In this document: piece by piece, positions 1 through 64,000 of the stretch
Layout of the letters: each line of letters begins with the position of its first letter
Position numbering within the stretch: the first letter of the stretch is position 1
Assembly (NCBI GenBank): GCA_030827135.1
Contig: JAURFE010000001.1
Span: 26,569 to 90,568, forward strand
Reading direction: 5' to 3'
Length of the DNA stretch: 64,000 nt
From: Vicinamibacterales bacterium
Lineage (GTDB): Bacteria > Acidobacteriota > Vicinamibacteria > Vicinamibacterales > SCN-69-37
Made by a program: the position numbers and the translations under genes
Notes under the pieces: model-generated
The model's database searches: none
What the model saw: the letters and a program-made list of their open reading frames with translations, nothing else
Told to the model about the DNA's origin: nothing

Positions 1-54
1 GGCAACAGGACAGCAATACAAGACGCATCGTGTGAGTCTCTCGCGTGGCGTGTG

Positions 55-285
55 TCATCTGTCTCTTGGGCGGGCCACTATCCAGAGCAGCCCAACAGCC
101 CCGACCGCGCACGCGATCAGGATGGTGATGATCCGAGGCGAGAGTCCTTCGTCGTAGCCGATGGCGCCCCTTCGGACGAACCAGCCAGCGACAAAGGCCA
201 GCGACACCGCCGCCAACAACAGCCCGCTCCGGCTCCGGCCGCGCCGGATCAGCACGCCCCCGGCCAGGGCCACGGCGCCCATCAC
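55..285 (-). CDS. hypothetical small membrane protein
   Basis: 76-aa ORF with a GTG start. Two hydrophobic stretches (GAVALAGGVLI, IITILIACAVGAVGLLWIV). No family recognised. A second short hydrophobic ORF in another frame lies at 282-401. Confidence 0.3.
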   Translation of the reverse strand: MMGAVALAGGVLIRRGRSRSGLLLAAVSLAFVAGWFVRRGAIGYDEGLSPRIITILIACAVGAVGLLWIVARPRDR

Positions 286-408
286 GATGCCGAACCAGCA
301 GGCCTGTGGGTACCACCGGTCTCAACGTGCCGCCAGAGTCCCACGGCGACAGTGACCAGACTGAAGAGGGTCGTTGCGGCACCTGCCAGTGTCGTATTCA
401 TGTGTCAC

Positions 409-1857
409 CTAACCCAACTTGAAAAACTGGCGCATGCGGGCCAGCAGCGACGCCGTCGCCGCAGCCGGCGAGACGCCCGGGGCGGCTTTCACGGCATCGA
501 GCTCGTGCCGCCGAGTGGCGGCGGCTTCGGCCAACGCGTCGAGCACGCCGGGGTGACTGCGCACGTGCGCCCCGAATGCGTCGGCAGAAATCTCCAGCAC
601 GGTACTGTCGCAGCGGGCGGTCACGGTGGCGGAACGTGGATCGCCCGTCAGGAGCGACATCTCACCGAAGTACCCACCCGCATCGGTCACCGCCACCTCG
701 CGCCGGTCGGGGCCGACCGTGATCGCGAGCGAACCATCCGTCACCAGGAACATCGACGCGCCCGGCTCCCCTTCCGTGACGACCACCTCACCGCGCCCGA
801 ACAGCCGCTCGCGCGCGGCGGCGGCCAGCGCGGTGTGCACGTCCGATCCCACCGCGGCAAAGATCGGCGCGGCGGCGATCTGGGCCGCCTGCCGGCGCCG
901 GACCGCGTCCACATCCACCGGTTCTTCGAAGCGCTGATATTCGATTTGGATCGGCCAGGGAATCTCAATCCCGCGACGGCGGAACTCGTAGTAGATGGCG
1001 GTGCGCACCTCATCACGCGCGCGCTCGTCGGTTTCAAAATCCTGCACCCAGAAACGCGCCCGGAAGATCAGTGCCGACGCGCCGAAGTCCAGGAGCACCA
1101 CGTCGGCGGCCGGCTCCTTGAGCACCCGCAGGCAACGCGCGAGCGCCGTGAGGATGGCCTCGCGCACGACGTTCGGCGGGATCTGGTATCCCGTGCCGAC
1201 CTCCACGAACAAGCGGGTCGGGGCGATCGGCTCCGAGTAGTTGGTAATCGCTTCCTTGCCCACGATGTTGTTGGGCACGATGACCAGATTGCCGGCCTTG
1301 GTCTGAATCTTGGTGGCCCGCCAGGTGATCTCCGTCACGCGGCCCTGGAAGGCCCCCACTTCAATCCAGTGGCCTGGTTTGAACGGACGGTCGATCTGCA
1401 GGGCCAGACCGGCGAAAAAATTGCCGAGGGTGTCCTGCAACGCAAAGCCAATGACCACGGCGCCGATGGCGGATGCGGCGAACAACTGGTCGGGAAACAC
1501 CAGCGTGACCACGAGCAGGAATACGCCGAGCACCAACGCGCCCTGCACGATGCCAGGCGCACGCTCCGTGGCCCGCTCGCTGAACCAGGGATGAAAGAGC
1601 AGCACCGTCACCGTCTGGATGAAGGCAAGGGTCAGCAGCAACTTTTCGACGCCGAAGATACTCGCACCAAACCCGGGCGGCAGCGGTGCCGTCATCAGCG
1701 TCACATGCGCCGCGAGCGCGGCCAGGGCCACGCCCAGCGTGAGCCGCAGACGCCGACGCAGCGCAGGGTTGCGGGCGAACACATAGACCGCCAGCGCCGC
1801 GAACAACAGCGCGACGCCGGCCAGGAAGTGCGGACTGGTCAGCCGTGCGGTCTCCAC
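409..1857 (-). CDS. MscS-family mechanosensitive channel with C-terminal cyclic-nucleotide-binding domain (bCNG-type)
   Basis: 482-aa ORF. N-terminal TM helices, MscS beta-domain (PFKPGHWIEVGAFQGRVTEITWRATKIQTKAGNLVIVPNN) and a C-terminal cNMP phosphate-binding cassette (FGEMSLLTGDPRSATVTA). GTG start 1 nt after the stop of the upstream gene. Confidence 0.85.
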   Translation of the reverse strand: METARLTSPHFLAGVALLFAALAVYVFARNPALRRRLRLTLGVALAALAAHVTLMTAPLPPGFGASIFGVEKLLLTLAFIQTVTVLLFHPWFSERATERAPGIVQGALVLGVFLLVVTLVFPDQLFAASAIGAVVIGFALQDTLGNFFAGLALQIDRPFKPGHWIEVGAFQGRVTEITWRATKIQTKAGNLVIVPNNIVGKEAITNYSEPIAPTRLFVEVGTGYQIPPNVVREAILTALARCLRVLKEPAADVVLLDFGASALIFRARFWVQDFETDERARDEVRTAIYYEFRRRGIEIPWPIQIEYQRFEEPVDVDAVRRRQAAQIAAAPIFAAVGSDVHTALAAAARERLFGRGEVVVTEGEPGASMFLVTDGSLAITVGPDRREVAVTDAGGYFGEMSLLTGDPRSATVTARCDSTVLEISADAFGAHVRSHPGVLDALAEAAATRRHELDAVKAAPGVSPAAATASLLARMRQFFKLG

Positions 1858-1858
1858 G

Positions 1859-2938
1859 TCAGCCCGTGATGCCCTTCCGGAATGCCGCGACCTCGGCGGG
1901 CGTCACGGTGACCGTGACACTCCGCGGGTTCGGACCGCCCTTCGCATCGCGGTCGGGATTAACGCCGCGTGAGCCCGCTGACGCCACGGCGCCCGTGTTC
2001 GTACGTTCCACGCCCAGCTTCGACGACAGGCCGCCGAGGCCGAACTTGCTCTGGGGCTCGGCCGGCGTCGTCCCGGTGGCCGTGGTGGCGACCGCGGTCA
2101 CCGGCACGGGTTTGTACGTGATCGCGGCCGTATAACGCGCGGCCACAGTCGCGGTCGCGGTCAGCTTCTCGGACGAAATCTGCTTCGTCAGGCGTTCGAC
2201 GCGCGTTTTTGTTTCCGGGTGCGAGGCAAACACGCCGCTGGGTTCCTTCAGGTCCTTGTTGCGCTCGGACAGCCGCGTCAGAAACGCGCCGACACCGCCG
2301 GGGGCATACCCCGCGCCGTTCGCGAGACGAATGCCGCCCTGATCCGACGCCGTCTCATCGCCCCGATCGTACCGGTTCTCGAGCAGGTTCTCGTAGGCGC
2401 GGTCGATCAGGTATTCGAGCAGTTCGCTCCGCGTGATCGTCTCGGCCGCCGCCCCCTGCACCTTCGCCTTCTTGATGGCGTTGATGGTGTGCTTTTCGGT
2501 GACATGGAGAATCTCGTGGCTCAACACGCCGGCCAGTTCCGCCTCGGTCCGGATGAGCGCCAGTGCGCCACGCGTGATGTGGATGTAGCCGCCCGGCGCG
2601 GCAAACGCGTTTACGCCATCGGTGTCGAGCACGATGAAGGTCCACGCCAGGTTCGGGCGCGTACTCGAGCCGGCCAGCACCCGGCCCACAAGCGACACAT
2701 ATTTGTGCACCGGTGCACTCTGGACGACACCGTATTTCTCGCGCAGGCGGGCGCTGATCGCGGCGCCCATGTCCGTCTCTTCCTGCTCCGTGATGACCAG
2801 ATCCTTGATTTGATCGGCCAGGCCCCTGGCCTTGTTGACATTGACCGCTCCCTGGGCCACCTTGCCGAGCGCCCCTTGCGCGGACGCGTCCCCGGCCAGA
2901 CCGACTACCACCATCCCGACAAGCAGCGCCTGCCTCAT
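1859..2938 (-). CDS. secreted M48-family zinc metallopeptidase
   Basis: 359-aa ORF. Signal peptide (LLVGMVVVGLAGDASAQ), HEXXH motif (HEILHVTEKH) and downstream ETASDQGG. The ATG overlaps the stop of the cyclase gene (ATGA). Confidence 0.85.
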   Translation of the reverse strand: MRQALLVGMVVVGLAGDASAQGALGKVAQGAVNVNKARGLADQIKDLVITEQEETDMGAAISARLREKYGVVQSAPVHKYVSLVGRVLAGSSTRPNLAWTFIVLDTDGVNAFAAPGGYIHITRGALALIRTEAELAGVLSHEILHVTEKHTINAIKKAKVQGAAAETITRSELLEYLIDRAYENLLENRYDRGDETASDQGGIRLANGAGYAPGGVGAFLTRLSERNKDLKEPSGVFASHPETKTRVERLTKQISSEKLTATATVAARYTAAITYKPVPVTAVATTATGTTPAEPQSKFGLGGLSSKLGVERTNTGAVASAGSRGVNPDRDAKGGPNPRSVTVTVTPAEVAAFRKGITG

Positions 2939-4812
2939 CTCATCTCCCCCGTCTCTGCCAGCACTTCGTGCACGACCACCCGCTGGGTCTTTCCCTTCAC
3001 GGCAATCGCACCAATTTCCCGCATCGCCACCGGCGTCGTCAGCCGCGCCCGTGTCGCCTCGCTGATGAGAATCCGGGCGTAATGATCCTTGGTGGCCGAC
3101 TCCAGACGCGCCCCCAGGTTCACAGCATCACCGATCACCGTGTAACTCATCACCGTGTCGGAGCCGATGTTACCCGCAATCATCTCCCCCGAGTTGATCC
3201 CGATGCCGATCTCCAGCGTCGGCCGCCCCTGCGCCATCCAGCCGGCATTGAGCCGATCCAGTTCCCGCAGCATGTCCAGCGCCGCCGCCACGGCGTGATC
3301 CGCATGCCGTGGGTCGGCTATGGGCGCCCCGAAGAGCCCCATCACCATGTCGCCGACAAACTTGTCGAGCGTGCCGTGGTGACGGAACAGGACGCGCACC
3401 ATGGCGGAGAAATATTCATTGAGTTGTGCCACCACGGCCTCGGGCGTGGCCATCTCGGAGGCGGTCGTGAATCCGCGGATATCGGAAAACAGGACGGACA
3501 TCTCGCGGCGTTGGCCCCCCAGGCGCGCGAGGGACGGATCCGCCACGAGGTGCGCAAAGACGTCCGGTGACACATAGCGGCCAAACAGGACCTTCATCGC
3601 ACGCTTCTGCCGGCCCTCGACAAAATACTGCCAGGCCGTGCCGCCGAATGTCGCCAGTGCCAGACCGAGCACGGGCGCCACCAGGCCGATCCACACGCCG
3701 TTCCCCAGCGCCGCTGTCAGCAGCCAGACCAGGGCCGCGCCGATCGCGGCGACCACGACCACCGCCCACGCCACCGGCAGCACCACACTGCCCACGCCCG
3801 CCGCCACGCTGGCAGCCGCGGTCACCGCCAGATCAACGGGCCAGCCGGCCTTCCGCATGAACTGTTTCGACAACACATCGTCAGCCGCTGCGGCATGCAA
3901 CTGCATGCCGGGCATCGCCGGGCCTCCGAACGGCGAAGGGAACGTGTCCTTCAGCCCGGCCGCCGTCGTGCCGATAAAGACGTACTTGTCACGAAACTCC
4001 GACGGATCCACCAGCGGCGTCGCCCCGTTCAACAGGAGGTCTTCGGAGCGCAGCAGATCGATGAAGGCATAGGTCGTGTAGGTGCGCTGCTGCGCGGCGT
4101 CGGCGTACGGACCGCGCAGCCGGAGCAACATCTGGCTGTCGGGCGCAGGGAGCAGCGGGACCTGCGCCAGATCCGCCTCCGAGACATCGCCAGTCGCCAG
4201 TGCGGTGGCCAACCCGAGCCACGGCACCTGGCGGCCCTGCGCTTCAACAAACGGCCAGATGCGCCGGGCGGTGCCATCCGCGTCCAGTTGCAGGTAGGTG
4301 TGGCCGATGCCCGCCGCGACCGCCGCGAGCTCGGCAAACGGCAGTCGTAATTCGGGACGCGCCGCCACGCCGGTAATGGCGCTCGTGCCGATCGGTCCGT
4401 CGGTCGCGCGCCCCTCGTAGATCGCTTCCGCAGGCAGCACCACGTTGCCGGCGCGGCGCACGCTCTCCACGAACGCGGCGTCGGACTCCGGATTCCGCAG
4501 GTCGCGATCCACAAACAACACGTCGTACGCGATCACGCGGGCGTCTCCGCGCACCAGGAAATCCACCACAGCGGCGTGGATCATCCTCGGCCACGGCCAG
4601 GCCCCGAACGTGGGTTCCAGCAGGCGCAGTGAGGTCTCGTCGATCTCGACCAGCACCAGATCATCCCGGGCCTCTGCGGCCCGGTGGGTGGCGGCCAGCC
4701 GGCGGTCGTATGTGGAGAGTTCCTGGTCGGCGAACACGCCGAGGCGACCCAATCCCGACGCCAGGATCCCGGCGGCGGCGCCGATCGCCAGACCTATCGC
4801 GAGCTTTCGCAT
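2935..4812 (-). CDS. CHASE2-domain adenylate/guanylate cyclase (class III)
   Basis: 625-aa ORF. N-terminal TM helix, an extracytoplasmic CHASE2-like region, three TM helices, then a class III cyclase domain (MSVLFSDIRGFT...FVGDMVMGLFGAP...GINSGEMIAGNIGS). Confidence 0.9.
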   Translation of the reverse strand: MRKLAIGLAIGAAAGILASGLGRLGVFADQELSTYDRRLAATHRAAEARDDLVLVEIDETSLRLLEPTFGAWPWPRMIHAAVVDFLVRGDARVIAYDVLFVDRDLRNPESDAAFVESVRRAGNVVLPAEAIYEGRATDGPIGTSAITGVAARPELRLPFAELAAVAAGIGHTYLQLDADGTARRIWPFVEAQGRQVPWLGLATALATGDVSEADLAQVPLLPAPDSQMLLRLRGPYADAAQQRTYTTYAFIDLLRSEDLLLNGATPLVDPSEFRDKYVFIGTTAAGLKDTFPSPFGGPAMPGMQLHAAAADDVLSKQFMRKAGWPVDLAVTAAASVAAGVGSVVLPVAWAVVVVAAIGAALVWLLTAALGNGVWIGLVAPVLGLALATFGGTAWQYFVEGRQKRAMKVLFGRYVSPDVFAHLVADPSLARLGGQRREMSVLFSDIRGFTTASEMATPEAVVAQLNEYFSAMVRVLFRHHGTLDKFVGDMVMGLFGAPIADPRHADHAVAAALDMLRELDRLNAGWMAQGRPTLEIGIGINSGEMIAGNIGSDTVMSYTVIGDAVNLGARLESATKDHYARILISEATRARLTTPVAMREIGAIAVKGKTQRVVVHEVLAETGEMR

Positions 4813-5053
4813 CCGGCGGCAAGCTTACTACTGCCGGCGGTGCTGGCGAGGTCGAGCCGCCCCTCCGCCACCGTGGCCCGCAGGCGCCGGGTCTCCGGTA
4901 TGGAAACAGCCGGCGTGGCCCCCGACACCGTCAGTGTGGAGAGAACCCCCAGGAGCACACATCCGAGAAATCGTCCAGGCCTGTGAGGCGCCTCCAATGA
5001 CCGGAGTGCTAACACGCGGTTGGGCCTTATCATGGCCGCGAGGTGAAACAGCC

Positions 5054-5254
5054 GTGACGACCGACCGAAAACCAGAACGGCTCCCGAGCGACGTCGTGAC
5101 GCCGCGCCGCACGCCGCACGCGACGGCCCAGCGGGATTCTCAGGTATCCACCGACGTCTGTCCGCGGTGCAGCGAGTCGGTCAACCTCGCGCTGATCAAG
5201 GGCTGCCTCCGCTGCATGAACTGCGGATTCAAATGGGACTGCAACGGCTGGTAA
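5054..5254 (+). CDS. hypothetical small zinc-ribbon protein (resembles the C-terminal tail of class II ribonucleotide reductase)
   Basis: GTG start preceded by GAGGTG 8 nt upstream. The C-terminus CPRCSESVNLALIKGCLRCMNCGFKWDC is a CxxC...CxxC ribbon. An alternative ATG lies at 4997. It sits alone in a 470-bp gap. Confidence 0.3.
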   Translation: MTTDRKPERLPSDVVTPRRTPHATAQRDSQVSTDVCPRCSESVNLALIKGCLRCMNCGFKWDCNGW

Positions 5255-5283
5255 AGTCACCGGCCGCCTGGACGTTTATTTGA

Positions 5284-7704
5284 TTATTTGATCTGCGCCG
5301 CGTCGATCGCGTACATCCCTCGCCCGTAGGTCGAAACCACGATGAGGTGGTCCTGCGGGTGATACTGCAGGTCCGAGACCTGGGTCGAGGGCAGATTTCC
5401 ACCCAGAACCTCCCAGCGCGCCCCTCCGGTGGTCGACACATACACGCCGAAGTCCGTGCCCGCGAACAGGATGTTCGGGTTGGTCGGATGTTCACGAATC
5501 ACGTTTACCGGACCGGCCGGAATGTTGTTCACGACACTGGTGAACGACTTGCCGAAATCCGTCGACTTGTAGATGTACGGCGCAAAGTCGTCGTCCTCGC
5601 GTCCCCGCTGCGTGACATACACGGTGCCCTCGGCGTGCTGCGACGGCAGCAGCCGCGAGACCCAGCGCCGCACCGGCAACCGGCTCGTCAGTTCGGTCCA
5701 CTCCTTGCCTGTGTCAATCGTCGTATGCAGCCGTCCGTCGTCGGACCCGACGTAGATGAGACCGGCCTTCTTCGGGGACTCTGCAAGCGCCACGATGGAC
5801 TGGTACGGGATGGCGTTGGAGTTGCGAATCAACATCTGATCGCTGTTGTTGTCCGTCAGGTCGGGACTGATCCGCTCGAACCCCTCGCCCTGATTGGTCG
5901 AGCGATAGACGTACTGGTAGCCCGCGTAGATCACCCGGTTGTCGTGCGGCGAGACGATGATGGGCGCCATCCACTGCGCGCGCAGCTCGGCGTCGGGCGG
6001 ATTGGGCGGCTGGATGTTGGTGACGCGCTGCGGCCCCTGAGGCGCGGGCGGCGCGCCGGCCGCACCTGCGCCGCGGCCGCGGCCTCGGGCGGGCGCGGCC
6101 ACCGACAGGTCGGTCCGGCTGAAGTTGCCGTAGAACCCATGGGAATACACGATGTTGGGGTTGGTGGGATCGATCGCGTGGTTGGAGCCCTCGCCGCCAG
6201 GCGCCCCTTCCCACGCCACCGCCGGAATGGTGGTGCGCCCCTTCGAAAGATCGACACGGCCGCGACGCGACCCGTGGTCCTGAATCGAGCCGTAGGCCCA
6301 CGACGCCGGGCGCGAGTTGTCGAGCGTCACGTTGTAGAACTGCGCCCCGGCCGCCGAGACCGCAAACACCCAGGTCGCGCCGCCGTCGAGCGAGTGGTAC
6401 ACCCCGCCGTCGTTCGCGTTGTAGAGCTTCTTCGGGTCGGCCGGATCGATCCAGAGCCCGTGGTGGTCACCGTGGACGCCGCCGGTGTTGCTCGCGTCCA
6501 CGTTGCTCACCGAGGTCCCCTGCACCCGGGTGAACGTCTTGCCGCCGTCCACCGACCGGTTCAGCGCCAGGCCCATCGTGTAGATCGTGTTCTCGTTCGC
6601 GGGGTCCACGCGAATCTGGCCGAACACCCAGCCGTACGTTCCGGAGTGTTCAATCATGAAGTCGTTGCTGTCGCTCACCTTCGCCCACGTGCGGCCCTTG
6701 TCGCTGGTGCGGTACACCTCGGCGGCCTTGATGCGGCCGTTGGTGATGGGCCGGCCGTAGGCGTCGCGTTCGCCCGGCTGCGGGCCGCGGCCCTCCTCGT
6801 AGTTGTCGACAAATGCGTACAGCACGTTGGAGTTGGATCGCGCGACATCGATTCCGATACGGCCGCGGAACTGGGGCGCCGGCAGCCCCTGGCTGGCGTC
6901 GGTCCAGGTGGCACCACCGTCGGTCGACTTGAAGACGCCGCTTTCGGTGTAGCCGGGTTCGACGCGCGGGTCACTCCACTTGCGGCGGATGCGCTGCCAC
7001 ATCGCGGCGTAGAGCACATTCGGGTCGGCCGGGTCCATCACGAGATCGATGGCCCCGGTGCGCGGGCTCTTGTAGAACACCTTCGTCCAGGTCCGTCCGC
7101 CGTCGGTGGTCTTGAACACTCCGCGCATCTCGTTGTCGGTCCACTCATGCCCTGACGCCGCCACGTAGACGATGTCGGGATTGGACGGGTGCACGAGGAT
7201 GCGGGCAATCGTCTGCGTATCGGTCAGGCCCATGTGGGTGAACGTCCGCCCAGCGTCGGTCGACTTGTAGATGCCCGTCCCGGCCATCGAGGCGCGGAAG
7301 ATGTTGGCCTCCCCGGTGCCGACCCAGACGATGTTGGGATTTGAAGGCGCGACGGCGATGTCGCCGATGCTGGTCGACGCCTCGTGCTCGAAGATCGCGC
7401 GCCACGTCTTGCCGTGATCGTCGCTCTTCCAGACACCCGAGGTGGCGTAGGCCGCGTAGAGATGCCGCGCGCCGCCGACGTCCACCACGGCCACGTCGGT
7501 GGCGCGTCCGCTCACGTTGGTCGGACCGAGGTACTGCCAGGCTGCCGTCCGATAGGGCGAGGCATCACGCATCGAGCGATACGTGCCCCAGGCCCGCAGC
7601 AGGCCGTCCGCATCCATTCCCACCGGCGCCTGTTGCGCCGCCGGAATCGCCAGCGCCGCCACTGTCGCCACCACACACCCAAGTGTCCATCCCACACGTG
7701 TCAT
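5284..7704 (-). CDS. secreted BNR/sortilin(VPS10)-like repeat protein
   Basis: 806-aa ORF with a signal peptide and repeated S-x-D-x-G-x-T-W motifs (SDDHGKTW, STDAGRTF, TTDGGRTW, STDGGATW, SVDGGKTF, SLDGGATW, STTGGARW). Confidence 0.8.
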   Translation of the reverse strand: MTRVGWTLGCVVATVAALAIPAAQQAPVGMDADGLLRAWGTYRSMRDASPYRTAAWQYLGPTNVSGRATDVAVVDVGGARHLYAAYATSGVWKSDDHGKTWRAIFEHEASTSIGDIAVAPSNPNIVWVGTGEANIFRASMAGTGIYKSTDAGRTFTHMGLTDTQTIARILVHPSNPDIVYVAASGHEWTDNEMRGVFKTTDGGRTWTKVFYKSPRTGAIDLVMDPADPNVLYAAMWQRIRRKWSDPRVEPGYTESGVFKSTDGGATWTDASQGLPAPQFRGRIGIDVARSNSNVLYAFVDNYEEGRGPQPGERDAYGRPITNGRIKAAEVYRTSDKGRTWAKVSDSNDFMIEHSGTYGWVFGQIRVDPANENTIYTMGLALNRSVDGGKTFTRVQGTSVSNVDASNTGGVHGDHHGLWIDPADPKKLYNANDGGVYHSLDGGATWVFAVSAAGAQFYNVTLDNSRPASWAYGSIQDHGSRRGRVDLSKGRTTIPAVAWEGAPGGEGSNHAIDPTNPNIVYSHGFYGNFSRTDLSVAAPARGRGRGAGAAGAPPAPQGPQRVTNIQPPNPPDAELRAQWMAPIIVSPHDNRVIYAGYQYVYRSTNQGEGFERISPDLTDNNSDQMLIRNSNAIPYQSIVALAESPKKAGLIYVGSDDGRLHTTIDTGKEWTELTSRLPVRRWVSRLLPSQHAEGTVYVTQRGREDDDFAPYIYKSTDFGKSFTSVVNNIPAGPVNVIREHPTNPNILFAGTDFGVYVSTTGGARWEVLGGNLPSTQVSDLQYHPQDHLIVVSTYGRGMYAIDAAQIK

Positions 7705-7863
7705 TGCTGTGCTCCTTCAGCGCTTCGCCGGCGCCCATCATACTGGCAGGGGGGCTATCCCCACCATCAGACGGAGGGCCCGCCGGATTTTCGGCGCCGC
7801 GCCCGGGCGCTACCGTGAGGCATCGCGCTCAGTTCAGGGCGTGATAGAAACGGAAGGCCTCTG

Positions 7864-9093
7864 ATGACCTGGATTACCTCGACCGCCCGCGCACTCGGCC
7901 ACCTGCTGCTCAACCTGCCGCTGGGCGTTCTGTATTTCACTGTGCTGGCCGTGGGGCTGTCGCTTGGCGCTGGCCTGCTCATCACGCTGGTCGGTATTCC
8001 AATCCTGATCGGCATGGGCTGGGTCGTGCGCACACTGGCTGACGTTGAGCGGGCCCGGTTGAACGCCTTCCTCGCCACCACATTGCGGGCTCCCTACCGC
8101 GAACCGGCACCCGAGACCGGATGGGTCGCGCGGCTCGCAGCTATTGCGAAGGACCCGGCGACCTGGCGCGACTTCCTGTATCTGGCTCTTCGCCTTCCGA
8201 TCGGCATCGTCACGTTCGCCACCATGATCGCGGCGTGGGCCATCACGATGGCCTTGCTCCTGTCGCCGGTGTCCTACTGGCTGGGCTTCTTCCGGGTCGA
8301 CATCGCCGGCTTGGTCTTTGATGGGCCCAAGACGATGGTGCTGGCCACGATCGCCGGCCTGATGTCGGTGGTGCTGGCCGTCGCAACCACGCACGGTTTG
8401 GCGAAGCTGGAACGCATGCTGGCGTCTGCCCTGCTTGACACGTCGCCTGAAGAACTCAAGCGCCGTGTGGACGACGTGACGCGGAGTCGCAGCCGCACCA
8501 TGACCGCCGCCGACCAGGAGCGTCGTCGTCTCGAACGCGACCTGCATGATGGGGCGCAGCAGCGCCTGGTTTCGCTGGCGATGACGCTCGGACTCGCGCA
8601 GGAGAAGCTGGAATCGGATCCGGAACAGGGCGCGCGTCTGGTGCGTGAGGCGCATGACGAAGCCAAACGTGCATTGCAGGACCTGCGCGATCTGGCGCGG
8701 GGCCTGCACCCGGCGATCCTGACCGACCACGGTCTTGAGGCCGCACTGCCGGCGCTGGCGGCACGCTGCCCGATTCCCGCCCGCGTGGACGTGGCGGTGT
8801 CGCCGCGGCCGGGTGTGGCCGCCGAATCTGCGGCGTACTTTGTTGTGGCCGAGGCGCTGACGAATGCCGCGCGCCACTCGCGGGCGACGCAGGTGCGCGT
8901 CACGGCTCGTCGCGAACAGGATCTGTTGACGGTCGACGTGTGGGATGACGGAATCGGCAATGCCACGGCGACGCCCGGTGGCGGTCTGGCGGGGCTGACC
9001 GATCGCGTGGAGGCACTGGAGGGCCGTTTGACGATCTCGAGCCCCGACCGGGGACCTACGCTGCTTCATGTGGAGATTCCGTGCGGGTCGTGA
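7864..9093 (+). CDS. sensor histidine kinase (HisKA_3/NarL-partner type) with polytopic N-terminal sensor domain
   Basis: 409-aa ORF. Multiple TM helices, H-box DLHDGAQQRLVSL, and an ATPase G-box (WDDGIG...GGGLAGLTDRVEAL). Confidence 0.9.
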   Translation: MTWITSTARALGHLLLNLPLGVLYFTVLAVGLSLGAGLLITLVGIPILIGMGWVVRTLADVERARLNAFLATTLRAPYREPAPETGWVARLAAIAKDPATWRDFLYLALRLPIGIVTFATMIAAWAITMALLLSPVSYWLGFFRVDIAGLVFDGPKTMVLATIAGLMSVVLAVATTHGLAKLERMLASALLDTSPEELKRRVDDVTRSRSRTMTAADQERRRLERDLHDGAQQRLVSLAMTLGLAQEKLESDPEQGARLVREAHDEAKRALQDLRDLARGLHPAILTDHGLEAALPALAARCPIPARVDVAVSPRPGVAAESAAYFVVAEALTNAARHSRATQVRVTARREQDLLTVDVWDDGIGNATATPGGGLAGLTDRVEALEGRLTISSPDRGPTLLHVEIPCGS

Positions 9094-9725
9094 TTGCAGA
9101 TGATTCGGTGTTGCTGCGGGCAGGCCTTGCGCGCCTGCTCGCAGACGCCACGTACGAGGTCGTGGCGTCGGTGGGCGACGCCCCGGCGCTGCTCGCCGCC
9201 GTGGATCAGCACCACCCGGATGTAGCGATCGTGGATGTGCGCATGCCGCCGGGCTACTCCGACGAGGGCCTGCGGGCCGCCGTGCAACTGCGGCGCACCC
9301 ACCGCGATCTGGGGGTGCTGGTGCTGTCGCAATATGTCGAAGAGCCGGCCGCGCAGGAACTGCTGGCGCTCGGCGCGCGCGGCGTCGGGTATCTGCTCAA
9401 GGACCGCGTGGCCGACGTCAGGGAGTTCATCGACGCGGTGACGCGCGTCGCCCATGGCGGCACCGCGCTCGATCCGGAAGTCATCGCCCAGGTCATGGCC
9501 CGTCGTCGTCGCGACGATCCGCTTGGGCCACTGACACCGAGAGAGCGTGAGGTGCTGGCGCTCATGGCCGAGGGCCGCAGCAACACCGCCATTGCCGAGC
9601 GCCTGCAGATTGGCGACGGCGCGGTCGAGAAACACATCAGCCACATCTTCTCGAAACTCGCACTCGAGCCGGACGACTCGGACCATCGTCGCGTGCTCGC
9701 GGTCCTGGCGTTTCTCAAGGCGTAG
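9081..9725 (+). CDS. NarL/LuxR-family response regulator
   Basis: 214-aa ORF. Receiver domain (VVIADD...VDVRMP) plus a LuxR HTH (LTPREREVLALMAEGRSNTAIAERLQIGDGAVEKHISHIFSKL). Overlaps the kinase gene by 13 nt. Confidence 0.9.
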   Translation: MRVVIADDSVLLRAGLARLLADATYEVVASVGDAPALLAAVDQHHPDVAIVDVRMPPGYSDEGLRAAVQLRRTHRDLGVLVLSQYVEEPAAQELLALGARGVGYLLKDRVADVREFIDAVTRVAHGGTALDPEVIAQVMARRRRDDPLGPLTPREREVLALMAEGRSNTAIAERLQIGDGAVEKHISHIFSKLALEPDDSDHRRVLAVLAFLKA

Positions 9726-9755
9726 CCGGCGCGGCGACCGATCTACCATGGCGGC

Positions 9756-10403
9756 ATGGCCGGACCTTTTGACCGGTTTGCCGATCGCCGCGCCGCGGGC
9801 CGCCGGCTGGCCGCCCAGCTCCAGAGATACGCGGGGCGGACCGACACGCTGATCCTCGGGCTGCCGCGCGGCGGGGTGCCGGTGGCCGCGGAGGTTTCCA
9901 GGATCCTCCGGATCCCGTTCGACGTCTTCGTCGTCCGCAAGCTTGGCGCGCCCTGGCATCCAGAGCTGGCCCTGGGCGCGATTGCGGAGGGCGGAATCGA
10001 AGTCCGCCACGAAGAGGCCATGCGGAGCCTCGGCGTCTCGGCCGCTGAACTGGATGAGGTGGCGGCGGTGGAGCACGAGGAACTGCGGCGCCGCATCCTT
10101 GCCTACCGAGGTGAGCGCCCTCGACTCAAGCTTGAGGACCGGATGGTCATTCTGGTCGATGACGGGCTGGCGACCGGCTCGACGATGGAAGCCGCCATCG
10201 CGGCGGTCCGGCACCTTCGGCCCGCGCGTATCGTGGTCGCGGTGCCCGTGGGTGCCCCGGACACGTGCACGCGGATTGAGGCGCAGGTGGACGAACTCGT
10301 GTGCCCGCTCCGGCCACGCGCCTTCGCCGCCGTCGGTGAGTGGTACGACGACTTCGGGCAGACCACCGACGACGAAGTCCGGGCACTGCTCGCTGCGGAA
10401 TAG
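9756..10403 (+). CDS. phosphoribosyltransferase-family protein
   Basis: 215-aa ORF with a PRPP-binding motif (VILVDDGLATGSTMEAA). Confidence 0.8.
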   Translation: MAGPFDRFADRRAAGRRLAAQLQRYAGRTDTLILGLPRGGVPVAAEVSRILRIPFDVFVVRKLGAPWHPELALGAIAEGGIEVRHEEAMRSLGVSAAELDEVAAVEHEELRRRILAYRGERPRLKLEDRMVILVDDGLATGSTMEAAIAAVRHLRPARIVVAVPVGAPDTCTRIEAQVDELVCPLRPRAFAAVGEWYDDFGQTTDDEVRALLAAE

Positions 10404-10479
10404 CCCCCACAGGCACGTGGGAAATTCGCCCCCCTCTCGCTCCCTGTGTATGAACCCCGGCTGGTGCTGCACGCCTGCG

Positions 10480-10495
10480 TGGTACCGGAGTTGCT
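10480..10495 (+). promoter_or_regulatory. candidate sigma-54 (-24/-12) promoter
   Basis: TGGTAC-cggag-TTGCT matches TGGCAC-N5-TTGCW with correct GG/GC spacing. It lies 59 nt upstream of the CBS gene start. Confidence 0.3.
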
Positions 10496-10553
10496 CTCCT
10501 GAGGGATGGGCCCGGGGCCCAATCCCCGGACAATCCGACCTGGAGCGCGCATC

Positions 10554-11045
10554 ATGCAAATCAGGGATCTGATGAGCCATCCGGCAGTGACGTGTCCGAC
10601 CGCCGCAACCCTCGACCATGCCGCGAGGCTGATGTGGGAATTCGACTGCGGCGTGGTCCCGGTCGTCGACGAACACGGCCGCCTGACCGGCGTCGTGACC
10701 GATCGGGACATCTGCATGGCCGCCTACACGCAGGACAAGGTGCTGGGCGACATTTCCGTCACCACGGCCATGGCAAAACACGTCATTGCCCTCCGCGGGG
10801 ACGAGACCCTCGAATCGGCCGAGCACCTCATGGCCGACAACCAGATTCGCCGTCTGCCTGTGCTCGACCGCGATGACCATGTCGTCGGCGTCGTCTCACT
10901 CAACGACATGGCCCGGCTCGCCGAGGCGTCCAGGCGGATCGGCATCGACCGTGAGTTCGTCACGACAATCGCGGCGGTCGGTCAGCCGCACACAGATGCA
11001 CAGGTCCGCCACAACCTGGCGCCACTGACAGTGACCGAACACTGA
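10554..11045 (+). CDS. CBS-domain pair protein
   Basis: ATG with GGAG 8 nt upstream. Two CBS repeats (GVVPVVDEHGRLTGVVTDRDI; RRLPVLDRDDHVVGVVSLNDM). Confidence 0.8.
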   Translation: MQIRDLMSHPAVTCPTAATLDHAARLMWEFDCGVVPVVDEHGRLTGVVTDRDICMAAYTQDKVLGDISVTTAMAKHVIALRGDETLESAEHLMADNQIRRLPVLDRDDHVVGVVSLNDMARLAEASRRIGIDREFVTTIAAVGQPHTDAQVRHNLAPLTVTEH

Positions 11046-11061
11046 CTGATGGAGGCTTGTC

Positions 11062-11511
11062 ATGAACCTGACCAGATGGAATCCGATGCAGGAGATGGAA
11101 GACGTGACGTCGCGCCTGAATCGCTTCTTCGGCCCGGCCGCGATGCGGTGGCCGGCAGTCGAAGGCGGTGAGACGTTCGCTGACTGGGCACCGGCGATGG
11201 ATGTCGAGGAAGGCGACGCCGAGTACCTCCTCAAGGCGGACCTGCCCGCCATGAAGAAGGAGGATGTGAAGATCTCGGTGCAGGACGGCGTGCTGAGCAT
11301 CGAGGGTGAACGCCGGCAGGAGAAGGAGGAGACGGGCCGGAAGTTCCACCGCGTCGAACGCAGCTACGGCACGTTCCTGCGGCGGATGGCTCTCCCCACC
11401 GACGTCGATCAGAAGAAGGTCGTCGCGGACTTCAAGGATGGCGTGCTCAGCATCCACATGCCGAAGTCGCCGGTCTCCACGGCACGCAGGCTGGACGTGA
11501 AGATCAACTGA
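11062..11511 (+). CDS. Hsp20/alpha-crystallin small heat-shock protein
   Basis: 149-aa ORF with a GGAGG RBS. Alpha-crystallin core (PAMDVEEGDAEYLLKADLPAMKKEDVKISVQDGVLSIEGER...ALPTDVDQKKVVADFKDGVLSIHMPK). Confidence 0.9.
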   Translation: MNLTRWNPMQEMEDVTSRLNRFFGPAAMRWPAVEGGETFADWAPAMDVEEGDAEYLLKADLPAMKKEDVKISVQDGVLSIEGERRQEKEETGRKFHRVERSYGTFLRRMALPTDVDQKKVVADFKDGVLSIHMPKSPVSTARRLDVKIN

Positions 11512-11537
11512 CGATCGGTGGCAGAGGGAGCGGCATC

Positions 11538-12062
11538 ATGCGCACCACGAAGCGGTACACGAACACAACCTTCACCCATCGTGTTGACCACGACGGTGGC
11601 CGGCACCGGAGCGCGAAGGCCGCCTCGAGTCCGCGGGTGTGCGCCGGGTGCCGCGCCCTCTACCGGAACAAGCGCTGGACGGCCGGCGGCCAGGGCCCTG
11701 CTCCCCGGCCCCTTGAGCCTGCCGCCCGTCCGGCGCATGTCTTGTGTCCGGCCTGCCGGATGGGCGCCGAGGGACTCTTCTCGGGCGAGGTCCGGGTGTC
11801 CGGCGCGTTCGTTGCGGAGCATCACGCGGAGGTCGAGACGCTGCTGAAACGTGAAGCCGAGCGGGCGGCGGAGGACAATCCCACGAGCCGGATCCTGACG
11901 CTCAATTCACCCGCGCCGGACAAGCTGTGTGTGACCACGACCACCGAACACCTCGCGAAGCGCCTCGGGCAGGCGCTGGCCAAGGCCTATCAGGGCGAGG
12001 TGCACTACGGGTTCTCGCACGGGAACAAGTTCGCGCACGTCACCTGGTCGCGCACCTCCTAG
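11538..12062 (+). CDS. conserved hypothetical zinc-ribbon protein (BCAM0308-like, recalled from memory)
   Basis: 174-aa ORF with a GAGGGAG RBS. Cys pairs CAGC...CPAC. Co-oriented directly after hsp20. Confidence 0.55.
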   Translation: MRTTKRYTNTTFTHRVDHDGGRHRSAKAASSPRVCAGCRALYRNKRWTAGGQGPAPRPLEPAARPAHVLCPACRMGAEGLFSGEVRVSGAFVAEHHAEVETLLKREAERAAEDNPTSRILTLNSPAPDKLCVTTTTEHLAKRLGQALAKAYQGEVHYGFSHGNKFAHVTWSRTS

Positions 12063-12119
12063 GGTCACTGGGTTCGACGCCGGTAATCGGGTCAGGCGAG
12101 CGTGCCGTAGACTTTGTGC

Positions 12120-12356
12120 ATGGCCCGAGGGTGGGAAAGCAAGTCGGTGGAAGCGCAGCAGGCCGATCGCGATCAGGATCGGCCGGCCGATGTGCCGCTG
12201 TCACCCGAGGCCGTCGCGCGCCAGGCCCGGATCAAGGGCATCGAACTCGCCCGGGCGCGGGCACTCGCCGATCTGTCGGCGGCTCGCTCGCCCGCGCATC
12301 GCGCGATGCTTGAATCCGCGATCCGCGCGCTGGACGATCAGCTTCGGCGCGCGTGA
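12120..12356 (+). CDS. hypothetical small protein
   Basis: 78-aa ORF starting at the internal ATG (MARGWESKSVEAQQ...). Charged and helical. No domain recognised. Confidence 0.4.
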   Translation: MARGWESKSVEAQQADRDQDRPADVPLSPEAVARQARIKGIELARARALADLSAARSPAHRAMLESAIRALDDQLRRA

Positions 12357-12436
12357 CCGACCCCATCTTCAAGCGGCGCGACAACTGCACAGGGCCCGAG
12401 GCGGGTACCGGGCTGGGGCGCCAAAGGGTGGAGGGA

Positions 12437-14134
12437 TTATCGGTCGGCCGCGCTGAACTGCGGGGGGTGACGACGCGAGCCAACGGTCCGTTCATATGCA
12501 GCGGCCAGGGCAAGCAACGCCCCTTCCTGGTAGAGGTGGCCGGAGAACATCACCCCGGTTGGCGAGCCGCCGGCCGTGAACCCGTTCGGGACCGCGATTG
12601 ACGGATGGCCGGTCAGACTCATGACCGGATTGAGGCTCGTCGCCGAGTCGAGCGTGAGCGAGGTGAACATCACGGCGTCGACCTCTCGCAGCGCGCGCGC
12701 CACCTCCTGCATGATGAGCGTCCGGCGACGATTGGCCTGCAGGTAATCGACAGCGGTCGTGAGCGAACACGCCCGCAGGTACCGGCTCGTGCGTGGGCGC
12801 AGGCCCGCATGCTGACCGCTCCGCGTGAACGCGTCAAACGCGGCTGCCCGCTCCACATATTCGATGAAGTAGGAGAGGTCTCCGCTCGGCAGGCTGATCG
12901 GATGCAGCGTGCATCCCAGCCCGGCCAACACCGCCAGCGCCCTCTCGTTGTTGGCCCGGGCGTTGGTGTTGGTCTCCGCCTCGAACATGGAGGGTACGTA
13001 TCCGATGCGCCGCGGGAACTGGCGTGCACGCCCATCCCAGGCTAACGGCACGCCTTCGGGCACCGCCAGATCGTGCCCATCGGGCCCCGCAATCACGCTC
13101 AACACCACACCGCAGTCGTCAACCGTGCGACACATCGGGCCAATTTTGTCGAGCGTGGTGCCCGCGGCCATCACACCGTGCCGGCTGACGCGGCCGAAGG
13201 TCGGCCGCAGCCCCACCACCCCGCACCGGACCGCCGGCGAAAGGATTGAACCGCCGGTGTCGGACCCGATCGCAAACCCCACCAGACCGGCCGCGGTCGC
13301 CGCGCCCGAACCCGCCGACGACCCGCTCGATCCTTCCGCCGGGTTCCACGGGTTATTCGTCCGTCCCTTGGCCCACTGATCGCCAAACGCCATCTCCCCC
13401 GTCGACAGTTTCGCGACGAGCACCGCGCCGCCCTCGCGCAACCGCGTGACAACCGTGGCGTCGGTGTCGAACGTCTGCGACGCCAGGTCCGGGGCTCCCC
13501 AGGTGGTAGGCGCGCCGGCGGCCGCAATGATGTCTTTCACGCCGTACGGCACGCCGTGCAGCGGCCCGCGCACACGCCCGGCCGCCAGGTCCGCGTCGGC
13601 CGCGGCTGCTTCCTCAAGGGCCCGGGTCTCGGTCAGCGTCACCACACAGTTGAGGACGCCGTTGTGGCGCTTCAACCGATCGAGATACATGCGTGTCAGC
13701 TCAACCGACGTCGCCTGCCGTGTCCGCACCAGCGCCGCCAGATGCGTCGCCGGCCAGAACGCCACCTCTTCCAGCCTCGCCGGGCGACGCACACGCGGCG
13801 CCGCGGGCAGCCGGGTCGACCCCGACGGCAGTGGCGTGGCCGTGCCTGGAGGGCGCGGGTCGAACTGGAACGGCAGCGGCGAGGCATTGGTCAGGTCGTT
13901 TTTGCCGATGCGCGCCGCACTCGCGAGGAGGCTCGACAGGGAATCCGCCACATCCCGGCACTCGGCATCCGTCCATGTCAGGCCGGCCAGCCGCGCGGCT
14001 TCACGGATGGTCGTGACGTCAAGGACTGCCGTGCCGGGGCGAATCTGGGCCAGCAGACTCTCGGGAAACAGCGTGGACGCGATGCCGGCAAACGCGCAGT
14101 ATCCCAGAAACGTCCGGCGGTGAGTCTCGTTCAT
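12437..14134 (-). CDS. amidase-signature (AS) family amidase, Tat-exported
   Basis: 565-aa ORF. Tat-like leader (HRRTFLGYCAFAGIAS) and AS motif (GSSGSSAGSGAATAAGLVGFAIGSDTGGSILSPA). Confidence 0.9.
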   Translation of the reverse strand: MNETHRRTFLGYCAFAGIASTLFPESLLAQIRPGTAVLDVTTIREAARLAGLTWTDAECRDVADSLSSLLASAARIGKNDLTNASPLPFQFDPRPPGTATPLPSGSTRLPAAPRVRRPARLEEVAFWPATHLAALVRTRQATSVELTRMYLDRLKRHNGVLNCVVTLTETRALEEAAAADADLAAGRVRGPLHGVPYGVKDIIAAAGAPTTWGAPDLASQTFDTDATVVTRLREGGAVLVAKLSTGEMAFGDQWAKGRTNNPWNPAEGSSGSSAGSGAATAAGLVGFAIGSDTGGSILSPAVRCGVVGLRPTFGRVSRHGVMAAGTTLDKIGPMCRTVDDCGVVLSVIAGPDGHDLAVPEGVPLAWDGRARQFPRRIGYVPSMFEAETNTNARANNERALAVLAGLGCTLHPISLPSGDLSYFIEYVERAAAFDAFTRSGQHAGLRPRTSRYLRACSLTTAVDYLQANRRRTLIMQEVARALREVDAVMFTSLTLDSATSLNPVMSLTGHPSIAVPNGFTAGGSPTGVMFSGHLYQEGALLALAAAYERTVGSRRHPPQFSAADR

Positions 14135-14241
14135 CGGGCCAATGGTATCGCCGAAAGCGGCAGACTCCGCTGCTGGTGCGAGGTCCGCGAGCGGTCCTGG
14201 CGCTTGGCTCCAGTGCGCCGCAGGCGCAGAGTCGGCGGGCG

Positions 14242-14331
14242 ATGACGATCGAGGACCTGATTGTGGCCCCTCGGATCTCGGACCCGCAGTTGTCGCCGGA
14301 CGACTTGACCGGAACGAGTCGGGCGGTGTGG
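14242..14331 (+). pseudogene. possible N-terminal remnant of an S9-type (prolyl oligopeptidase/acylaminoacyl) peptidase
   Basis: MTIEDLIVAPRISDPQLSPDDLTG resembles the usual '..IEDL...R.SDPQ.SPDG' N-terminus of S9 peptidases. The similarity stops after about 30 aa, and the 360-bp gap holds no intact gene. Confidence 0.25.
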
Positions 14332-14494
14332 CGCATGGAAAGCCACGCGCCTACCAGACGCCCTCAACCAGAAGGGAGGCTATCAAGGCCTCTGGCAACT
14401 TGCAGAAAATCGAGCGCCAGCGCCTCGAATCAGATGAGCATGCCCGCCGCTTTGGCAGCCGCCGATACCCGCTCACCACGGCGCTCGCCTGGCT

Positions 14495-15319
14495 TCACTT
14501 GGCCTGCAACGCCCCCAGCACCGCGCTCAGCGCCTCGCCCCCGCCGCGCCGGTCGACCTCGGCCATGAAGGTGTCCGCGTTCGGCAGGAAAAATCCGTCG
14601 CGCGGCCAATCGGTCCCGATCTGCGGAGGGTTCTTCAGGCTCGCGGCCTTTTTGAGATACGCGCTGTAGGCGTCCTTCACCGCCGCGCGCACAGCCGTCA
14701 CCATCTTCGCGAGTTCTGCCGGCGACACGCTGCCCTTCGGGTAGGTCCAGGTTGTCGCACCCATGACATCTTCATTGGTCCAGTCGGTCTTGGGGCTGTC
14801 GGGGTGGTTGTTGTGGCATGTCACACAAGGCTGCGGGCGCGAGAAATCCGGAAACATCGCGGTGTAAGCGCCGGTGTCGGCGCTGCGGAAGAACACGGGC
14901 TTGCGGGTCTGTTTGACTTGCTCGAATTGGGTCGCCTGCACGCCCACGAATTTGTTCGACGGCGAAATCGGAAAGTCCGATCCGAGAAACAGCCCGATCG
15001 GCACCGACGTTTTTTTGATGTTGCCCGCAGCTTCGCGCAACAACAGCGCGGGCAGAGGCCCCTCCTCCACCTCCTCGCGTTTCCAGCGCTCGCCGAATTT
15101 CAGCCCGACCTTCTGCCCCGGCCCCACGATCTCGGCGGTGTAGATCGCGCGTGCGGTGGCCTGCTGGTGCGCGATGATCTTGAACGCGGTTTCGATCGGC
15201 ACCGCGCTGCCGCCTTGCGCGCCGCCTTGCTCGGGCAGCTTCGCTGGCGCGGTGACGAAAAGATAGATCCCGAGCACGCCGAGCGCGGCAAGCACGAGAG
15301 TGTAGGTGCGGGAGTTCAT
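14495..15319 (-). CDS. DUF3365 (Tll0287-like) haem-c protein, signal-anchored
   Basis: True start is MNSRTYTLVLAALGVLGIYLF, whose ATG overlaps the upstream stop (ATGA at 15316-15319). Single CxxCH motif (CVTCHNNH). The N-terminal extension in the 465-aa track ORF is spurious. Confidence 0.8.
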   Translation of the reverse strand: MNSRTYTLVLAALGVLGIYLFVTAPAKLPEQGGAQGGSAVPIETAFKIIAHQQATARAIYTAEIVGPGQKVGLKFGERWKREEVEEGPLPALLLREAAGNIKKTSVPIGLFLGSDFPISPSNKFVGVQATQFEQVKQTRKPVFFRSADTGAYTAMFPDFSRPQPCVTCHNNHPDSPKTDWTNEDVMGATTWTYPKGSVSPAELAKMVTAVRAAVKDAYSAYLKKAASLKNPPQIGTDWPRDGFFLPNADTFMAEVDRRGGGEALSAVLGALQAK

Positions 15320-15996
15320 GGGCGTTGTGTCCTTGCTTTGAAGCGACGTTGAGTGCCGTAGATCGACGGGCCGCCAGCCAGATACGCCTCGACCGCCTCG
15401 GGCGGGAGCGCGTCCTTCAAGCGTTTGGGCGTCTCGCGCACGACGTTGCCGTGGAAGTCGTGACACCCCATGCAGCTTTGCCAGTTCTTGTCGGCCACCA
15501 GTTTCGCGTGCGGCACGTCGATCGGGTCGTTCTTGAGGGCGAGCTTGTCGTGGCAGTGCTGGCAACCGGTGGCCGGCATGGTGACGCGCCGACCGGTGTG
15601 CTCCGTGTGGCAGCCGGCGCAAGTGTGCGCCGCCAGCGCGCGCCGCGCCGGCGCGAAGCGCTCCTCGGCAAAGCGGTCGACCGGGTGATCGTCGGCGGCG
15701 CGGGCATGGCAGGCGATGCAATCGCGGTTGTCGACGGGGTGGTGGCCGAAGGCGGTATCGGTCTCGCGAAGATTCAGCCAGTAATGCACCTTGCCCTGAA
15801 TCTGCTGGCGCATCGTGCCGGGCGCGCTCACATGGCAGGCTTCGCAGGCGAGGCTGCTGTGGCCGGTGTTGGCCGGCCCCTTGCTGCGCCATGCATCGGC
15901 CGAGGGCAACACGAGCAGCACGAGCGCCATCACGGCCAGCACCCCCCCCACCACAAAGCCGATCCGGCGCGCCGGATTAATGAGCGGGCGCGCCAT
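15316..15996 (-). CDS. membrane-anchored pentahaem c-type cytochrome
   Basis: True start is MARPLINPARRIGFVVGGVLAVMALVLLVL, whose ATG overlaps the upstream stop (ATGA at 15993-15996). Five CxxCH motifs: CEACH, CIACH, CAGCH, CQHCH, CMGCH. Confidence 0.85.
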   Translation of the reverse strand: MARPLINPARRIGFVVGGVLAVMALVLLVLPSADAWRSKGPANTGHSSLACEACHVSAPGTMRQQIQGKVHYWLNLRETDTAFGHHPVDNRDCIACHARAADDHPVDRFAEERFAPARRALAAHTCAGCHTEHTGRRVTMPATGCQHCHDKLALKNDPIDVPHAKLVADKNWQSCMGCHDFHGNVVRETPKRLKDALPPEAVEAYLAGGPSIYGTQRRFKARTQRP

Positions 15997-18518
15997 CAGT
16001 AGCTCACCACCACCCAGACATGGGCGAGAATCAAACCGATCAAGCCGATCGACAGCGCGATGTGCGCGCCGAGCACAGCATTGCGCCAGCCACTGGGCGC
16101 CGCGCCCGCCTTCTGCGCGCGCAATGGCAGAGCAGTCGCCACAATCAGCAGCATCACAAGAGTCAGCGCCAGCGCATGCCCGTGGCCCAGCCTCGAGGTG
16201 TGAGCCACCAACAAAACCGGCACGCCAACCCCCAGCCAGCGATGGACTTCGCGATGCCGCGCCGCCTGAAACCAGCGCTGCATCCAGCGCAACATCGACA
16301 GCCGCCCCTGCGCCAGCAACAGCGCGAACAACGCAAGCCCGGTGACAAACCCGCCGGTCCATGATGCGTGCATCCAGGCCAGCGGATCGAAGGGCGAGCC
16401 GGCCAGACCATGCGCGAGAAACACAGCCGCCAGCCCCGCCGCGAGCATCGAGGGCAGCGGATTTTGTATGGGCGCAGCAGCGCCCACCTGACCGAATGTC
16501 TCCGCCATGACCCGCGCCGCAGGCACGCCGGATTTCGCCAGCGCGTCGACCACCATGCGCTGAAAGCCGCTCGGCCCGCACACCAGAAACTGCGCGCCTG
16601 AACCGCGACCGAGCGCTTCGATGTCTTGCGATGTGAGCGCGCCTTGTTCGCTGGTGATGTGGCCCGTCACGCGCAGCCACGGCGATTGCTGCGCGAGCGC
16701 GGTGAGTTCGTCGTGGCCTGTCAGCCCGGCGCGGGTGGTTGCGCAGTGAAGCACATGCACCGGGCGGCTTGCGCCCAGCGCCGCGAACGAGCGAACCACG
16801 CAGAGCGCAGGCGTCACACCAATGCCGCCGACCAGACACACCAGAGGCCGCGTGTCGGAAGCCGAGAAATGCACTTGGCCCCTCGGGTGCGAAAGCTCAA
16901 CGCGCGCGCCTTTTTTCAGGCTGAAAAGATGATTCGAAAAGGTGCCGAGCGGATCGCGGCGCACGGTAATTTCGCGCCATCGCGTTTCAGTCACCGGCGA
17001 AGTCAGCGTGTAAGCGCGCTCGACCGGCACACCGTCTTGCACCGCGCGCACCACCACATGCTGCCCGGGCAAGGCTGCATCAAGCGGCGCGGCATCTGCA
17101 GCGAAGCGGAACGAGCGCACCTCCTCGCTGTGATCAACCGTCTCGACCAGCGTGGCCGCATGATAAGCCGCCTGCGCGCCAACGAGGCGCTCGAGGCGCG
17201 GAACGCAGCCCCCACACATCGCGCCCGCGCCGGTGCGGTCCTGCACCAGCGACAAGCGCTGGGCGCCGGTGAAGATGGCCTCGCGCACCGAGGCCTCGGT
17301 GACGCGCATGCATTTGCACACCATATCCGCCGCTGGAGCAAGCAGCAAGGGCGGCAAGCTGCCACTGCGGGTAAAATTTTCGTCGTCAGCCGCCGACCAG
17401 GGTGCGCGATCGATCACGAGCTGATGGATGAGGTCGATCTCGTCCCACTTGCCGATCACGAAGGCTGCAATCAGCCGGTCGTCGACGATTTCGAGCCGGC
17501 GCTCGGCGCCACCTATCGGATCCGCCCACGCAACGGTTCTCACGCGCGCCTCGTCGTAGCGCTCGGCGCAGATCGAAAACACCGGCTCGTCAGCCAGCCG
17601 GGACGCGATCACCGCCGACCCATCGGGCTTGCGGATCAGCAGATTGATCGCAGGCCGGTCGAGGAAGTGACCCGCGTACTGCGTCACCAGCCCGATCGAA
17701 GACAGCGAATACACCCGCTCGAGCGTCGTGAAATACGAGCGAACCCGCGATTCCTTCCCGTGAAGCTCAAGGAAGCGCTCGCGATCGATCACCAGCAATT
17801 CAAGCGGCCCCTCTGCCAACACCGTCGCGCTGCGCGTGCCGTCGCCCAACAACGCCCGCTCGCCGAACGACTGACCTTCCAGCATGCGAGCCACGACCCG
17901 GGAGGCGCCGTCGGATTCACTGCGACACACCGCCGCCACGCCGCGCCTGATCACGAAAAGCTCGGTGCCGATATCGCCTTGCCGGAACACCGCCTCGCCG
18001 TCGTCAAAGCAGCGCGTTTCGAGATCGGCCACTGTGGTGCCGTAAGTCTTCAGGGTCGCGAGGATGGATGATTCCACGGTCAGCCGTGCTTCCGCCTGAG
18101 CGCGGCCGAGCGCCTTGATTTTCACATCGAGCATCGCGCCGTCAGGCAGGACGCGCCGCACATCGGCGCGGTCGATGCGGATCAACACGCTACGACGCAA
18201 CGCGCGCACGCTGGCATTACGCGGCGGCGCGTTTTCCACAAGCGCCTGCTCGCCCACAAAGCGACCCGGCTCGCTGATGCGGGCGAGCCCGACCTCCTCA
18301 TTGCGAAGCAACGTGAAAACCAGCAACTCGCCGTCGACCAGCACCCAAGCGCCCGTCCCGCGCGCACCCTCCTCGATCAGCAATTGCCCGGCATCGAGCG
18401 AAACCAGCGCAGCCGCCTTCGCCAAAGACTCGAGCGCCGCGGCGTCAGCCCCGGACACGAGGCCGGACTGGCGCAGCACATTCGCAATCTGCTCGGTGCT
18501 CAAGCGGGTAAAATCCAA
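15996..18518 (-). CDS. multidomain redox protein: two cNMP-binding domains, an unknown domain, a BFD-like [2Fe-2S] motif, an FNR-type FAD/NAD(P)H reductase and a C-terminal His-rich membrane domain
   Basis: 840-aa ORF with a TTG start and GAGG 5 nt upstream. Phosphate-binding cassettes FVGEQAL..PRNASVRA and FGERALL..TRSATVLA. Cys motif CKCMRV...CGGC. FAD motif RAYTLTS. NAD(P)H motif LVGGIGVTP. Four to five C-terminal TM helices with many His (HREVHRWLG, LLVAHTSRLGHGHA, LGAHIA, LILAHVW). Confidence 0.85.
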   Translation of the reverse strand: MDFTRLSTEQIANVLRQSGLVSGADAAALESLAKAAALVSLDAGQLLIEEGARGTGAWVLVDGELLVFTLLRNEEVGLARISEPGRFVGEQALVENAPPRNASVRALRRSVLIRIDRADVRRVLPDGAMLDVKIKALGRAQAEARLTVESSILATLKTYGTTVADLETRCFDDGEAVFRQGDIGTELFVIRRGVAAVCRSESDGASRVVARMLEGQSFGERALLGDGTRSATVLAEGPLELLVIDRERFLELHGKESRVRSYFTTLERVYSLSSIGLVTQYAGHFLDRPAINLLIRKPDGSAVIASRLADEPVFSICAERYDEARVRTVAWADPIGGAERRLEIVDDRLIAAFVIGKWDEIDLIHQLVIDRAPWSAADDENFTRSGSLPPLLLAPAADMVCKCMRVTEASVREAIFTGAQRLSLVQDRTGAGAMCGGCVPRLERLVGAQAAYHAATLVETVDHSEEVRSFRFAADAAPLDAALPGQHVVVRAVQDGVPVERAYTLTSPVTETRWREITVRRDPLGTFSNHLFSLKKGARVELSHPRGQVHFSASDTRPLVCLVGGIGVTPALCVVRSFAALGASRPVHVLHCATTRAGLTGHDELTALAQQSPWLRVTGHITSEQGALTSQDIEALGRGSGAQFLVCGPSGFQRMVVDALAKSGVPAARVMAETFGQVGAAAPIQNPLPSMLAAGLAAVFLAHGLAGSPFDPLAWMHASWTGGFVTGLALFALLLAQGRLSMLRWMQRWFQAARHREVHRWLGVGVPVLLVAHTSRLGHGHALALTLVMLLIVATALPLRAQKAGAAPSGWRNAVLGAHIALSIGLIGLILAHVWVVVSY

Positions 18519-18681
18519 AGGCGCCTCTGATCAATGAATCGATGCGAATGGAATGCCAACAGCGTGCAACCGAAAAGCCAGCCCGGCAGCAAGCGCGCGC
18601 GTTGCCGCGCAATCAACCGCCCGCACTCAATACGGCCCCAAGATAACGAAACATCACGACCCTGTAAATCCTCGATCATGC

Positions 18682-18710
18682 CTTCGTCATACGCCGCCCC
18701 CATGACGAAG
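18682..18710. repeat. perfect 9-bp inverted repeat (CTTCGTCAT-N11-ATGACGAAG)
   Basis: Read directly from the sequence. It lies just downstream of the hipA-like remnant and about 165-190 nt upstream of the 840-aa gene start, in a visibly less GC-rich stretch. Confidence 0.5.
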
Positions 18711-18733
18711 ACGCAAGTCTCAGCAGCGCCGAC

Positions 18734-19118
18734 TCAGCCCAAGCGCTGAATCTTTTCCCCCGCGACCAACAGGTGATTCTTCAACGCCGCGATGCAGGGC
18801 GCAAAGCGTCGGGAAAAGCGCCGCTCCGCCCGGACGCGTGCCAGAAACTCGCCCGCCAGCTGCGCCGCGTCGCGCCAGCTTTCGTTGGCAACGGCCGCGT
18901 GAAGGCTGGCAGCGGGCAAGGCATCGGGCAGGCCGCCACCGCTACGCGGGGCAAAGCCCATCGGCGTCATGTCGTAAGCCGGCGCGAGTTCATACGGGCG
19001 GCCGTGGTCGGTCACGAACGAAAGATTGCCGTTGTGCAGATCGGTGTTGCCGATCAGCGTGCCAAAGGCCCAGAGCAACGCGGCCTGGCGGGCGGCCTCA
19101 GCCCTGATGAGCAAAAGA
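18734..19118 (-). pseudogene. HipA-like kinase toxin, C-terminal fragment only
   Basis: The last ~125 aa of the 354-aa track ORF carry the HipA catalytic region (LIGNTDLHNGNLSF...YELAPAYDMTPM). Upstream of ~19118 that frame is junk. Confidence 0.65.
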
Positions 19119-19635
19119 TCGCGCCAGCGACACCGCGCCCATTCGAAATACCCCGCCGGCGGGCGTGACGCCGGTACCTGCCCAAGACCGCCCGCACGAA
19201 TACGGCGACGACAGCGCGACAGAGGGCGGGGTCCCATGCCAAGGCGTACCGTACCCGCGACGGCAGGGTCAGGACCCACTGCCTGACCGATACATCGGGG
19301 AATACGTAGTCCACCAGATGCGCTGCGCGCTCGGTCATGCGGCGTCCACCGCAGCTCGGACAGAAGCCTCGCCCCTTGCACGAGAACGCCACAAGCCGCT
19401 CGTGCCGACATCCCGCACACCGAAACCGCGCGAAACCCGCCGCCAGGCACCCACACGTCAGGAAACCCCGAAACGCGCTGTCCACGAATTTCGGCAAGCC
19501 CCGCCCGTCGCGGTGCTCGGCCGCCTGCGCGCGAAACGTCTCGTAGTGCTCGCGCACAATTTGATGGAGTGCCCCCTGTTCGGGCTGGCGAGCACGGTAA
19601 GTGAGCGACGACGGCACGCCGCATAGCCAGGGCAA
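19119..19635 (-). mobile_element. IS91-family (Y2/rolling-circle) transposase, N-terminal fragment
   Basis: LTYRARQPEQGALHQIVREHYETF... plus the zinc-binding motif FARFRCAGCRHERLVAFSCKGRGFCPSCGGRRM. Homology ends near RRHARRRGISNGRGVAGAI (~19119), where the HipA frame takes over. Confidence 0.65.
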
Positions 19636-19786
19636 GGCTCATGCCTGCCCTGCGTCCCGTCGCAGCGATGGGGGATCGCAGATTCTGCTTACTGATGTTC
19701 GGCTGGTGTTCTAACTGGCGGACTTCACGACCAGTCCGCCCGACGAGGCGCATGCGAAGCGCGCGCGAGCCGTTTACACTGGGCCC

Positions 19787-22246
19787 ATGCAAATGCATCG
19801 ATGCTCGATAGCCTTAGGGGTGTTTCTGGCTGGCGTGTGCGTGTCCGACGCCGGCGCGATACCCGGCCGCACGCAGGGGCCACGCCAGCCGGTTGGAGAG
19901 ATCGTGAATCCATCGGCCGAGGTGCTGTTGCCGGACGGGCGGCCCACGCAGTGGATCGTCGAGCCGCGCCCGCAGCCGGGCGCACCAGCAGGAGCGGCGG
20001 TGGCGTCTGGTACATCGCACGCCGGCACGCGCAGTCTGCTGGTGTCCGCAGCTCGCATGACGTGGACCAACAAGACGCTTGTCCGTCCGTACGCCAAGTA
20101 CCGACTCAGCGGGTGGATCAAGACAGAAGCGATCCCGTCCGGCGATGGCTGGGGCGCACGACTGGAGTTGCGCGGCGGCGTGACGATGACGTCGGCGGCA
20201 CAACGAATCACCGGAACCACGGACTGGACGCGGGTGGACATCACCTTCGACACCGGGGGGCAGGACAGTTTCATCCTCGCCGCGACGCTGGGCGCCCCGC
20301 GCGGACGCCGCGCTCCTGGCGAACCGGACGTGGCCTCCGGCCAAGCATGGTTTGACGACCTGACCCTCGAACTAATCGAGACCCGTGAGTTGCGGCCGGA
20401 CGTCGTGATCCACGCCGCCGGCACTCGCGAGCCGATGCCCGACCTGATCTACGGGCAGTTCATCGAACACCTCGGCCGAAGCATCTACGGCGGGATCTGG
20501 GCAGAGATGCTCGAGGACCGCAAGTTCTATGCGACCGTCGGCGAAACCAGACGCGATCGCGAGCACGTGCCATCGCCATGGCGGGCCGTGGGCGACGTGC
20601 AGGCCGTGACGATGGCGACCGCGGGGGCCTTTGTCGGCGCGCACTCCCCGCAGGTGGACCTCGGCCCGGGCGGCCAGCCACGGGGAATTGCACAGACCGG
20701 GCTGGCTGTGGCGGCCGGCAAGAGCTACACCGGCTACGTGATCCTCGCGGGTGACCAGTCGGCCGCGCCGATCGATGTGACGGTCACGTGGGGCCCCGGG
20801 CCGAACGACCGGCAGGTGGTGACCATTCATGCACTCACGCCTGCGTTCGCAAAATACCCGGTGGCGTTTCGGGCGGGCGCGTCGAGTGAGGACGTGCGGT
20901 TCGAGATTCTGGGTCGTGGCCGTGGCACATTCCGGGTCGGGACCGCGTCGCTGATGCCCGACGACAACGTCAAGGGCATGCGCCGCGACACGCTGGAACT
21001 GCTCAAGCAGCTTGATGCACCGATCTACCGCTGGCCTGGCGGCAACTTCGTGAGCGGGTACGACTGGAAGGACGGCATCGGCGACCGCGACAAGCGACCG
21101 CCGCGGAAGAATCCGGCGTGGACGGGTATCGAGCACAACGATTTCGGCATGCATGAGTTCTTCGACTTCCTGCACGAGGTGAACTCCCAGCCGTTCATCG
21201 CGGTCAACGCGGGCCTGGGGAACGCGCAGTCGGCAGCGGAAGAAGTCGAATACGTCAACGGCGGACCGGACACGCCGATGGGCAGGCTGCGCTTGCAGAA
21301 CGGACGCCGCGAACCGTGGGGGTCCAAGTACTGGGCGGTCGGCAACGAGATGTCCGGCGACTGGCAGTTGGGCAACGTGCCAATCGAGGAGTTCGTCAAG
21401 CGGCACAACACGTTTTCTCAGGCGCTGCTCAAGGTCGATCCCTCCATCCTGCTGGTGGCATCGGGCGAAGCGGTGCGTGCGAGCAGCGACTGGGATCGGC
21501 AACTGCTGGCGCAGGGCGCCGATTACATTCACCTCAACAGCAAACACTTCTATCGGCAGGACTGGCACGGCGGCGGACTGCTGACGCATGTGCGGCAGAT
21601 CGGCGACGCCATCCGCGCGATCGCGGACGCCCATCGCGAGTACATGCGGACCATTCCGCAGATGCAGGGCCGCGACATCCGGGTGTCACTCGACGAGTGG
21701 AACTACTGGTACGGCCCGCACGTGTTCGGTGAACTGGGCACCCGCTACTTCCTGCGCGACGCCCTGGGCATCGCGGCGGGCCTCAACGAATACAGCCGGC
21801 AGACCGACGTGATCGCGATGGCCAACTACGCGCAGACGGTCAACGTGATTGGGGCGATCAAGACGAACAAGACCGCCGCCGTGCTCGACTCCACGGGCGA
21901 GGCGCTGGTGATGTACCGGCGGCACTTCGGGACGGTGCCGGTGGAGATCACCGGCGCGCCCGAGCCGCTCGACGTGGCAGCGGCGTGGACTGCCGACAGA
22001 ACCGCCCTGACCATCTCCGTCGTCAATCCCACGTTTGAGCCACAGCGGCTGGCGTTTCGCCTTGAAGGCGCCCGCCTGGCGTCGGACGGTACGCAGTGGG
22101 TGCTCACCGCCCCGGACGACATGGCCTACAACGAACCCGGCAAGGCACCGGCGGTACGGTTTACCGAACGGCGCGTGACGGGCGTGCAGGAGACGCTGGA
22201 ACTGGCACCCGCGAGCGCCACGATTTTCCGGATCGCTGTGCGGTAA
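19787..22246 (+). CDS. GH51 alpha-L-arabinofuranosidase with N-terminal carbohydrate-binding-like module
   Basis: 819-aa ORF with a signal peptide. GH51 core (YRWPGGNFVSGYDWKDGIG; YWAVGNEMSGDWQLG) and a C-terminal beta-sandwich region. Confidence 0.9.
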   Translation: MQMHRCSIALGVFLAGVCVSDAGAIPGRTQGPRQPVGEIVNPSAEVLLPDGRPTQWIVEPRPQPGAPAGAAVASGTSHAGTRSLLVSAARMTWTNKTLVRPYAKYRLSGWIKTEAIPSGDGWGARLELRGGVTMTSAAQRITGTTDWTRVDITFDTGGQDSFILAATLGAPRGRRAPGEPDVASGQAWFDDLTLELIETRELRPDVVIHAAGTREPMPDLIYGQFIEHLGRSIYGGIWAEMLEDRKFYATVGETRRDREHVPSPWRAVGDVQAVTMATAGAFVGAHSPQVDLGPGGQPRGIAQTGLAVAAGKSYTGYVILAGDQSAAPIDVTVTWGPGPNDRQVVTIHALTPAFAKYPVAFRAGASSEDVRFEILGRGRGTFRVGTASLMPDDNVKGMRRDTLELLKQLDAPIYRWPGGNFVSGYDWKDGIGDRDKRPPRKNPAWTGIEHNDFGMHEFFDFLHEVNSQPFIAVNAGLGNAQSAAEEVEYVNGGPDTPMGRLRLQNGRREPWGSKYWAVGNEMSGDWQLGNVPIEEFVKRHNTFSQALLKVDPSILLVASGEAVRASSDWDRQLLAQGADYIHLNSKHFYRQDWHGGGLLTHVRQIGDAIRAIADAHREYMRTIPQMQGRDIRVSLDEWNYWYGPHVFGELGTRYFLRDALGIAAGLNEYSRQTDVIAMANYAQTVNVIGAIKTNKTAAVLDSTGEALVMYRRHFGTVPVEITGAPEPLDVAAAWTADRTALTISVVNPTFEPQRLAFRLEGARLASDGTQWVLTAPDDMAYNEPGKAPAVRFTERRVTGVQETLELAPASATIFRIAVR

Positions 22247-22352
22247 GCCGATAGTCCGTATTACGTGGGTCTTTCCCGAACATAACGGACCTTATCCGAC
22301 GCTGGCCGTCTACGTGCAGCTATTTCCACCCACCGGGGCCGACGTCTGGGTG

Positions 22353-22370
22353 GCGGACCTGACGGTCCGC
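22353..22370. terminator. GC-rich hairpin between convergent genes (GCGGACC-tgac-GGTCCGC)
   Basis: 7-bp perfect stem with a 4-nt loop, nested inside a longer GGCCGACG...CGTCGGCC pairing. There is no U-tract, so it would be weak as an intrinsic terminator. Confidence 0.2.
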
Positions 22371-22483
22371 TGATCGTCCTCGCTCCGCCGTCGGCCGTCA
22401 CGTCGAACTCACTGGAGTACGGCCCTTCGAGCGGCATGGCCTTTCGGCACCGATGGTGGCGTGTTCCCTCGCAGGCGCCGGCG

Positions 22484-23515
22484 TCACGACACGACGGTCA
22501 GCGGATGCCGGGCGAGCTTCGTGCGGGCCTCACGCATGTCGTCGCCGCGCAGTTCGCGCAGGGCTGACGTGACCAGCGACCGCACGACCTTCTTGCGCCA
22601 CACCAGCTCGAAGTCGGTGTTGTCCATCGGCTTGGCCAGCGGGTAGGCCTCGTCGGCGATCGCGGCGATGACCTCGTCGGTCAGGCGCTCGCCTGCCATC
22701 CGCGCGACCGCGCCCGGCACCTCGAGCGGCCGGGAGGCCAGGGCGCCGAGCACCAGCCGCCCCTCGACCACCCGATCACCGTCGAACCGTGCTGCGGCGG
22801 CGACGGCCGCCACCGGGAAGTCGAACGAGCCGCGACGACGAAGCTTCCAGTAGGTCGACCGCCAGCCATCGAGTGACGGCAGGTGCACGGACGTGAGGAT
22901 TTCTTCGCGGCGCCGTGTCAGGTAGTGCATGCCGTCGTTCGCATACAGGTCTGTCAGGGCGACCTCACGCTCGCCGGCGGTCGATACCAGCCGGACCGTC
23001 GCGCCAAGCGCGATCAGGGCGGGCGCGGTATCGGTCGACGACACCGCCAGACACCGATCGCTCGACGTCGCCACCCAGCAGATTTCGCCGTCCTTCTTCA
23101 TGCAGAAGTTGATGGCCTTGCGCCACTCGAACGTCTGGTCGTAGTAGGTGCAGCGCGTGTCGAGGCAGATGTTGCCGCCGATGGTGCCCATGTTGCGCAG
23201 GTGCGGCGTCGCGATCTGCGCCGCGGCCTGCCAGAGGCCGACGTAGCCGCTCCGCACGCGCGGTTCATGCACGAGGGTCGTCAACGTCACGCCGGCGCCA
23301 ATCGTCAGGCCCTCACCGTTGGTGATGGCCCCAAGTTCGTTAATCCCCCGCAGGCCGATCACGGTCGACGGTGTCTGCTGGCGGCGCTTCATATTCGGCA
23401 CCAGGTCCGTCCCCCCGGCCAACAGCATCGTGGTCACGGGATCGTCGGCGAGCCAGGCCGCGGCGTCGGCCACCGAGCGGGGCGCGCGATACGTGTAGGC
23501 AGGCAGGCGCATCAT
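22484..23515 (-). CDS. FAD-binding medium subunit of a xanthine dehydrogenase-family molybdoenzyme, with Cys-rich (putative [4Fe-4S]) insertion
   Basis: True start is MMRLPAYTYRAP (ATGA overlap with the large-subunit stop). FAD motif LLAGGTDL. A ~40-aa insertion (GGNICLDTRCTYYDQTFEWRKAINFCMKKDGEICWVATSSDRCLAV) precedes SSTDTAPALIALGA. Confidence 0.85.
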   Translation of the reverse strand: MMRLPAYTYRAPRSVADAAAWLADDPVTTMLLAGGTDLVPNMKRRQQTPSTVIGLRGINELGAITNGEGLTIGAGVTLTTLVHEPRVRSGYVGLWQAAAQIATPHLRNMGTIGGNICLDTRCTYYDQTFEWRKAINFCMKKDGEICWVATSSDRCLAVSSTDTAPALIALGATVRLVSTAGEREVALTDLYANDGMHYLTRRREEILTSVHLPSLDGWRSTYWKLRRRGSFDFPVAAVAAAARFDGDRVVEGRLVLGALASRPLEVPGAVARMAGERLTDEVIAAIADEAYPLAKPMDNTDFELVWRKKVVRSLVTSALRELRGDDMREARTKLARHPLTVVS

Positions 23516-26010
23516 GACTTGGATTTCTCCCAGGCCGCCTTCGCAGCCCTCGCTTCCACGCCGGCGTCGACGCGGGTGTTCTTTGGACGATCGGGATCGT
23601 TGCTCGCGCGCCCGTCGCCCCCGGCCCAGGGTGGTGTCACGCGCAGCACCTCCGGCCACGGGACATCGGGAAACGACGTGGGCCCAGACCGCGCGGGTTT
23701 GCCCGCGGCCTTGGCTTCCAGCGCGCGCAGGATCTTCTCGGGCGTCACCGGAATCGAGTCGACGCGCACACCCACGGCGTCGTAGACCGCGTTGGCGACC
23801 GCCGGCATGATCGGCAGCAACGGTCCCTGCCCCACTTCCTTCGCGCCGAAGGGACCGGCCGGATCCGGGTGTTCGATCAGGTCGGTGATGACCTCGGGCA
23901 TGTCGAGGCTCGTCGGGCTCTTGTATTCGAGCATCGACGGGAACTTGTGCACTACCGCATGGGACAACGTCGGCGGCAGGCGACGGAACGCCTGTTCCTC
24001 CATGAGCGCCTCGCCGAGTCCCATGTAGACGCCACCCTCGACCTGTCCCCGCACCAGCGTCGGGTTGAGCGCCCGGCCGATGTCGTGCGCGATCCACACA
24101 CGCGGCACGGTGATCCACCCGGTGTCGGGATCCACGTCCACCTCGACCACCGCGGCCGTGTAGGAATACGTGGGTGACGGACCGACGCCGCCACCCTTGA
24201 AGCGCGCGGGCGATCGCGGGGGCGTGTAGGACCCAGTCGTGCCGAGTGTGCCGAACTTCGCCTCGGCCATACACACGGCTTCCTGGAAGGTGCAGCCCTT
24301 GCCGGGATCCTCGGCGTCGAACACCCGCCGTTCGGCGAAGGTGAGCCGGTCCTTCGGAATCCCCAGCTTGCCGCTGACGCCTTCGGCGATGAGCTCACGC
24401 GCGCGTTCTGCCGCCTGGATGGCGGCGTTGCCCATCATCAGGGTGACGCGGCTCGAATACGACCCCAGGTCGACCGGCGTCAGGTCGGTATCGCCCGTCA
24501 CCGCCCGGATGTCGAACGGCTCGAGGCCGAGCACTTCGGCCACGAGGCCCACGAGCACGTCGTCCGACCCCTGGCCGATCTCGGTCGCGCCGCAGAACAC
24601 CGTGACGCCGCCGCTCCGGTCGAGCTTGAGCTGCACGCCTGAATGCGGCAGGTCGTTCCAGTTGATGGGCAGGCCGGCACCCGACAGGTACGACGAACAC
24701 GCCAGACCGACGCCCTTACCGTGCGGCAGCTTGCGGAACTTGTCGCGCCAGCCGCTGCGCTCGACGACCGTCCGGATGCAGTCGGCCAGGCCGATGGTCC
24801 GCACCCGCAGGAAGTTCGCGGTCAACGAGTCGGGCGGCTGGACGATGTTGAGCCTGAGGTCAGCCGGGTCGATCGACAGTTTCTCGGCGATCTTGTCGAG
24901 CTGGACCTCCTGCCCGAACCGCGACTGCGGCGTGCCGTGGCCGCGCTTCGGCCCGCACGGCGGTTTGTTCGTGAACGTGCGGCAGCCGCGGAACCGGTAC
25001 GTGGGAATGTCATACGTCACCGTCTGCAGGGCCCCGGTGTAGAACGTGCTGGCCACACCGTAGGACCCGTAGGCCCCGCCATCAAGCAGTGTCTGCAAGT
25101 CGAGACCCGTGATCTTGCCGTCGTTGCTGACGCCGGTGCGGAATCGCATCAGCACCGGGTGCCGTCCGCGGTGGCAATAAAACACCTCTTCCCGGTTCAG
25201 GCAGATCTTCACCGGCCGATCGAGACGCAGGGCGGCAAACGCCGCGACGACCTCGTGGTTGAACGGATCGCTCTTGCCGCCGAATCCCCCGCCGTTGGGC
25301 GTCGCCACCACGCGGATATGGGCCGCGGGCAGGCCGAGCGCCTTGGCCAGCGCCCGGTGCAGGTAGTGCGGCGTCTGGGTGCTGGAGTACACGACCAGCT
25401 TGCCGTCCGGGTCCTTGATCGCCACCGTCGCGTGTTGCTCGAGCGGCAGGTGCGTGTTGCCCTCGAAGAAGAACAGGTCGTCAAACACGTGGTCGGCCCC
25501 GGCGATGGCGTCATCGACCTCGCCGAACTGCAGGGCCACGGCCTTGTGCACGTTGCCGAAGTCGCCGTACTCGTGGATGCGAGGCTCGGGGTGCGCCAGC
25601 GCTTCTGTCGGCGACGCGATGGTCCGCAACGTCTCGTACTGGACGTCGATCAGGTTGACGGCGGCTTCTGCCGTAGCCTCATCGCGGGCCACGACTGCGG
25701 CCACGGGATCCCCCACGAACCGCACGACGTCGCGACACAACGCGTGTTCATCGTGACTGACCGGCAGGATGCCGTACGCCACCGGGAAGTGTTGGCCGGT
25801 GAGCACCAGGTGCACGCCGTCGAGCGCCTCGGTCTTCGATGTGTCCACCGAGAGGATGCGGCCGTGGGGCACGCTCGAGCGCAGCAGCCGGCAGTGCAAC
25901 ATCCGCGGAAACGACAGGTCGTCGGCGAACTTGGTCTGGCCGGTGACCTTCGCGCGGCCGTCGACCCGGCGGCGGGGACGCCCGACGACGCCAAAGGGTT
26001 TCGTCGTCAC
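23512..26010 (-). CDS. molybdopterin-binding large subunit, xanthine dehydrogenase/aldehyde oxidase family
   Basis: 832-aa ORF. GTG start overlapping the small-subunit stop (GTGA). GGGFGGK motif. About 60 aa of C-terminal extension after PVTPEKILRALE. Confidence 0.9.
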   Translation of the reverse strand: MTTKPFGVVGRPRRRVDGRAKVTGQTKFADDLSFPRMLHCRLLRSSVPHGRILSVDTSKTEALDGVHLVLTGQHFPVAYGILPVSHDEHALCRDVVRFVGDPVAAVVARDEATAEAAVNLIDVQYETLRTIASPTEALAHPEPRIHEYGDFGNVHKAVALQFGEVDDAIAGADHVFDDLFFFEGNTHLPLEQHATVAIKDPDGKLVVYSSTQTPHYLHRALAKALGLPAAHIRVVATPNGGGFGGKSDPFNHEVVAAFAALRLDRPVKICLNREEVFYCHRGRHPVLMRFRTGVSNDGKITGLDLQTLLDGGAYGSYGVASTFYTGALQTVTYDIPTYRFRGCRTFTNKPPCGPKRGHGTPQSRFGQEVQLDKIAEKLSIDPADLRLNIVQPPDSLTANFLRVRTIGLADCIRTVVERSGWRDKFRKLPHGKGVGLACSSYLSGAGLPINWNDLPHSGVQLKLDRSGGVTVFCGATEIGQGSDDVLVGLVAEVLGLEPFDIRAVTGDTDLTPVDLGSYSSRVTLMMGNAAIQAAERARELIAEGVSGKLGIPKDRLTFAERRVFDAEDPGKGCTFQEAVCMAEAKFGTLGTTGSYTPPRSPARFKGGGVGPSPTYSYTAAVVEVDVDPDTGWITVPRVWIAHDIGRALNPTLVRGQVEGGVYMGLGEALMEEQAFRRLPPTLSHAVVHKFPSMLEYKSPTSLDMPEVITDLIEHPDPAGPFGAKEVGQGPLLPIMPAVANAVYDAVGVRVDSIPVTPEKILRALEAKAAGKPARSGPTSFPDVPWPEVLRVTPPWAGGDGRASNDPDRPKNTRVDAGVEARAAKAAWEKSKS

Positions 26011-26504
26011 TGCTGGTCCTCCCGGGCACGCTGCGCCGCGGCCTCGACGGCGTCAAAGATCTGCTGGTAACCCGTGCAGCGGCACAGGTTGCCCGACAGC
26101 GCCTCCTTGATGAGGTCCCGCGACGGATTCGGCTCACGATCGAGCAGCGCCTTGGCCGTGATGAGGATGCCCGGGGTGCAGTAGCCGCACTGCGAACCGC
26201 CGAGGTCGGCGAAACACTCCTGCAGCGGGTGCAGCCGGCCGTCATCCACAAGACCCTCGACGGTCACGACCTCGCGCCCTGCACACTCGTGCGCCACCAG
26301 CAGGCACGACAGCACGGGCTGACCGTCGACCAGCACCGCGCAGGCGCCGCACTCGCCGAGTTCGCAGCCATGTTTGGTGCCCGTGAGGTTCAAATCCTCG
26401 CGCAGCACCTCGAGCAGGGTCTTGGCCGGATCGACCAGCGCTTCGGCCAGCTCGCCGTTGACCGTCAGTGCCAGTGGCAGTTTCGTCATGTCGTCATCCC
26501 GCAT
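26007..26504 (-). CDS. [2Fe-2S]-binding small subunit, xanthine dehydrogenase family
   Basis: 165-aa ORF with both Cys clusters (CELGECGACAV; CGYCTPG...CRCTGY). An alternative start MTKLPLALTVNG lies at 26489. Confidence 0.9.
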   Translation of the reverse strand: MRDDDMTKLPLALTVNGELAEALVDPAKTLLEVLREDLNLTGTKHGCELGECGACAVLVDGQPVLSCLLVAHECAGREVVTVEGLVDDGRLHPLQECFADLGGSQCGYCTPGILITAKALLDREPNPSRDLIKEALSGNLCRCTGYQQIFDAVEAAAQRAREDQQ

Positions 26505-26552
26505 CTTGGGCGCGCCGCTCCGCCAGCGCGCCGGCTTCCGCGGCCTGGAAGT

Positions 26553-27164
26553 TCAGGCCGCGCTATGAATATGGAGTCCCCGCACCAGATATTGCGCCAA
26601 TTCCCGGCCCACGTCGGTCGCCGACGCAGCACCGTCCGGGCGAAACCACAACACGGTCATGTTCAGGGCACCAAGCATCGCGCGCGTGACGAGCGCAGGA
26701 GACGCCGTTGCGAACTCACCCGATCGCACTCCGGCGGCGACAAGCCCGCGCACCGCCCGCTCGTACCGGTCGCGCTTGGCCACGATGCGGACGCGCAGCG
26801 GCGGCGGCAATGCGTCGACCAGCAGGTGCGCCGAGGCGCCATCCACCTCACCAAGCAGCGTCGAGACGTGGGTCCGCAGCACCCCGTCGAGCCGCGCGGC
26901 CACGGACCCTCGCCCACGTTTCGCGCCGGCGACGGCGGCAAGCATCGAGTCGAGCGCGCGATCCTGGCAGTAGAACAGGATCTCGTCCTTGCCCTTGAAG
27001 TAGTAGTAGAGGTTCGCCGGTGACAGGTCGGCGGCCGCGGCAATCTCGCGCATGCCGGTATCGGCCACGCCGCGGTCGCGAAACAACCGGGCGGCCGCAC
27101 GCAGGATCAGGTCGCGCTGGGCATCGCGCCTGCGTCTCGAACGTTCGTTCGAACTTCGAACCAC
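26553..27164 (-). CDS. TetR/AcrR-family transcriptional regulator
   Basis: 203-aa ORF with a GTG start. N-terminal HTH (ILRAAARLFRDRGVADTGMREIAAAADLSPANLYYYFKGKDEIL). Confidence 0.85.
   Translation of the reverse strand: MVRSSNERSRRRRDAQRDLILRAAARLFRDRGVADTGMREIAAAADLSPANLYYYFKGKDEILFYCQDRALDSMLAAVAGAKRGRGSVAARLDGVLRTHVSTLLGEVDGASAHLLVDALPPPLRVRIVAKRDRYERAVRGLVAAGVRSGEFATASPALVTRAMLGALNMTVLWFRPDGAASATDVGRELAQYLVRGLHIHSAA
27137..27162. promoter_or_regulatory. cluster of TTCGAAC-based palindromes including an exact TCGAAC-N4-GTTCGA
   Basis: The sequence tcgaacgttcgttcgaacttcgaacc contains CGAACGTTCG (10-bp palindrome), GTTCGAAC (8-bp palindrome) and TTCGAA. It covers codons 2-10 of tetR. Confidence 0.3.
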
Positions 27165-27191
27165 GGTTCAATTGTAAGCCAGGGGCGACCG

Positions 27192-27207
27192 AACCGCGAA
27201 CGCGGTT
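27192..27207. promoter_or_regulatory. 16-bp perfect palindrome AACCGCG-AA-CGCGGTT, candidate TetR operator
   Basis: Lies in the 84-bp divergent intergenic region between tetR and the DUF885 gene. It is about 15 nt upstream of a TACAAT hexamer on the tetR strand. Confidence 0.4.
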
Positions 27208-27248
27208 ACCCCCAAACCAGCGACGGATCACGTAAACTTTCAATCACC

Positions 27249-29492
27249 ATGATCAAGTCAACCACGACCCGTTTCGGCGTCAGCTTCGCCCTCGTGTTGG
27301 CCTTCGGTGGCCCACTCGCCCTGTCGTCGTTCGCGCAGCAGGCGCCGGCCGCGCCGTCGGCGGCCTCGTTCGTGCCGAAAGACCTCAAGCCGCTGCTTCT
27401 GGGCCGACAGAGCGAGATGCGGATTCCGGTGCAGTGGTACACAGCGGATCGGCAGACGCTGTCGCAGAACTTCCTGCCCGCAACGGCGGGCGGCGGACGC
27501 GGAGGCGGGCGCGCCGGCGGGCGCGGCACGGCCCCCTCACTGAGCCGCAATCGCATCGCGCGCCTCAAGCGGCTCGACATGGACTGGCAGCTCGCCCTCA
27601 GCCGGCTCGACACCGCGCGTCGGTCACCGGCGGCGCAGGCCGACCTCACGCAGCTGAAGGCGACGATTGCGGCCAACCTCGCCGAGCTCGACGACGATGG
27701 ACGCGCGCTGGCGGCGATGACGCCACTCGTGCCGTTCGCGGCGGACCTGGTGGAACTGTATGAAGCCCGCGTGCGGGTGGATCCCATCGACCCACGGTCG
27801 GCCGCCGGGCGCATCACCGCCGCTCACAAGTCGATCGCCGCCATCCGCGCACGGGTGGAGGCTGGCCTGACCTCGGGCGGACCGGCCAACGCGATCCGCA
27901 TCGCGCCGGAACTGGCGGGCCGGACGGCAGCGGCCGTCGATGCCCTGCGCTCGTCAATGGCCGAGTGGTTCAACTTCTACAACGGTTACGACCCGCTGTT
28001 CACCTGGTGGATGCACCTGCCCTACGGCCACCTCACGCGCGAACTGGAGGCCTACGCAGGTCTGTTGCGCGACCGCGTCGTGCCGGCCGGCCAGACCAAT
28101 GCGGGCCACGGTCCGGTTGACGCCGCCGTCGCACCGGTGGCCCCGCCACTCCGTCCCTCGGTGCCCGACCTCGAATACCTGATGGCGCTGCCGCAGGACG
28201 AGACGATTGAGATCGTCAACGCGTTCCGGTCACCCGGCGGCGCGCCCGCCGGGATGGGCGGACGTGGCGGACGCGGTGGCGGCGGACCGGTCAAGGACGA
28301 GGCGTTCTACCGCGCCTGGCTCGAGGCGCTCAAGACGCTCGACTTCGACGCGCTGAGCCGCAACGCGCAGGTGAACTACCTGGCCATCAAGCGCATCAGC
28401 GAGCAGCAGATTGCCCGCGCGAACTTCGTCCCGCCGGCCGACATTCCACGCAAGACCGATGACAGCGGCATCGAGGGTCCGGCGCGCGGCCGCGACGGGC
28501 TCATCCTCGACCTGGCCGACGAGATGATTCCGTACACGCCGGAGCAGCTCATCGAGCTGGGCAACCGCGAGTTCGCCTGGACGGTGGCCGAAATGGAGAA
28601 GGCCTCGGCCGAACTGGGATTCGGATCGAACTGGATGCAGGCGCTGGAGGCCACCAAGAACACGGCGGTGCCGCCGGGCGGCCAGCCGGTCATGATCCAA
28701 GGGCTGGTGCACGACGCCGCCGACTTCCTGATCTACAACGACCTCATCACGGTGACGCCGGTCAACCGCGAAAGCCTGCGCATGGGCATGATGTCGCCCG
28801 AGCGCCAGCTGGTGAACCCCTTCTTCACGGGCGGCGCGATCATCTCGGTCTCCTACCCCACCGACACGATGGAATACGACCAGCGCATCCAGAGCATGCG
28901 CGGTAACAACCCCGGGTTCTCGAATGCTACGGCCGGGCACGAGATGATTCCCGGCCACAACTACACGTCGTACATGGGCCAGCGGCTCAACAACCACCGC
29001 GCCAACCTCGGCATCTCGACGCCGTTCTACGGCGAGGGCTGGGCGCTCTATTGGGAAACGATGTTCTGGGACCTGGGCTTTCATGACACGCCGCACAAGA
29101 AGATCGGCGCCCTGTTCTGGCGCATGCACCGCGCGGCCCGCATCGTCTTTTCGCTAAAATTCCACATGGGCCAGTGGTCGCCGCAGGAGTGCGTCGACTT
29201 CCTCGTCAACGAGGTCGGTCACGAGCGGGAGAACGCCATCGCCGAGGTGCGGCGGTCGTTCCAGGGCAACTACGGTCCGCTCTACCAGGCGGCCTACCTG
29301 CTCGGCGGCCTCCAATTGCGCGGCCTCAAGCGTGAACTCGTGGATTCAGGCCAGATGACCCTGAAGGAGTTCCACGACGCGGTGGTGCTGCAGGGCTCGA
29401 TGCCGTTCCCGCTGACGCGCATGGCGATCTCGTCGATGCCGCTCACGCGCGACACGAACCTCGACTGGCCGTTCTACGGGGAGATTCGGTAG
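27249..29492 (+). CDS. DUF885-family (metallopeptidase-like) protein, secreted
   Basis: 747-aa ORF with a signal peptide. The family HExxPGH motif is present as GHEMIPGHNY. Gly/Arg low-complexity segments. Confidence 0.85.
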   Translation: MIKSTTTRFGVSFALVLAFGGPLALSSFAQQAPAAPSAASFVPKDLKPLLLGRQSEMRIPVQWYTADRQTLSQNFLPATAGGGRGGGRAGGRGTAPSLSRNRIARLKRLDMDWQLALSRLDTARRSPAAQADLTQLKATIAANLAELDDDGRALAAMTPLVPFAADLVELYEARVRVDPIDPRSAAGRITAAHKSIAAIRARVEAGLTSGGPANAIRIAPELAGRTAAAVDALRSSMAEWFNFYNGYDPLFTWWMHLPYGHLTRELEAYAGLLRDRVVPAGQTNAGHGPVDAAVAPVAPPLRPSVPDLEYLMALPQDETIEIVNAFRSPGGAPAGMGGRGGRGGGGPVKDEAFYRAWLEALKTLDFDALSRNAQVNYLAIKRISEQQIARANFVPPADIPRKTDDSGIEGPARGRDGLILDLADEMIPYTPEQLIELGNREFAWTVAEMEKASAELGFGSNWMQALEATKNTAVPPGGQPVMIQGLVHDAADFLIYNDLITVTPVNRESLRMGMMSPERQLVNPFFTGGAIISVSYPTDTMEYDQRIQSMRGNNPGFSNATAGHEMIPGHNYTSYMGQRLNNHRANLGISTPFYGEGWALYWETMFWDLGFHDTPHKKIGALFWRMHRAARIVFSLKFHMGQWSPQECVDFLVNEVGHERENAIAEVRRSFQGNYGPLYQAAYLLGGLQLRGLKRELVDSGQMTLKEFHDAVVLQGSMPFPLTRMAISSMPLTRDTNLDWPFYGEIR

Positions 29493-29659
29493 GCGCTCAT
29501 TCAGCTTCGTGAGGAGCGCGATCGAGCCCGGGATGCTCGTCTGCGCCGCGCGGTCCACACGCGCCCAGGATCGTTGAATGGCGCGCCGCGCCTCGTGCCC
29601 TGACGTCGCGCCTCCGACGCTGGCCGGCCTCTACAAAAATCGCCGAAACCGAAAAAGAC

Positions 29660-29689
29660 TTGACACGACCAGGACCGAAAGCGTATATC
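29660..29689 (+). promoter_or_regulatory. sigma-70-like promoter (TTGACA-N18-TATATC)
   Basis: Read directly from the sequence. Followed by AAGGTGGAGGGG (RBS) and the ATG at 29721. Confidence 0.45.
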
Positions 29690-29720
29690 ATCCAGCCTCG
29701 TCTCACAAGGTGGAGGGGCC

Positions 29721-30257
29721 ATGAAGAGTCGGCGGGTTATCTCGTCAGTCTTTCTTGTCGCCGTTGTCGCCCTTGTAATCGGGGCTTCCGGCTGTCGTGG
29801 AGACTCCTCTGCGACCGCGTCCCCTGTTGCTGATGCCGTGGCACGCATCTATGACGAGTTTCTCGAATCTCGCAAACTCGCGGCGAGCCTGACGTCATCC
29901 CTGCCCGGCCTTGATGCTGTCGCACGTGAGCGCAAGATCGTCGAGGACCGCAAGACCCTCCGCAACCTTGAAGCCGGTGTCGAGTCCAAACGCGCGCTGC
30001 TGGCCGACTCGAAACGCGATCTTCCCCCAGACGGCCCAAACGAGTCGCTGTATTTCCAGGTCTGGAGCGGCCATCTCGGCGATGGAGACAAACCGGCGTT
30101 CCGACGCCTCGCTGGAGGCGGCATGGAGTACGCGGGCAAGCAGTTCACGAAGGAAGTCGCCCTCCAATGCGCCGTCCCCGCCCGCATGAAGCGAGATACC
30201 TACAGGCCGTTCCTCGACTGCCTGGCCACCCTGCAGTCGTCAGGCGCCCAGCGCTAA
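29721..30257 (+). CDS. hypothetical lipoprotein
   Basis: 178-aa ORF with a lipobox (LVIGASGC), a strong RBS and a promoter. No family recognised. Confidence 0.6.
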   Translation: MKSRRVISSVFLVAVVALVIGASGCRGDSSATASPVADAVARIYDEFLESRKLAASLTSSLPGLDAVARERKIVEDRKTLRNLEAGVESKRALLADSKRDLPPDGPNESLYFQVWSGHLGDGDKPAFRRLAGGGMEYAGKQFTKEVALQCAVPARMKRDTYRPFLDCLATLQSSGAQR

Positions 30258-30319
30258 AACCGGCCTCCCCCTGCAGGTCTGAAGAGCTGCGGGCCGGCGA
30301 CTGGCGCATTGTGCGCGCA

Positions 30320-30516
30320 TTACTTCGAGTACAACTCGACGATGAGCTGTTCCTGCACGGGCAGGTTGATCTGCTCACGGTTCGGGATCGATGAGCTTCT
30401 TTCCACGGCGTCTTGCGGCTCTGCGTGCGCCAGTACGAGCCGCCGACCGTCAGCGAGGTAGTCGCGATGCGGCGCCCTTCGTGGAACCGACGTCCCCCCC
30501 ACAAATGAGTACGTAG
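30320..30516 (-). pseudogene. rpsD: ribosomal protein S4 (rpsD) C-terminal remnant, frameshifted and internally deleted
   Basis: Ends ...IPNREQINLPVQEQLIVELYSK*, against E. coli S4 which ends ...INEHLIVELYSK. The upstream S4-domain traces (GRRI.., DYLADGRRLVL) are split over two frames. About 28 aa are missing between the two parts, and the N-terminal two-thirds are absent. Confidence 0.6.
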
Positions 30517-30570
30517 GCTCCCCCGTCGAGTAGACAGTCGATAAGGAGACGGTCCCGGTGATGACGGCCT

Positions 30571-30750
30571 CGGCAGAAACGTGAGGGGTGGCACCGCGCC
30601 GAGGCTGTCGTGGGGCCGCTCATGGTTGTACGTCAGGAGCCAGCGCTCGCTGACGGCACGGACCTCTTCGAGGGATTCGAAGAGGTCGGCATCGAGGACC
30701 TGGCCGACGACCTCTAAATCCGCGGACGTGTCATCGCCTGCCATAGCCAT
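30571..30750 (-). mobile_element. C-terminal remnant of an rve (IS3-like) integrase/transposase
   Basis: LFESLEEVRAVSERWLLTYNHERPHDSLGAVPPLTF is the typical C-terminus of DDE integrase-core transposases. No catalytic core lies upstream. Confidence 0.6.
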
Positions 30751-30912
30751 GCAACCGCTTCGTCATGGGACTGGAAGCGGTAGACACCGCGTGTGACGCG
30801 GAGTCCGCCAAACACGCGGCGCCACGCCTCGGCATCCGCCTTATCGCCGGGACGGACCACCAAAGGATCGGCCACCTCTGTCCGTCGACCGACACGACGC
30901 CCCAGCGGGTCC

Positions 30913-32382
30913 CTACCCCATCTTCTGCATCGCGGCGAGGAACTCGGCGTTCGACTTGGTCTTGTTGAGCTTGTCGATGAGCAGTTCCATCGCTTCGACC
31001 GGCGACAGCGGGTTGAGCACCTTGCGCAGCACCCAGATGCGATTGAGATCATCCTTGGTGTGCAGCAGCTCTTCCTTGCGGGTGCCGCTCTTGATGATGT
31101 CGATCGCCGGAAACACACGCTTGTCCACCAGCTTGCGGTCGAGGTGGATTTCCATGTTGCCCGTGCCCTTGAACTCTTCAAAGATCACATCGTCCATGCG
31201 CGAGCCGGTGTCGACCAGGGCCGTGGCCATGATCGTGATCGATCCGCCCTCTTCGATGTTGCGAGCCGCACCAAAGAAACGCTTCGGCTTCTGCAGCGCG
31301 TTGGAGTCGAGACCACCCGAGAGCACCTTGCCCGACGGCGGTGCGACGGTGTTGTAGGCGCGCGCGAGGCGCGTGATCGAGTCGAGCAGAATGACCACGT
31401 CCTTCTTGTGCTCGACCAGACGCTTCGCCTTTTCGATGACCATCTCGGCCACCTGCACGTGCCGCTGCGCGGGTTCGTCGAACGTGGAGGAGATGACTTC
31501 CCCACGCACCGAGCGCTGCATGTCGGTGACTTCTTCCGGCCGCTCGTCGATGAGCAGCACGATCAGATACACCTCAGGGTGATTGGTCGTGATCGACTGC
31601 GCAATGTTCTGCAGCAGCATCGTCTTACCGGTGCGCGGCGGCGCGACGATGAGACCGCGCTGGCCCTTGCCGATGGGCGTCATCAGGTCCATGACGCGGG
31701 CGGAGACGTTGTCACCACCGGTCTCGAGCTTCAGACGCTCCTGCGGATAGAGCGGCGTGAGATTTTCGAAGAACAGTTTGTTGCGCGCGAGGTCGGGCGC
31801 TTCGAAGTTGACGGCCTCCACCTTGATGAGCGCGAAGTAGCGTTCGCCATCCTTGGGCGGGCGCACCTGGCCAGAGACGGTGTCACCGGTCTGCAGGTCG
31901 AACTTGCGAATCTGCGAGGGCGACACGTAGATGTCGTCCGGGCCGGGCAGGTAGTTATAGTCGGGGGCGCGAAGGAAGCCGAATCCGTCCGGAAGCACTT
32001 CAAGCACACCTTCCGAGAACAGGAACCCGCTCTGTTCGGTCTGGGCCTTCAAAATCTGAAAGATCAGGTCCTGCTTCCGCATGCCGGTGGCGCCGGCCAC
32101 GTTGAGATCCTTGGCGACCTGGGTGAGCTTTTGAATGCTCATGTCCTTCAGGTCGTTGATGTTCAGGAGGGGGGCGCGCTGGGGGGCCGGGGCGTCGGGG
32201 TTGGCTGCGGCTTCAGCTTCGAGTTTGGCCTGTTCCGCCGCGTATTCAAGGGCCGGATCGGCCACCGGAAGGTCATGCTGCTGACGACGTCCGCCGCCTC
32301 CGCCGCCGCGCTTGTGGTGATGTGCTGCCATGGAAAGTCTTCGTACCTGAGAAAGAGTTATGAGGTTGGACTGGGGGAACAA
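30913..32382 (-). CDS. rho: transcription termination factor Rho
   Basis: Rho N-terminal and cold-shock-like domains plus a RecA-type ATPase (Walker A APPRTGKT). The more likely start is [10 protein letters not shown] at 32331, giving a short basic/Ala-rich N-terminal extension. Confidence 0.95.
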
Positions 32383-32457
32383 ACCGGGGAAGTACGCGGT
32401 AAGTCTAACACAGCCCCGGGTTCATGGCGGGGGTCCGGGGTTCCCGGTGCGGGGTGA

Positions 32458-32826
32458 CTAGTAGCGCACGGGAGAATCGCCGATCCCGAGGATGGAACAA
32501 GCCACGCGGGGCTTGAGGCCGAGGGTCTGGGCTTTGGTGACCACCTGGGGCTCGTCCGCGCCGGGGTTGAGCCACACGATGGGAATGCCCTTCTGGGCGA
32601 TGTCCTCGACCACACTCATCCCGATTTCGGCCGGCACATACAGGCTGACCTCATCGATGGGTCCCGGATAGTCCAGGACGCTGGCATACGCGGTCTCCCC
32701 TTCAATCTCCTCTGCGGACGGATGGATGGGGACCACGGTGTAGCCCTGGGCGCGGAAGGCGCGGACGGCTTTATTTCCAAATTTGCGGCGATCACTCGAT
32801 GCGCCGACGATGGCGACTACAGGCAT
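32458..32826 (-). CDS. CoA-binding domain protein
   Basis: 122-aa ORF (VAIVGASSDRRKFGNKAVRAFRAQGYTVVPIHP). Confidence 0.85.
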   Translation of the reverse strand: MPVVAIVGASSDRRKFGNKAVRAFRAQGYTVVPIHPSAEEIEGETAYASVLDYPGPIDEVSLYVPAEIGMSVVEDIAQKGIPIVWLNPGADEPQVVTKAQTLGLKPRVACSILGIGDSPVRY

Positions 32827-32965
32827 CCTGCCATCTTATCGGAGTCTCAAGTGGTCCCGGGGGGGCCTGCCGTGAACGCTACTCGGTCCGGAGCACGACG
32901 GCCGGGTTGAGGCGGCTGGCGCGCTCCGGCCTTCATCCCTGACCTTCGAAACTTCGGAACCTCGG

Positions 32966-33382
32966 CTACTTCGGCGCAATGAGTGGAATGACCTTGCGGC
33001 CGAGGCGTCGATAGCGGCGGAAGTCCCGGTCGAGGGTGAGCAGTTTGGCTCTGGGGCGAATCTCCGTCAGACGCACCAGGCAGGCGTCGGCGAGTGACAT
33101 CGGTTGGTCGGCATACCGCGCGAGCAACCCGCGCACGGCGCCGACCTCATCGGCGAGTTCGAACCGCACCGTCACCACGCCTTCCTCGATCAGCGCGAGG
33201 AGCGCGTCGTGGCCCCCGGGCACGGTGCGCAGCAGAAACGCGGCTTCAGCGATCACCGCCTCGCACGTTTCAAACGGCGGCTCGACCTCCCGCCATCGCG
33301 CCACGGCCCAGGTGTGCCAGGTATCGCGCTTTGCCAGCGCTGCGACGAGCGGCCCGGTATCGATGACGACGTCGCGTTCCAT
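32966..33382 (-). CDS. vapC: PIN-domain toxin (VapC-like)
   Basis: 138-aa ORF with PIN acidic residues (VVIDTGPLVA...; LADACLV; TLDRDF). Paired with an upstream small antitoxin ORF. Confidence 0.85.
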   Translation of the reverse strand: MERDVVIDTGPLVAALAKRDTWHTWAVARWREVEPPFETCEAVIAEAAFLLRTVPGGHDALLALIEEGVVTVRFELADEVGAVRGLLARYADQPMSLADACLVRLTEIRPRAKLLTLDRDFRRYRRLGRKVIPLIAPK

Positions 33383-33397
33383 CGCGTGTCGGCCCGG

Positions 33398-33649
33398 CTA
33401 CTTCCCGAAACCCTCAAGGTGCTTCGGATGGGTCGACAAGTCAGCCGGCGTGCCGGCGAGACTGCCAATCAAGTGCGCGGCCGCATCCGCCGCCGACCGC
33501 ACAGACGACGCCCGCGCCGGTGCCGCCAGATACGCATCCAGTGCCTCGCGCATGACGAAACTATCCGACACACCCTTCGCCCGGGCCGCCGACCGCAACG
33601 CCTCCTGTTGCGCCTTGGTCAACTTGACTGATCGAATCTTCATGGTCAT
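33398..33649 (-). CDS. ribbon-helix-helix antitoxin (VapB/CopG-like)
   Basis: 83-aa ORF lying 15 nt upstream of the PIN gene (IRSVKLTKAQQEALRSAARAKGVSDSFVMREALDAYL). Confidence 0.75.
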   Translation of the reverse strand: MTMKIRSVKLTKAQQEALRSAARAKGVSDSFVMREALDAYLAAPARASSVRSAADAAAHLIGSLAGTPADLSTHPKHLEGFGK

Positions 33650-33676
33650 ACCTTGTTGTCAGGATGGTAACACGCG

Positions 33677-34291
33677 TCATCGCCGCCGGGCCGCGGTAAT
33701 CGTGACCGGGGGCTCCAGCGTCTGCGTTCCCGGACGCACCGGGGCGGCCTGAATCTTCTTCACCACGTCCATACCCGAAACGACGCGGCCGAATACCGCA
33801 AAACCCTGGCCATCGTCATTCCGCGCGCCACCGAAGTCGAGCGCGGGCTGCGGACCGATGGCAATGAAAAAGTCGCTGGACGCGGAATCAGGACGTCCAG
33901 CCACGCGCGCCATGGAGACGGCCCCGTCCACGTGGGTCAGCCCGGTATCGCGCGTGCGTTCGAGCGTCACCGCCGGCCACGTCGGCCCTTCGCCGCGAGC
34001 AGTTCGCCGCCGCGATGCCTGGATCACCTGAATCGGATGTGCCCTGTTCGTCTCGGTGTCGGGCCGCACCGTGCGATGGAACCGGCCCTCGTTGTACCAC
34101 CCGCCATCGACGTACTGCAGGAAGTTTGCGCTCGTCACCGGGGCTTTCGCGACGTTGACCTCAATGGCGATTTCGCCCGCCGGAGTGACAAACACAACCA
34201 GTGGGAGAGGTTGGGAATGATTGGCTAAGGTTGGGTTCGGTTGCGACGTGGCCAGCGTAATCGCAAGAATGCCGATACGACACCACGCCAT
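33677..34291 (-). CDS. cyclophilin-type peptidyl-prolyl isomerase, secreted
   Basis: Start taken at MAWCRIGILAITLA. Cyclophilin core (FHRTV..., GAVSMAR..., SSDFFIAIG, FAVFGRVVSGMDVVKKI). Confidence 0.85.
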   Translation of the reverse strand: MAWCRIGILAITLATSQPNPTLANHSQPLPLVVFVTPAGEIAIEVNVAKAPVTSANFLQYVDGGWYNEGRFHRTVRPDTETNRAHPIQVIQASRRRTARGEGPTWPAVTLERTRDTGLTHVDGAVSMARVAGRPDSASSDFFIAIGPQPALDFGGARNDDGQGFAVFGRVVSGMDVVKKIQAAPVRPGTQTLEPPVTITAARRR

Positions 34292-34300
34292 CTCGCCTCC

Positions 34301-34320
34301 CACCCAACCTCACCCAACCT
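34301..34320. repeat. tandem 10-mer CACCCAACCT x2
   Basis: Read directly from the sequence. Lies between the PPIase start and the glcD-like stop. Related GGTTGG motifs recur at ~10-bp phase across 34206-34245. Confidence 0.5.
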
Positions 34321-35701
34321 AGAAGATCTTTCCAGGATTCAGGATTCCGTGTGGGTCGAAGGCGGCCTTCACACGTTTCATGAGGTCGATTTCGTCCTGC
34401 GACAGTTCGAGCGTCATGTATTTCTTCTTGGCGAAGCCGATACCGTGTTCGCCGCTGATGGAACCGTCCATGGCGACCACGCCGCGGAACAGCTCGCCTT
34501 CGGCTTCGTGCGCGCGGCGGATTTCGTCCTCGTCGCCGGGTGTCACCATGATGTTGACGTGAATGTTGCCGTCGCCGACGTGACCAAAACACGGAATACG
34601 CAGCCGATACCGCTCGCGCAGCACGTCCACGAGCTCAAACAACTCGGGGATGCGCGCCTTTGGGACAACGACGTCGTGATTAAACTTCAGCGGCGTGATG
34701 ACTTTCAGCGACGGCGAGATTTCGCGTCGCACACGCCACAGTTCCTGGCGCTCGGCGTTGTCGGTGGCGCGCAGAAACTCGGTCGCACCGGCCGCGACAC
34801 ACGCGGCTTCGATGCAATCGGCTTCCTCCCGCACCTGCGCCGACAGTCCGTCCACCTCAAGCAGCAGAATGGCCGCCGTGCCCGCAGGCGCCAGTGACCG
34901 CACCTGCAGATGGCTGGCGACGGCATCCAGTGAGTCCCCGTCAATCAACTCCAACGCCGCAGGAATGACTCGCGCGCGAATGAGTCTGGTCACTGCCTCC
35001 ACCGCACGACGCACACTCGGAAAACTCGCGCGCATGGTGATCTGCACGGGCGGCTTCGGGATCAACCGCAGAATCACCTTCGTGATGATCGCCAGCGTCC
35101 CTTCAGATCCAACGAGCAGATGCGTCAGGTCGTAACCGACGACGTTTTTGACGACTTTGCCGCCAGTCTCAATGACCTCGCCCGTTGGCAGGACAGCCTC
35201 GAGACCAAGCACGTACTGCTTGGTGACTCCGTACTTGAAGGCGCGGGGGCCTCCGGCACACTCGGCGACGTTGCCGCCGATGACAGACTGCCGCAGGCTC
35301 GCGGGGTCGGGCGGGTAAAACAATCCAACCGCCTCGACCGCATCCTGCAGGTCCCCGGTAATCACGTGCGGCTCAACGATGGCGAGCAGACTCTCCTCGT
35401 CGATCTCCAGGATCCGATTCATCCGCTCGAGGCTGATGACCACACCACCGTGTGACGGCACCGCGCCGCCCGTATAACCCGTGCCGGCCCCGCGCGGCAC
35501 CAGGGGCGTGCGGGTCTCGTGACACAGGCGCGCGACCGCCGACACCTCAGCGGTCGTTGCAGGCGTCACGACGACGTCAGCCGGATGTCCCTGTTTGAGC
35601 GCATCCACGCCATACGCCACGCGCGTCGCCTCGTCCACACGCACGTGCCCGGCGCCGACGATGGCGACCAGGCGCGAAACGATGTCGGGGGCGACGGCCA
35701 C
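34319..35701 (-). CDS. FAD-linked oxidase (glycolate oxidase GlcD-like)
   Basis: 460-aa ORF. FAD_binding_4 region (PLVPRGAGTGYTGGAVP) and a C-terminal oxidase domain (SISGEHGIG). Confidence 0.85.
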   Translation of the reverse strand: MAVAPDIVSRLVAIVGAGHVRVDEATRVAYGVDALKQGHPADVVVTPATTAEVSAVARLCHETRTPLVPRGAGTGYTGGAVPSHGGVVISLERMNRILEIDEESLLAIVEPHVITGDLQDAVEAVGLFYPPDPASLRQSVIGGNVAECAGGPRAFKYGVTKQYVLGLEAVLPTGEVIETGGKVVKNVVGYDLTHLLVGSEGTLAIITKVILRLIPKPPVQITMRASFPSVRRAVEAVTRLIRARVIPAALELIDGDSLDAVASHLQVRSLAPAGTAAILLLEVDGLSAQVREEADCIEAACVAAGATEFLRATDNAERQELWRVRREISPSLKVITPLKFNHDVVVPKARIPELFELVDVLRERYRLRIPCFGHVGDGNIHVNIMVTPGDEDEIRRAHEAEGELFRGVVAMDGSISGEHGIGFAKKKYMTLELSQDEIDLMKRVKAAFDPHGILNPGKIF

Positions 35702-35705
35702 GGCT

Positions 35706-36902
35706 TTACTTCGGCGCGTGTTTGCGCGCGAACCGGATCAGCCGCGTCACACCTTCGCGCAACCGTTCCAGTGATGTGGCGTACGACAGCCGCATGAACC
35801 CGGGCGCATCAAAGGCCTCACCGGGAGTGGTGACAACAAACTCCTCGGCCAGCAGCGCGTCGCAGAACTCCAGCGACGTGCGGAAGCCGTCGGGCGACAA
35901 GAAGTCCGTGATGTCGGGAAACACGTAGAACGCGCCCTGCGGCACGACGGCGCGGAGCCGGGGTTCTTCCTTCAGCCACTCAAGCACCTGGTCGCGACGC
36001 TGCTGGTATTCGTGCAGCATGTCGGTGACGCACTGCTGCGGCCCCGTTAATGCGGCCAACGCAGCATGCTGGGTGATGGAACTCGCGTTGGACGTCGAGT
36101 GGCTCTGCAGCGCGTTCGCCGCCTGGGCAAACGGCTTTGGTCCGACGGCCCACCCGAGACGCCACCCGGTCATCGCATACGCCTTTGAGGTGGAGCCGGC
36201 CAGCACGAGTCGATCACGCATCGTCTCGGCAAAAATCCCGGGCAGGTTGTGCGGAACGTTGTTGTAGATCAGACGCTCGTAGCAGAGGTCGATCACGATC
36301 CACCAGCCATTGGCCGCCGCTTCTCTGGCGAGGATGCGTGCGTCCGCTTCGCTCAGCAACGCGCCCGTTGGATTCCCGGGGCTGTTGATGACAATGCCCC
36401 GTGTGCGCGCGGTCGCTGCACCGAGGAGCCCCTGCGCGGTCGGCACAAAACCGGTCTCCGCGTGCGTCGTCACGACCACGGGCGCGGCGCCGGCGAGTTT
36501 GATCTGCTCGACGATCGTCGGCCAGCCGGGCACGTGCGTGATGACTTCATCACCGGGACCAAACAGGCCGAGCGCCGCGTGAAACAGCGCCTGCTTGCCG
36601 CCCGCACAAATCACGACTTCGTCGGGCGCGTAGGTAACCCCGTAATCAGCCTGATACCGCGCAGCCACGGCCTGGCGGAGTTCGGGGATGCCGACGTTCG
36701 ACGTGTACTTCGTGCGCCCGGCGTCAATCGCGGCATGCGCGGCGGCGCAGACATGGGCCGGCGTCGGAAAGTCAGGCTCCCCCGCCCCGAGATCCACGAC
36801 GTCGACGCCGTCGCGGCGCAAGTTCTCCGCCGCGGCCGTTCCCTTCATCGTCGGCGACGCCCCGATGTGCCCCATCCGTTCTGCCAACCGGCTGGAATCC
36901 AT
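35706..36902 (-). CDS. class I/II pyridoxal-phosphate aminotransferase (aspartate aminotransferase-like)
   Basis: 398-aa ORF with the PLP lysine motif (STSKAYAMTGWRLGW). Confidence 0.9.
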   Translation of the reverse strand: MDSSRLAERMGHIGASPTMKGTAAAENLRRDGVDVVDLGAGEPDFPTPAHVCAAAHAAIDAGRTKYTSNVGIPELRQAVAARYQADYGVTYAPDEVVICAGGKQALFHAALGLFGPGDEVITHVPGWPTIVEQIKLAGAAPVVVTTHAETGFVPTAQGLLGAATARTRGIVINSPGNPTGALLSEADARILAREAAANGWWIVIDLCYERLIYNNVPHNLPGIFAETMRDRLVLAGSTSKAYAMTGWRLGWAVGPKPFAQAANALQSHSTSNASSITQHAALAALTGPQQCVTDMLHEYQQRRDQVLEWLKEEPRLRAVVPQGAFYVFPDITDFLSPDGFRTSLEFCDALLAEEFVVTTPGEAFDAPGFMRLSYATSLERLREGVTRLIRFARKHAPK

Positions 36903-36911
36903 GCGTGTCCG

Positions 36912-37412
36912 TTATCCCTTCCTGACCCGGGCCATCAGCCGGGCTTCCACCGCGCGTGGGACCATGCCGGTCACCGAGCCCCCCAGTGAAGCCACTTCCT
37001 TCACCAATCGAGAACTGATGTGCGCGTGCTGCGCCGACGCGAGCAGACAGACGGTGTCAATGCCGGGCGCCAGATGCGCGTTCATGGCGATCATCGGCTG
37101 CTCGTACTCAAAGTCGGTGGAACTGCGCAGCCCCCGCACGATCGCCACGGCGCCCACACGCTGGGCGTACTCCACGAGGAGACCTCCGAACGCATCGACC
37201 TCGATGTGCCCCGGGCTGTCGATGCCGGCGCACGACTCGCGAATCAAGTCCACGCGCTCGTCAACGGTGAACAGGGACTGCTTGGCGGGATTGATCAACA
37301 CGGTGACGACCACGCGATCAAACAGCCGCGCGGCCCGGCGGATCAGATCGAGATGGCCCTCGGTGATCGGGTCAAATGAGCCTGGGAACAGCGCGATCCG
37401 TGTCTGGGACAT
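36912..37412 (-). CDS. coaD: pantetheine-phosphate adenylyltransferase
   Basis: 166-aa ORF (IALFPGSFDPITEGHLDLIRRA...; VRGLRSSTDFEYE). Confidence 0.95.
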   Translation of the reverse strand: MSQTRIALFPGSFDPITEGHLDLIRRAARLFDRVVVTVLINPAKQSLFTVDERVDLIRESCAGIDSPGHIEVDAFGGLLVEYAQRVGAVAIVRGLRSSTDFEYEQPMIAMNAHLAPGIDTVCLLASAQHAHISSRLVKEVASLGGSVTGMVPRAVEARLMARVRKG

Positions 37413-37414
37413 GG

Positions 37415-37939
37415 CTACCGGTAGAAGGATAACGCGCTATCCCCTGCTTCGAGCACCCGAACTCGTGTACGGTCCCCAAGGGTCTCCGGCGATTGGCGCG
37501 ACCGCCGATGCTCGAAAATCAGCCGGCCCTCCGGCGTCAGATGGCCGGCCGCCACCGCGAGTGCCTCCTCCAACTGGGGCATGTCATAGGGCGGGTCCAC
37601 AAACACCAGGTCAAAGTCCCCGGCGCCCGTCGAGCGCAGGAAGTCGCTGCGGATGAGACGGCACCGGTCCCCCACGCCACAGTGGTCGATGTTGGCCTGC
37701 GCGACCTTCGCCGCCCTGGGCGCCATTTCGTAGACGACGGCCGAGACGGCGCCGCGACTGATGGCTTCAATCGCGACGGCCGCCGTGCCACCGAAGGCGT
37801 CGAGCACGCGGGTGCCACTGACAGAGGGGCCCAACACATTGAACAGCGTCTCGCGCAGCCGATCAGAGGTCGGCCGCACGTCGTCAGTCTCGGGTCCCAT
37901 CAGGCGGCGCCCCTTGAGTTGGCCGGCGATGACGCGCAT
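37415..37939 (-). CDS. rsmD: 16S rRNA (guanine966-N2)-methyltransferase
   Basis: 174-aa ORF (MRVIAGQLKGRRL...RPTSDRLRETLFN...DLVFVDPPY). Confidence 0.9.
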   Translation of the reverse strand: MRVIAGQLKGRRLMGPETDDVRPTSDRLRETLFNVLGPSVSGTRVLDAFGGTAAVAIEAISRGAVSAVVYEMAPRAAKVAQANIDHCGVGDRCRLIRSDFLRSTGAGDFDLVFVDPPYDMPQLEEALAVAAGHLTPEGRLIFEHRRSRQSPETLGDRTRVRVLEAGDSALSFYR

Positions 37940-40033
37940 CTACCCGACCCCGACCAGGCCGAATCGCTCGGCCCAATGCGACGACAGGTAGTCCACCAGG
38001 GGGCGTGCCCGCGTCGTGTCATCCAACCACGAGACCGCGGCCCGGCGCGCATCTTCCATCAACACATGGTCACGCACGAGGTCACCCACACGCAGGGTCG
38101 GCAGCCCCGACTGCCGTGTGCCGAAGAAGTCACCGGGGCCCCGAATCTCCAGGTCCCGCTCGGCAATCACAAAGCCGTCGGTGGTCTCGGTCAACGCATC
38201 AATGCGCGCTTTCCCCTGTTCCGTCACTGGGTATTGGTACAGCAGCACACACGTGGACGGATGGGCCCCTCGTCCGACTCGCCCACGCAACTGGTGCAAC
38301 TGCGAGAGGCCGAAGCGTTCCGCGTGCTCGATCAGCATCACGGTCGCATTCGCCACGTCCACGCCCACTTCCACGACCGTCGTCGCGGCCAGGACGTGCA
38401 CGTCCCCCCGCGCAAAGGCCGCCATCACCTGTTCCTTTTCGTCCGCCTTCATCCGCCCATGGAGAAGCGCCACACGATATTCCGGAAACACGTCCTGCTG
38501 GAGGGTGTCGAACATCGCGGTGGCCGCTTTGAGGTCCACCTTCTCGGATTCATCCACCAGCGGGTAAATCACGTACGCCTGCCGGCCCTGTTCCAGTTCC
38601 CGCCGCACCATCGTGTAGACCTCATCACGCCGGGTTTCCGGCCTGGCGAGTGTCTTGATGGGCTGGCGGCCGGGCGGCAGGCCACGAATCACCGACACGT
38701 CCAGATCGCCAAACGCGGTGAGCGCCAACGTGCGGGGTATCGGCGTGGCCGTCATCACCAGCACGTCCGGCTTCTGCCCCTTCTCGCGCAGGGTCGCACG
38801 CTGCAACACGCCGAAGCGATGTTGCTCGTCGATGATGACCAGGCCGAGGTCACGAAACTCCACCGCGCCTTCCACGAGCGCATGGGTGCCGACCACCAGA
38901 TGCGTCGTGCCGCTCGCAATCTCGGCAAGGGCCGCGCGCTTCTTCGCCGCCGTCAGGCTGCCGGTCAGGGAGGCCACCCGGAACCGCGATCGATCAAGCA
39001 GCCGCCGGATCGTCAGGTAATGCTGGTCCGCGAGAATTTCGGTCGGCGCCATGAACGCGACCTGCAGCCCGTTCTCCATTGCCACGATCGCCGCCAGCAA
39101 CGCGACGATCGTCTTGCCCGCACCGACATCACCTTGCAGCAAACGATGCATCGGCTCCGGACGCTGCATGTCAGTGACGATTTCGCGCAGTGCGACCTTC
39201 TGACCATCCGTCAGCTTGAACGGCAACACCCTGCGCGCGGCTTCACGCGCCCGGTCATCGACCACGACCGGGCGCGGCTTCTTCTCCTCGGCCTGCCGTC
39301 GCTTGCGCAACACCAGGCCGGCCTGAAACAGGAAGAACTCCTCGAAGATCAACCGCCGATGGGCATCGGTCGCGCACGCGTTGAGCGCCTCGACGTCCGT
39401 GCCGGCCTTGGGGAAGTGCACCGCACGGACAGCCTCCGCCCGCGAGGGCAACGCGCCTCGCACCACCGCCGGCACCGGGTCCGCGATGTCATCCGGCATC
39501 TCGCTGAGCAGCTGAAAGATCAGCGACCGCTGCATCCGCGTGGTGACCGCCCCGATTTTTTCGTAGATCGGCACGATGCGCCCGGTATGCACCGTCACGT
39601 CATCCACCGGCGCATCGTCTACCAGCTCGCCGCGTACGATCTCATACTCGGCATTGGTGAACTGCAGACCGCCGCTGCGGTATTCGAGCAGGCCGTAGAG
39701 CACGACCTGCTGATGCGGACGAAAGACGTCCTTCAGGAACGCCTGGTTCGGGAACACGGCTCGAATGGCGCCGCTGCCGTCGCGCACGACGACTTCAAAC
39801 AACCGGAAGCCCGGACGCCGGGTCGTGCGGACACCTGACGACAACACCTCGCCGACAACCGTGGCGGTGTGTCCTGGACGAAGCGACGCGATGGGTGTCA
39901 GGCCGGCGCGGTTTTCGTAGCGCCGCGGGAACCGCAGGAGCAGGTCCTCCACCGTGACCACCCCCACACGCGCAAACTCTGCCGCGCGCCTGGGCCCAAC
40001 CCCTTTGATGAATTGGAGCGGCTGCGACAACAC
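37940..40033 (-). CDS. recG: ATP-dependent DNA helicase RecG
   Basis: 697-aa ORF. Wedge domain and helicase motifs (GDVGAGKT, DEQHRFG, TATPIPRT). Confidence 0.95.
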   Translation of the reverse strand: MLSQPLQFIKGVGPRRAAEFARVGVVTVEDLLLRFPRRYENRAGLTPIASLRPGHTATVVGEVLSSGVRTTRRPGFRLFEVVVRDGSGAIRAVFPNQAFLKDVFRPHQQVVLYGLLEYRSGGLQFTNAEYEIVRGELVDDAPVDDVTVHTGRIVPIYEKIGAVTTRMQRSLIFQLLSEMPDDIADPVPAVVRGALPSRAEAVRAVHFPKAGTDVEALNACATDAHRRLIFEEFFLFQAGLVLRKRRQAEEKKPRPVVVDDRAREAARRVLPFKLTDGQKVALREIVTDMQRPEPMHRLLQGDVGAGKTIVALLAAIVAMENGLQVAFMAPTEILADQHYLTIRRLLDRSRFRVASLTGSLTAAKKRAALAEIASGTTHLVVGTHALVEGAVEFRDLGLVIIDEQHRFGVLQRATLREKGQKPDVLVMTATPIPRTLALTAFGDLDVSVIRGLPPGRQPIKTLARPETRRDEVYTMVRRELEQGRQAYVIYPLVDESEKVDLKAATAMFDTLQQDVFPEYRVALLHGRMKADEKEQVMAAFARGDVHVLAATTVVEVGVDVANATVMLIEHAERFGLSQLHQLRGRVGRGAHPSTCVLLYQYPVTEQGKARIDALTETTDGFVIAERDLEIRGPGDFFGTRQSGLPTLRVGDLVRDHVLMEDARRAAVSWLDDTTRARPLVDYLSSHWAERFGLVGVG

Positions 40034-40039
40034 AGGCAG

Positions 40040-40645
40040 TTACTGGACGACGGTGGCGGCGCCGCGACGCACGTGCACTTCGCGAATGGCGGCGGGCAAC
40101 TCGAACGGCTCGTCGAGTGTGATTCCCTTGGGGAAGTCCTCGGACCGTGTGTAAAACGCGAGCAGTTCCTGCAACACCGCGCGGGGGACCGGCACCCCGC
40201 CCACCGACGCGGACTCAAACCGGTAGACGCCCTTGCCGCCGGTGCCGGTGAGACCGCCCACCATCACCACTTCAAGTGCGCCCGTCACGTAGGACAGCGG
40301 GTCGAGCCAACTGCGTTTCTGGGACGTGCGCACGGCGTCGAGATCCACCAGCGATCGGGTTTCGAGCGTGCCGTCTGCGGGCATCACCACACGAACGAAC
40401 TTCACGCCGGCGGGAAACTGGTCGCCGGCGTGATGCAGCAGGTAGGCGTTCAGTTCCTGTTCGGTGAATGACGTCCGCAGCGGCGCGGGCTTCCGGGGTG
40501 GCGCGATCGCGCGCTGCATGATCGCGTCCACCTTTTTGGCCATGCGATCGGCTTCGGCGCGAGACGGCGCCTGCGCTGCGGACACCGCAGCCACGCTGCA
40601 GGCGATCACCGCCGACAGCACCCAGGCTCGTACTCGAAGGGGCAT
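40040..40645 (-). CDS. hypothetical secreted protein
   Basis: 201-aa ORF with a signal peptide (AWVLSAVIACSVAAVSAAQA). No family recognised. Confidence 0.5.
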   Translation of the reverse strand: MPLRVRAWVLSAVIACSVAAVSAAQAPSRAEADRMAKKVDAIMQRAIAPPRKPAPLRTSFTEQELNAYLLHHAGDQFPAGVKFVRVVMPADGTLETRSLVDLDAVRTSQKRSWLDPLSYVTGALEVVMVGGLTGTGGKGVYRFESASVGGVPVPRAVLQELLAFYTRSEDFPKGITLDEPFELPAAIREVHVRRGAATVVQ

Positions 40646-40655
40646 GCCTTCGATT

Positions 40656-41216
40656 CTACTCCCGTCCGGCCTGCCTCGCGCGTGTCAGGAATTCAATCTT
40701 CTGCCGCTCCATCTCTTCCTCAAAGAGCCGGAACCGCGCCCGTTGCCGAACACTCAGCGTCTCCTCGATGGCCCCGCGCGCCGCCAGCAGTTCCTGCTCG
40801 AACTTGCCCTGCGCGTCGTCGAAGGCCTTGAGTGCCGCGGCCAGTGCGGCATCGTCGGTGCCGGCATCGCCAAACGACCGGCGGAGGTCGTTCAGCATGC
40901 GCATCCGCTGGCGCATGTGCTGGCGGCGCACGTCCTGCAACCGGTTCATGCGCATGAAGAAGCGCTGATACTGCTCATCCGGCAATTGCAGCACGCGCTG
41001 TGCCTGGACGAGCACAAAGGCATCAAACATCCCCTGCAGTTCCTGAAGGCCGACGCCGGGTGCGGGACTGGGCGGCGCGTTCTGCGCCCGGCCGCGTGCG
41101 ATCTGGGGACGCGGCGGAGGCTCCTGCGCCTGCGCGACACTGCCCACCAGGAGCAGCCCCAGAACCGCTGATGTGATGACCGTCTTGACTGTGTTGGCGC
41201 GCATGTCCCTACTCAC
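40656..41216 (-). CDS. periplasmic Spy/CpxP-like (LTxxQ-type) helical protein
   Basis: 186-aa ORF with a signal peptide. Helical and Arg/Gln-rich, with LPDEQ and LSVRQ motifs. Located in the ECF sigma cluster. Confidence 0.5.
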   Translation of the reverse strand: MSRDMRANTVKTVITSAVLGLLLVGSVAQAQEPPPRPQIARGRAQNAPPSPAPGVGLQELQGMFDAFVLVQAQRVLQLPDEQYQRFFMRMNRLQDVRRQHMRQRMRMLNDLRRSFGDAGTDDAALAAALKAFDDAQGKFEQELLAARGAIEETLSVRQRARFRLFEEEMERQKIEFLTRARQAGRE

Positions 41217-41529
41217 TTCCTTCCGTCAGTTCCGCCTGTAACAACCTCGCGAACGCCTCGCGTTCACTCGCAGTCAACGTGGCGAGCGCCCCGTCGAACG
41301 ACCCGGTCGAGGGCCGCAACACCTCACGCGCGGCATCGTCCTCGAGTGACGCCAGCATGTCGGACACAAACTGCCATTGCGCCGTGTCGCCAATGGCATC
41401 GGTCTCAACGACGGCGTCTGCGTCACTCACCACCACATCCGCGACAGGGGTGCGCGGCACCACGCCCCACGAGACCACCAGCAGCAACGCGGCCGCGGCC
41501 GCGAGACTCACCCACGCGCACCACTCCAC
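41209..41529 (-). CDS. TM plus periplasmic part of an anti-sigma factor (separate ORF or frameshifted continuation)
   Basis: 106-aa ORF with a GTG start that begins with a TM helix (WVSLAAAAALLLVVSWGVV). Overlaps the end of the zf-HC2 ORF by 22 nt. Confidence 0.45.
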   Translation of the reverse strand: MEWCAWVSLAAAAALLLVVSWGVVPRTPVADVVVSDADAVVETDAIGDTAQWQFVSDMLASLEDDAAREVLRPSTGSFDGALATLTASEREAFARLLQAELTEGSE

Positions 41530-41780
41530 CAGGCGGCCGTGCGGGTATCCACCGCGCGACCGACTCGCGCCTGCAACTGATCCCAGAACACCGGCGGTGG
41601 TTCAGGCACATCGATGCGCGCATCCACGGCCAGGCCGTCCCACACCTGTTGCAGCGCGGCCACCTCCTGCCGGCATTCGACGCAGTCGTGCAGATGCGCG
41701 CGCCGGGGCGCCGACAGCGTGCCCTCGATCGCGTCGACGCGTTCGTCCTCGCTCAGATGAAGCCTCACTGGCGTCGTCAT
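41508..41780 (-). CDS. zf-HC2 anti-sigma factor, cytoplasmic domain
   Basis: 90-aa ORF with the HLHDCVECRQEV motif. Its ATG overlaps the sigma-factor stop. Confidence 0.65.
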   Translation of the reverse strand: MTTPVRLHLSEDERVDAIEGTLSAPRRAHLHDCVECRQEVAALQQVWDGLAVDARIDVPEPPPVFWDQLQARVGRAVDTRTAAWWSGARG

Positions 41781-42340
41781 GACTCCAACATCCGTTTCAG
41801 ATTCCCAAGTGCGTGAAAAAAATTTGCCTTGGCGGCCCCCACGGTTCCCCCGAGGATGGCCGCAATCTCCTCGTGGGAGAGTTCCTGATACACACGCAAC
41901 ATCACGGTCGCCCGCTGCTTCGCCGGCAGTTGGGCGATCGCCCGCCGGACATCGGCGGCCCGCTCGCCGCGCGCCACCATGCCGAAAGCGTCGTCCGACC
42001 GCTCGTCCACATGACGCGCGGCGTCGAGCGGTTCAATGCCCGGACGGACGAGCGCGGCGCGATTCAGACACACATTCACCGCGACGCGGTGCAGCCAGGT
42101 TGACAGCTTTGCGTCGCCCTTGAACGCCTTCAGGCCTTTGAAGGCGCGCACAAACACGTCCTGCGTGAGATCCGCGGCGTCCTCGTGATTGCGCACGAAC
42201 CGGTAGCACACCTGATACACCCCACGCTGGTGCCGGGCGACGATCGTGTCGAACGCCGCGCGTTCCCCATCCACAAACGAACGCACGAGGGCGAGGTCGT
42301 CCAGCGCCGACAGGTCGGCTGTCACCTTCGAGTCGGTCAC
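41777..42340 (-). CDS. ECF-type RNA polymerase sigma-70 factor
   Basis: Region 2 (YQVCYRFVRNHEDAADLTQDVFVRAF) and region 4 (LPAKQRATVMLRVYQELSHEEIAAILG). Start placed at GTG 42340, which makes a GTGA overlap with the pfkB-like stop. The longest ORF reaches 42400. Confidence 0.85.
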   Translation of the reverse strand: MTDSKVTADLSALDDLALVRSFVDGERAAFDTIVARHQRGVYQVCYRFVRNHEDAADLTQDVFVRAFKGLKAFKGDAKLSTWLHRVAVNVCLNRAALVRPGIEPLDAARHVDERSDDAFGMVARGERAADVRRAIAQLPAKQRATVMLRVYQELSHEEIAAILGGTVGAAKANFFHALGNLKRMLES

Positions 42341-43368
42341 TCCCCGTCCCCACGCTCCGGCGCGCCTGACAACGGCGGCACCGTCTGCTCCCGTCCCCAT
42401 GTTTCCTTAGACCGGCGAAGGGGGCTCTGCGTCACAAAATGCTGCAGTTCCGCCCTCGTCGGCAGGCCGGACTGGGCGCCGCGCCCGCGGCAGTTCAGGG
42501 CCGCCGTCGCGTTTGCGAGGTCCAGAAAATCGGACCACAGACCGCCGGTCCAGGGGTCCAGGAGTCCAGGGGTCCAGAAGTCCCGGGGTCCTGGAGGCCC
42601 GGGGTTCAAGAGCGCCCAGATCAGGCCGGCTCGGAAGGCGTCGCCGGCGCCGGTGGTGTCGGTGACGGGCACGACGTAGCCGGGGGCATAGTGTTCGGTC
42701 TCGCCGTCCCAGGCGATGGCGCCGTTCGCGCCGAGGGTGGCGACGACGACGCGGGCGGCTGAGGCGGCGTGGAGGTGCCGGACGTCTCCTGACAGCGGTT
42801 CGGACACGACGAGAATGTCGACTTCGGCGAGCAGCGCATCGAGGCCCGGCACCTGCGCGTCCACATCGGCGACGGTCAGCACCCCGGCTGCCCGCGCAGC
42901 GCGGGCCATGCGTGCCGACGCATGGGGTTCGGTCGCGTCGACAAGGAGCACCTTCGCGCCGAGCACGGCGTCGACAGGCACGTCATCTCCCCACAGCAGG
43001 GCGTCATCGCGGTGCCACAGCACGGTACGCGTCTGAGCGGCGGCGTCCACAATGATCATCGCCGTTCGCGTCGAGCCCTCGGCGGTTCGGCACCAGGTAC
43101 GGTCAACGCCTTCGCGTGTCAGCGCGTCACAAATGACCGCCGCGTGGCTGTCGGTCCCGAACGCGCCGATGTACCGAACCGAGAGGCCCAGCCGCGCGCA
43201 CCCAACCATCGCCGTCGCGATTTGCCCACCAGGTAGCGTCTCGAGTGACTCGAGCCGCGCCTTCCCATCGGGCGGCGGCAACCCGGCGACCGTGGCGACC
43301 AGATCGACCGAGTTCTCGCCGAAGCCGACGACGTCCCACGTGCGTTGACTTTCGCCTTCCCTTTGCAT
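42337..43368 (-). CDS. PfkB-family sugar/nucleoside kinase carrying a repeat-encoded insertion
   Basis: 343-aa ORF. GFGENSVDLV near the N-terminus and the DTTGAGDAFRAG anion-hole motif. A ~25-aa insertion (NPGPPGPRDFWTPGLLDPWTGGLWSDF) follows that motif. Confidence 0.85.
   Translation of the reverse strand: MQREGESQRTWDVVGFGENSVDLVATVAGLPPPDGKARLESLETLPGGQIATAMVGCARLGLSVRYIGAFGTDSHAAVICDALTREGVDRTWCRTAEGSTRTAMIIVDAAAQTRTVLWHRDDALLWGDDVPVDAVLGAKVLLVDATEPHASARMARAARAAGVLTVADVDAQVPGLDALLAEVDILVVSEPLSGDVRHLHAASAARVVVATLGANGAIAWDGETEHYAPGYVVPVTDTTGAGDAFRAGLIWALLNPGPPGPRDFWTPGLLDPWTGGLWSDFLDLANATAALNCRGRGAQSGLPTRAELQHFVTQSPLRRSKETWGREQTVPPLSGAPERGDGE
42547..42610. repeat. octanucleotide tandem array (GGTCCAGG-like, 8 units) inside the PfkB-family gene
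   Basis: ggtccagg ggtccagg agtccagg ggtccaga agtcccgg ggtcctgg aggcccgg ggttcaag. Confidence 0.8.
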
Positions 43369-43373
43369 AGAGT
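43345..43373 (+). promoter_or_regulatory. sigma-70-like promoter of lexA (TTGACT-N17-TAGAGT)
   Basis: Read directly from the sequence. The -10 hexamer ends 6 nt before the GTG start of lexA, which implies a leaderless or near-leaderless mRNA. Confidence 0.45.
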
Positions 43374-43379
43374 CGCCCT

Positions 43380-43985
43380 GTGCAGCCCCTTACCAAACGT
43401 CAACGCGAGATTCTCGACTACCTTCAGGAATTCATCCAGCAACACGGCTACGCGCCAAGTCTGGAGGAAATCGGCCGTCGTTTTGGTCTCTCTTCGCTCG
43501 CGACGGTGCACAAGCATCTCACCAATCTGGAGGAAAAGGGCTTCATCCGGCGCCTCTGGAACCGGAGCCGGTCGGTGGAACTGCTGACCGCGCGCACGGG
43601 GCAGCGGGCCGTGGAGCTGCCGATGCTCGGATATGTCGCCGCGGGTGTGCCGATTGAGGCCGTCGCCGGCAACGAAACCATTGCCGTGCCTGAGGACTTC
43701 GTCGGCCGGCGCGACACCTACGTCCTGCGCGTCAAGGGCGACTCGATGATCGATGAACAAATCCGCGACGGCGACTTCGTCATCGTCGAAGACCGCAAGA
43801 CGGCGGACAACGGCGAGATGGTCATCGCCCTGGTCGGTGGCCTCGACGTCACGCTGAAGAAGTTTTACCGGGAAAACGGGCGTGTGCGTCTGCAGCCGGC
43901 CAATCCGACCATGCAACCGATAATCATGGACCCGTCGATGGTGCAATTGCAGGGCGTCGTGGTCGGGGTCATGAGAAAGTACTGA
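43380..43985 (+). CDS. lexA: LexA repressor
   Basis: 201-aa ORF. Winged HTH (LTKRQREILDYL...SSLATVHKHLTNLEEKGFIRR) and S24 peptidase domain (VKGDSMID...; LKKF). Confidence 0.95.
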   Translation: MQPLTKRQREILDYLQEFIQQHGYAPSLEEIGRRFGLSSLATVHKHLTNLEEKGFIRRLWNRSRSVELLTARTGQRAVELPMLGYVAAGVPIEAVAGNETIAVPEDFVGRRDTYVLRVKGDSMIDEQIRDGDFVIVEDRKTADNGEMVIALVGGLDVTLKKFYRENGRVRLQPANPTMQPIIMDPSMVQLQGVVVGVMRKY

Positions 43986-43986
43986 C

Positions 43987-44310
43987 ATGTCCACTCCTGC
44001 CAAACAACTGAGCTTCACGATCGTCCCGGACGAATCGGCGGACAGCCCCCGCACTTACGCCAACTTCTGCGCGGTCGGGCACACGCCGTTCGACATGACC
44101 CTGACCTTCTGCGACGTGCGGCCGCTGTCGGAACGCGACATCAAAAACGCCGAAGAGCATCAGACCGTGAAGGCGCCGGTCGTGTCGCGCATCGCCCTCC
44201 CCTTCAGCGTGGTGCCCGGCCTCATCAATGCGCTCCAGGAACAGATGCGCTCCATGCAGGATGCCCAGGTGCAGCAGTCGCAGGGCTGGCCCCAGGGACC
44301 GCTCCACTAG
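43987..44310 (+). CDS. DUF3467-like protein
   Basis: 107-aa ORF starting 2 nt after the lexA stop (YANFCAVGHTPFDMTLTFCDV). Confidence 0.7.
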   Translation: MSTPAKQLSFTIVPDESADSPRTYANFCAVGHTPFDMTLTFCDVRPLSERDIKNAEEHQTVKAPVVSRIALPFSVVPGLINALQEQMRSMQDAQVQQSQGWPQGPLH

Positions 44311-44365
44311 ATGAGCGGATGGGCAGTTGGGCGGATGGGCGGCTGAGTTGTTGGGCGGCTGATGG
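44310..44365. repeat. G-rich 8-bp-periodic tandem array (GATGGGCG-like, ~7 units)
   Basis: gatgagcg gatgggca gttgggcg gatgggcg gctgagtt gttgggcg gctgatgg. It fills the DUF3467-nth intergenic gap and runs into the nth ATG. Confidence 0.6.
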
Positions 44366-45030
44366 CGAAAAAAAAGGCGCCCGACGTCTCTCAGGCAGTC
44401 TTTGACGGCCTCGACACCATGCATCCGAATGCGTGGACGGAACTCGCGTTCACGACTCCGTACGAACTGCTCGTCGCCACGATTCTGTCGGCGCAGTGCA
44501 CCGATGCGCGGGTGAACCAGGTCACACCTGCGCTCTTTGCGAAGTATCCGAATGCACGCACACTGGCCGACGCGGATCAGGCGACGCTCGAAGGCATGAT
44601 TCAGTCAACAGGGTTCTTCCGCGCAAAGACGAAGAGCCTGCTGGGCATGGCCTCCGCCGTGGTCGAGGAACATGGCGGCGAGATTCCATCCGACATGGAC
44701 GCGCTGGTCGCGTTGCCAGGCGTTGGACGCAAAACCGCCAACGTCGTGCGCGGCCACGCGTTTCGGATCCCGGGCTTTCCTGTTGATCGCCATGTCTTGC
44801 GCGTCGCAACCCGCATCGGCTTCCTGAAAGGCAAAGCGACCGAAGACGCAGTCGCCGCGGAGAAGGCGCTGACGAAGCTCCTGCCTCCCGAGCGGTGGAC
44901 CGTCGCCTCGGACACACTCATCCTGCACGGCCGGCGCATCTGCAAGCCCAGGCCCCTGTGCGACCGCTGCTCGATTCGGCCCCACTGCGCGTACTATCGA
45001 CTGCATGGACCCGGCCGCGTTTCCCGCTGA
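44362..45030 (+). CDS. nth: endonuclease III
   Basis: 222-aa ORF. HhH-GPD motif (LPGVGRKTANVV) and a [4Fe-4S] Cys cluster (CKPRPLCDRCSIRPHC). Confidence 0.95.
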   Translation: MAKKKAPDVSQAVFDGLDTMHPNAWTELAFTTPYELLVATILSAQCTDARVNQVTPALFAKYPNARTLADADQATLEGMIQSTGFFRAKTKSLLGMASAVVEEHGGEIPSDMDALVALPGVGRKTANVVRGHAFRIPGFPVDRHVLRVATRIGFLKGKATEDAVAAEKALTKLLPPERWTVASDTLILHGRRICKPRPLCDRCSIRPHCAYYRLHGPGRVSR

Positions 45031-45409
45031 ACGTTTTCAAGCCCTCGTCGACGAAGCCATCGACTCCCTCCCCGAGAAGTTTCGCGCCGCGATGACCAAC
45101 ATGGCCATCGTCGTCGAAGACGACCCGACACCGGCACAACTGGCGGAGGTCGAGATTGAACCACCCGACACGTTGTACGGACTCTACGAAGGGATCCCCC
45201 TCCCGGAGCGAGAGTGGAACCACGGCAACACGCTCCCCGACAAAATCACACTCTTCCGGAATCCCATTCTCGAAGACAGCCTTGATGATGACGATGTGGT
45301 GGTGGGCATTGGCGAGACGCTCATCCATGAAGTCGGGCACTACTTCGGACTCGACGAGGACGAGATTATGGAGATCGAGGAGAAGTACTGGCGGGGGGAC
45401 GGCCAGTAG
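45005..45409 (+). CDS. small zinc metallopeptidase-like protein (DUF1025-type)
   Basis: 134-aa ORF with the HEVGHYFGLDEDEI motif. Confidence 0.8.
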   Translation: MDPAAFPAERFQALVDEAIDSLPEKFRAAMTNMAIVVEDDPTPAQLAEVEIEPPDTLYGLYEGIPLPEREWNHGNTLPDKITLFRNPILEDSLDDDDVVVGIGETLIHEVGHYFGLDEDEIMEIEEKYWRGDGQ

Positions 45410-45415
45410 CGGGTT

Positions 45416-45478
45416 CATGTAGGGCCCGCTGGGTTGGAGCGGGCCAGTCATGTAGGGCCCGCTGGGTTGGAGCGGGCC
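45416..45478. repeat. two tandem REP-like palindromic elements (CATGTAGGGCCCGCTGGGTTGGAGCGGGCC x2, 33-bp period)
   Basis: Each copy folds as GGCCCGCT-gggttgg-AGCGGGCC (8-bp stem). Lies between convergent genes and overlaps the last codons of the GNAT gene. Confidence 0.8.
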
Positions 45479-45960
45479 GACAGCGGTCGCTCCATACACA
45501 CATCCGCTGTCTCATACGGCAGCGGCGACGGCAGGGGCCGATGCGTGAACCCCATGCGCTCGTAGAGGCGCAACGCCGCCTGTAGGCGTGAACTTGAGAC
45601 CAGCATCATGGTGTGCGCGCCCATCACGATGGCCGCGTGCGCGAGACACACCTCGATCAGGCGCCGACCGAGACCGGCGCCCCGCAGGGCGTCCGACACG
45701 GTGACCTTCAGCAGTTCGACCTCGCCGGGCGCGTGCGGTGCCACCGCGGCGGTGCCGACGACTTCCCCGCCGCGCTCCGCAATAAACACGGCGCCGCCGG
45801 CGTCGATCACGGCGCCTTGTGGATCGGCGAGTTGCACCTCGTCGGCCGACTCATACAACGCATACGCGTCGAGCCAGGCGCGATTGAGTCGATAAAACGC
45901 GTCGGCGTGTGCCGGCCGGAACGGCACGATCACGACGGCATCGCGGCGACCGGCGGACAT
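45448..45960 (-). CDS. GNAT-family N-acetyltransferase
   Basis: 170-aa ORF with an acetyl-CoA-binding motif (LRGAGLGRRLIE). Confidence 0.85.
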   Translation of the reverse strand: MSAGRRDAVVIVPFRPAHADAFYRLNRAWLDAYALYESADEVQLADPQGAVIDAGGAVFIAERGGEVVGTAAVAPHAPGEVELLKVTVSDALRGAGLGRRLIEVCLAHAAIVMGAHTMMLVSSSRLQAALRLYERMGFTHRPLPSPLPYETADVCMERPLSARSNPAGPT

Positions 45961-45983
45961 GCGCTCCAGAGTACACTCGACTG

Positions 45984-46850
45984 GTGAGTTCGCCCACCCG
46001 CGCCCGTCGTCCTGCCGGTCACCGGCCCCGCAAACGTTTTGGCCAGCACTTTCTCGCGCCGTCCTGGGCGCAGAAGGTGGTCAGGACGATCGATGTGCAG
46101 CCACAGGACGTGTTGCTGGAGATCGGCCCCGGCGCCGGCGCCATTACGCTGCCGCTCGCGGAGACGGGCGCGCCGATCCTGGCCGTCGAGATCGATCGCG
46201 ACCTGGCGCGCGAGCTGGCCACCCAGGTTCCGGCGAACGTCACCCTGATCACTGCGGACTTCCTCAGGACGGATGTGCTGTCGTTTCTGACCGCGCTCCA
46301 GCCCAATCGTCCGCCCGGCGCCCCCACCGATGTGCCGCGCCGGTTCCGTGTGGTGGGCAACCTGCCGTACAACCTGTCGTCGCCGATTCTCTTTCGACTG
46401 ATTGAGCTGTCACGCGCCCACGGCACACTGACCGACGCCACGTTGATGGTGCAGCGTGAGGTGGCTGATCGGCTGGTTGCCAAACCCGGGAAGAAGGACT
46501 ACGGCGTGCTCAGCATCTTCGCGCAGATCTACGCCGACATCGATCGCCGTCTGGATGTGCCGGCCACGGCCTTCACGCCGCCGCCCAAGGTTCGCTCAAG
46601 CGTGATTCGAATGACATTCCGCCGCAGCCCGGTGCGCATCGTCGACGATGCGTTGTTTGAACGCATCGTCAAGGGGGCGTTCTCCCAACGCCGCAAGACA
46701 CTCTCGAATGCGTTGAAGCCCCTCGAACCGACCGCCCCGGCCGTGCTGGCGCTTGCGGGCATCGACGGCACGCGGCGGCCCGAGACTCTCTCGCTTGAAG
46801 AGTTCGCGCGACTGACCGAGTTCTTCGCGCGGTTGCGGCAGACACCGTAG
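45984..46850 (+). CDS. rsmA: 16S rRNA (adenine1518/1519-N6)-dimethyltransferase
   Basis: KRFGQHFL and EIGPGAGAIT motifs. Start placed at GTG 45984 to avoid the spurious upstream extension that overlaps the GNAT gene. Confidence 0.9.
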   Translation: MSSPTRARRPAGHRPRKRFGQHFLAPSWAQKVVRTIDVQPQDVLLEIGPGAGAITLPLAETGAPILAVEIDRDLARELATQVPANVTLITADFLRTDVLSFLTALQPNRPPGAPTDVPRRFRVVGNLPYNLSSPILFRLIELSRAHGTLTDATLMVQREVADRLVAKPGKKDYGVLSIFAQIYADIDRRLDVPATAFTPPPKVRSSVIRMTFRRSPVRIVDDALFERIVKGAFSQRRKTLSNALKPLEPTAPAVLALAGIDGTRRPETLSLEEFARLTEFFARLRQTP

Positions 46851-46868
46851 TCGATGGGAGCCACCCTC

Positions 46869-46897
46869 TTGTACGCGCAGGCCCCCTGTGTTATAGT
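46869..46897 (+). promoter_or_regulatory. sigma-70-like promoter (TTGTAC-N17-TATAGT) upstream of rnj
   Basis: Read directly from the sequence. It would give a ~155-nt 5' UTR before the rnj ATG at 47058. Confidence 0.45.
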
Positions 46898-47057
46898 CCG
46901 CTGCAGTTTTCCCGCCTGTTTTCACGGGTTGTCCCAGCGACCCACAGGTCGGACACGTTGACCGTTTCACGGCGCGCCTTGCGCCGGGGTCCTGCCCATC
47001 GTTGAGCGCCCGCTCGACATGGCTGGTGTTCGAACGAGAGTGTGAAGGTCGCTGTCG

Positions 47058-48740
47058 ATGTTGACGGCACAGAGTACGACTGTCGGTGCACCGGCCGTCG
47101 AGGTCATCCCCATCGGGGGCCTCGGTGAGTTCGGTATGAACATGATGCTCATCGCCTGCGGCGAGACCGCCGTGCTGGTGGATGCCGGTGTCATGTTCCC
47201 TGAGCCTGAACTCTTCGGGGTGGACCTTGTCATCCCGGATGTGTCGGCACTGGACACGTACGCCGGCCGCATCGCGGCCCTCATCCTCACGCATGGGCAC
47301 GAAGATCACATCGGGGCCGTGCCCCACATCCTGAAGCACGTCAACGGCCCGGTGTATGCGACGGCATTTACGCACGCCCTCCTTCAGCCGAAGTTCGATG
47401 AACACGGGACGGACACCGAGGGACGCCTCATCACCGTCGCCCCCAGACAGACCGTGACCATCGGCACGTTGTCGGTGGAGTTCCTGCGGGTCACCCACAG
47501 CATCCCGGATGCCGTGGCCCTGGCGATTCACACCCCGCAGGGCATCATCATCCACACCGGGGACTTCAAGATCGACCAGACGCCCCTCGACGGTGAGCGC
47601 TTTGACCTCCACCGCCTCGCGCAGCTCGGCGCACAGGGCGTCCTCGCGCTGTTCTCCGACAGCACCAACGCGGACCAACCCGGCACCACCGGCTCTGACG
47701 TGGATGTCATCCCCGGCTTCGAGGAAATTTTCTCGTCGGCGCCCGGCAAACTCATCGTCGCGGCGTTCTCCACCAGCATCTTCCGGATGCAGATTCTGGT
47801 GGACCTCGCGGAGCAATACGACCGCAAAGTCGCATTTGTCGGGCGCGGCATGATGCGCAACTCGGAAACGGCGATGCGCCTGGGCGCCCTCAAGGTGCCC
47901 AACGGCCTGATCATCGCCGACAGCGATGTGCGCGACTTCCCCAGCCAGGACGTGCTTTGCCTGTGCACCGGCTCACAGGGCGAAGCGATGGCCGCCCTGT
48001 CGAGAATTGCCATCGACGACCACCGCCACGTGAAGGTCAGCGACGACGACACCGTGGTGTTTTCCGCCCGGGCGATTCCGGGCAACGAAAAGGCCATCGG
48101 GCGGGTCATGAACCACCTGGCCCGCCGGGGGGCCGACATCATCACCGACGGCATGAAACACGTGCACGTCTCCGGCCACGCCTCGGCCGAGGAACTGAAG
48201 CTCGTGCTGTCCCTGGTGCAGCCCAGATTTTTCGTGCCGATACATGGGGAGTACCGGCAGCTCGCCCAGCACGCGCGGCTGGCCAAGGCCGTCTGCCCCG
48301 GCACCACGGTGGTGTCGATGAGCGACGGCGACGTGCTGCGGCTGGACGAGACGGGGGCCCGGATCGTGGACCGGGTGCAGACCGGACGCATCCTGATCGA
48401 CGGGACGCGCACCGGGGAAATCGCCGACGAAGTCCTGCGGGACCGTCGGCATCTTGGGATCGACGGCCTCGTGGTGGTTGTGGTGGCGCTCAACGGACAG
48501 ACCGGCGTGCTGGAACGGGCGCCGGAAGTGATCGCCCGCGGCCTCGCGATGGATGCAAAGCAGGAGCAGATGCTCCGCGACGCACCCGGATTGCTGGAGG
48601 CGGCGCTCAACGGCGCGCCACGCGAGGAACGCACGGACCCCGGCCTGATGCAGGCGCGCGTCAAGGTCGAGGTCCAGCGACTGTTCAAGAAGCGGGCGGG
48701 GCGACGCCCCCTGGTCCTGCCCATTGTGTTGGAAGTGTGA
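47058..48740 (+). CDS. rnj: ribonuclease J
   Basis: 560-aa ORF. Metallo-beta-lactamase motif (THGHEDHIG), beta-CASP region and C-terminal domain. Confidence 0.95.
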   Translation: MLTAQSTTVGAPAVEVIPIGGLGEFGMNMMLIACGETAVLVDAGVMFPEPELFGVDLVIPDVSALDTYAGRIAALILTHGHEDHIGAVPHILKHVNGPVYATAFTHALLQPKFDEHGTDTEGRLITVAPRQTVTIGTLSVEFLRVTHSIPDAVALAIHTPQGIIIHTGDFKIDQTPLDGERFDLHRLAQLGAQGVLALFSDSTNADQPGTTGSDVDVIPGFEEIFSSAPGKLIVAAFSTSIFRMQILVDLAEQYDRKVAFVGRGMMRNSETAMRLGALKVPNGLIIADSDVRDFPSQDVLCLCTGSQGEAMAALSRIAIDDHRHVKVSDDDTVVFSARAIPGNEKAIGRVMNHLARRGADIITDGMKHVHVSGHASAEELKLVLSLVQPRFFVPIHGEYRQLAQHARLAKAVCPGTTVVSMSDGDVLRLDETGARIVDRVQTGRILIDGTRTGEIADEVLRDRRHLGIDGLVVVVVALNGQTGVLERAPEVIARGLAMDAKQEQMLRDAPGLLEAALNGAPREERTDPGLMQARVKVEVQRLFKKRAGRRPLVLPIVLEV

Positions 48741-48752
48741 GGAGAACGCTGC

Positions 48753-51119
48753 GTGTCTGAATCGGCCCTGTCCCGTCGTCTGAGTGAATTCACCGGCGTC
48801 GCCCTGTTTGCGGTGACGCTGATCTGGCTTGGCGCCCTGGTGAGTTACACCCCGACCGACCCGGTGTGGTTCTTCAACAACGTGACGGCCCCCGACGTGG
48901 CGAACTTCGCGGGGCGCGTGGGTGCGTTCCTGGCCGAAGCCTCCTTCCAGGTGCTGGGCTACTCCGCCTATTTCATCCCGGTGGTCCTGGCGGTCATCGG
49001 CTGGCACTCCTTCTGGTGCCGCACCCTCGACGCGGCCTACACGAAGGTGGTCGGCGCAGCCCTGTTCTTCCTGTGCTCCGCGGCGCTGCTCGCGCTCGCC
49101 TTCAGCGTGATTGACGACGCCGGCCGGCCGTTCAAGGCGGGTGGTGTCATCGGCGAAGTGGTGGCGAGAGGCCTGTCGACCTATCTGAACCGCACGGGCG
49201 CCGCCATCCTGCTGTTGACGCTTGTGGCCCTCTCGGTCGTGCTCGCCACGCAATTCTCGTTCGGGCGCGCCACGACCGTGGCGGCGTCAGCGGTCCGCGA
49301 ACAGTCCACCGGCGTGTTCGCGCGACTCCGCACGTGGCGTGAGGAACGGCGGCGCGAGAAGGAACGCCAGCAGATCGTCGCCAAACACGTCCAGAAAGCC
49401 GGTCGCGAGAAGGCCCCGGAGATTGCCACCAAGGCCGCCGGCGCCGCCGCCTCCCTCAAGGCGGCCAGGCAGTCCCTGCGCCCTGCGGATGACGACGGCG
49501 ACGAGGATGAGGAACTGACGCTCTCACAAGCGGCCCGTGGCGCGGCCGCGCGCCCCCCTGCCATCCGGCGTTCGTCGCCGGCGCCCGTGACGCCGAGCCT
49601 GCCGCTCGGCGACCGGGACGCCGTGAAGGCGCCGGTCGAGCGCCGCAAGGGGGACTACGTGATGCCTCCGCTGACGCTGCTCGATGCGGCGAAAGAGGCC
49701 CACAAGATCGATGAACGTGAACTGATGGAGGCGGCGAAGCTGCTCGAAGAGAAGTGCCGCGAGTTCTCCGTCGAAGGGTCGGTAGTGCAGATTCACCCCG
49801 GCCCGGTCGTCACGACCTACGAATTCAAGCCCGATGCGGGCGTGAAATACAACCGCATCACCAGTCTCGCGGAAGACCTGTGTCTCGCGATGCGCGCCGA
49901 ATCCATCCTGATCGACCGCATCCCCGGCAAGTCCACGGTCGGCATCCAGATTCCCAATGCCACGCGCGAAGCCATCTCGCTGCGCGAACTGCTCGAGTCC
50001 GACACGTACACCCGATCGGCCTCGCGGCTCACGATGGCCCTGGGCAAAACCATCAACGGCGAGCCGATGGTGTCGGACCTGGCCACCATGCCGCATCTGC
50101 TCATCGCCGGGTCGACCGGCGCCGGCAAGTCCGTCAGCGTGAACGCGATGCTCACGAGCGTGCTCTTCCGCGCCACGCCGGAAGAAGTGCGCTTCATCAT
50201 GATCGACCCGAAGCGCCTTGAGCTCGGGATGTATGAGGACATCCCCCACCTGATGACGCCGGTGGTCGTGGATCCCAAGCAGGCCGCCAACGCGCTGCGG
50301 TGGGCCGTCCGCGAGATGGAGGATCGCTACAAGATTCTGGCGAAGCAGGGTGTGCGCAACATCGAGCAGTACAACCGCAACATCAAGGCGATGCTCGCGG
50401 AACTCAAGGACCGCCAGAAGGACCAGGCCGAAGCCGAAGTCGGCGAACCCCTCAAGACGCTCCCCTTCATCGTCGTCATCATCGACGAACTGGCCGACCT
50501 CATGATGGTGGCCAGCAAGGAAGTGGAAGAGTCAATCGCGCGCCTGGCGCAGATGGCACGCGCCGTGGGGATCCATCTGATTCTCGCGACGCAGCGGCCG
50601 TCGGTGGATGTCATCACCGGCCTGATCAAGGCGAACCTGCCGGCCCGTATCGCCTTCCGCGTGGCGTCGAAGATTGACTCGCGGACAATCCTTGACGGCA
50701 ACGGCGCCGAACAACTGCTCGGCAAAGGCGACATGCTGTATCTGCCGCCGGCCTCGTCGCGGTTTGTCCGTATCCACGGCCCCTACATCTCAGAGCAGGA
50801 AACGGCCCGGCTGTGCAGCTTCCTGCGCAAACAGGGCAAGCCCGTCTACGACGCCTCGATTACCGCCGAGGAAAAGACGGCGGACAAGGTTGAATTCGAG
50901 AAGGACGACCTGTACGACGAGGCCGCGAGGATTGTAGTGTCGAGCGGACAGGCATCCATCTCGTATCTGCAGCGGCGCCTGCGCATCGGGTTCAGCCGCG
51001 CGGCCCGCCTCATCGACATGATGGAGATGGACGGCGTGGTCTCGGGCGCCACCAACGGCAAGCGAGAGGTCCTGGTGGATGCCGGGTACTTCGAAGACGT
51101 TGACGCGCAATTGAGGTAG
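48753..51119 (+). CDS. ftsK: DNA translocase FtsK
   Basis: 788-aa ORF. N-terminal TM helices, linker, motor domain (Walker A GSTGAGKS) and gamma winged helix (ISYLQRRLRIGFSRAARLIDMME). Confidence 0.95.
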   Translation: MSESALSRRLSEFTGVALFAVTLIWLGALVSYTPTDPVWFFNNVTAPDVANFAGRVGAFLAEASFQVLGYSAYFIPVVLAVIGWHSFWCRTLDAAYTKVVGAALFFLCSAALLALAFSVIDDAGRPFKAGGVIGEVVARGLSTYLNRTGAAILLLTLVALSVVLATQFSFGRATTVAASAVREQSTGVFARLRTWREERRREKERQQIVAKHVQKAGREKAPEIATKAAGAAASLKAARQSLRPADDDGDEDEELTLSQAARGAAARPPAIRRSSPAPVTPSLPLGDRDAVKAPVERRKGDYVMPPLTLLDAAKEAHKIDERELMEAAKLLEEKCREFSVEGSVVQIHPGPVVTTYEFKPDAGVKYNRITSLAEDLCLAMRAESILIDRIPGKSTVGIQIPNATREAISLRELLESDTYTRSASRLTMALGKTINGEPMVSDLATMPHLLIAGSTGAGKSVSVNAMLTSVLFRATPEEVRFIMIDPKRLELGMYEDIPHLMTPVVVDPKQAANALRWAVREMEDRYKILAKQGVRNIEQYNRNIKAMLAELKDRQKDQAEAEVGEPLKTLPFIVVIIDELADLMMVASKEVEESIARLAQMARAVGIHLILATQRPSVDVITGLIKANLPARIAFRVASKIDSRTILDGNGAEQLLGKGDMLYLPPASSRFVRIHGPYISEQETARLCSFLRKQGKPVYDASITAEEKTADKVEFEKDDLYDEAARIVVSSGQASISYLQRRLRIGFSRAARLIDMMEMDGVVSGATNGKREVLVDAGYFEDVDAQLR

Positions 51120-51121
51120 TC

Positions 51122-52792
51122 ATGCACACAGTGATCGGTCTTCTGCTCGCGTTCATGTTGTGGCCCGTCGCGGCGCACGCGCAGACGGCGGCGGTGATGT
51201 TCGAGCGCGCCACCACACGTGAAGCCGCGGCCCGGAAGTCCCCGACGACGGCGAACCTGCGGGCGGCCGTCGCCGCCTACGAGCAACTCGTGCTCCGGCA
51301 TCCGCGCAGCGGCTATTGTGACAATGCCCTCTGGAACGGCGCGGCCCTCGCGGCATTCGCCTGGGAACGCCATCAGCAGGACGCCGACCGCAAGACGGCG
51401 GAGCGGCTCTACGGCTGGCTCCGGCGTGAATATCCCGGAAGCGCGCTCGCAAAGCAGGTCCCGGCGCAGGTGACCGCACTCAGGGCCGCACCGCGGCCGG
51501 CGACAGCCGCCCCGCCACCGACAGCACCCACCCCATCCGCCTCCGCTCCTCCGGAGCCGCGGCCGACGTCGCCCACACCGCCCCCGGCGGCGGGCCCCGT
51601 CGCCACCATTCGCCGGGTATCGGTCCTGCCGTTGCCCAAAGGGGATCGCCTCGTGATCGAGCTCGATCGCGAGGTCCTGTTCACGAGCGAGCGGATCGCG
51701 GACCCTGATCGCGTGTTCTTCGACCTGCGCCTGGCCGACTTTGCCTCGCCCGTCCAGACGGCCGCGGAGGGCCTTGCCGGATCGCGCGTGCGCGGTGTGC
51801 GCCTCGGCCGTCAGGACGGCCGGACCGCACGGATCGTTCTAGAGCTGGCGGGCGCTCCAACGCACAGCGTGTTCCAGATGTATCACCCCCACCGGATGGT
51901 CATCGACATCGAGAGTGAGACGGTCCCGCCTCCACCTCCGACGCCGCCCGCGGGCGCCCCGTCGATCGGGCCGCCGCCCGTCGCGACTCCGCCGACACCG
52001 GCCGCCTCAATCGCCCCGGGCCCGGCGGCCGTGTCTCCCGCTCCGGCCTCCACCACCGCCAGCGGCGATTACACGCTCGCCCGCCAACTCGGCCTCAGCG
52101 TGACCCGCGTCGTGATCGACCCAGGTCATGGCGGCCACGACCCTGGCGCACGGGCGAATGGCCTGGTCGAAGCGAACCTGGTGCTCGACATCGCGTTGCG
52201 CGTGGAAACGCTGCTCAAGAAGCAGGCGGGCGTGGAGGTGGTGCTGACGCGCCGCACCGATGTCTACATCCCGCTCGAAGAACGGACCGCCATCGCCAAA
52301 CGCGAAGATGCCGACCTCTTTCTCTCGATTCATGCAAACGCCGCAGCCCGCAAGGTGGCCCGAGGGGTCGAGACCTACTTCCTGAACTTTGCCACCAACC
52401 CCGAGGCGGAAGCGGTCGCGGCGCGTGAGAACGCCACGAGCGGCAAGTCCATGGGCAACCTCCCTCAACTCGTTCAGCAAATCACGCTGAACACCAAGGT
52501 CAAGGAGTCCCGCGAGTTCGCGCAGATTGTGCAGACCAGCATGGTCCGAGGGCTCCGCGCCCAGAATAAGGCCGTGCTCGATCTCGGCGTGAAACAGGCG
52601 CCGTTTGTGGTGCTCATCGGCGCGGACATGCCAAGCGTGCTCGCTGAGATTTCCTTCATCACAAATGCTGCCGAAGCGACGCTGCTCAAGAACGAAACCT
52701 ACAAGCAGCGCATTGCGCAGTCGCTCGCGGACGCCGTCCTGAAGTATCAGGCGTCGCTCAAGAAGATTTCCACGATGGCCGTGGCGAAGTAG
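51122..52792 (+). CDS. N-acetylmuramoyl-L-alanine amidase (Amidase_3) with Pro-rich linkers and an AMIN-like domain
   Basis: 556-aa ORF with a signal peptide. C-terminal catalytic domain (VVIDPGHGGHDPGA...LFLSIHANA). Confidence 0.85.
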   Translation: MHTVIGLLLAFMLWPVAAHAQTAAVMFERATTREAAARKSPTTANLRAAVAAYEQLVLRHPRSGYCDNALWNGAALAAFAWERHQQDADRKTAERLYGWLRREYPGSALAKQVPAQVTALRAAPRPATAAPPPTAPTPSASAPPEPRPTSPTPPPAAGPVATIRRVSVLPLPKGDRLVIELDREVLFTSERIADPDRVFFDLRLADFASPVQTAAEGLAGSRVRGVRLGRQDGRTARIVLELAGAPTHSVFQMYHPHRMVIDIESETVPPPPPTPPAGAPSIGPPPVATPPTPAASIAPGPAAVSPAPASTTASGDYTLARQLGLSVTRVVIDPGHGGHDPGARANGLVEANLVLDIALRVETLLKKQAGVEVVLTRRTDVYIPLEERTAIAKREDADLFLSIHANAAARKVARGVETYFLNFATNPEAEAVAARENATSGKSMGNLPQLVQQITLNTKVKESREFAQIVQTSMVRGLRAQNKAVLDLGVKQAPFVVLIGADMPSVLAEISFITNAAEATLLKNETYKQRIAQSLADAVLKYQASLKKISTMAVAK

Positions 52793-52845
52793 GACGCGCT
52801 GAACCTGAGCGCGTCATCGCCTGGCGCGCTACAACCGAGCGCGCT

Positions 52846-53160
52846 CTACACGGGCGCGTCGGCCCCGCACTTCCAGCACGCCGTGAACTGTGCCTCGACG
52901 AGTTCGCCGCAGGAGGCACAACGCCAGAGACGGCTGGCTTCGAGGCCTGTCGGGCCCTGCTGCCGCAACAGCGCCGCCGCCTCGGCGGCGCGCGCATCGT
53001 CGAGCACCCAGAGTTCCGGCCTCGCCTCGTTGACCGGCACGCCGCCGCTGGCGCCGAACAACGACTCGTGCCGAATCTCGCTCTCGATGCCTGCGGTGTC
53101 GAGCACGCCCTTGAAGAAGTGCGCCTCGGCCGGGTGCTGCGCGATGAACACGCGAATCAC
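52846..53160 (-). CDS. DUF2007-like protein with C-terminal zinc ribbon
   Basis: 104-aa ORF (MIRVFIAQHPAEAHFFKGVLDTAGI...; CASCGELVEAQFTACWKCG). Confidence 0.7.
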   Translation of the reverse strand: MIRVFIAQHPAEAHFFKGVLDTAGIESEIRHESLFGASGGVPVNEARPELWVLDDARAAEAAALLRQQGPTGLEASRLWRCASCGELVEAQFTACWKCGADAPV

Positions 53161-53183
53161 GATTCTGGGATTATAGTGAGGTC

Positions 53184-53402
53184 GTGGCCTTCCAGCAGGA
53201 CCCCTTCATCGTCGAAATCATCCGGCCGGCCACCGACGAAATCACGGTCGTGGACGTGCTGGTGGGATCACTCGGCGTGGCGGGCGCGCTGGCCCTTGCC
53301 GCGCTTCCGCTGGGGGCACTTGCCGGCTGGCTGTTGATTCGCTGGAAGCAGCGACGACGGCCGGAGGATGACCACATGCCCTCGATCCAGCACCCCAAGT
53401 AG
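53184..53402 (+). CDS. hypothetical small membrane protein
   Basis: 72-aa ORF with one TM helix (LVGSLGVAGALALAALPLGALAGWLLI). Its GTG start lies 6 nt after a TATAGT hexamer. Confidence 0.4.
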   Translation: MAFQQDPFIVEIIRPATDEITVVDVLVGSLGVAGALALAALPLGALAGWLLIRWKQRRRPEDDHMPSIQHPK

Positions 53403-53438
53403 ATGGGCGGCTGGGCGGATGGTTAGATGTGGGTTCTG
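53399..53438. repeat. G-rich 8-bp-periodic array (GGGCGGMTG-like)
   Basis: gtagatgg gcggctgg gcggatgg ttagatgt gggttctg. Spans the gap between the small ORF and the pepA stop. Confidence 0.45.
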
Positions 53439-54931
53439 AGCCCGAGTTCCACTAACGTGCGCACCGCCACGCCGGTCGCCCCTTTGGCCTGATAGGCGCG
53501 GCGTTCTTCGGCCCAGGCGGTGCCGGCGATATCGAGGTGCGCCCACGGGCGGTCCTTCACGAACTCGCGCAGGAACATCGCTGCCGTGCTGGCTCCGGCC
53601 CAGCGCCCCGCGGAGTTGAGCATGTCCGCGATCTCGCTCTTGAGGAGTTCGCGATATTCCTCGTGCAGCGGCAGGTGCCACAAGCGGTCGCCCGCCAAGG
53701 TGCCCGCGTTCTGCACGGTCTCCACCCAGGCATCCGGCGTACCGAAGAGGCCCGATGACGTGCGCCCAAGCGCCACCATGCACGCGCCCGTCAACGTCGC
53801 AATGTCGACCAGATGAGTGGCGCCGAGTTCCTGCGCGTACCAGATGGCATCACCGAGGATCAGCCGGCCCTCCGCATCGGTGTTGATGATTTCGACCGTG
53901 GTGCCGCTCGCCGCGGTCAACACGTCGCCCGGGCGCACAGCCTTGCCGCCCACCATGTTCTCCGCCATGGGGATGACCCCGATCACGCGGCGCGGGGCCT
54001 TGAGCAGGGCCAATGCCCGCATGGCGCCGGCCACAGCGGCGCCACCGGACATGTCGTATTTCATCCGCTCCATGCCTTCGGCCGGCTTGATCGACACGCC
54101 GCCGGTATCGAAGGTGATGCCCTTGCCGATGAAACCGAGCACCGGAGACGCCGGGGCGCCGGGCGGATCGTGCCGGATCACCACCAGGCGCGGCGGCTCG
54201 GCACTGCCCTGCGCCACCCCGAGCAACATGCCCATCTTCAAGGCACGAATCTGCTGCTCGTCGAGCACCTCGACCTTCAGGCCCACCTCGGTGGCCACGG
54301 CGGCCACCCGCTCTGCAAACACCCGGGGCGTCAACACGTTGGAGGGCTCGTTCGCCAGCTCGCGCGTGACGTTGGCCGAGGCCCCGAGCGTGCGTCCGCG
54401 GAACACCGCCTCGGCCAGCGCCGTCGGGTCGGCCGCGGGCGACACGATGACGATGCGCTCCGGAAAACCACGGGTATCGCGATCGGACTTGTAGGTCCCC
54501 GCGTCGAACTCCGCCGTGGACATCCCGTCGGCGCCAATTTCGGCCACGCGAATCGGATCCAGTCCGGCGCGCACCACAAACGCGGCAGACCGCGCGGACC
54601 GGATGCGCGCCGTGTAACTGCAGGCCGCCGCCACCCGGCGCAGGCGTTCGGCATCGGCGTCCTCGCGCCGTCCCGCTCCCACGAGCGCCAGACGCAGGGC
54701 CCGGTACGGCCCGCCAGTGACCCGCGCGATGAACAGTTCGTACAACCGGCCACGAAACTCTGACGACTCGCGTGCGCGCGAGATATCGCCGCCTGTGGCC
54801 GTGTCCAGCCCCGGGAGATCCTCAAGCGGGTCCGTGCCTTCGAACACCGGCACAAACAACATGTCGACGTCGACTGATTCCGGCTTTCCCGCGACACCCG
54901 AATATTCAGGTGATGCCTTCTCGTGCCCCAA
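53423..54931 (-). CDS. pepA: leucyl aminopeptidase (M17)
   Basis: 502-aa ORF with a TTG start. N-terminus aligns with E. coli PepA (EYSGVAGKPESVDVDMLFVPVFE). Catalytic motif NTDAEGRL. Confidence 0.9.
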   Translation of the reverse strand: MGHEKASPEYSGVAGKPESVDVDMLFVPVFEGTDPLEDLPGLDTATGGDISRARESSEFRGRLYELFIARVTGGPYRALRLALVGAGRREDADAERLRRVAAACSYTARIRSARSAAFVVRAGLDPIRVAEIGADGMSTAEFDAGTYKSDRDTRGFPERIVIVSPAADPTALAEAVFRGRTLGASANVTRELANEPSNVLTPRVFAERVAAVATEVGLKVEVLDEQQIRALKMGMLLGVAQGSAEPPRLVVIRHDPPGAPASPVLGFIGKGITFDTGGVSIKPAEGMERMKYDMSGGAAVAGAMRALALLKAPRRVIGVIPMAENMVGGKAVRPGDVLTAASGTTVEIINTDAEGRLILGDAIWYAQELGATHLVDIATLTGACMVALGRTSSGLFGTPDAWVETVQNAGTLAGDRLWHLPLHEEYRELLKSEIADMLNSAGRWAGASTAAMFLREFVKDRPWAHLDIAGTAWAEERRAYQAKGATGVAVRTLVELGLRTHI

Positions 54932-54976
54932 CGCGCTGCCCCTTTGGTAGACTGCCGAGTAACCGTGAGATCACCC

Positions 54977-55402
54977 ATGTTACCCCGGCTGGCCTGGCTC
55001 CTCTGCCTGGTTGGTACACTGATCGTCTTTCCGACCTGGCCCCCCGCGGTGTCCGGCGATGGGGCCCAGGGCAAGGGCAAACCGAAGGCCGCGCTGCGGG
55101 TGAACCCGGCCCTCATTTTTGTGCCGCAGCGCATCGTGGCCACCGCAGAACTGACCGGCGGCGCCGACGATTTCCAGGACTACTATTGCCCCAAGATCGA
55201 GTGGATTTGGGACGACACCACCACCTCGGAGTCTACTGAGGACTGCGCAGCCTATGAACCCGGCACGAGCACCATCCGGCGCCGGTACACCGCTGACCAC
55301 ACCTACAAGGATCCGGGCAACTACGACGTCGTCTTCCGGATGAAACAGGGCAGCAAGATCGTCCTGTCACTGCGCCAGACGGTCCGCGCGCAGGGACACT
55401 AG
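54977..55402 (+). CDS. hypothetical secreted protein with PKD-like motif
   Basis: Start taken at MLPRLAWLLCLVGTLIVF. Contains HTYKDPGNYDVVF. Confidence 0.55.
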   Translation: MLPRLAWLLCLVGTLIVFPTWPPAVSGDGAQGKGKPKAALRVNPALIFVPQRIVATAELTGGADDFQDYYCPKIEWIWDDTTTSESTEDCAAYEPGTSTIRRRYTADHTYKDPGNYDVVFRMKQGSKIVLSLRQTVRAQGH

Positions 55403-55467
55403 GGGTCCAGGGGTCCAGGGGTCCAGGGGTCCAGGGGTCCAGGGGTCCAAGGGGTCCAAGGGGTTCG
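55402..55467. repeat. octanucleotide tandem array (GGGGTCCA x5, then GGGGTCCAA x2 and a degenerate unit)
   Basis: Read directly from the sequence. It begins at the stop codon of the upstream gene. Confidence 0.85.
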
Positions 55468-55493
55468 TAGGGCGCGCTGGGTTGTAGCGCGCC
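55468..55493. repeat. REP-like palindromic element (TAGGGCGCGCTGGGTTGTAGCGCGCC)
   Basis: 8-bp stem GGCGCGCT/AGCGCGCC with loop gggttgt. Same family as 45416-45478. Confidence 0.7.
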
Positions 55494-55513
55494 ACCTCAC
55501 GCAGCGCGCCACT

Positions 55514-57442
55514 TCAGGTGCGCAGTTCGTCCCGATCCGCAAAGTACCGGAGCGCGTCGGGATTCGCGAGCGCCTCGCGGTTCTTCACGGGCTGACCGTG
55601 AATGACGTTACGCACGGCCAGTTCGACCAGCTTGCCGCTCTTGGTTCTCGGCAGTTCGGGCACCTGAAGAATCTTCGCGGGAGCGTGCCGCGGCGACGTG
55701 TTCCGCCGGATCTGCGTCGCGATGGCCTTCCGCATGGTGTCGTCGAGCACAAGCCCGTCACGCAGGCGGACGAACAACACGATCCGCTCGTCCCCCTCCC
55801 ACTGCTGCCCGACGGCCAGACTTTCGATGACCTCCGGGAGTTGCTCCACCTGCCGGTAGATCTCGGCGGTCCCAATGCGCACACCGCCGGGGTTCAGTGT
55901 CGCATCCGACCGCCCGTGGATCACAAACCCACCGTGTGCGGTCCGTTCGGCCCAATCCCCATGACACCAGGCACCAGGAAACCGTTCGAAATACGCGGCG
56001 CGATACTTGTCGCCGGCCGGATCGTTCCAGAATCCAATCGGCATCGACGGAAACGGAGCCGTGCACACCAGTTCGCCCTGACCGCTTCCGGGCACCACAG
56101 ACTTGCCGTCGCCATCCCACACGTCCACGGCCATGCCCAGCCCCGGCCCCTGAATCTCGCCGCGCCACACGGGCTCGGTCGGCACACCGCCAACAAAACA
56201 ACTCACGATGTCGGTGCCGCCGGAGATCGACGCGAGATGGACGTCCGCCTTGATGCCGTCGTACACAAAATCAAAACTCTCCGGCGACAGCGGGGATCCG
56301 GTGGACGTGATCGTGCGGACGGTGCCGAGGTCGTGTGTCTCACGCGGCCGAAGCCCGGCCTTCGCCACGGCATCGATGAATTTCGCAGACGTGCCAAACA
56401 ACGTCACGCCATGCGCCTGCGCGAGATCAAACAGCCGACTTCCATCGGGATAAAACGGCGAGCCGTCATACAAGACGATGGTCGCGCCGGATGCGAGCGC
56501 CGACACCAGCCAGTTCCACATCATCCACCCACAGGTCGTGAAGTAAAACACGCGGTCGCCGGCCCGCACGTCAGCGTGCAACTGGTGTTCCTTCAGGTGC
56601 TGCAGGAGCGTGCCGCCATGGCCATGCACGATGCACTTGGGCACGCCGGTCGTCCCCGACGAATACAGCACGTACAGCGGGTGGTTGAAAGACACTCTGG
56701 TCCAAAGGTCCAGGGTCCAGGGTCCAGGGTTCGCGGTCCAGGGGTCCAGAGGTCCAGAGGTCCTGGAGTCCACGATGAACGTCTGACGGAGTGTCGGGAG
56801 TCGTGTCGTGATCTCGCTGAGCTTCGGCCGACAGTCGTGATACTTGCCGCCGTAGTGATAGCCGGCAACGGCGACGAGGACCTTGGGTTCAATCTGGCCG
56901 AACCGATCGATCACGCCCTGCACACCAAAATCCGGTGAGCACGACGACCAGACCGCGCCGAGTGAGGCCGCGGCAAGCGCGGCAATGACGGCCTCGGGCA
57001 CGTTCGCCATAAATCCGGCGACCCGATCCCCCGACTCCACGCCGGCCGCGCGGAACGCCGTCGCGCACGCCGCGACCTCACGGCGCAACTCGCGCCACGT
57101 CAGCCGACGCTCCTCGCCGGTTTCATCCACCGCCAGAATCGCCAACCCCTCGTCATCGCGGCGCAACAGGTTCTCGGCGACGTTGATGCGCGCGTCCGGA
57201 AAAAACTGCGCCCCGGGCATTTGGTCGCCATCCACAACCGGGCGCGCACCCTTGTCGCCGACCACTCCGCAAAAATCCCAGATCGCGGACCAGAACTCGG
57301 CACGATGCGTGATGGACCATGCGTGAAGCGCGTGGTAGTCGGGAAACGCCTGCCCCGTCCGGGCGGTGACCAAGGCTGTGAAACGGGACAGCGCGGCGGC
57401 GTCGATTCGCGCCGGGTCCGGGGTCCACAGCGGGCTCGCCAT
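55514..57442 (-). CDS. acetoacetate-CoA ligase (acetoacetyl-CoA synthetase) carrying a repeat-encoded insertion
   Basis: Start at [10 protein letters not shown] (ATG 57442). AMP-binding motif [14 protein letters not shown], preceded by the repeat-derived segment [20 protein letters not shown]. Confidence 0.9.
56699..56774. repeat. degenerate GGTCCAG(G) tandem array (7-9-bp units, ~10 units) inside the acetoacetyl-CoA synthetase gene
   Basis: ggtccaaa ggtccag ggtccag ggtccag ggttcgc ggtccag gggtccaga ggtccaga ggtcctgga gtccacg. Confidence 0.8.
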
Positions 57443-57449
57443 TTCCGGG

Positions 57450-58298
57450 TCAGGCTTTCTTGAGCGCCCGGGCGCGCTCAAACAGGTCGCGCACGGAGGG
57501 CGCATCCATCAGCGCCTGCGACGACGTTGGAAGTTTGGCGGCGATGCCGTGTAATGCCTCGGCAATGAAGTCGGCGTTGGTGGAGAGGATGCCCTGCCAC
57601 ACGTCGGACGAACTGGAGGCCAGACGCGTCATGTCGGCAAACCCGGACCCGGACCAGGCCACGCCATCTGGTCCAACCGCTTCCCCCGACGCCGCCATCA
57701 AGGCGGTGGACACCACTTGCGGCGCGTGGCTCACGTGCGCCATCACGCGATCGTGCGTGACGGCATCGGTCCACGAGGGCTTTGCGCCCAGAGCCACAGT
57801 GAAGGTGGTCAGCATCGCTTCCACGGCGTCCCCCGCGTCGTCCGCGCCGCCCGTCGTCGCGGAGACCAGCAGCCATGGTTTGCCGTCGAACAGATCCGCG
57901 CGCGCGGCCGCGAGTCCTGAGGATTCCGATCCTGCCACGGGATGTCCCCCCACAAAGGTTAATCGCGTACGCGCGGCAGCCTCCATCACAGTGCGCTTCG
58001 TGCTTGAGACATCCGTCACCAGCGCGCGAGTGCCGGTCAGCGCCAGCACCTCGAGCACATGCGGCACGGTCTGCACAGGGGTGGCGATGATGATGAGGTC
58101 GGAGGCCGTGAGGTCTTCGATGTGATCGACGACTGCGGTAATCGCTCCCTGGGACACCGCCTCGTGCGTGATCGGCGCCGGGTCACACGCGGTGATGTGC
58201 AACCCGGGCCAGCAGCGGCGGGCCGCCAGCGCCACGGAACCGCCGATCAGGCCGAGCCCAATGATGCCGACGCGCTCAAAGGGCGGCGCCCCGATCAC
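57450..58298 (-). CDS. tyrA: prephenate/arogenate dehydrogenase
   Basis: 282-aa ORF with a GTG start. NAD motif ([10 protein letters not shown]) and GGHPVAGSE. Confidence 0.85.
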
Positions 58299-58300
58299 GT

Positions 58301-59347
58301 TCAGCGTCCCCAGCCGCGACGAGCCACGGACTCGACGCAGATACTGCGACCGATCGCTGGCGCAATGATCCGCAATTCCGCCATGAGCTGATCGAACTGC
58401 TGCGGGAAGAGCGACTGTGCACCGTCGGACTGGGCGTGGTCGGGGTCACAATGCACTTCAATGAGCAGGCCGTCGCAGCCTGCGGCCACGGCCGCGCGCG
58501 CCATCGCGGCGACCTTGTCGCGCCGGCCGGTGCCATGGCTCGGGTCCGCGATCACCGGGAGGTGGCTCAACTGCTGCACGACAGGAATGGCGGAGACGTC
58601 GAACGTGTTCCGCGTGTAACTCTCGAACGTGCGGATCCCGCGCTCACACAGCATGACCTCGCGGTTGCCGCCGGCCAGGATGTACTCCGCCGACATCAGC
58701 CATTCCTCGATGGTGGCGGACAGGCCGCGCTTGAGGAGTACCGGCTTGCGCACCTTCCCGAGTTCCCGCAACAGCGAATAGTTCTGCATGTTGCGCGCGC
58801 CGACCTGCAGGATGTCCGCGTACTGCTGGACAACCTCGATCTGGGCGATCTCCATCACCTCCGTGATGAGCTTCAGGTCGTGGCGGTCCGCCGACGCCCG
58901 GAGCATCTTCAGCCCGTCTTCGCCGAGGCCCTGGAAACTGTAGGGGGAACTGCGCGGTTTGAACGCGCCGCCCCGGAAGATCTTGGCCCCCGCCCGCTTG
59001 ACGGCGATTGCGCTGGCCTCGACCTGCGCCTCGGTTTCCGCAGAACAGGGCCCCGCCATCACCACGACTTCGTCGCCGCCGATACGGACGTCACCGATCG
59101 TGATGACTGTGTTTTCCGGCTTGAACGTGCGACTGGCCAGCTTGTACGGCACACTGATGCGCAACACTTCGTGCACACCCTCCCGCACGCCGATCAACGC
59201 GGGATCGCCGTGCCCGCCTCCGACCGCCCCAATCACCACCCGATTGGCGCCGCTCGAGCGATGGATGTCGTATCCCATCTCCAGCAACTGCGCAATAACC
59301 GCCTCCACCTGGGCTTCGGTTGCGCGTTCCTGCATCACCACGACCAT
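58301..59347 (-). CDS. 3-deoxy-7-phosphoheptulonate (DAHP) synthase, type I-beta, with N-terminal ferredoxin-like regulatory domain
   Basis: 348-aa ORF (GPCSAE...[19 protein letters not shown]...[10 protein letters not shown]). Confidence 0.9.
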
Positions 59348-59386
59348 GTCTGTACCTGCACCTTCGTTCGCGAACGTCCTTAGATT

Positions 59387-59572
59387 CTACCGGGCTTTCG
59401 AGGCCTCGCGGTCGAGCCGCCGGCCCTCGTCAATAATCCGCTCAAACACTCGGGTGACCGCCCCGGCATCGAGTGGCCCGGTATTCACGGCCCGGACGAG
59501 GGCGAGCACATCGACTTCCCGTGTGGTCTGGTCGATCGGCTAGATCGGCAGGTCCAGTTCGTCCACACTCAT
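59387..59572 (-). pseudogene. AroQ-type chorismate mutase remnant with in-frame TAG and internal deletion
   Basis: Reads [60 protein letters not shown]. The ATG overlaps the trpA stop (ATGA). The C-terminal half matches CM helices 2-3, but most of helix 1 is absent. Confidence 0.6.
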
Positions 59573-60351
59573 CCCTTCAGCCATCGCACAAACGTGCCGG
59601 CCGCGCGCGCTTCATCGCCCGGCGCGGCCTCGGCGATGACCTGCACCAGCGCGCTGCCGACCACCGCGGCGTCGGCATACGCACACGTTTCGCGCACGTG
59701 CTCGGGTTGCGAGATGCCGAACCCCAGCGCGACCGGCACATCCGTCACCGCGCGGATCTGATCCACCACCGGCCGGGCCGTTCCGGCCACCGCGTCACGC
59801 GCGCCGGTGACGCCCAGTCGGGAAATCGCATAGAGGAACCCGCGCCCGAGACCCGCCGCCGTCCGCAGGCGTTCGGTCGTCGTCGTCGGGCTGATGAGAA
59901 AGATCATGTCGAGCCCTCGACTGTCGAGGGCCGCGTGCATCTCGCCGGCCTCCTCAATCGGGAGGTCCAGCAGCAGCACGCCGTCCACGCCGGCCGCCGC
60001 GGCCGCCTCCACAAACCGCGCCGTGCCCATCCGCGCGACAGGATTCACGTAGGTGAACAAGACGATCGGCGTTTCAATCGTCGCCCGCAGATCGTCCACC
60101 ATCGCCAGCACGGATGTCAGCGACGTCCCTGCCGCCAGCGCCCGTTCTGACGCCCGCTGAATCACCGGCCCATCGGCAATGGGATCCGAAAACGGCACGC
60201 CGATCTCAATGACGTCCGCGCCGGCCTCAGCGATCGCGCGCACCACCGCTTTCGATCGATCCATATCCGGATCGCCCGCGGTGATGTAACAGACCAGGCC
60301 GGCTGTTTTCTCGCGCCGGATCCGTGCGAATGCCTCCGCGAGCCGGCTCAT
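59569..60351 (-). CDS. trpA: tryptophan synthase alpha chain
   Basis: 260-aa ORF ([18 protein letters not shown]...; GFGISQPEH). Confidence 0.95.
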
Positions 60352-62192
60352 CGCCCACCCCCGGACCCCTGAACCTGAAGAAGTTCTCGCACGGTGTCGA
60401 CGTCTTTATCCCCTCGCCCCGAGAGGTTGAGGATCACGATGGCACCTGCCGGAAAGTCCTTGAGATGCTCCTGCACCCAGGCCGCCGCGTGAGACGACTC
60501 CAACGCCGGCAGCAGGCCTTCATTGCGTGCCAGCCACGTAAACCCGCGCAACGCGGCGTCATCGTCGACCCACGCGTATTCCGTGCGCCCGATGGCGGCG
60601 AGATACGCGTGTTCGGGTCCGACGGACGGATAGTCGAGACCGGCCGAGACCGAGTGTGTCGGGAGGATGTTGCCGTGTGCGTCCTGCAGCAGCAGGCTCC
60701 GAGTGCCGTGCAACACGCCGGCGACGCCGCCGGCAAACCGCGCCGCGTGTGCCCCATCGCGAATCCCGCGGCCGCCCGCCTCGACGCCGATCAACCGTAC
60801 GCCGGAGTCGGCCACAAACGCGTCAAAAATGCCCATCGAGTTGCTGCCTCCGCCGACGCAGGCGACGACGGCATCGGGCAGCCGGCCGGTGTCCCGCAGC
60901 ACCTGGGCGCGGGCCTCCGCACCGATGACCGACTGAAACTCGCGCACCATCAGGGGATACGGATGCGGCCCGAGCACCGACCCGAGGACGTATGCCGTGG
61001 TCGCCACGTTCGCCACCCAGTCGCGCATGGCTTCGTTGATTGCATCCTTCAACGTTCGACTGCCTCCGTCCACCGAGGCCACGGTCGCTCCGAGCACCCG
61101 CATGCGGAACACGTTCAGGGACTGGCGCGCCATGTCGTCGGCCCCCATGTAGACCACGCACTCCAGACCGAGCAACGCACAGGCAGTCGCCGTCGCCACA
61201 CCGTGCTGGCCCGCGCCGGTTTCAGCCACCACCCGGGTCTTCCCCATCCGGCGCGCCAGCAACACCTGGCCGACGGCGTTGTTGATCTTGTGTGCGCCCG
61301 TATGCGCGAGGTCTTCACGTTTGAGAAAGATGCGGACGCCGGACGCCCCGGCCAGGTGTGACGCCTCGTAGAGCGGCGTCGGACGGCCGACAAACGTCGA
61401 CAGCAGGTGTTGCAGCTCTGCGACAAACGACGGCTCCGTCCGCGCGGCGAAGTAGGCCGTCGTCAATTCCTCCACAGGCGCTACCAGCGTCTCGGGGATG
61501 AACCGGCCGCCGAATTCGCCGAAGTACCCGCGCGCATCGGGGTCACGCATGCCGAAGGATGGGCGGATGGGTGGATGGGTGGATGGGTGGATGTTGGCCA
61601 TGAGTTCCTTAATACGGGCGTGGTCCTTGATGCCGGGGCAGGATTCGATGCCTGACGACACGTCGATGCCCCAGGGGCGCACGGCCGTGACGGCGGCACC
61701 CACATTCGCGGCCGAGAGACCTCCGGCAAGCAGGATGGGGCGTGCTGCGGCAATCCGGGCAGCCATGGGCCAGTTTGCCGCTCGCCCTGTGCCGCCGTGT
61801 TGGACGGGATCGTGCGCGTCCACGAGCACGATGACGGACTGCGGTACTGCGAGTGCGGCACACACGTCGGCGTCGGACTGCGGTGCGATGGCTTTGATGA
61901 CCTGCACCCCGAGGGAGAGATACTCGCGCGCGTCCTCGCGGCCGTGCAGTTGGACGGCCGTGAGTCCGGCGAGGCCGACCACCCGCGCGACCTCGGCCAC
62001 CGGGGCATCGACAAACACGCCGACCTTCATCACGCGCGACGGCACGCCAACGGAGATTGCAGCAATCTGTTCCGGCGTGATGGCTCGCGGGCTGCCCGGC
62101 CACAATACAAACCCGAGCGCGTTCGCGCCGGCGGCCACGGCCGCGTCCACATCCTCACGACGTGTCAGTCCGCACATCTTGACGACAGTCAT
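60348..62192 (-). CDS. trpB: single ORF encoding phosphoribosylanthranilate isomerase (TrpF, aa 1-~197) followed by tryptophan synthase beta (TrpB, from ~aa 215)
   Basis: 614-aa ORF. TrpF (VKMCGLT...[16 protein letters not shown]), a linker [15 protein letters not shown], then TrpB ([15 protein letters not shown]...HTGAHKINN). No stop between the two. Internal ATGs at 61601 and 61550 could start TrpB independently. Confidence 0.9.
61557..61596. repeat. octanucleotide tandem array GGATGGGY x5 at the trpF/trpB junction
   Basis: ggatgggc ggatgggt ggatgggt ggatgggt ggatgttg. On the coding strand it encodes the [10 protein letters not shown] linker. Confidence 0.85.
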
Positions 62193-62986
62193 GCGCAGTC
62201 CTTTGTGAGCGCGCCGAGCGCCGCGCCGGGTTCTGCCGCGGACATGAAGTGCTCACCGATCAGAAACGCGTGATACCCGGCAGCACGCAGTCGCGTGAGA
62301 TCCGCAGCGGTGCGCAGTCCGCTCTCGGCCACTGACGTGACTCCAGCGGGGATCATCCCGACCAGTTCCTCGTGCAGCCCAAGGTTGACCTCGAGCGTCT
62401 TCAGATTGCGGCTGTTGACGCCGACGATGTCTGCGCCCGCGGCGATCGCACGCGTGAGCTCCTCGCGGTCGTGCACCTCCACCAACGCCGCCAGCCCTTC
62501 GGCCTGCGCGCGTCGCAGCAGCCTCGTCAGCTGCCCGTCACCCAGGCCTGCGACGATCAGGAGTATCGCGTCGGCGCCTGCGGCGCGCGCTTCGGTGATC
62601 TGAAACTCGTCGGAGAGAAAGTCCTTGCGCAACACGGGCACGTCCACGGCCGCCCGTACCCGTTCCAGATGGTCGAGGGCCCCGTCAAAGAAGCCGCCCT
62701 CGGTCAGCACGGAGATTGCCGCCGCGCCGGCGTCGGCATAGCCGCGCGCAATGGCCGCCGGATCGTAGTTCACGCGCAGCACGCCCTTGGCGGGCGACCG
62801 TCGCTTGCACTCGGCGATGACCGACATGCCGGGCGCATTCAAGCGCTCGCGAAAGAGCACGCCCCGGGGCTGCCTGGCCGCGGCCGCCCGCTCGACGGCC
62901 GCCCCCTCACGCGCGGCACGCGCGCGCGCCGCCGTGGCGGACGCCGCCATGATGGCCGACAGCAGGTCGCCCGGTGCGGTCCTCAC
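62189..62986 (-). CDS. trpC: indole-3-glycerol-phosphate synthase
   Basis: 265-aa ORF ([13 protein letters not shown]...; LRKDF; GVNSRNL). GTGA overlap with trpD and ATGA overlap with trpF. Confidence 0.95.
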
Positions 62987-63996
62987 GGCCGGGCCACCTG
63001 CCGCAATGTCTCCAGCGTCGCGGCGGCACGGCCGCTGTCGATCGCCTCCGCCGCGGCCGCAATGCCGTCACGCACGGATGCGGCCGCCCCGGCGATCAGC
63101 AGTCCCGCGCCCGCATTCAGCAACACGATGTCGCGGGCCGCACCACGCTCGCCGGCGAGCAGACGCTCGATCAGCGCCGCATTCTCGGCCGCCGTGCCCC
63201 CGACAAGCGCCTCCTTGGGCGCGATCGACAATCCGACATCTGACGGATGGAGATAAAACGTCCGCACGGCGCCGCCCTGAAACTCCGAGACCTTGGTGAA
63301 TCCCGTGGTCGACAACTCGTCGAGACCATCCGCCCCGTGCACCACCCAGGCCCGTTTCGTGCCGAGCAGACCGAGTGTGCGCGCGAGCAGCTCGGTGTGT
63401 TCCGGGCGCGAGACGCCGACGAGTTGTCGGCGGGCCCCCGCCGGATTGGTCAGCGGTCCGAGCAGGTTGAACGCTGTGCGCACACCGAGCTCGCGACGGG
63501 TGGGGCCTGCATGTTTCATCGACGGGTGCCACGCGGGCGCGAAGAAGAATGCCAGGTTCGCGTCGAGCAGTGTCTGGACGACACGCGCGGGAGGGGCATC
63601 CAGCGCGACGCCCAGCGTCTCGAACACGTCCGCGCTGCCGCACCGGCTCGACACCGCGCGGTTGCCGTGTTTGGCCACACGCACACCGCAGGACGCCAGC
63701 ACGATCGCCGCGGCGGTGGACACGTTGAACGTGTGCGCCCCGTCGCCGCCTGTGCCGCAGGTATCGAAGACGTCCCCAACGGGCGCCGGGAGCGGCACGG
63801 CGCGCTCACGCATGGCCGTGGCAAACCCGACCATCTCCGGAGGACGCTCCCCCTTGAGCGCCAGAGCCATCAGCAACCCCGCGATGTGCGCGGGTTGTGC
63901 CTGACCGTCCATGATGAGGCCCATGGCGCGCGCGGCCTCGGCTTCAGTCAGATCTTCGTGGCGACGCAGTTTCTCCAGCCATTCAGCAAACATCAC
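62983..63996 (-). CDS. trpD: anthranilate phosphoribosyltransferase
   Basis: 337-aa ORF (DTCGTGGDGAHTFNVST...; KHGNRAVSS). The start sits at the window edge and probably overlaps the stop of an upstream trpG-like gene. Confidence 0.95.
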   Translation of the reverse strand: MMFAEWLEKLRRHEDLTEAEAARAMGLIMDGQAQPAHIAGLLMALALKGERPPEMVGFATAMRERAVPLPAPVGDVFDTCGTGGDGAHTFNVSTAAAIVLASCGVRVAKHGNRAVSSRCGSADVFETLGVALDAPPARVVQTLLDANLAFFFAPAWHPSMKHAGPTRRELGVRTAFNLLGPLTNPAGARRQLVGVSRPEHTELLARTLGLLGTKRAWVVHGADGLDELSTTGFTKVSEFQGGAVRTFYLHPSDVGLSIAPKEALVGGTAAENAALIERLLAGERGAARDIVLLNAGAGLLIAGAAASVRDGIAAAAEAIDSGRAAATLETLRQVARP

Positions 63997-64000
63997 CGCA

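Follow-up and report, generated by a model that had tools for sequence, protein, structure and literature searches.

We found that a degenerate octanucleotide array inside a PfkB-family sugar kinase gene is probably a passenger coding microsatellite, that is, one copy of a genome-wide, strand-asymmetric family of G-rich 7–8-nt repeats. The units of this family are GGGGTCCA, GGGTCCA and GGGGTCCC; a second family, GGATGGGC/T, also occurs in the window, by which we mean the whole 64-kb stretch of Vicinamibacterales DNA analysed. Such repeats occur throughout the genome and in several phyla, a point that the original prediction for this DNA had overlooked. The kinase locus has the following features:

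42337–43368, minus strand: PfkB-family sugar kinase ORF, 343 aa, intact (Pfam PF00294, AF2, Foldseek)
42547–42610, G-rich strand on plus, translated from minus: degenerate octamer array of 8 GGTCCAGG-type units (TRF, direct reading, 24-mer search)
42541–42606 (codons), minus strand: predicted repeat-encoded coil, residues 255–276, between helices 241–254 and 277–292 (DSSP, pLDDT)
41777–42340, minus strand: ECF sigma-70 gene, its GTG start overlapping the kinase stop (GTGA) (gene calls, sequence 42337–42340, ORF list)

Eight 8-bp units had been predicted within the kinase ORF, and TRF, direct reading and a 24-mer search against shuffles all bear this out. Read directly, the units in order are GGTCCAGG, GGTCCAGG, AGTCCAGG, GGTCCAGA, AGTCCCGG, GGTCCTGG, AGGCCCGG and GGTTCAAG, two of the eight being perfect copies. 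TRF reported the array with a period of 8 (42547–42591, 5.6 copies, 81% matches) and with a period of 16 (42548–42605, 3.6 copies, 88%), and a unit-based 24-mer, searched with as many as 3 mismatches, had 8 matches in the window, all on the plus strand, against 0.00 expected (100 shuffles). The opposite-strand translation given earlier, NPGPPGPRDFWTPGLLDPWTGGLWSDF, is exact. The array spans codons ~253–274 of 343, i.e. 74–80% along the ORF; it follows the DTTGAGDAF motif as had been claimed, but not directly, since it starts 10 residues later, at the end of the following helix.

The kinase matches Pfam PF00294 (PfkB) with E=4.9e-36 over profile positions 4–302 of 302. Residues D237, T239, G240 and G242 of its DTxGAGD motif are invariant in both homologue alignments, A241 and D243 reach at least 90% conservation, and G47 and G48 of the N-terminal GG motif do not vary across 119 homologues. 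The AF2 model (pLDDT 89, pTM 0.88) was aligned by Foldseek to YihV (7ag6) and ribokinase (6znx) with target-normalised TM scores of 0.85 and 0.84, respectively (E=1e-25). The modelled fold is ribokinase-like, fold and catalytic motifs are intact, and the protein resembles ribokinase and sulfofructose kinase. All NCBIfam equivalogs scored far below cut-off against it (best, 106 bits vs 330). An intact ORF, conserved motifs and a confident structure prediction led us to reject the reading of the gene as a pseudogene.

Residues 255–276 appear in the model as a low-confidence, floppy or disordered surface loop, with mean pLDDT values of 81, 55 and 78 over successive 10-residue blocks. Alignments and segment lengths agree with the prediction of an in-frame insertion in a loop of the kinase, absent from more distant homologues. 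Between the aligned blocks there are 30 residues, compared with 11 in the Thermus ribokinase 6znx, and the segment as a whole measures 38 residues, compared with a mode of 22 (range 20–26) in 78 more distant homologues; these differences give a net gain of ~16–19 aa, close to, though somewhat below, the 20–25 aa originally proposed. The repeat-encoded segment does not align to solved ribokinases. The encoded peptide is rich in P, G, W, T, L and D, and is predicted to form a disordered loop with no demonstrated function.

Translation of the ECF sigma-70 gene is probably coupled to that of the kinase, since the GTG start of the former and the stop of the latter overlap (GTGA). The same 4-nt overlap is present in the gene calls of eight loci (L001–L007 and L121) and likewise on the short contigs L123 and L124.

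The kinase array is one of six in the 64 kb, belonging to the two unit families (three arrays of GGGGTCCA and three of GGATGGGC/T; 0 expected), and the G-rich strand lies on plus in all six. TRF and direct reading confirmed the two further copies that had been predicted, one intergenic (55401–55464) and one within the acetoacetate-CoA ligase gene (56699–56772); the second octamer family, at 44310–44362, 53402–53422 and 61557–61593, had gone unnoticed. The features concerned are:

44310–44362, plus: (GATGGGCG)n array (TRF, sequence)
53402–53422, plus: short array, (GATGGGCG)2.6, with the stop codon of a convergent ORF on either side (TRF, sequence, ORF list)
55401–55464, plus: (GGGGTCCA)7.8 intergenic array, nearly perfect (TRF 98% matches, sequence)
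55467–55493, plus: REP-like palindrome GTAGGGCGCGCTGGGTTGTAGCGCGCC, with further copies at 45419, 45452 and 52823 (the last on minus)
55514–57505, minus: acetoacetate-CoA ligase (acetoacetyl-CoA synthetase) ORF (NCBIfam TIGR01217, PDB 4wd1)
56699–56772, plus: array of 7/8-nt units GGTCCAG(G) in the acetoacetate-CoA ligase gene (TRF, sequence, ORF, 4wd1 alignment)
61557–61593, plus, translated from minus: (GGATGGGT)4.6 array in a TrpF-TrpB interdomain linker (TRF 96%, sequence)

Neither unit family has a stop codon in any of the six frames. The three intergenic arrays (3/6 in the window) each begin at a TAG stop codon. That at 55401 starts at the TAG of the ORF 54923–55402 and is followed by the REP-like hairpin, whose palindrome has 4 matches in the window vs 0 expected; a predicted G-quadruplex in this array has an energy of -50.5 kcal/mol vs -27.0 ± 4.2 for shuffles. 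In the relative L127 (70% identical), the orthologous site has a single GGTCCAGGGG, within the last codons of the small ORF. The array at 44310 fills the whole spacer from the TAG of a DUF3467 gene to the ATG of an endonuclease III-type gene (Pfam HhH-GPD), and the orthologous spacer in L005 has 4 units vs ~6.5. No Rfam family matched anywhere in the window at the gathering threshold.

The acetoacetate-CoA ligase is identified by NCBIfam TIGR01217 (926 bits, cut-off 521) and by PDB 4wd1 (E=2e-184); gene callers start it 21 codons downstream, giving 642 aa. Its array encodes a 20-residue peptide immediately ahead of a 10-residue motif. The segment concerned is 42 aa long in its native form, 39–62 aa in the close clade, where it consists of repeat peptides, and 47 aa in the window, the array here being mostly a replacement rather than an addition. 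The array at 61557 encodes 11 residues of an ORF with Pfam PRAI and PALP domains, and the TrpF-TrpB linker in which it lies is hypervariable in the close clade. Both the CoA-ligase segment and the TrpF-TrpB linker thus behave like the kinase loop.

The orthologous kinase loop in the close clade is 18–45 residues long and consists of differing 7–8-nt repeats together with a small palindromic element: L122 has 4 units, L121 a mixture of 7-mers and 8-mers, L005 the heptamer (GGACTGG)4.6 (coding strand), and L123 an array plus the palindromic element. The reading frame and the catalytic motifs are retained in all the kinase orthologues compared. The loop is a hot-spot for repeats in all of this clade, which the original prediction did not mention.

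The kinase array is identical in conspecific assemblies, which share 99.5% identity over 21 kb with no indel falling within an array, in keeping with the earlier view that it is old and degenerate. Four other distinct full-length kinase alleles have the reference length, as does the one contig (L130) recovered from JGI metagenomes with a flank-gap-flank pattern, and the CoA-ligase array shows no length variation among 8 alleles. In one metagenome allele (P0124 / L126), two units (exactly 16 nt) are missing and a premature TGA truncates the kinase to 285 aa, although this allele is a single short-read contig ending 9 nt past the premature stop and may be an assembly artefact. The deletion falls between two 14-nt direct repeats (CTGGACCCCTGGAC). 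Because of this two-unit deletion, the frameshift risk by slippage that had been predicted is real, and the kinase array stays a deletion hot-spot.

We propose that such arrays arise in four steps: 1) they would nucleate where the native sequence is already unit-like, the likely seeds in the kinase being the Leu-Asp codons CTGGAC at both loop ends (ALLD ... LDFAN), which are visible as flanks in both L122 and the window; 2) they would grow and shrink by slipped-strand mispairing, deletion having been observed once and expansion being inferred; 3) selection, as comparison of the orthologues shows, retains only in-frame, stop-free versions, the survivors lying in sequence-tolerant segments (the kinase surface loop, a variable surface segment of the CoA ligase and the TrpF-TrpB linker); and 4) point mutations would erode the tract (81% matches) and so reduce further slippage. 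In favour of this passenger origin count the six co-oriented arrays of only two families, the insertion in a permissive loop, the turnover of repeats at one site in orthologues, the unit-like seeds, the parallel behaviour of the CoA-ligase segment and the TrpF-TrpB linker, the two-unit deletion and the stability of the array among conspecific assemblies. Several points count against it. Slippage from random seeds alone should give many unrelated units; since only two families occur here and GGGGTCCA recurs in several phyla, a unit-specific driver is needed, for which G-quadruplex-induced stalling, a binding protein and a templated process are candidates. The seed evidence is correlative: where an orthologous site has a single unit, this might just as well be what is left of a contracted array. 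Array instability is not explained by Watson-Crick hairpins, and the kinase array has ceased to match the canonical G3+ quadruplex motif.

Two structural properties were considered. Hairpin-driven instability was rejected, as single-strand DNA folding of five of the six arrays, on one or both strands, gave z scores of -2.2 to +2.2, with pure arrays folding worse than shuffles. Of the arrays, just the pure intergenic one and that of TrpF-TrpB fit the G3+ quadruplex motif; the kinase array does not, so that a G-quadruplex was rejected as a feature of its own and is retained only as a possible driver of the repeat family.

Beyond the window, (GGGGTCCA)n is present in many phyla. Among Acidobacteriota arrays, 5/12 follow a stop codon, and 38/78 arrays abut a start codon in Bradymonadales, Persicimonas and a 7.5-Mb 'delta proteobacterium' MAG (control, 2/78). 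On the 7.5-Mb chromosome OY969087.1, array orientations are mixed along the chromosome and follow the direction of the adjacent gene, so that a link to replication arms was rejected there; because of this, a replication bias in the window has only the six co-oriented arrays and the negative GC skew to recommend it. The literature searched yielded nothing relevant on octamer strings, octanucleotide repeats or Bradymonadales repeats.

The arrays might also be ready-made, inserted into genes and spacers by a small mobile or enzymatically deposited element, in the manner of Rickettsia palindromic elements or telomerase-type repeat addition. This would fit the occurrence of one unit at several window loci and in many phyla, the fixed length of many Bradymonadales copies (36 nt, 4.5 units) and the co-occurrence of arrays with the palindromic element CCGCCTTCGCCAAGGCTTCGGCGGGCAAGCC, whose translation in relatives is PSPRLRRAS (kinase loop) or AFAKATAGKP (CoA ligase). 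We consider it unlikely, however, as the flanks of 137 arrays (123 in loci from other genomes, the rest from the window and conspecific assemblies) showed no terminal inverted repeats, target-site duplications or conserved ends, unit numbers at one site form a graded series, native unit-like seeds are found at orthologous sites, and the window has no linked candidate enzyme gene. Nor do viruses seem to carry such copies: (GGGGTCCA)3 had 0 matches in 2.9 million viral contigs, where three permutations of the same composition had 1, 0 and 0, and a phage origin was rejected on this count; the comparison bears on viral origin and not on whether the unit is special.

The original prediction compared the kinase array to a contingency (phase-variable) locus, in which gain or loss of units would switch the kinase ON or OFF; through the GTGA overlap, the switch may also reach the downstream ECF sigma operon. 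The unit length, which is not divisible by 3, the natural two-unit-deletion allele with its premature stop, and the overlap of the kinase stop with the sigma-factor start all speak for this. Against it, the tract is degenerate (81% matches) and lies at 74–80% of the ORF, whereas phase-variable coding repeats are enriched towards N-termini, contingency loci being expected close to the 5' end or the promoter, where frameshifts would give clean nulls (PMC3315296). Length is constant among the four full-length alleles and the JGI contig, deeper orthologues vary in frame only, the sister CoA-ligase array is invariant among its 8 alleles, and the hosts are not of a class under fluctuating selection but a cytoplasmic sugar kinase and, for the sister arrays, acetoacetate-CoA ligase and TrpF-TrpB. 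An evolved switch is therefore not supported by the homogeneity and late position of the tract, the cytoplasmic nature of the enzyme and the constant allele lengths, and we regard it as distinctly unlikely.

There is a small chance that (GGGGTCCA)n and its relatives are the products of a sequence-specific process, cis-acting at gene boundaries and common to several phyla, which could be a G-quadruplex-dependent or templated repeat-adding activity. If so, the Acidobacteriota arrays would be G-rich 3' UTR modules between stop codon and terminator, the Bradymonadales arrays would be C-rich leaders 0–18 nt upstream of starts that replace the Shine-Dalgarno sequence, and the in-gene copies would be by-products doubling as slippage switches, the kinase one being GTGA-coupled to the ECF sigma operon.

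It is very improbable that the loop is an adaptive peptide insertion that gives the kinase a new regulatory or interaction surface. A repeat-derived loop is kept throughout the clade, and Borg tandem repeats are reported to be under selection to make disordered regions (PMC9879509). However, neither the length (18–45 aa) nor the sequence of the loop is conserved among orthologues, the model confidence for it is low, and GGGGTCCA- and GGATGGGC-type DNA also lies in the genes of unrelated enzymes and, untranslated, in intergenic spacers. An assembly or sequencing artefact is almost certainly not the explanation: short-read assemblies do often break at arrays (P0367 inside the CoA-ligase array, L126 just past the kinase array), but the reading is effectively refuted by the presence of the kinase array in at least 6 independent assemblies (NCBI, ENA, JGI), with related arrays at the orthologous site in other species and the reading frame kept in every orthologue.

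In some soil and freshwater lineages, then, non-multiple-of-three repeats reach beyond the contingency genes of pathogens, and a few 7–8-nt units colonise spacers and the permissive loops of ordinary enzymes, which thereby evolve fast, vary in length and at times become hot-spots of frameshifting. Such arrays break short-read assemblies, inflate apparent protein divergence, create P/G/W/T-rich pseudo-motifs in databases and can yield pseudogenes, spurious or real. That one octamer recurs across phyla, next to stops in some lineages and to starts in others, raises the question of a common structural or enzymatic driver and of a regulatory role.

Among known systems, the Rickettsia palindromic elements (RPE), reportedly described by Ogata et al. 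in 2000, are said to be inserted in frame in protein-coding genes. They are palindromic units of 100–150 bp and fixed length. The arrays are like RPEs in forming a genome-wide repeat family that is tolerated in conserved genes at surface-exposed, permissive positions, and the loops of relatives also hold a small palindromic element; unlike RPEs, they are tandem arrays of variable number, without defined ends or palindromic structure (they fold no better than shuffles). In known contingency loci the tracts are perfect, usually close to the 5' end, and variable within populations, and the genes concerned have surface, restriction-modification or virulence functions. As in those of Haemophilus, Neisseria and Campylobacter, the kinase gene has an in-ORF tandem repeat with a unit not divisible by three, in which whole-unit slippage frameshifts the gene, one such deletion allele having been found, whereas its tract is degenerate, late in a metabolic enzyme and almost invariant among alleles.

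The in-gene repeats of Borgs reportedly have units that are multiples of three and differ from locus to locus, and are said to have been argued to be under selection. In contrast, the unit here is of 7–8 nt, the peptide period therefore being 8 aa through all three frames, the same few units recur, and the peptide shows no sign of selection. Shared with the Borg repeats (PMC9879509) are fast evolution, independent origin at many sites and the addition of low-complexity or disordered segments to proteins.

[quoted passage not shown] The L005 orthologue carries (GGACTGG)n, the complement of which is CCAGTCC, presumably the heptamer unit of STRR1. STRRs have been suggested to act in transcript stability or translational coupling (PMC2670836), and they reportedly also intrude into a functional gene, that of RNase P RNA (Vioque 1997). 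A common descent or mechanism of the two systems would rest on the likeness of their units. Like STRRs, the arrays are genome-wide tandem repeats of strand-asymmetric units with C/G runs (7 nt in STRRs, 7–8 nt here), are mostly intergenic, and include several arrays of one unit dispersed in one genome.

The kinase array at 42547-42610 consists of eight 8-nt units (GGTCCAGG GGTCCAGG AGTCCAGG GGTCCAGA AGTCCCGG GGTCCTGG AGGCCCGG GGTTCAAG), scored by TRF as period 8 (5.6 copies, 81% matches) or period 16 (3.6 copies, 88% matches). Searching the window with a 24-mer of the unit, and allowing at most 3 mismatches, gave 8 matches, on the + strand only (0.00 expected from shuffles). The host ORF encodes a full-length PfkB kinase (Pfam E=4.9e-36) whose catalytic motifs are invariant in alignments of homologues and which matched no NCBIfam equivalog at its cut-off; the translation given in the original prediction matches this ORF exactly, and the further copies it placed in an intergenic region (55401-55464) and in an enzyme gene (56699-56772) are present. 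The G-rich 7-8-nt arrays form a genome-wide family, and those in genes reside in frame in three permissive protein segments. The relevant features of the window are as follows:

42337-43368, minus strand: ORF of 343 aa, host of the kinase array
44310-44362: array filling the whole spacer from the TAG of a DUF3467 gene to the ATG of an endonuclease III-type gene
53402-53422: short array between the stop codons of convergent genes
55401-55464: nearly perfect (GGGGTCCA)7.8, starting at the TAG of ORF 54923-55402, with a REP-like hairpin next to it
56699-56772: array within an acetoacetate-CoA ligase gene
60348-62192: TrpF-TrpB fusion, a single 614-aa ORF
61557-61593: array of the second family, GGATGGGT, within the fusion gene

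The loop between the end of GAGDAFR and the start of ANxxAAL, measured in an alignment of 119 homologues, has 38 residues in the window kinase, 20–26 (mode 22) in 78 sequences whose identity is about 50% or less and 18–45 in 40 closer relatives; against Thermus ribokinase (6znx), 30 residues separate two aligned blocks that are 11 apart in the structure. The proposed insertion therefore holds with respect to distant homologues, and its net gain would be about 16–19 residues, close to the 20–25 proposed. An AlphaFold2 model built on the same alignment (pLDDT 89, pTM 0.88 overall) resembles sulfofructose kinase YihV and ribokinases (target-normalised TM 0.84–0.85). Because residues 255–276 are modelled as coil between helices 241–254 and 277–292 (10-residue block means 81, 55 and 78), the array is predicted to encode a disordered surface loop.

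Close relatives carry kinase loops built of repeat-derived peptides (DPMD among them), since the loop DNA at orthologous loci consists of repeat units. Six such loci were compared, and the repeat loops were in frame at all of them; five of the six are:

L122: four CYTGGACY units only, 54 nt
L121: GGTCCAG and GGTCCAGG units mixed
L005: (GGACTGG)4.6, the coding strand being the G-rich strand
L123: 31-nt palindromic element CCGCCTTCGCCAAGGCTTCGGCGGGCAAGCC with arrays on its flanks
L124: degenerate composite

The octamer unit has CTGGAC at its core, and this hexamer also encodes the native loop ends, ALLD and LDFAN. On these comparisons the loop is a repeat hot-spot throughout the clade. The element CCGCCTTCGCCAAGGCTTCGGCGGGCAAGCC lies in frame in the loops of relatives (L123; proteins P0006-P0020 and P0128-P0142), where the kinase frame gives PSPRLRRAS and that of the CoA ligase, a different one, gives AFAKATAGKP.

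The ligase (TIGR01217, 926 bits; 4wd1, E=2e-184) has a 20-residue repeat peptide immediately N-terminal to a 10-residue motif. This segment is native (PDSWDDFLAPF...) and 42 residues long in relatives at 69–74% identity, and comprises 39–62 residues of repeat peptides in the close clade (47 in the window), so that the array is mostly a replacement, with almost no net insertion; its length is constant in all 8 alleles. The third in-gene array is translated as 11 residues in the TrpF-TrpB linker, which is hypervariable and repeat-derived in the close clade only. The two genes were joined long ago, and the fusion is common, being shared by many relatives down to 60% identity; other relatives, whose TrpB is 76–83% identical, have a separate TrpB (408–417 aa).

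The three intergenic arrays all start at a TAG stop (44307-44309, 53400-53402 and 55399-55401), a codon that by a crude count terminates 16 of the 71 long open frames in the window (~22%). Since a single C-to-T change in the unit (CAGGGG to TAGGGG) makes this stop, arrays may be a source of gene ends or displace them. The counterpart of the 55401 site in a relative at 70% identity has one GGTCCAGGGG in the last codons of the small ORF (VQG), either a seed or a relic, and the spacer orthologous to that at 44310, in a species with a 74%-identical kinase, has 4 units vs about 6.5 here. All six window arrays have the G-rich strand on +, and GC skew is negative throughout, which is compatible with a replication-strand bias, six arrays being too few to settle it. 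The REP-like palindrome GTAGGGCSCGCTGGGTTGKAGCGSGCC occurs in four copies (45415-45478, 52823-52849 on the minus strand, and 55467-55493; 0 expected), two of which make up a perfect 33-nt tandem duplication, another coming immediately after the (GGGGTCCA)n array. In a 78% relative (L129, 2917-3080), degenerate GGTCCA-type units lie back to back in both orientations past the end of the CoA ligase gene, forming a long inverted repeat between convergent genes; its window counterpart is the one-orientation array plus REP hairpin.

Scanning one genome per species for exact (GGGGTCCA)3 yielded at least 113 stretches. Among the matches listed, dozens per genome occur in a Bradymonadales MAG, a Persicimonas MAG and a 7.5-Mb 'delta proteobacterium', several in Solibacteraceae and Vicinamibacterales, and single copies in Streptomyces, Acidimicrobiia, Isosphaeraceae, Gemmatimonadetes, WOR-3 and others. 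Array context varies with lineage. In Acidobacteriota, 5 of 12 listed arrays come after a stop codon and have the G-rich strand as the sense strand, often with a terminator-like hairpin next. In three Bradymonadales-type genomes (CAYLTX01, JBKGZI01 and OY969087.1; L009-L120), 38 of the 78 listed arrays precede an opposite-strand start codon by 0–18 nt (control arrangement, 2/78), and therefore form a C-rich leader; many are exactly 36 nt. These start-adjacent arrays sit where a Shine-Dalgarno sequence would be, and other short tandem repeats follow the arrays (AACGGC/AACTGC, GCGGATGG, CGTGGT, GGGCTTGG). No copy of the array was found in 2.9 million viral contigs, and a literature search found nothing on (GGGGTCCA)n arrays. 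Relatives labelled Vicinamibacterales, Acidobacteria or Acidobacteriota share 44–76% identity, and the closest named proteins (74–86%) belong to a MAG labelled Acidimicrobiia; an AMIN-domain amidase gene in the neighbourhood suggests a diderm organism. With some reserve, the lineage is assigned to Acidobacteriota.

Array-bearing segments turn over rapidly between species and are nearly stable within the species of the window. Conspecific assemblies (99.5% identity over 21 kb) have an identical kinase array, their only two indels falling outside it, evidence that is partly circular because exact protein identity served to retrieve these contigs. The window nevertheless counts as an independent allele, its gene being 21 substitutions away from that of conspecific locus L001. 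Four distinct full-length alleles in the 90% cluster each encode 343 aa, and a JGI contig retrieved by a flank-gap-flank pattern has an array of reference length. The fifth informative cluster member, P0124 (285 aa), departs from the reference exactly within the array. Its DNA (L126, ENA sample ERZ27251500) lacks 16 nt, i.e. two units, between two 14-nt direct repeats CTGGACCCCTGGAC, and the frame runs into a TGA that lies 9 nt from the end of the 2.9-kb contig, a slippage-type null allele in which, as predicted, loss of whole units frameshifts the gene. Its two private amino-acid changes argue for a real haplotype, although a short-read artefact is possible. Since the kinase stop overlaps the GTG start of an ECF sigma-70 gene (GTGA, 42337-42340; kept wherever both genes were called, in L001-L007, L121 and the short contigs L123 and L124), early termination could also affect the sigma operon. 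Downstream of the sigma gene, CGGA is absent at 41514 vs four conspecific assemblies, splitting a 191-aa gene for a putative anti-sigma factor (no Pfam match) into ORFs 41508-41780 and 41209-41529 on the minus strand (90 and 106 aa), the mark of either a frameshift pseudogene or an error in sequencing.

We infer that unit-like seeds act as nucleation points, that slipped-strand mispairing would make arrays grow and shrink, and that frame and structural tolerance would filter them before point mutation erodes those that remain. Few units dominate, and one octamer recurs across phyla. Pure arrays match the consensus for G-quadruplexes, and quadruplex formation is predicted for them (-50.5 vs -27 kcal/mol for shuffles), so that quadruplex-induced stalling becomes a candidate driver of this pattern. 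Watson-Crick hairpins were ruled out in this role by folding of the arrays. That the arrays are a mobile element is unlikely, as they show no ends, target duplications or empty-site polymorphisms. It is rather improbable that the kinase array is an evolved contingency-locus switch, as its architecture had suggested: this reading fails on tract homogeneity (81% matches), position in the gene, host gene class and the allele data. An adaptive role for the loop peptide is very doubtful given its lack of conservation.

As a slippage-prone, degenerate tract within a gene, the kinase array works like a coding microsatellite. Rickettsia palindromic elements are dispersed repeats tolerated within conserved genes, a likeness shared by the arrays, and the in-frame CCGCCTTCGCCAAGGCTTCGGCGGGCAAGCC of relatives represents an RPE-like situation in Acidobacteriota. 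As a family, the arrays resemble the cyanobacterial STRR heptamers, whose function is still unknown (PMC2670836) and which have also invaded a functional gene. Borg tandem repeats (PMC9879509) are likewise reported to create disordered protein segments. The present family differs from all of these in its 8-nt unit, which gives an 8-aa period via all three frames, in its host lineage, in having colonised the same loops repeatedly and in the recurrence of its unit across phyla.

Follow-up and report, generated by a model that had tools for sequence, protein, structure and literature searches.

Short-unit repeat DNA in the reading frame of a conserved acetoacetate-CoA ligase gene from a Vicinamibacterales bacterium

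The acetoacetate-CoA ligase gene of a Vicinamibacterales bacterium (Acidobacteriota) harbors a degenerate tandem array of GGACC-core units close to the sequence for its AMP-binding motif, and the reading frame passes through this array without interruption. The segment is probably passenger DNA, i.e. a degenerate and now frozen in-frame remnant of a dispersed repeat with short units (7-8 nt, GGACC core), which is tolerated as neutral loop filler. The element is often led by a GAACC variant unit and is mostly intergenic in the acidobacterial clade, where it forms clean arrays of variable copy number right after stop codons or long hairpins between convergent genes. The sequence analyzed here, the window, is the whole stretch of 64,000 nucleotides from contig JAURFE010000001.1 (assembly GCA_030827135.1, positions 26,569 to 90,568). 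An initial annotation of the window had drawn attention to the array from the sequence letters alone.

Results

The initial annotation placed the repeat family in frame within an intact, conserved ligase, and both parts of this description are supported by our data. The mechanical ORF (55514-57505, minus strand) comprises 663 aa, and M22 is the start position in all 34 orthologues. No exact-protein record was found for the 663-aa ORF because gene callers begin at M22. The protein matches the family profile (NCBIfam TIGR01217, ANL superfamily) over its full length and above the curated cut-off (925.8 bits versus 520.9), scores 970.2 against a cut-off of 639 for NF002937, and is matched by the PDB structure 4WD1 over residues 21-655 (E = 2e-184). 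The P-loop residues S, S, G, T, T, G, P and K are invariant in alignment A1 (35 sequences). All ligase motifs are present and the frame is uninterrupted in the window as well as in four independent assemblies. A scan of 54500-58000 against Rfam (E <= 0.1) gave no family, and 55300-55600 contained neither promoter-like nor intrinsic-terminator-like sites. Coordinates of all features are given in Table 1.

Table 1. Features of the ligase locus and of the second in-frame copy, in window coordinates.
Feature	Position	Strand	Basis or remark
Acetoacetate-CoA ligase gene	55514..57442	-	642 aa from M22; TIGR01217, 4WD1, orthologue lengths and alignment
AMP-binding P-loop motif of the ligase, (Y)SSGTTGxPK form	56636..56665	-	Follows the repeat-derived stretch after 9 residues
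Degenerate tandem array of GGACC-core units (coding array)	56699..56774	-	Tandem Repeats Finder, sequence, simulations
Block 1, 8-nt units: GGACTCCA GGACCTCT GGACCTCT GGACCCCT GGACC	56735..56771	-	DNA alignment A3
Block 2: GAACC head, (CTGGACC)x3 and TTTGGACC	56699..56732	-	Sequence, orthologue comparison
Second in-frame copy, PfkB-family kinase ORF 42337-43368	42547..42605	-	GAACCCC head and units, read as NPGPPGPRDFWTPGLLDPWT
Clean intergenic array, (AGGGGTCC)x6 and two 9-nt AAGGGGTCC variants	55401..55464	+	Tandem Repeats Finder, sequence
GTAG-tagged REP-like hairpin, GTAGGGCGCGCTGGGTTGTAGCGCGCC	55467..55493	+	Adjoins the intergenic array

On the minus strand the coding array reads GGACTCCA GGACCTCT GGACCTCT GGACCCCT GGACC GCGAACCCT GGACCCT GGACCCT GGACCTTT GGACC, with unit lengths of 8, 8, 8, 8, 14, 7, 7 and 8 nt. 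Tandem Repeats Finder delimits it to 56699-56772 (period 7, 8.9 copies, 78% matches, score 68); a further row with period 16 describes the same array. Eight GGACC cores and one GGACT lie within 80 nt at a core spacing of 7-14 nt, and the earlier count of about ten units of 7-9 bp was essentially right with a slight excess. When the window was simulated 200 times with a second-order Markov model, the largest GGACC clusters held 2-4 cores. Three heptamers within the array are perfect, (CCTGGAC)x3. All three sense frames of the GGACC unit are free of stop codons, and its periodic reading is LDPWTPGP. The array is not palindromic; the G runs on its G-rich strand comprise three of the GGG type and one GGGG, and one loop reaches 11 nt. 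Exactly nine residues (SFNHPLYVL) separate the RV of the array-encoded peptide from the P-loop motif, as the initial annotation had counted. Four independent ENA and JGI assemblies show the same nucleotide sequence of the array as the window.

The array occupies a linker whose length over the same alignment columns ranges from 59 to 82 residues among the 34 orthologues, with flanks that are 63-99% identical, and which is gapped against 4WD1. In the AlphaFold model, residues 225-249 show no secondary structure and pLDDT falls below 50 at 228-241, in a core that is otherwise confident. The linker is thus hypervariable in length and, according to the model, a structurally permissive site; the array product would be a floppy loop, presumably exposed at the surface. 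These results agree with the earlier view of a variable linker, and the structural mapping that had been proposed along with it places the segment in a low-confidence coil. The description of the segment as an insertion holds in part: the stretch is repeat-derived but is not a plain net insertion. The window linker is 3 residues shorter than that of Streptomyces, which shows LDW at the homologous spot, and with 67 versus 62 residues it is only 5 longer than in the nearest repeat-free orthologues. The net gain is this small because an ancestral "FLAPYxPGxIAFE" segment was replaced by repeat DNA.

Comparison of orthologues divides the coding array into two blocks, which flank an ancestral Trp codon on both sides. 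Block 1 lies 5' of this codon and runs into TGG at 56738-56740, which aligns with the Trp of repeat-free orthologues; in alignment A3, TGG ACC GCG of the window corresponds to TGG ACC GCT in orthologue L124 and to TGG GAC GCC in L123. Block 2 stands where the ancestral segment was. Apart from these ancestral Trp-x-Ala codons, no part of the segment can be aligned with conserved sequence of other taxa; such an alignment would have spoken against a repeat origin. The repeat-free orthologue L123 carries IPDQWDAFLAPFEAAGIAFE, has the linker QWDAFLAPFEAAGIAFE and is free of GGACC clusters over 22 kb. In L124 and L119, blocks homologous to block 1 place GGACC units on the 5' side of the Trp codon; both keep the FLAP segment, which has been lost to repeat modules in the window, L005, L120, L122, L006 and L121. 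Repeat blocks occur in orthologues down to 72-74% identity with differing unit numbers, and the array is in frame in each orthologue examined. Sequence, length and even repeat type of the loop vary among close orthologues. The coding array is an old one that underwent remodelling; in which order its blocks were gained or lost, and in which direction, rests on nine loci compared without a phylogeny.

Clean relatives of the coding array are found between genes. The intergenic array at 55401-55464 begins within the TAG stop of ORF 54923-55402 (plus strand), and the stop codon of the ligase is about 50 nt away. In the window and in L001 the array has six CTGGACCC units, in the near-identical strains L002-L004 it has seven. 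Among close relatives with identical ligase the intergenic array thus differs by one 8-nt unit, and the coding array is invariant. A search of metagenomes for further copy-number alleles (gapped pattern plus 24-nt anchor) gave 0 matches; it missed the known allele of the JGI contig as well, i.e. the organism is absent from that collection. GGTCCAG(G) arrays are located at 42547, 55401 and 56699, and other octamer arrays of the window at 44310, 53402 and 61557. Arrays begin at the TAG stops 44308, 53400 and 55400, and the G-rich strand is the plus strand in all six. As a sequence motif, the clean unit (GGGGTCCA)n provides G4 tracts with 4-nt loops, and the other octamers GATGGGCG and GGATGGGT fit G3+ tracts. 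The intergenic array of the window shows no excess fold. Inverted-pair hairpins are present in L122 and L006, and for the one downstream of the L122 ligase the folding energy is -60.3 kcal/mol (z = -8.0). Array units in the spacer that follows the ligase differ between lineages (8-, 7-, 9-, 16- and 17-mers); the units of L119 at the equivalent site are GAACCYGTY and lack G runs. Relatives with coding arrays have intergenic ones too. The GTAG-tagged hairpin next to the intergenic array is present in four copies in the window versus 0 expected; the name of this REP class is taken from Di Nocera et al. 2013 (PMC3733652).

A second enzyme with a repeat peptide, claimed in the initial annotation, was recovered in the PfkB-family kinase, whose ORF translates as LNPGPPGPRDFWTPGLLDPWTGGLW across the array. 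The loop concerned measures 69 residues versus 49-53 in repeat-free orthologues, and the kinase copy is a true insertion of 16-20 aa. A third in-frame case of the window, the TrpF-TrpB linker, uses a different octamer. Modules are common to genes and spacers. The window ligase as well as the ligase and the intergenic spacer of L005 share the module GAACCNTGGACCCTGGACC with the L125 kinase, which has it twice, and the module GAACCCTGGACCCTGGACC follows the ligase stop codon in L005 and is found twice in the L125 kinase. The insert of the L122 ligase is identical in 35 of 36 positions to the arm of an intergenic hairpin 1.2 kb downstream (E = 6e-15) and in 32 of 36 to the other arm in inverted orientation. 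Together with the enlarged kinase loop, this insert supports the earlier statement that the element enters coding DNA repeatedly. A 32-nt element, CGCCTTCGCCAAGGCTWCGGCGGGCAAGCCCC, directly follows GGACC in five of five copies. Depending on the orthologue, its translation is RLRQGYGGQA, PSPRLRRASP or AFAKATAGKP, with all three frames in use. It is thus the DNA that is conserved, not the peptide. Both repeat types, GGACC-unit modules and the 32-nt element, occupy the same loops of ligase and kinase. GAACC was considered as a separate head motif and rejected, given that CCTGAACC in Bradymonadales is an ordinary variant unit at array ends; it is treated here as a variant unit marking a recognisable module.

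The named relatives in the clade belong to Vicinamibacterales. Octamer arrays also occur in unrelated phyla, and the restriction to one lineage suggested in the initial annotation does not hold for the octamer. Long ORFs of other phyla that span perfect arrays of at least three units, (GGTCCAGG)>=3, were inspected as candidate in-frame copies and rejected. Pfam domains (Rrf2, GH77, ECF sigma) lie downstream of the arrays; the read-through ORFs are probably spurious, with the arrays upstream of genes. In-frame copies are claimed for the acidobacterial clade only. A protein database query with (PGPLDPWT)x5 yielded one 50-aa match only; low-complexity filtering is probable, and the query is uninformative on degenerate in-frame copies.

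Discussion

The passenger-DNA reading, which we consider probable, can be put as a sequence of steps. Modules would enter genes by DNA-level copying from intergenic copies, and this copying may involve a template switch, gene conversion or an illegitimate recombination event where GGACC/TGGAC microhomology exists. Replication slippage would then alter the unit numbers, and selection on the enzyme would keep only those variants with a total length divisible by three. Retention in frame is easy because no sense frame of the unit has a stop codon. Point mutations may later break the regularity of an array, upon which slippage would stop and the array would be frozen. The encoded peptide would be a neutral or slightly deleterious loop filler without a function of its own. 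Some observations speak against passenger DNA. An unsystematic look revealed no transposition signature (target-site duplication, mobilising enzyme). The spacer units differ by lineage, which shows that arrays can originate locally, and therefore part of the coding array could stem from the ancestral CTGGAC..TGG and be home-grown. Persistence in orthologues down to 72% identity could also mean usefulness, neutrality being our interpretation.

Other explanations have to be weighed against this one. A purely local origin, by slippage in place from a chance proto-repeat at the ancestral Leu-Asp-Trp / Trp-Thr codons (CTGGAC..TGGACC), would explain the ancestral Trp codon inside the array and the Streptomyces LDW at the homologous spot; its likeness to other arrays would in that case be due to a slippage bias for the unit throughout the lineage. 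The lineage-specific units of the one intergenic spacer point to arrays made locally as well, and the same octamer arrays in unrelated phyla fit convergence. We nevertheless regard this origin as unlikely. The L122 insert of 36 nt matches a nearby hairpin arm almost perfectly although it is not purely tandem-repetitive, a GAACC-headed module is present in two unrelated genes plus spacers, and the non-repetitive 32-nt element sits in the same two loops of different proteins, always after GGACC. Also, repeat-free L123 is devoid of GGACC clusters over the 22 kb, in contrast to the relatives with coding arrays and their intergenic copies. Selection for the peptide itself, with a Trp/Pro/Gly-rich loop serving as interaction surface, lid or solubility/stability element, is quite unlikely. 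Repeat-derived peptides do persist at the loop in orthologues down to 72% identity, and a similar one is seen in the second enzyme; however, the loop differs in sequence, length and repeat type among close orthologues, the companion element is read in three frames, the model shows a low-confidence coil and the clean DNA copies are intergenic.

A nucleic-acid function within the gene receives still less support and is very unlikely. The G-rich template strand would here form a G-quadruplex or another structure that modulates replication, transcription or translation, and the G3+ tracts of the clean unit and the other octamers, the common orientation of the six arrays and the formation of G4 in vitro by analogous heptamer repeats (PMC4692102) are in line with it. 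But the tracts of the coding copy are degraded, the equivalent units of relatives (GAACCYGTY, L119) lack G runs, the Rfam scan was empty, and the folding energy of the array by itself is not in excess (z = -0.07). G-quadruplex formation as the common denominator of all arrays was rejected because equivalent arrays of relatives have no G runs. A contingency locus, in which copy-number change of the non-triplet unit shifts the frame and switches the ligase on or off (phase variation), is highly improbable. Three perfect heptamers and strain-dependent slippage of the adjacent intergenic array could be taken as hints. In sharp contrast, the five assemblies among which the intergenic array varies all have the same coding array, and no frame-shifting coding polymorphism was found among these close strains; the coding array is degenerate, located mid-gene in a housekeeping metabolic enzyme and in frame in the orthologues examined. 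Phase variation was also judged unlikely for analogous repeats (PMC4692102). A mis-assembly or a broken gene, finally, can practically be dismissed. Short tandem repeats are indeed error-prone in short-read assemblies, and the initial annotation had named an artefact as a possible objection; the array is nucleotide-identical in five assemblies, though, the ORF is full-length and gene order is conserved.

The closest known precedents for passenger DNA of this sort are RPE-type palindromic elements, which lie in frame in Rickettsia enzymes that retain activity (Ogata et al. 2000, reviewed by Delihas, PMC2229807). In both cases a dispersed non-coding repeat resides within conserved protein genes, where it is tolerated and has no stop in the frame that is used; the struck enzymes, encoded by several unrelated housekeeping genes, appear functional, and between the genes of relatives the element forms a long hairpin. 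Here, too, the same element is found between genes and in frame in conserved genes (the L122 insert, the ligase and kinase modules), and the insertion site appears permissive (low pLDDT, variable length, presumed surface exposure). RPEs, however, are fixed 105-146-bp palindromes. None of our coding copies is a full palindrome of that kind (about 100-150 bp, terminal inverted repeats); they are 19-36-nt one-armed modules or tandem units, made of 7-8-nt units or the 32-nt element. Unit number changes after insertion, and many orthologues are struck at the same loop. The host is an acidobacterium, free-living and GC-rich, instead of a reduced intracellular genome; terminal inverted repeats or target duplications were not identified. 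The coding array would therefore act like an RPE without being a member of the RPE family; it resembles the selfish DNA in Rickettsia protein genes, but is another kind of repeat.

With respect to the unit, the closest parallels are the G-rich heptamers of Xanthomonas (GGGAATC) and Nostoc/Anabaena (GGGGA(C/T)T, STRR class) described by Rehm et al. 2015 (PMC4692102). These 7-nt repeats are mostly intergenic, near stop codons, often in inverted pairs and intragenic in 7-11% (PMC4692102). The acidobacterial repeat agrees with them in its G-rich tandem unit (7-8 nt, within the 6-9 nt of the type) at many loci, its position close to the stop of the upstream ORF on the sense strand, its convergent inverted pairs, from which stem-loops can form, and its copy-number variation among close relatives; a minority of copies is intragenic, the coding segment among them, and perfect arrays in other genomes lie outside recognisable domains. 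It differs in its unit, GGTCCAG(G), in its phylum, in having coding copies in frame in conserved enzymes and in the module-level identity of these copies with intergenic ones. The GTAG-tagged hairpin beside the intergenic array and the mosaic of short repeats recall REPs and BIMEs (PMC3733652), although the coding segment itself is not a REP hairpin. Contingency loci of host-adapted pathogens share the non-triplet tandem repeat inside a reading frame, but the coding array, degenerate, mid-gene, strain-invariant and in a housekeeping enzyme, displays no switch behaviour. A comparable tolerated insertion in a functional gene is reportedly provided by STRRs in the RNase P RNA gene of heterocyst-forming cyanobacteria (Vioque 1997).

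A more active process is conceivable as well, in which the GGACC hairpin arms and the 32-nt element are moved by sequence-targeted copy-and-paste, either by an enzyme or by a structure-driven template switch favouring GGACC/TGGAC. We consider it rather unlikely. If it were true, permissive loops of housekeeping enzymes in the acidobacterial clade would be re-seeded again and again, and the system would be a natural generator of diversity in loop length and sequence; it could have helped to fuse adjacent genes such as trpF-trpB, and the identical octamer array in unrelated phyla would reflect shared machinery and not coincidence.

Conclusions

If the coding array is passenger DNA, as seems probable, non-triplet non-coding repeats can settle permanently in essential enzymes at a few permissive loops, here in a poorly studied soil and freshwater phylum, and the idea of selfish DNA in genes would extend from Rickettsia palindromic elements to short-unit tandem repeats and to large GC-rich genomes. 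For annotation, low-complexity stretches of this kind should not be read as frameshifts, assembly errors or lineage-specific domains, and in alignments and phylogenies the loop columns should not be regarded as homologous at the residue level. For protein engineering, the positions in the ANL ligase and the PfkB kinase would tolerate 5-20 extra residues of almost any sequence. Permissive loops that take up repeat DNA may thus become the fastest-evolving parts of otherwise conserved proteins.

Results and discussion

The segment in the ligase gene

Tandem Repeats Finder describes the array at 56699-56772 as 8.9 copies of a 7-nt period (78% matches, score 68), and its minus-strand sequence is GGACTCCA GGACCTCT GGACCTCT GGACCCCT GGACC-GCGAACCCT GGACCCT GGACCCT GGACCTTT GGACC. 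The coding array has eight GGACC cores within 80 nt; in second-order Markov simulations of the window (n=200) the largest cluster reached only 2-4 cores. Elsewhere in the 64 kb the GGACC/GGTCCAG(G) unit is found in only two other places, the clean intergenic array and the kinase array (see table). The host ORF (55514-57505, minus strand) matches TIGR01217 with 925.8 bits (cut-off 520.9) and PDB 4WD1 with E = 2e-184 over residues 21-655, and its product is, by homology, an acetoacetate-CoA ligase. Because M22 (codon at 57440-57442) is the start position in all 34 ligase orthologues, the gene probably comprises 55514-57442 (642 aa). The mechanical ORF extends 21 codons further upstream (57443-57505), and this extension is probably untranslated. 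The repeat-encoded peptide is followed by the nine residues SFNHPLYVL and then by the 10-residue AMP-binding motif at 56636-56665. Repeat finding, ORF translation and motif position thus bear out, as written, the initial annotation of an array read in frame and ending nine residues before that motif.

The array is real and the gene intact. Disruption of the ORF through an assembly artefact was not found: a 99%-identical ligase protein (P0001) is encoded in four independent assemblies of near-identical strains from ENA and JGI (L001-L004; the source of L003 is a freshwater metagenome), and over the 150 nt of linker region compared their sequence matches the window at every base. This identity disfavors mis-assembly of the coding array. 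The unit CTGGACCC of the intergenic array, in contrast, occurs six times in the window and L001 and seven times in L002-L004, a difference of exactly one 8-nt unit and a live copy-number polymorphism. Among near-identical strains the clean intergenic array is still subject to slippage, whereas the degenerate coding array is frozen. Phase variation of the ligase is likewise disfavored, since in the five sequences the coding array is invariant while the intergenic array varies. Metagenome scans for further coding-array alleles gave 0 matches and also missed the known allele.

Insertion or replacement

An insertion into a variable linker had been proposed, and the variability holds. The region from RPKL.. 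to ..PKCI measures 59-82 residues across the 34 orthologues (63-99% identity) between highly conserved flanks; the loop is permissive and hypervariable. A plain net insertion, however, does not describe the segment, as ancestral codons were replaced. The alignment with the Streptomyces structure 4WD1 has a 4-residue gap in the query and a 1-residue gap in the subject; the window linker is 3 residues shorter than that of 4WD1 and the repeat-encoded stretch is no longer. Repeat-free orthologues of ~70% identity, with the plain linker IPD(S/Q)W(D/E)xFLAPYxPGxIAFE, have 62 residues versus 67 in the window. In the DNA alignment the window's TGG ACC GCG (W-T-A of LDPWTA) pairs with TGG ACC GCT in the ligase locus L124 and with TGG GAC GCC in the repeat-free locus L123, which marks the Trp at 56738-56740 as ancestral. 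Block 1 has homologues in L124 (74%) and L119 (72%), both retaining the ancestral FLAP.. segment, and block 2 is common to L005 (87%), with counterparts in the 75-79% clade. On these alignments the segment is repeat DNA that was both inserted and put in place of ancestral linker codons, with a net gain of ~5 residues, and it appears old and repeatedly remodeled.

In an AlphaFold2 model of the ligase, built from a 35-sequence alignment (mean pLDDT 83.6, pTM 0.81), no secondary structure is predicted from the end of strand 220-224 to the start of strand 255-259. Residues 228-241 have pLDDT values below 50, and the repeat-derived residues are ~226-248 (both numbered from M22); the model would fit an exposed, disordered loop.

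Repeat features, in window coordinates unless a locus is named
Feature	Position	Strand	Description
Block 1 of the ligase segment	56735-56771	-	8-nt units, 5' of the ancestral Trp codon and merging with it
Block 2 of the ligase segment	56699-56732	-	GAACC + (CTGGACC)x3 + TTTGGACC, in place of FLAPYxPGxIAFE
Clean intergenic array	55401-55464		(AGGGGTCC)x6 + two 9-nt variants; starts inside TAG stop of ORF 54923-55402 (+)
Degenerate array in PfkB-family kinase ORF	42547-42605		read as NPGPPGPRDFWTPGLLDPWT
Other octamer arrays (Tandem Repeats Finder)	44310; 53402		GATGGGCG
Other octamer array (Tandem Repeats Finder)	61557		GGATGGGT
GTAG-tagged REP-like hairpin	45419-45445; 45452-45478; 55467-55493		GTAGGGCSCGCTGGGTTGNAGCGSGCC
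GTAG-tagged REP-like hairpin	52823-52849	-	GTAGGGCSCGCTGGGTTGNAGCGSGCC
32-nt element	L121 3955-3986 and 4009-4040; L006 4817-4848; L125 1187-1218; L126 1780-1811		CGCCTTCGCCAAGGCT(A/T)CGGCGGGCAAGCCCC

A second enzyme and a companion element

The PfkB-family kinase confirms that a second enzyme of the window carries a repeat-derived peptide. Since its loop comprises 69 residues in the window versus 49-53 in repeat-free orthologues, the kinase array is, judged by length, a true insertion of 16-20 residues; the number of PWT-type units at this loop varies among relatives. In the kinase alignment A2 the orthologues P0145 and P0150 show, in the same loop, a PGTSGLRD-type peptide with an 8-residue period, probably derived from another octamer family, GGGACYTC. 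That octamer is similar to the intergenic repeat 3' of the L120 ligase (2397-2450).

The GGTCCAG(G)-type octamer is open in every frame. Whichever of the three phases is taken, its C-rich strand encodes LDPWTPGP, and this accounts for the WTPGP/LDPW peptides of both enzymes. In some orthologues these two sites, the ligase linker and the kinase loop, are occupied by a different, non-tandem 32-nt element (also written CGCCTTCGCCAAGGCTWCGGCGGGCAAGCCCC) that is absent from the window; a GGACC core stands immediately before it in 5/5 copies examined. One frame, used in the ligase of L006 and the kinase of L126, yields RLRQG(Y/F)GG(Q/H)A, another frame PSPRLRRASP in the L125 kinase, and the third AFAKATAGKP, twice, in the L121 ligase. 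Because all three sense frames are used, selection on this element would be limited to openness and length, with no conservation of the peptide.

Coding and intergenic copies

The linker of L122 (a 78% orthologue) contains GAACCTTGGACCGTGGACCCATGTCGGACCCTGGAC, a sequence that is no pure tandem repeat. This stretch is identical at 35/36 positions (E = 6e-15) to one arm of an intergenic element located ~1.2 kb downstream of the L122 ligase gene and, in inverted orientation, at 32/36 to the other arm. The element folds into an almost perfect hairpin (-60.3 kcal/mol, z = -8.0), and the intergenic element of L006 folds at -57.6 kcal/mol (z = -5.7). The module GAACCNTGGACCCTGGACC is present in block 2 of the window ligase, in the ligase of L005 and again immediately 3' of that gene's stop codon, and in two copies in the L125 kinase; the window kinase insert starts with GAACCCC, followed by GGACC units. 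In this small sample, loci with GGACC arrays in the ligase also have intergenic GGACC arrays. Repeat-free L123 has no GGACC array in 22 kb, and L124, with three cores only, has no intergenic GGACC array reaching four cores. Recurrence in ligase and kinase, together with module-level identity to intergenic copies, upholds the earlier view that the element repeatedly enters coding DNA and stays in frame.

Three intergenic arrays (44308-44362, 53400-53422 and 55400-55464; GATGGGCG twice, AGGGGTCC once) each start directly at a plus-strand ORF's TAG stop or within it. The G-rich strand is on the plus strand in 6/6 octamer arrays of the window, although that strand is C-rich overall; GC skew is negative in 14/16 4-kb bins. 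A third in-frame case is the array at 61557-61593 in ORF 60348-62192 (minus strand; CATCCACC in the sense strand), whose 12 residues link the two domains of a TrpF-TrpB fusion protein of 614 aa. L119 (16-nt gap) and L123 have trpF and trpB as separate genes; in L122 and L124 the two are joined by different linkers, that of L122 deriving from CATTGCCC octamers. The array may have had a part in fusing the two genes.

The ligase and a convergent gene of 137-146 aa are separated by a spacer (window 55403-55513) with a tandem array that abuts the stop codon of the convergent gene; this holds for each lineage examined (L005, L006, L119, L120, L121, L122, L123 and L124). The array units are 8-, 7-, 9-, 16- and 17-mers by lineage, including CTGGACCC, CCTGGAC, GAACCYGTY x12, a 16-mer and a 17-mer; the L122 and L006 arrays form a ~90-nt hairpin of about -60 kcal/mol. 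As the same spacer holds different units by lineage, arrays can also arise locally. The GTAG-tagged hairpins number four in the window versus 0 expected; two copies are a 33-bp tandem duplication, and one directly adjoins the intergenic octamer array at 55401-55464.

Restriction of the repeat to this lineage is not borne out. A scan of a genome collection (one genome per species) for at least three tandem GGTCCAGG units found, among the matches listed (L007-L118), the identical array in many, unrelated phyla. Among these matches, Bradymonadales/Persicimonas and one 7.5-Mb 'delta proteobacterium' MAG have many array loci per genome, with (GCMGTT)n hexamer arrays and CCTGAACC variant units as typical neighbours; Solibacteraceae, Vicinamibacterales, Streptomyces, Acidimicrobiaceae, Isosphaeraceae and others are also represented. 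Perfect arrays in the sampled other genomes lie upstream of, and hence outside, recognizable domains.

Conclusions

The window's intergenic arrays fit the class of G-rich 7-nt dispersed repeats of Xanthomonas and Nostoc (Rehm et al., PMC4692102), which are 89-93% intergenic and 7-11% intragenic, have a mean distance of 28 nt to the upstream ORF, often occur as convergent inverted pairs, vary in unit number and have no known function. The in-frame behavior of the coding copies parallels the Rickettsia palindromic elements (RPEs), found in 19 protein genes including a guanylate kinase that is still active (PMC2229807). Unlike RPEs, the coding copies are not complete palindromes, and are therefore RPE-like in working and outside the RPE family. 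The GTAG-tagged hairpins fall into the REP class that PMC3733652 names. A limited literature search found no description of the in-frame phenomenon in Acidobacteria.

It seems improbable that enzyme loops are diversified by an active copy mechanism with preferred targets, shared across phyla. The initial interpretation of the segment is supported with refinements, namely partial replacement of ancestral codons, copying of modules, and conservation of DNA rather than peptide. We consider it likely that the segment is neutral, repeat-derived loop filler: a dispersed short-unit repeat would have donated modules, by copying from its intergenic copies, to a permissive linker, where slippage would have adjusted them and selection on the reading frame filtered them before they degenerated and finally froze.

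Follow-up and report, generated by a model that had tools for sequence, protein, structure and literature searches.

A predicted bifunctional TrpF-TrpB protein of a soil acidobacterium with a microsatellite-encoded linker of variable length

Introduction

A fusion of TrpF and TrpB has been described in Coxiella burnetii (PMC6736304, PMC10239878). The Coxiella protein CBU1155, represented by NCBIfam NF010376 (PRK13803), has the same domain order and content as the protein analyzed here: in a single polypeptide, a phosphoribosylanthranilate isomerase (PRAI) domain at the N terminus is followed by a tryptophan synthase beta domain at the C terminus. Our protein aligns with NF010376 from end to end (residues 3-606 against model positions 6-596 of 600), and its score of 683.3 bits lies below the curated cutoff of 819, so that the protein encoded in the window (the whole 64-kb stretch of DNA that was analyzed) is no equivalog of that family. 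For the Coxiella protein, the function is given as unknown and the trp pathway as decayed (PMC6736304), whereas the operon in the window looks intact. Also unlike the situation in Coxiella, the fusion is by phylogeny independent within Vicinamibacterales-like Acidobacteriota, whose closest relatives encode TrpF and TrpB separately, and its linker is microsatellite-encoded and length-variable. General papers on trp fusions do not discuss TrpF-TrpB beyond Coxiella, and no solved structure among the PDB matches spans such a fusion.

Neighboring trp genes are likewise fused in E. coli TrpC-TrpF (PDB 1pii) and in TrpA-TrpB fusions (e.g., PDB 7a20), and trp fusions presumably arise through loss of the stop and start at a tightly coupled junction (PMC4755613, PMC2395257). 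Unlike in those fusions, the TrpF and TrpB steps are not consecutive, so that substrate channeling would bring no obvious benefit here.

With regard to the repeat, two kinds of system invite comparison. The G-rich repeats of Xanthomonas and Nostoc (GGGNATC / STRR-type) are likewise short, non-triplet, tandem units at many loci; they have units of 6-9 nt, a copy number often near 4, and many positions no more than 50 bp from stop codons (Rehm et al. 2015, PMC4692102). The array at the trpF-trpB junction resembles that class in having four G3 tracts on one strand and differs from it in its 8-nt unit (7 nt in the Rehm class), its sequence, and its phylum. The non-coding, near-stop location of that class, with under-representation in ORFs, does not hold for the window arrays as a whole. 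Phase-variation contingency loci (Haemophilus, Neisseria, and others), in turn, share with the junction a non-triplet repeat inside an ORF, at which slippage shifts the frame.

Results

A single reading frame covers TrpF and TrpB

The gene lies in an operon of the order trpD-trpC-(trpF·trpB)-trpA, intact in appearance, with the following features.

62983..63996, minus strand: trpD (anthranilate phosphoribosyltransferase); ORF list, with Glycos_transf_3 at the homologous position in relatives
62189..62986, minus strand: trpC (IGPS), its stop sharing 4 nt with the trpF start; ORF list, with PF00218 upstream in identical contigs
60348..62192, minus strand: trpF-trpB fused ORF, 614 codons plus stop; ORF list, Pfam, NCBIfam
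61590..62192, minus strand: TrpF (phosphoribosylanthranilate isomerase) domain, residues 1-201; PF00697, PDB alignment, AlphaFold
61551..61589, minus strand: linker, residues 202-214 (13 aa); translation, AlphaFold, comparison with unfused relatives
60348..61550, minus strand: TrpB (tryptophan synthase beta) part, residues 215-614 plus stop; TIGR00263, PDB alignment
59569..60351, minus strand: trpA, its start sharing 4 nt (ATGA) with the trpB stop; ORF list, with Trp_syntA downstream in identical contigs

An earlier note on this DNA had proposed that trpF and trpB are joined in one 614-codon frame through a repeat-encoded linker, and the ORF list, Pfam, and Tandem Repeats Finder confirm this arrangement. 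By both the ORF list and the sequence, no stop codon is present at the junction and the 614-aa frame is uninterrupted. Pfam places PRAI (PF00697) at residues 4-199, with 144.4 bits against a cutoff of 22.7 and coverage of model positions 1-192 of 193, and PALP (PF00291) at residues 269-592. TIGR00263 (TrpB) matches residues 222-603 with 594.5 bits, exceeding its cutoff of 392.45, and NF002298 (phosphoribosylanthranilate isomerase) reaches 207.4 bits, slightly below its cutoff of 215. The PRAI domain is full length and contains both C7 and D125, which we take to be the TrpF catalytic residues by correspondence with Cys7 and Asp126 of T. maritima TrpF. Chains in the PDB align over residues 2-200 for TrpF and over residues 215-610 for TrpB, the latter with E-values of 1e-162 to 1e-133 against solved TrpB chains. 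Across an alignment of 42 fused homologs, C7, D125, the GGTG motif, and the PLP-lysine motif HTGAHKINN of TrpB (H297-N305) are invariant. AlphaFold models the TrpF barrel confidently (pLDDT mostly >90, with the final helix at 191-201), followed by a segment of pLDDT <50 at residues 203-238 and then by the TrpB fold. The linker is modeled as a short disordered tether, and its composition is rich in His, Pro, and Ser.

The window comes from metagenomic data, in which short repeats can be mis-assembled, and a collapsed or mis-called repeat could hide a stop or frameshift between genes that are really separate. Exactly this protein (P0122) is, however, carried by 16 contigs. The 8 examined, which are independent metagenome assemblies from different samples and assemblers (ENA, NCBI, Logan), all have identical junction DNA (8/8), with 0-5 nt differences across the 1845-nt gene. 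The 37-nt array is also far below read length, and related species hold in-frame arrays of different lengths at the same trpF-trpB site. We therefore consider an artefact effectively refuted; its probability is negligible, and it would survive only through a systematic error common to all platforms.

On this sequence evidence, trpF and trpB are genuinely one fused protein in this soil acidobacterium, and the single polypeptide would be its functional product. A genuine bifunctional protein was one of the options offered in the earlier note, and it is the one favored by the identical junction in 8 assemblies, the two AlphaFold domains, and the invariant catalytic motifs.

An octamer array encodes the linker

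The junction contains one tandem repeat.

61557..61593, minus strand: octamer tandem array, period 8, 4.6 copies, with a degenerate fifth unit reaching 61596

Tandem Repeats Finder reports this array with 96% matches and the consensus GGATGGGT. Its unit is of the CATCCACC type on the sense strand and GGATGGGY on the plus strand, and the array extends from codon 200 (third base) through codon 212. Five GGATGGGY units extending to 61596 had been claimed previously; the period-8 array is real, but it consists of four good units and one partial, the fifth unit being the degenerate GGATGTTG. The last four linker residues are where the ancestral N-terminal tail of TrpB begins, which is seen as the 'PSFG.RDPD' tail in the separate TrpB of unfused relatives.

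When the window was scanned for period-8 arrays of four or more copies with no more than 3 mismatches, 4 loci gave a total of 5 hits, compared with 0 in each of 30 first-order Markov simulations, and the array at the junction is therefore no chance event. Its linker is unchanged among the near-identical database proteins P0001 and P0122-P0124 (4/4). Together with the 8 identical assemblies, which are consensus sequences in which minority copy-number variants within populations would escape detection, this indicates at the sequence level that the copy number is fixed in this species.

Junctions in related genomes

Among relatives, separate cistrons are the usual arrangement, as had been asserted for most bacteria: a stop and/or a frame change lies between trpF and trpB in 70 of the 77 genome loci from related genomes in which both anchors were found. 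In unfused relatives the genes meet at an ATGA or GTGA stop/start overlap, and the TrpB N-tail ends in ..PSFG.RDPD. The array occupies the position at which these relatives hold the TrpF C-terminal tail, the overlapping stop and start, and the TrpB N-terminal tail. Six fused relatives have an array at this same junction.

Fused relative L003: CCCATCCG x3.9
Fused relative L001: CCGCCCAC x3.4
Fused relative L002: CATCTCCC x6.9
Fused relative L006: CCACCTCG x10.6
Fused relative L089: 7 units of CCCCATYT
Fused relative L090: 4 units of CCCCATYT

The units of all six are related by rotation or by 1-2 changes, and the arrays are homologous at 3.4-10.6 units. Comparison of close relatives identifies three clean length changes, all of three units. 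L089 and L090 differ at the junction by a clean 24 nt (8 aa), as do P0013 and P0012/P0007. The third step is found in the TrpB C-tail, where the window retains the following feature and L003, with GGTCCAGG x5.4, is exactly 24 nt (8 aa) longer.

60363..60370, minus strand: remnant of the second octamer family consisting of one unit (sense strand AGGGGTCC), within the codons for the TrpB C-terminal tail (..VQGSGGGR*)

The close pair P0130 and P0009 is an exception, differing by 5 aa.

A repeat is not needed for fusion. In L004, L005, and L007 the two domains are fused through non-repetitive linkers, and among the fused lineages that are free of any repeat one arose by a plain 31-nt deletion. It had been suggested that the repeat keeps the frame open; the octamer unit indeed lacks a stop codon in all six frames, but it is nothing special in this respect, since other lineages are fused repeat-free. 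By sequence comparison, the TrpF-TrpB fusion arose several times in Vicinamibacterales-like Acidobacteriota, and the junction has flipped between the fused and the separate state among close relatives over evolutionary time. In the tree, L015 (unfused) and P0021 (fused) form a pair with 100% bootstrap support, and L091 falls within the clade. A single, never-reversed fusion (simple monophyly of the fused state) held on the genome loci alone and was broken by the database proteins and L091.

Internal initiation and frame switching

Two codons near the junction could serve as starts for TrpB.

61599..61601, minus strand: ATG of Met198, candidate internal start, with AAGGAA 4 nt upstream in the sequence
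61548..61550, minus strand: ATG of Met215, candidate internal start, without a Shine-Dalgarno-like sequence upstream

These are the ATGs at 61601 and 61550 to which attention had already been drawn; both exist, and neither is conserved in relatives. It could be speculated that the one ORF gives two polypeptides, with ATG198 or ATG215 as the main internal start for TrpB and translation of the long ORF giving mostly TrpF with a C-terminal extension, or a fusion produced by minor read-through. The placement of AAGGAA makes some internal initiation at ATG198 possible, and the separately encoded TrpB of relatives begins only 7-19 residues ahead of the RDPD motif. We nonetheless regard this arrangement as improbable, because there is no stop codon between TrpF and TrpB to release TrpF and each ribosome starting at trpF will make the fusion. 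The sequence around the candidate starts also varies: in unfused homologs a hydrophobic Phe of the last TrpF helix takes the place of Met198, AAGGAA is conserved in neither L001 nor L002, and position 215 in relatives is Q, L, H, or R. A search for a promoter-like site at the junction found none. RNA structure at the junction was not above shuffled controls (z = +0.95), and no Rfam family was found in the 64-kb window. Finally, the frame is conserved across the array in all fused relatives, which is sensible only if translation reads through.

A second possibility is that single-unit slippage toggles, within populations, between fused TrpF-TrpB and separate TrpF and TrpB, or a state in which TrpB is off. 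At 8 nt, the length of the unit is not divisible by 3, and the array precedes TrpB within one ORF, so that gain or loss of a unit shifts the downstream frame. The arithmetic behind the earlier description of the junction as a potential switch is therefore sound, and the accompanying proposal that adding or losing units restores separate genes is borne out by simulation: with one unit fewer or two more, TrpF ends at a TGA overlapping ATG215 (ATGCGTGA), an arrangement like translational coupling. As this genome, unlike its relatives, has an ATG at 215, a rare separated state is conceivable, and alternation of fused and separate states is seen among close relatives on the evolutionary scale.

A phase-variable switch nevertheless seems to us very improbable. 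Gain of one unit or loss of two takes the frame 70 nt beyond the ATG, which in the simulation probably abolishes TrpB, and ATG215 is absent from relatives with the same array. In contrast to contingency loci, no copy-number polymorphism or out-of-frame allele was found among the 8 assembly consensuses and 4 near-identical proteins, and the array, with its four to five units, is short enough that expected slippage is low. A housekeeping biosynthetic enzyme would also be an atypical contingency gene, and the variation between relatives preserves the frame. This three-unit, in-frame pattern argues against a switch and, as far as the sequences go, agrees with slippage under selection that keeps the fusion intact.

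Further octamer arrays in the window

Two octamer families each occur at at least 3 loci in the 64 kb, a count far above chance. The features outside the trp operon, none of which is assigned a strand, are as follows.

42547..42605: GGTCCAGG-family array, inside and in frame with a PfkB-family kinase ORF (42337..43368, minus strand)
44310..44362: GATGGGCG-family array (unit family shared with the trpF-trpB array), which takes up the spacer separating a DUF3467 gene from an HhH-GPD glycosylase gene
53402..53422: GATGGGCG-family array, which takes up the gap separating two convergent stop codons
55401..55464: AGGGGTCC x7.8 array, intergenic, ~50 nt downstream of the acetoacetate-CoA ligase stop
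56699..56772: GGGTCCAG / GGTCCAG array, inside and in frame with an acetoacetate-CoA ligase ORF (55514..57505, minus strand)

The trpF-trpB array and at least 2 others in the window are translated, and three other window arrays begin at or just after a stop codon. The PfkB kinase array forms an insertion of ~20 aa relative to ribokinase 6znx, and the acetoacetate-CoA ligase array falls, in the alignment with 4wd1, on a surface segment that is variable, without net change in length. An array of the same family as the latter lies in L041 inside a long ORF ~3 kb downstream of trpB. Across ~0.95 Mb of related sequence, 13 of 50 period-7/8 arrays are well inside long ORFs, three of them in this window. 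A literature search on such repeats in Acidobacteria found nothing specific.

In each of the six large arrays the plus strand is the G-rich one, regardless of the direction of the neighboring gene, with the remnant in the TrpB tail in the opposite orientation; GC skew is weakly negative.

The recurrence of the trpF-trpB octamer unit at unlinked loci is more than local slippage alone can account for. Single copies such as CCATCTCC occur in TrpB Pro-Ser codons of unfused L015; the idea that the unit arose from these codons is weakened by its presence at unlinked intergenic sites as well.

That recurrence could also be taken to mean that the array is kept for a role at the nucleic acid level, either as a template-strand G-quadruplex (G4) or as a C-rich, unstructured mRNA pause or Rho-loading site tuning trpB-trpA, with the peptide incidental. 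On the plus strand, 61561-61587 matches the canonical (G3+N1-7)x4 motif, the C-rich mRNA tract is unpaired in the MFE fold, and similar G-rich 7-nt repeats in Xanthomonas and Nostoc, which cluster near stop codons, form G4s in vitro (PMC4692102). However, the only other window array to fit the motif is that at 55393-55481, and the junction arrays of L002 and L006 do not, so that the motif is not a conserved property; G4 potential as a property common to all arrays was rejected on these grounds. Moreover, the fusion is retained with the non-repetitive linkers of L004, L005, and L007, and translation of the tract would keep Rho from loading. A role of this kind is, in our view, highly improbable.

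Discussion

The locus is probably best described as an intact, inherited bifunctional TrpF-TrpB with a microsatellite-built tether, in which the array is a source of linker length and not an on/off switch. In this account, a non-triplet 8-nt microsatellite, one of two octamer families scattered through the genome, encodes the tether, and replication slippage would alter the length of the array over evolutionary time. As TrpB follows downstream in the same frame, only frame-preserving length changes would survive, and purifying selection on the frame would leave three-unit (24 nt, 8 aa) changes only. The array may in this way serve as a reservoir of linker-length variation. While the architecture of the fusion is already known, the microsatellite-encoded and evolutionarily labile linker is the new part.

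It is tempting to extend this account to the lineage as a whole. Stop-free, non-triplet microsatellites of 7-8 nt might colonize gene ends and junctions, persist for long inside coding sequence under three-unit slippage, build or resize linkers, tails, and surface loops, promote repeated fusion and fission at tightly coupled junctions such as trpF/trpB, and so act as a general engine of protein evolution. The presence of the same two units at unlinked loci would in that case suggest a dispersal or templating mechanism. We put this forward tentatively and think it more doubtful than not.

The analysis has a direct consequence for annotation, in that the ORF should read as bifunctional TrpF/TrpB and not as a frameshifted pair or as 'tryptophan synthase subunit beta', the name in several database records. 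Separate genes, a fusion by simple deletion, and fusions through a microsatellite tether with 8-residue quanta form a natural series at one enzyme-enzyme junction, which would make it a handy system for the origin of linkers and for the selective filtering of slippage in non-triplet coding repeats. The locus also flags an uncharacterized family of dispersed octamer and heptamer repeats in the Vicinamibacterales, which are abundant and little-studied soil bacteria.

A single trpF-trpB ORF with a repeat-encoded linker

The trpF and trpB genes share one reading frame in the ORF list, within a compact operon in which the trpD/trpC, trpC/trpF and trpB/trpA junctions each overlap by 4 nt.

trp genes of the operon
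62983..63996, trpD
62189..62986, trpC
60348..62192, minus strand, trpF-trpB ORF, 614 codons
59569..60351, trpA

Pfam recognises a complete PRAI (TrpF) domain (residues 4-199) and a PALP domain (residues 269-592), and the NCBIfam TrpB model TIGR00263 matches residues 222-603 with 594.5 bits (cutoff 392.45). In a 42-sequence alignment, which also served as the AlphaFold input, the fused proteins share invariant catalytic motifs in both halves. The resulting model has a confident TrpF barrel with its last helix at 191-201, pLDDT <50 across residues 203-238 and then the TrpB fold, a prediction consistent with a disordered tether between the two domains.

Tandem Repeats Finder describes the junction array (61557-61593) as period 8, 4.6 copies and 96% matches, reading CATCCACC CATCCACC CATCCACC CATCCGCC CATCC on the sense strand. 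The array starts at the last base of codon 200, extends to codon 212 and supplies most of the codons for the 13-residue linker (residues 202-214). As its octamer unit is stop-free in all six frames, the array on its own always leaves the ORF open. A period-8 scan of the window returned five matches at four loci, against none in 30 Markov simulations. The exact protein (P0122) is encoded by 16 public contigs; the eight compared, which represent different samples and come from three assembly sources, have an identical junction sequence and differ by 0-5 nt over the whole gene. This agreement rules out a sequencing or assembly artefact and shows a copy number fixed at the level of the population consensus. 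The earlier note's observation of a TrpF-TrpB fusion with a repeat-encoded linker is confirmed. Its coordinates and linker peptide were correct, as were both ATGs (Met198 at 61601, Met215 at 61550); of its five repeat units, four are good and the fifth is degenerate.

Stepwise change in linker length

Octamer arrays also lie at the junctions of the closest fused relatives, where unit and number vary, the units being rotations or 1-2-base variants of each other.

Junction arrays in homologous loci of relatives
L001, CCGCCCAC x3.4
L002, CATCTCCC x6.9
L003, CCCATCCG x3.9
L006, CCACCTCG x10.6
L089, CCCCATYT, 7 units
L090, CCCCATYT, 4 units

Loci L004, L005 and L007 are fused, yet their linkers are non-repetitive. 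An 8-residue periodicity is visible in many database proteins (e.g. LPHWPIAS/LPHSPAAP and SSPHLLIS/SSPHLQIS), and clean differences between close sequences amount to three units: L089 has 24 nt more than L090 (+PHLPISPF), and protein P0013 has 8 aa more than P0012/P0007. At the TrpB C-terminal tail (..VQGSGGGR, then stop) the window keeps a single GGGTCCAG-family unit as a remnant (60354-60380), where L003 (3672-3714) has GGTCCAGG x5.4; the difference is exactly 24 nt, or 8 residues, and the longer tail retains the ATGA overlap with trpA. Such three-unit steps would be expected if slippage adds or removes octamer units but changes that shift the frame are lost, TrpB being encoded further downstream in that frame.

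Two unfused relatives also carry heptamer repeats at this boundary. In L091 (2455-2500; also L093), the heptamer GAACCYY x6 encodes the last TrpF residues and the TGA stop, with the trpB ATG 7 nt downstream, and in L051 (6621-6658) GACCAGA x5.4 lies at the trpF end.

The earlier note further proposed that changes in unit number make the junction a potential switch. In simulation, ±3 units keep the fusion, and -1 or +2 units end TrpF at a TGA overlapping ATG215 (ATGCGTGA), an arrangement that resembles translational coupling. With +1 or -2 units, reading runs 70 nt beyond ATG215, so that the proposed arithmetic holds for one of the two out-of-frame states. The switch itself is not supported, as the consensus sequences of the eight assemblies show no copy-number variation and ATG215 is not kept, relatives bearing the same array having Q, L, H or R at its position. 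The counterpart of Met198 in unfused proteins is a Phe of the last TrpF helix. Searches found no promoter-like site or structured RNA at the junction, and no Rfam family in the window. Judged on population consensus, a working switch is unlikely.

Origin of the fusion among relatives

A locus scan with one genome per species gave 80 loci, nearly all labelled as Vicinamibacterales, Vicinamibacteria or Acidobacteriota MAGs. As tblastn joins the trpF and trpB halves whether fused or not, the junctions were re-examined individually: only L001-L007 are fused, and the other 70 loci with both anchors have a stop codon and/or frame change between the genes. In unfused close relatives the trpF stop and trpB start overlap as ATGA (L015, L019) or GTGA (L028), and TrpB begins M-x-S-S-..-P-S-F-G-R-R-D-P-D, which indicates that the 'PSFG.RDPD' ending the window linker is a former TrpB N-terminal tail.

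Many further fused forms are present in the protein database and fall into two groups, namely the window's own clade (72-100% identity, variable linker length) and a second group (~60-64% identity) with short ('..LPAFGRRDPD') or Pro/Ala-rich ('..WFGRRDPD') linkers. In a TrpB tree, unfused lineages separate these groups. A neighbour-joining tree that is only indicative (40 bootstrap replicates) places two unfused loci inside the window's clade; unfused L015 is sister to fused P0021 (100% bootstrap), and unfused L091 is nested in the window's clade (55-67% support). Unfused L095 (P0146) and fused L096 (P0021), which are closely related and fall in one 90%-identity protein cluster, differ by a single 31-nt indel, missing from P0021. 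The 31 nt present in L095 span the stop of trpF, the start ATG of trpB and the 13-nt spacer between them, and as 31 ≡ 1 (mod 3), their deletion joins the two frames. Judged from these sequences, the difference is a recent, repeat-free and independent fusion (or fission). Fusion has therefore arisen at this junction more than once, and without any repeat.

Several fused proteins are named merely 'tryptophan synthase subunit beta' in their records. Records of L001, L004, L007, L057, L076 and others say Acidimicrobiia, Solibacteraceae, Bifidobacterium or Gemmatimonadaceae; their trpFB loci cluster tightly with Vicinamibacterales, and these MAGs are probably mis-binned or mis-classified. In L089, L091 and L093, a CM_2 chorismate mutase gene (91-93 aa) separates trpA from the DAHP synthase gene. 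The corresponding gap of the window is 221 nt (59348-59568), with no minus-strand ORF of at least 60 aa listed; the CM_2 gene may be absent or decayed here and appears so in L096.

Repeat families across the window and beyond

The junction array is a member of one of two octamer families in the window, and the same units recur at unlinked sites.

Further arrays in the window
42547-42605, GGTCCAGG-family (GGGTCCAG-type), ~7 units, translated in PfkB-family sugar kinase ORF 42337..43368 (minus strand)
44310-44362, GGATGGGY-type, fills the spacer from a DUF3467 gene to a glycosylase gene
53402-53422, GGATGGGY-type, fills the gap between two convergent stops
55401-55464, GGGTCCAG-type, intergenic
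56699-56772, GGGTCCAG / GGTCCAG, ~9 units, translated in acetoacetate-CoA ligase ORF 55514..57505 (minus strand)

Units of the GGGTCCAG type thus occupy four places (intergenic, PfkB kinase, ligase and TrpB-tail remnant). Compared with solved ribokinases, the kinase array inserts ~20 residues after the GAGDAF motif, and that of the ligase (4wd1-like, E = 2e-184) takes the place of a variable surface segment without altering the overall length. A GGGTCCAG / GGTCCAG-family array also lies inside a long ORF of L041 (4767-4817), ~3 kb downstream of trpB. Among published repeats, the closest parallel is a class of G-rich heptamers in Xanthomonas and Nostoc, which clusters near stop codons and avoids coding regions (PMC4692102). 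Of the 50 period-7/8 arrays in ~0.95 Mb of sequence from related loci, 13 are located far within long ORFs. Only some window arrays fit a G-quadruplex motif.

Arrays at 44308-44362, 53400-53422 and 55400-55464 each start exactly where a plus-strand ORF ends, at its TAG stop (TAG followed by ATGAGCGG.., ATGGGCGG.. and GGGTCCAGG..), and one fills exactly the 20-nt gap between convergent stop codons. Two of these ORFs have no Pfam match and may not be genes. All six large arrays (42.5-61.6 kb) are G-rich on the plus strand, whatever the neighbouring gene orientation; for the window as a whole, GC skew is slightly negative (-0.036). Each unit of a perfect 33-bp direct repeat (x1.9; 45415-45478) contains a GC-rich hairpin (GGGCCCGCTGGGTTGGAGCGGGCC), and a similar one, GGGCGCGCTGGGTTGTAGCGCGCC, directly follows the 55401 array (~55465-55490); these hairpins may represent a family of REP-like elements.

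In many Vicinamibacterales loci, heptamer or octamer arrays lie at roughly syntenic sites, ~2.5 kb before trpF and 2-3 kb after trpB. Their unit sequences are unrelated, a pattern suggesting that certain intergenic sites favour the formation of arrays. Arrays occur at ~3400-3600 in L022, L023, L030, L037-L039, L050, L052, L065 and L066, and at ~9950-10850 in L016, L031, L049, L052, L066, L073 and L077.

Known counterparts

The window protein aligns end to end with NCBIfam NF010376 ('bifunctional phosphoribosylanthranilate isomerase/tryptophan synthase subunit beta'), at 683 bits, below the cutoff of 819. Coxiella burnetii CBU1155 is likewise a trpF-trpB fusion, its function stated to be unknown (PMC6736304; also PMC10239878), and among PDB chains compared, no solved structure spans a TrpF-TrpB fusion. 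The fusion is genuine, but its type is already known and it recurs within this group; its distinctive feature is a microsatellite-encoded linker evolving stepwise.
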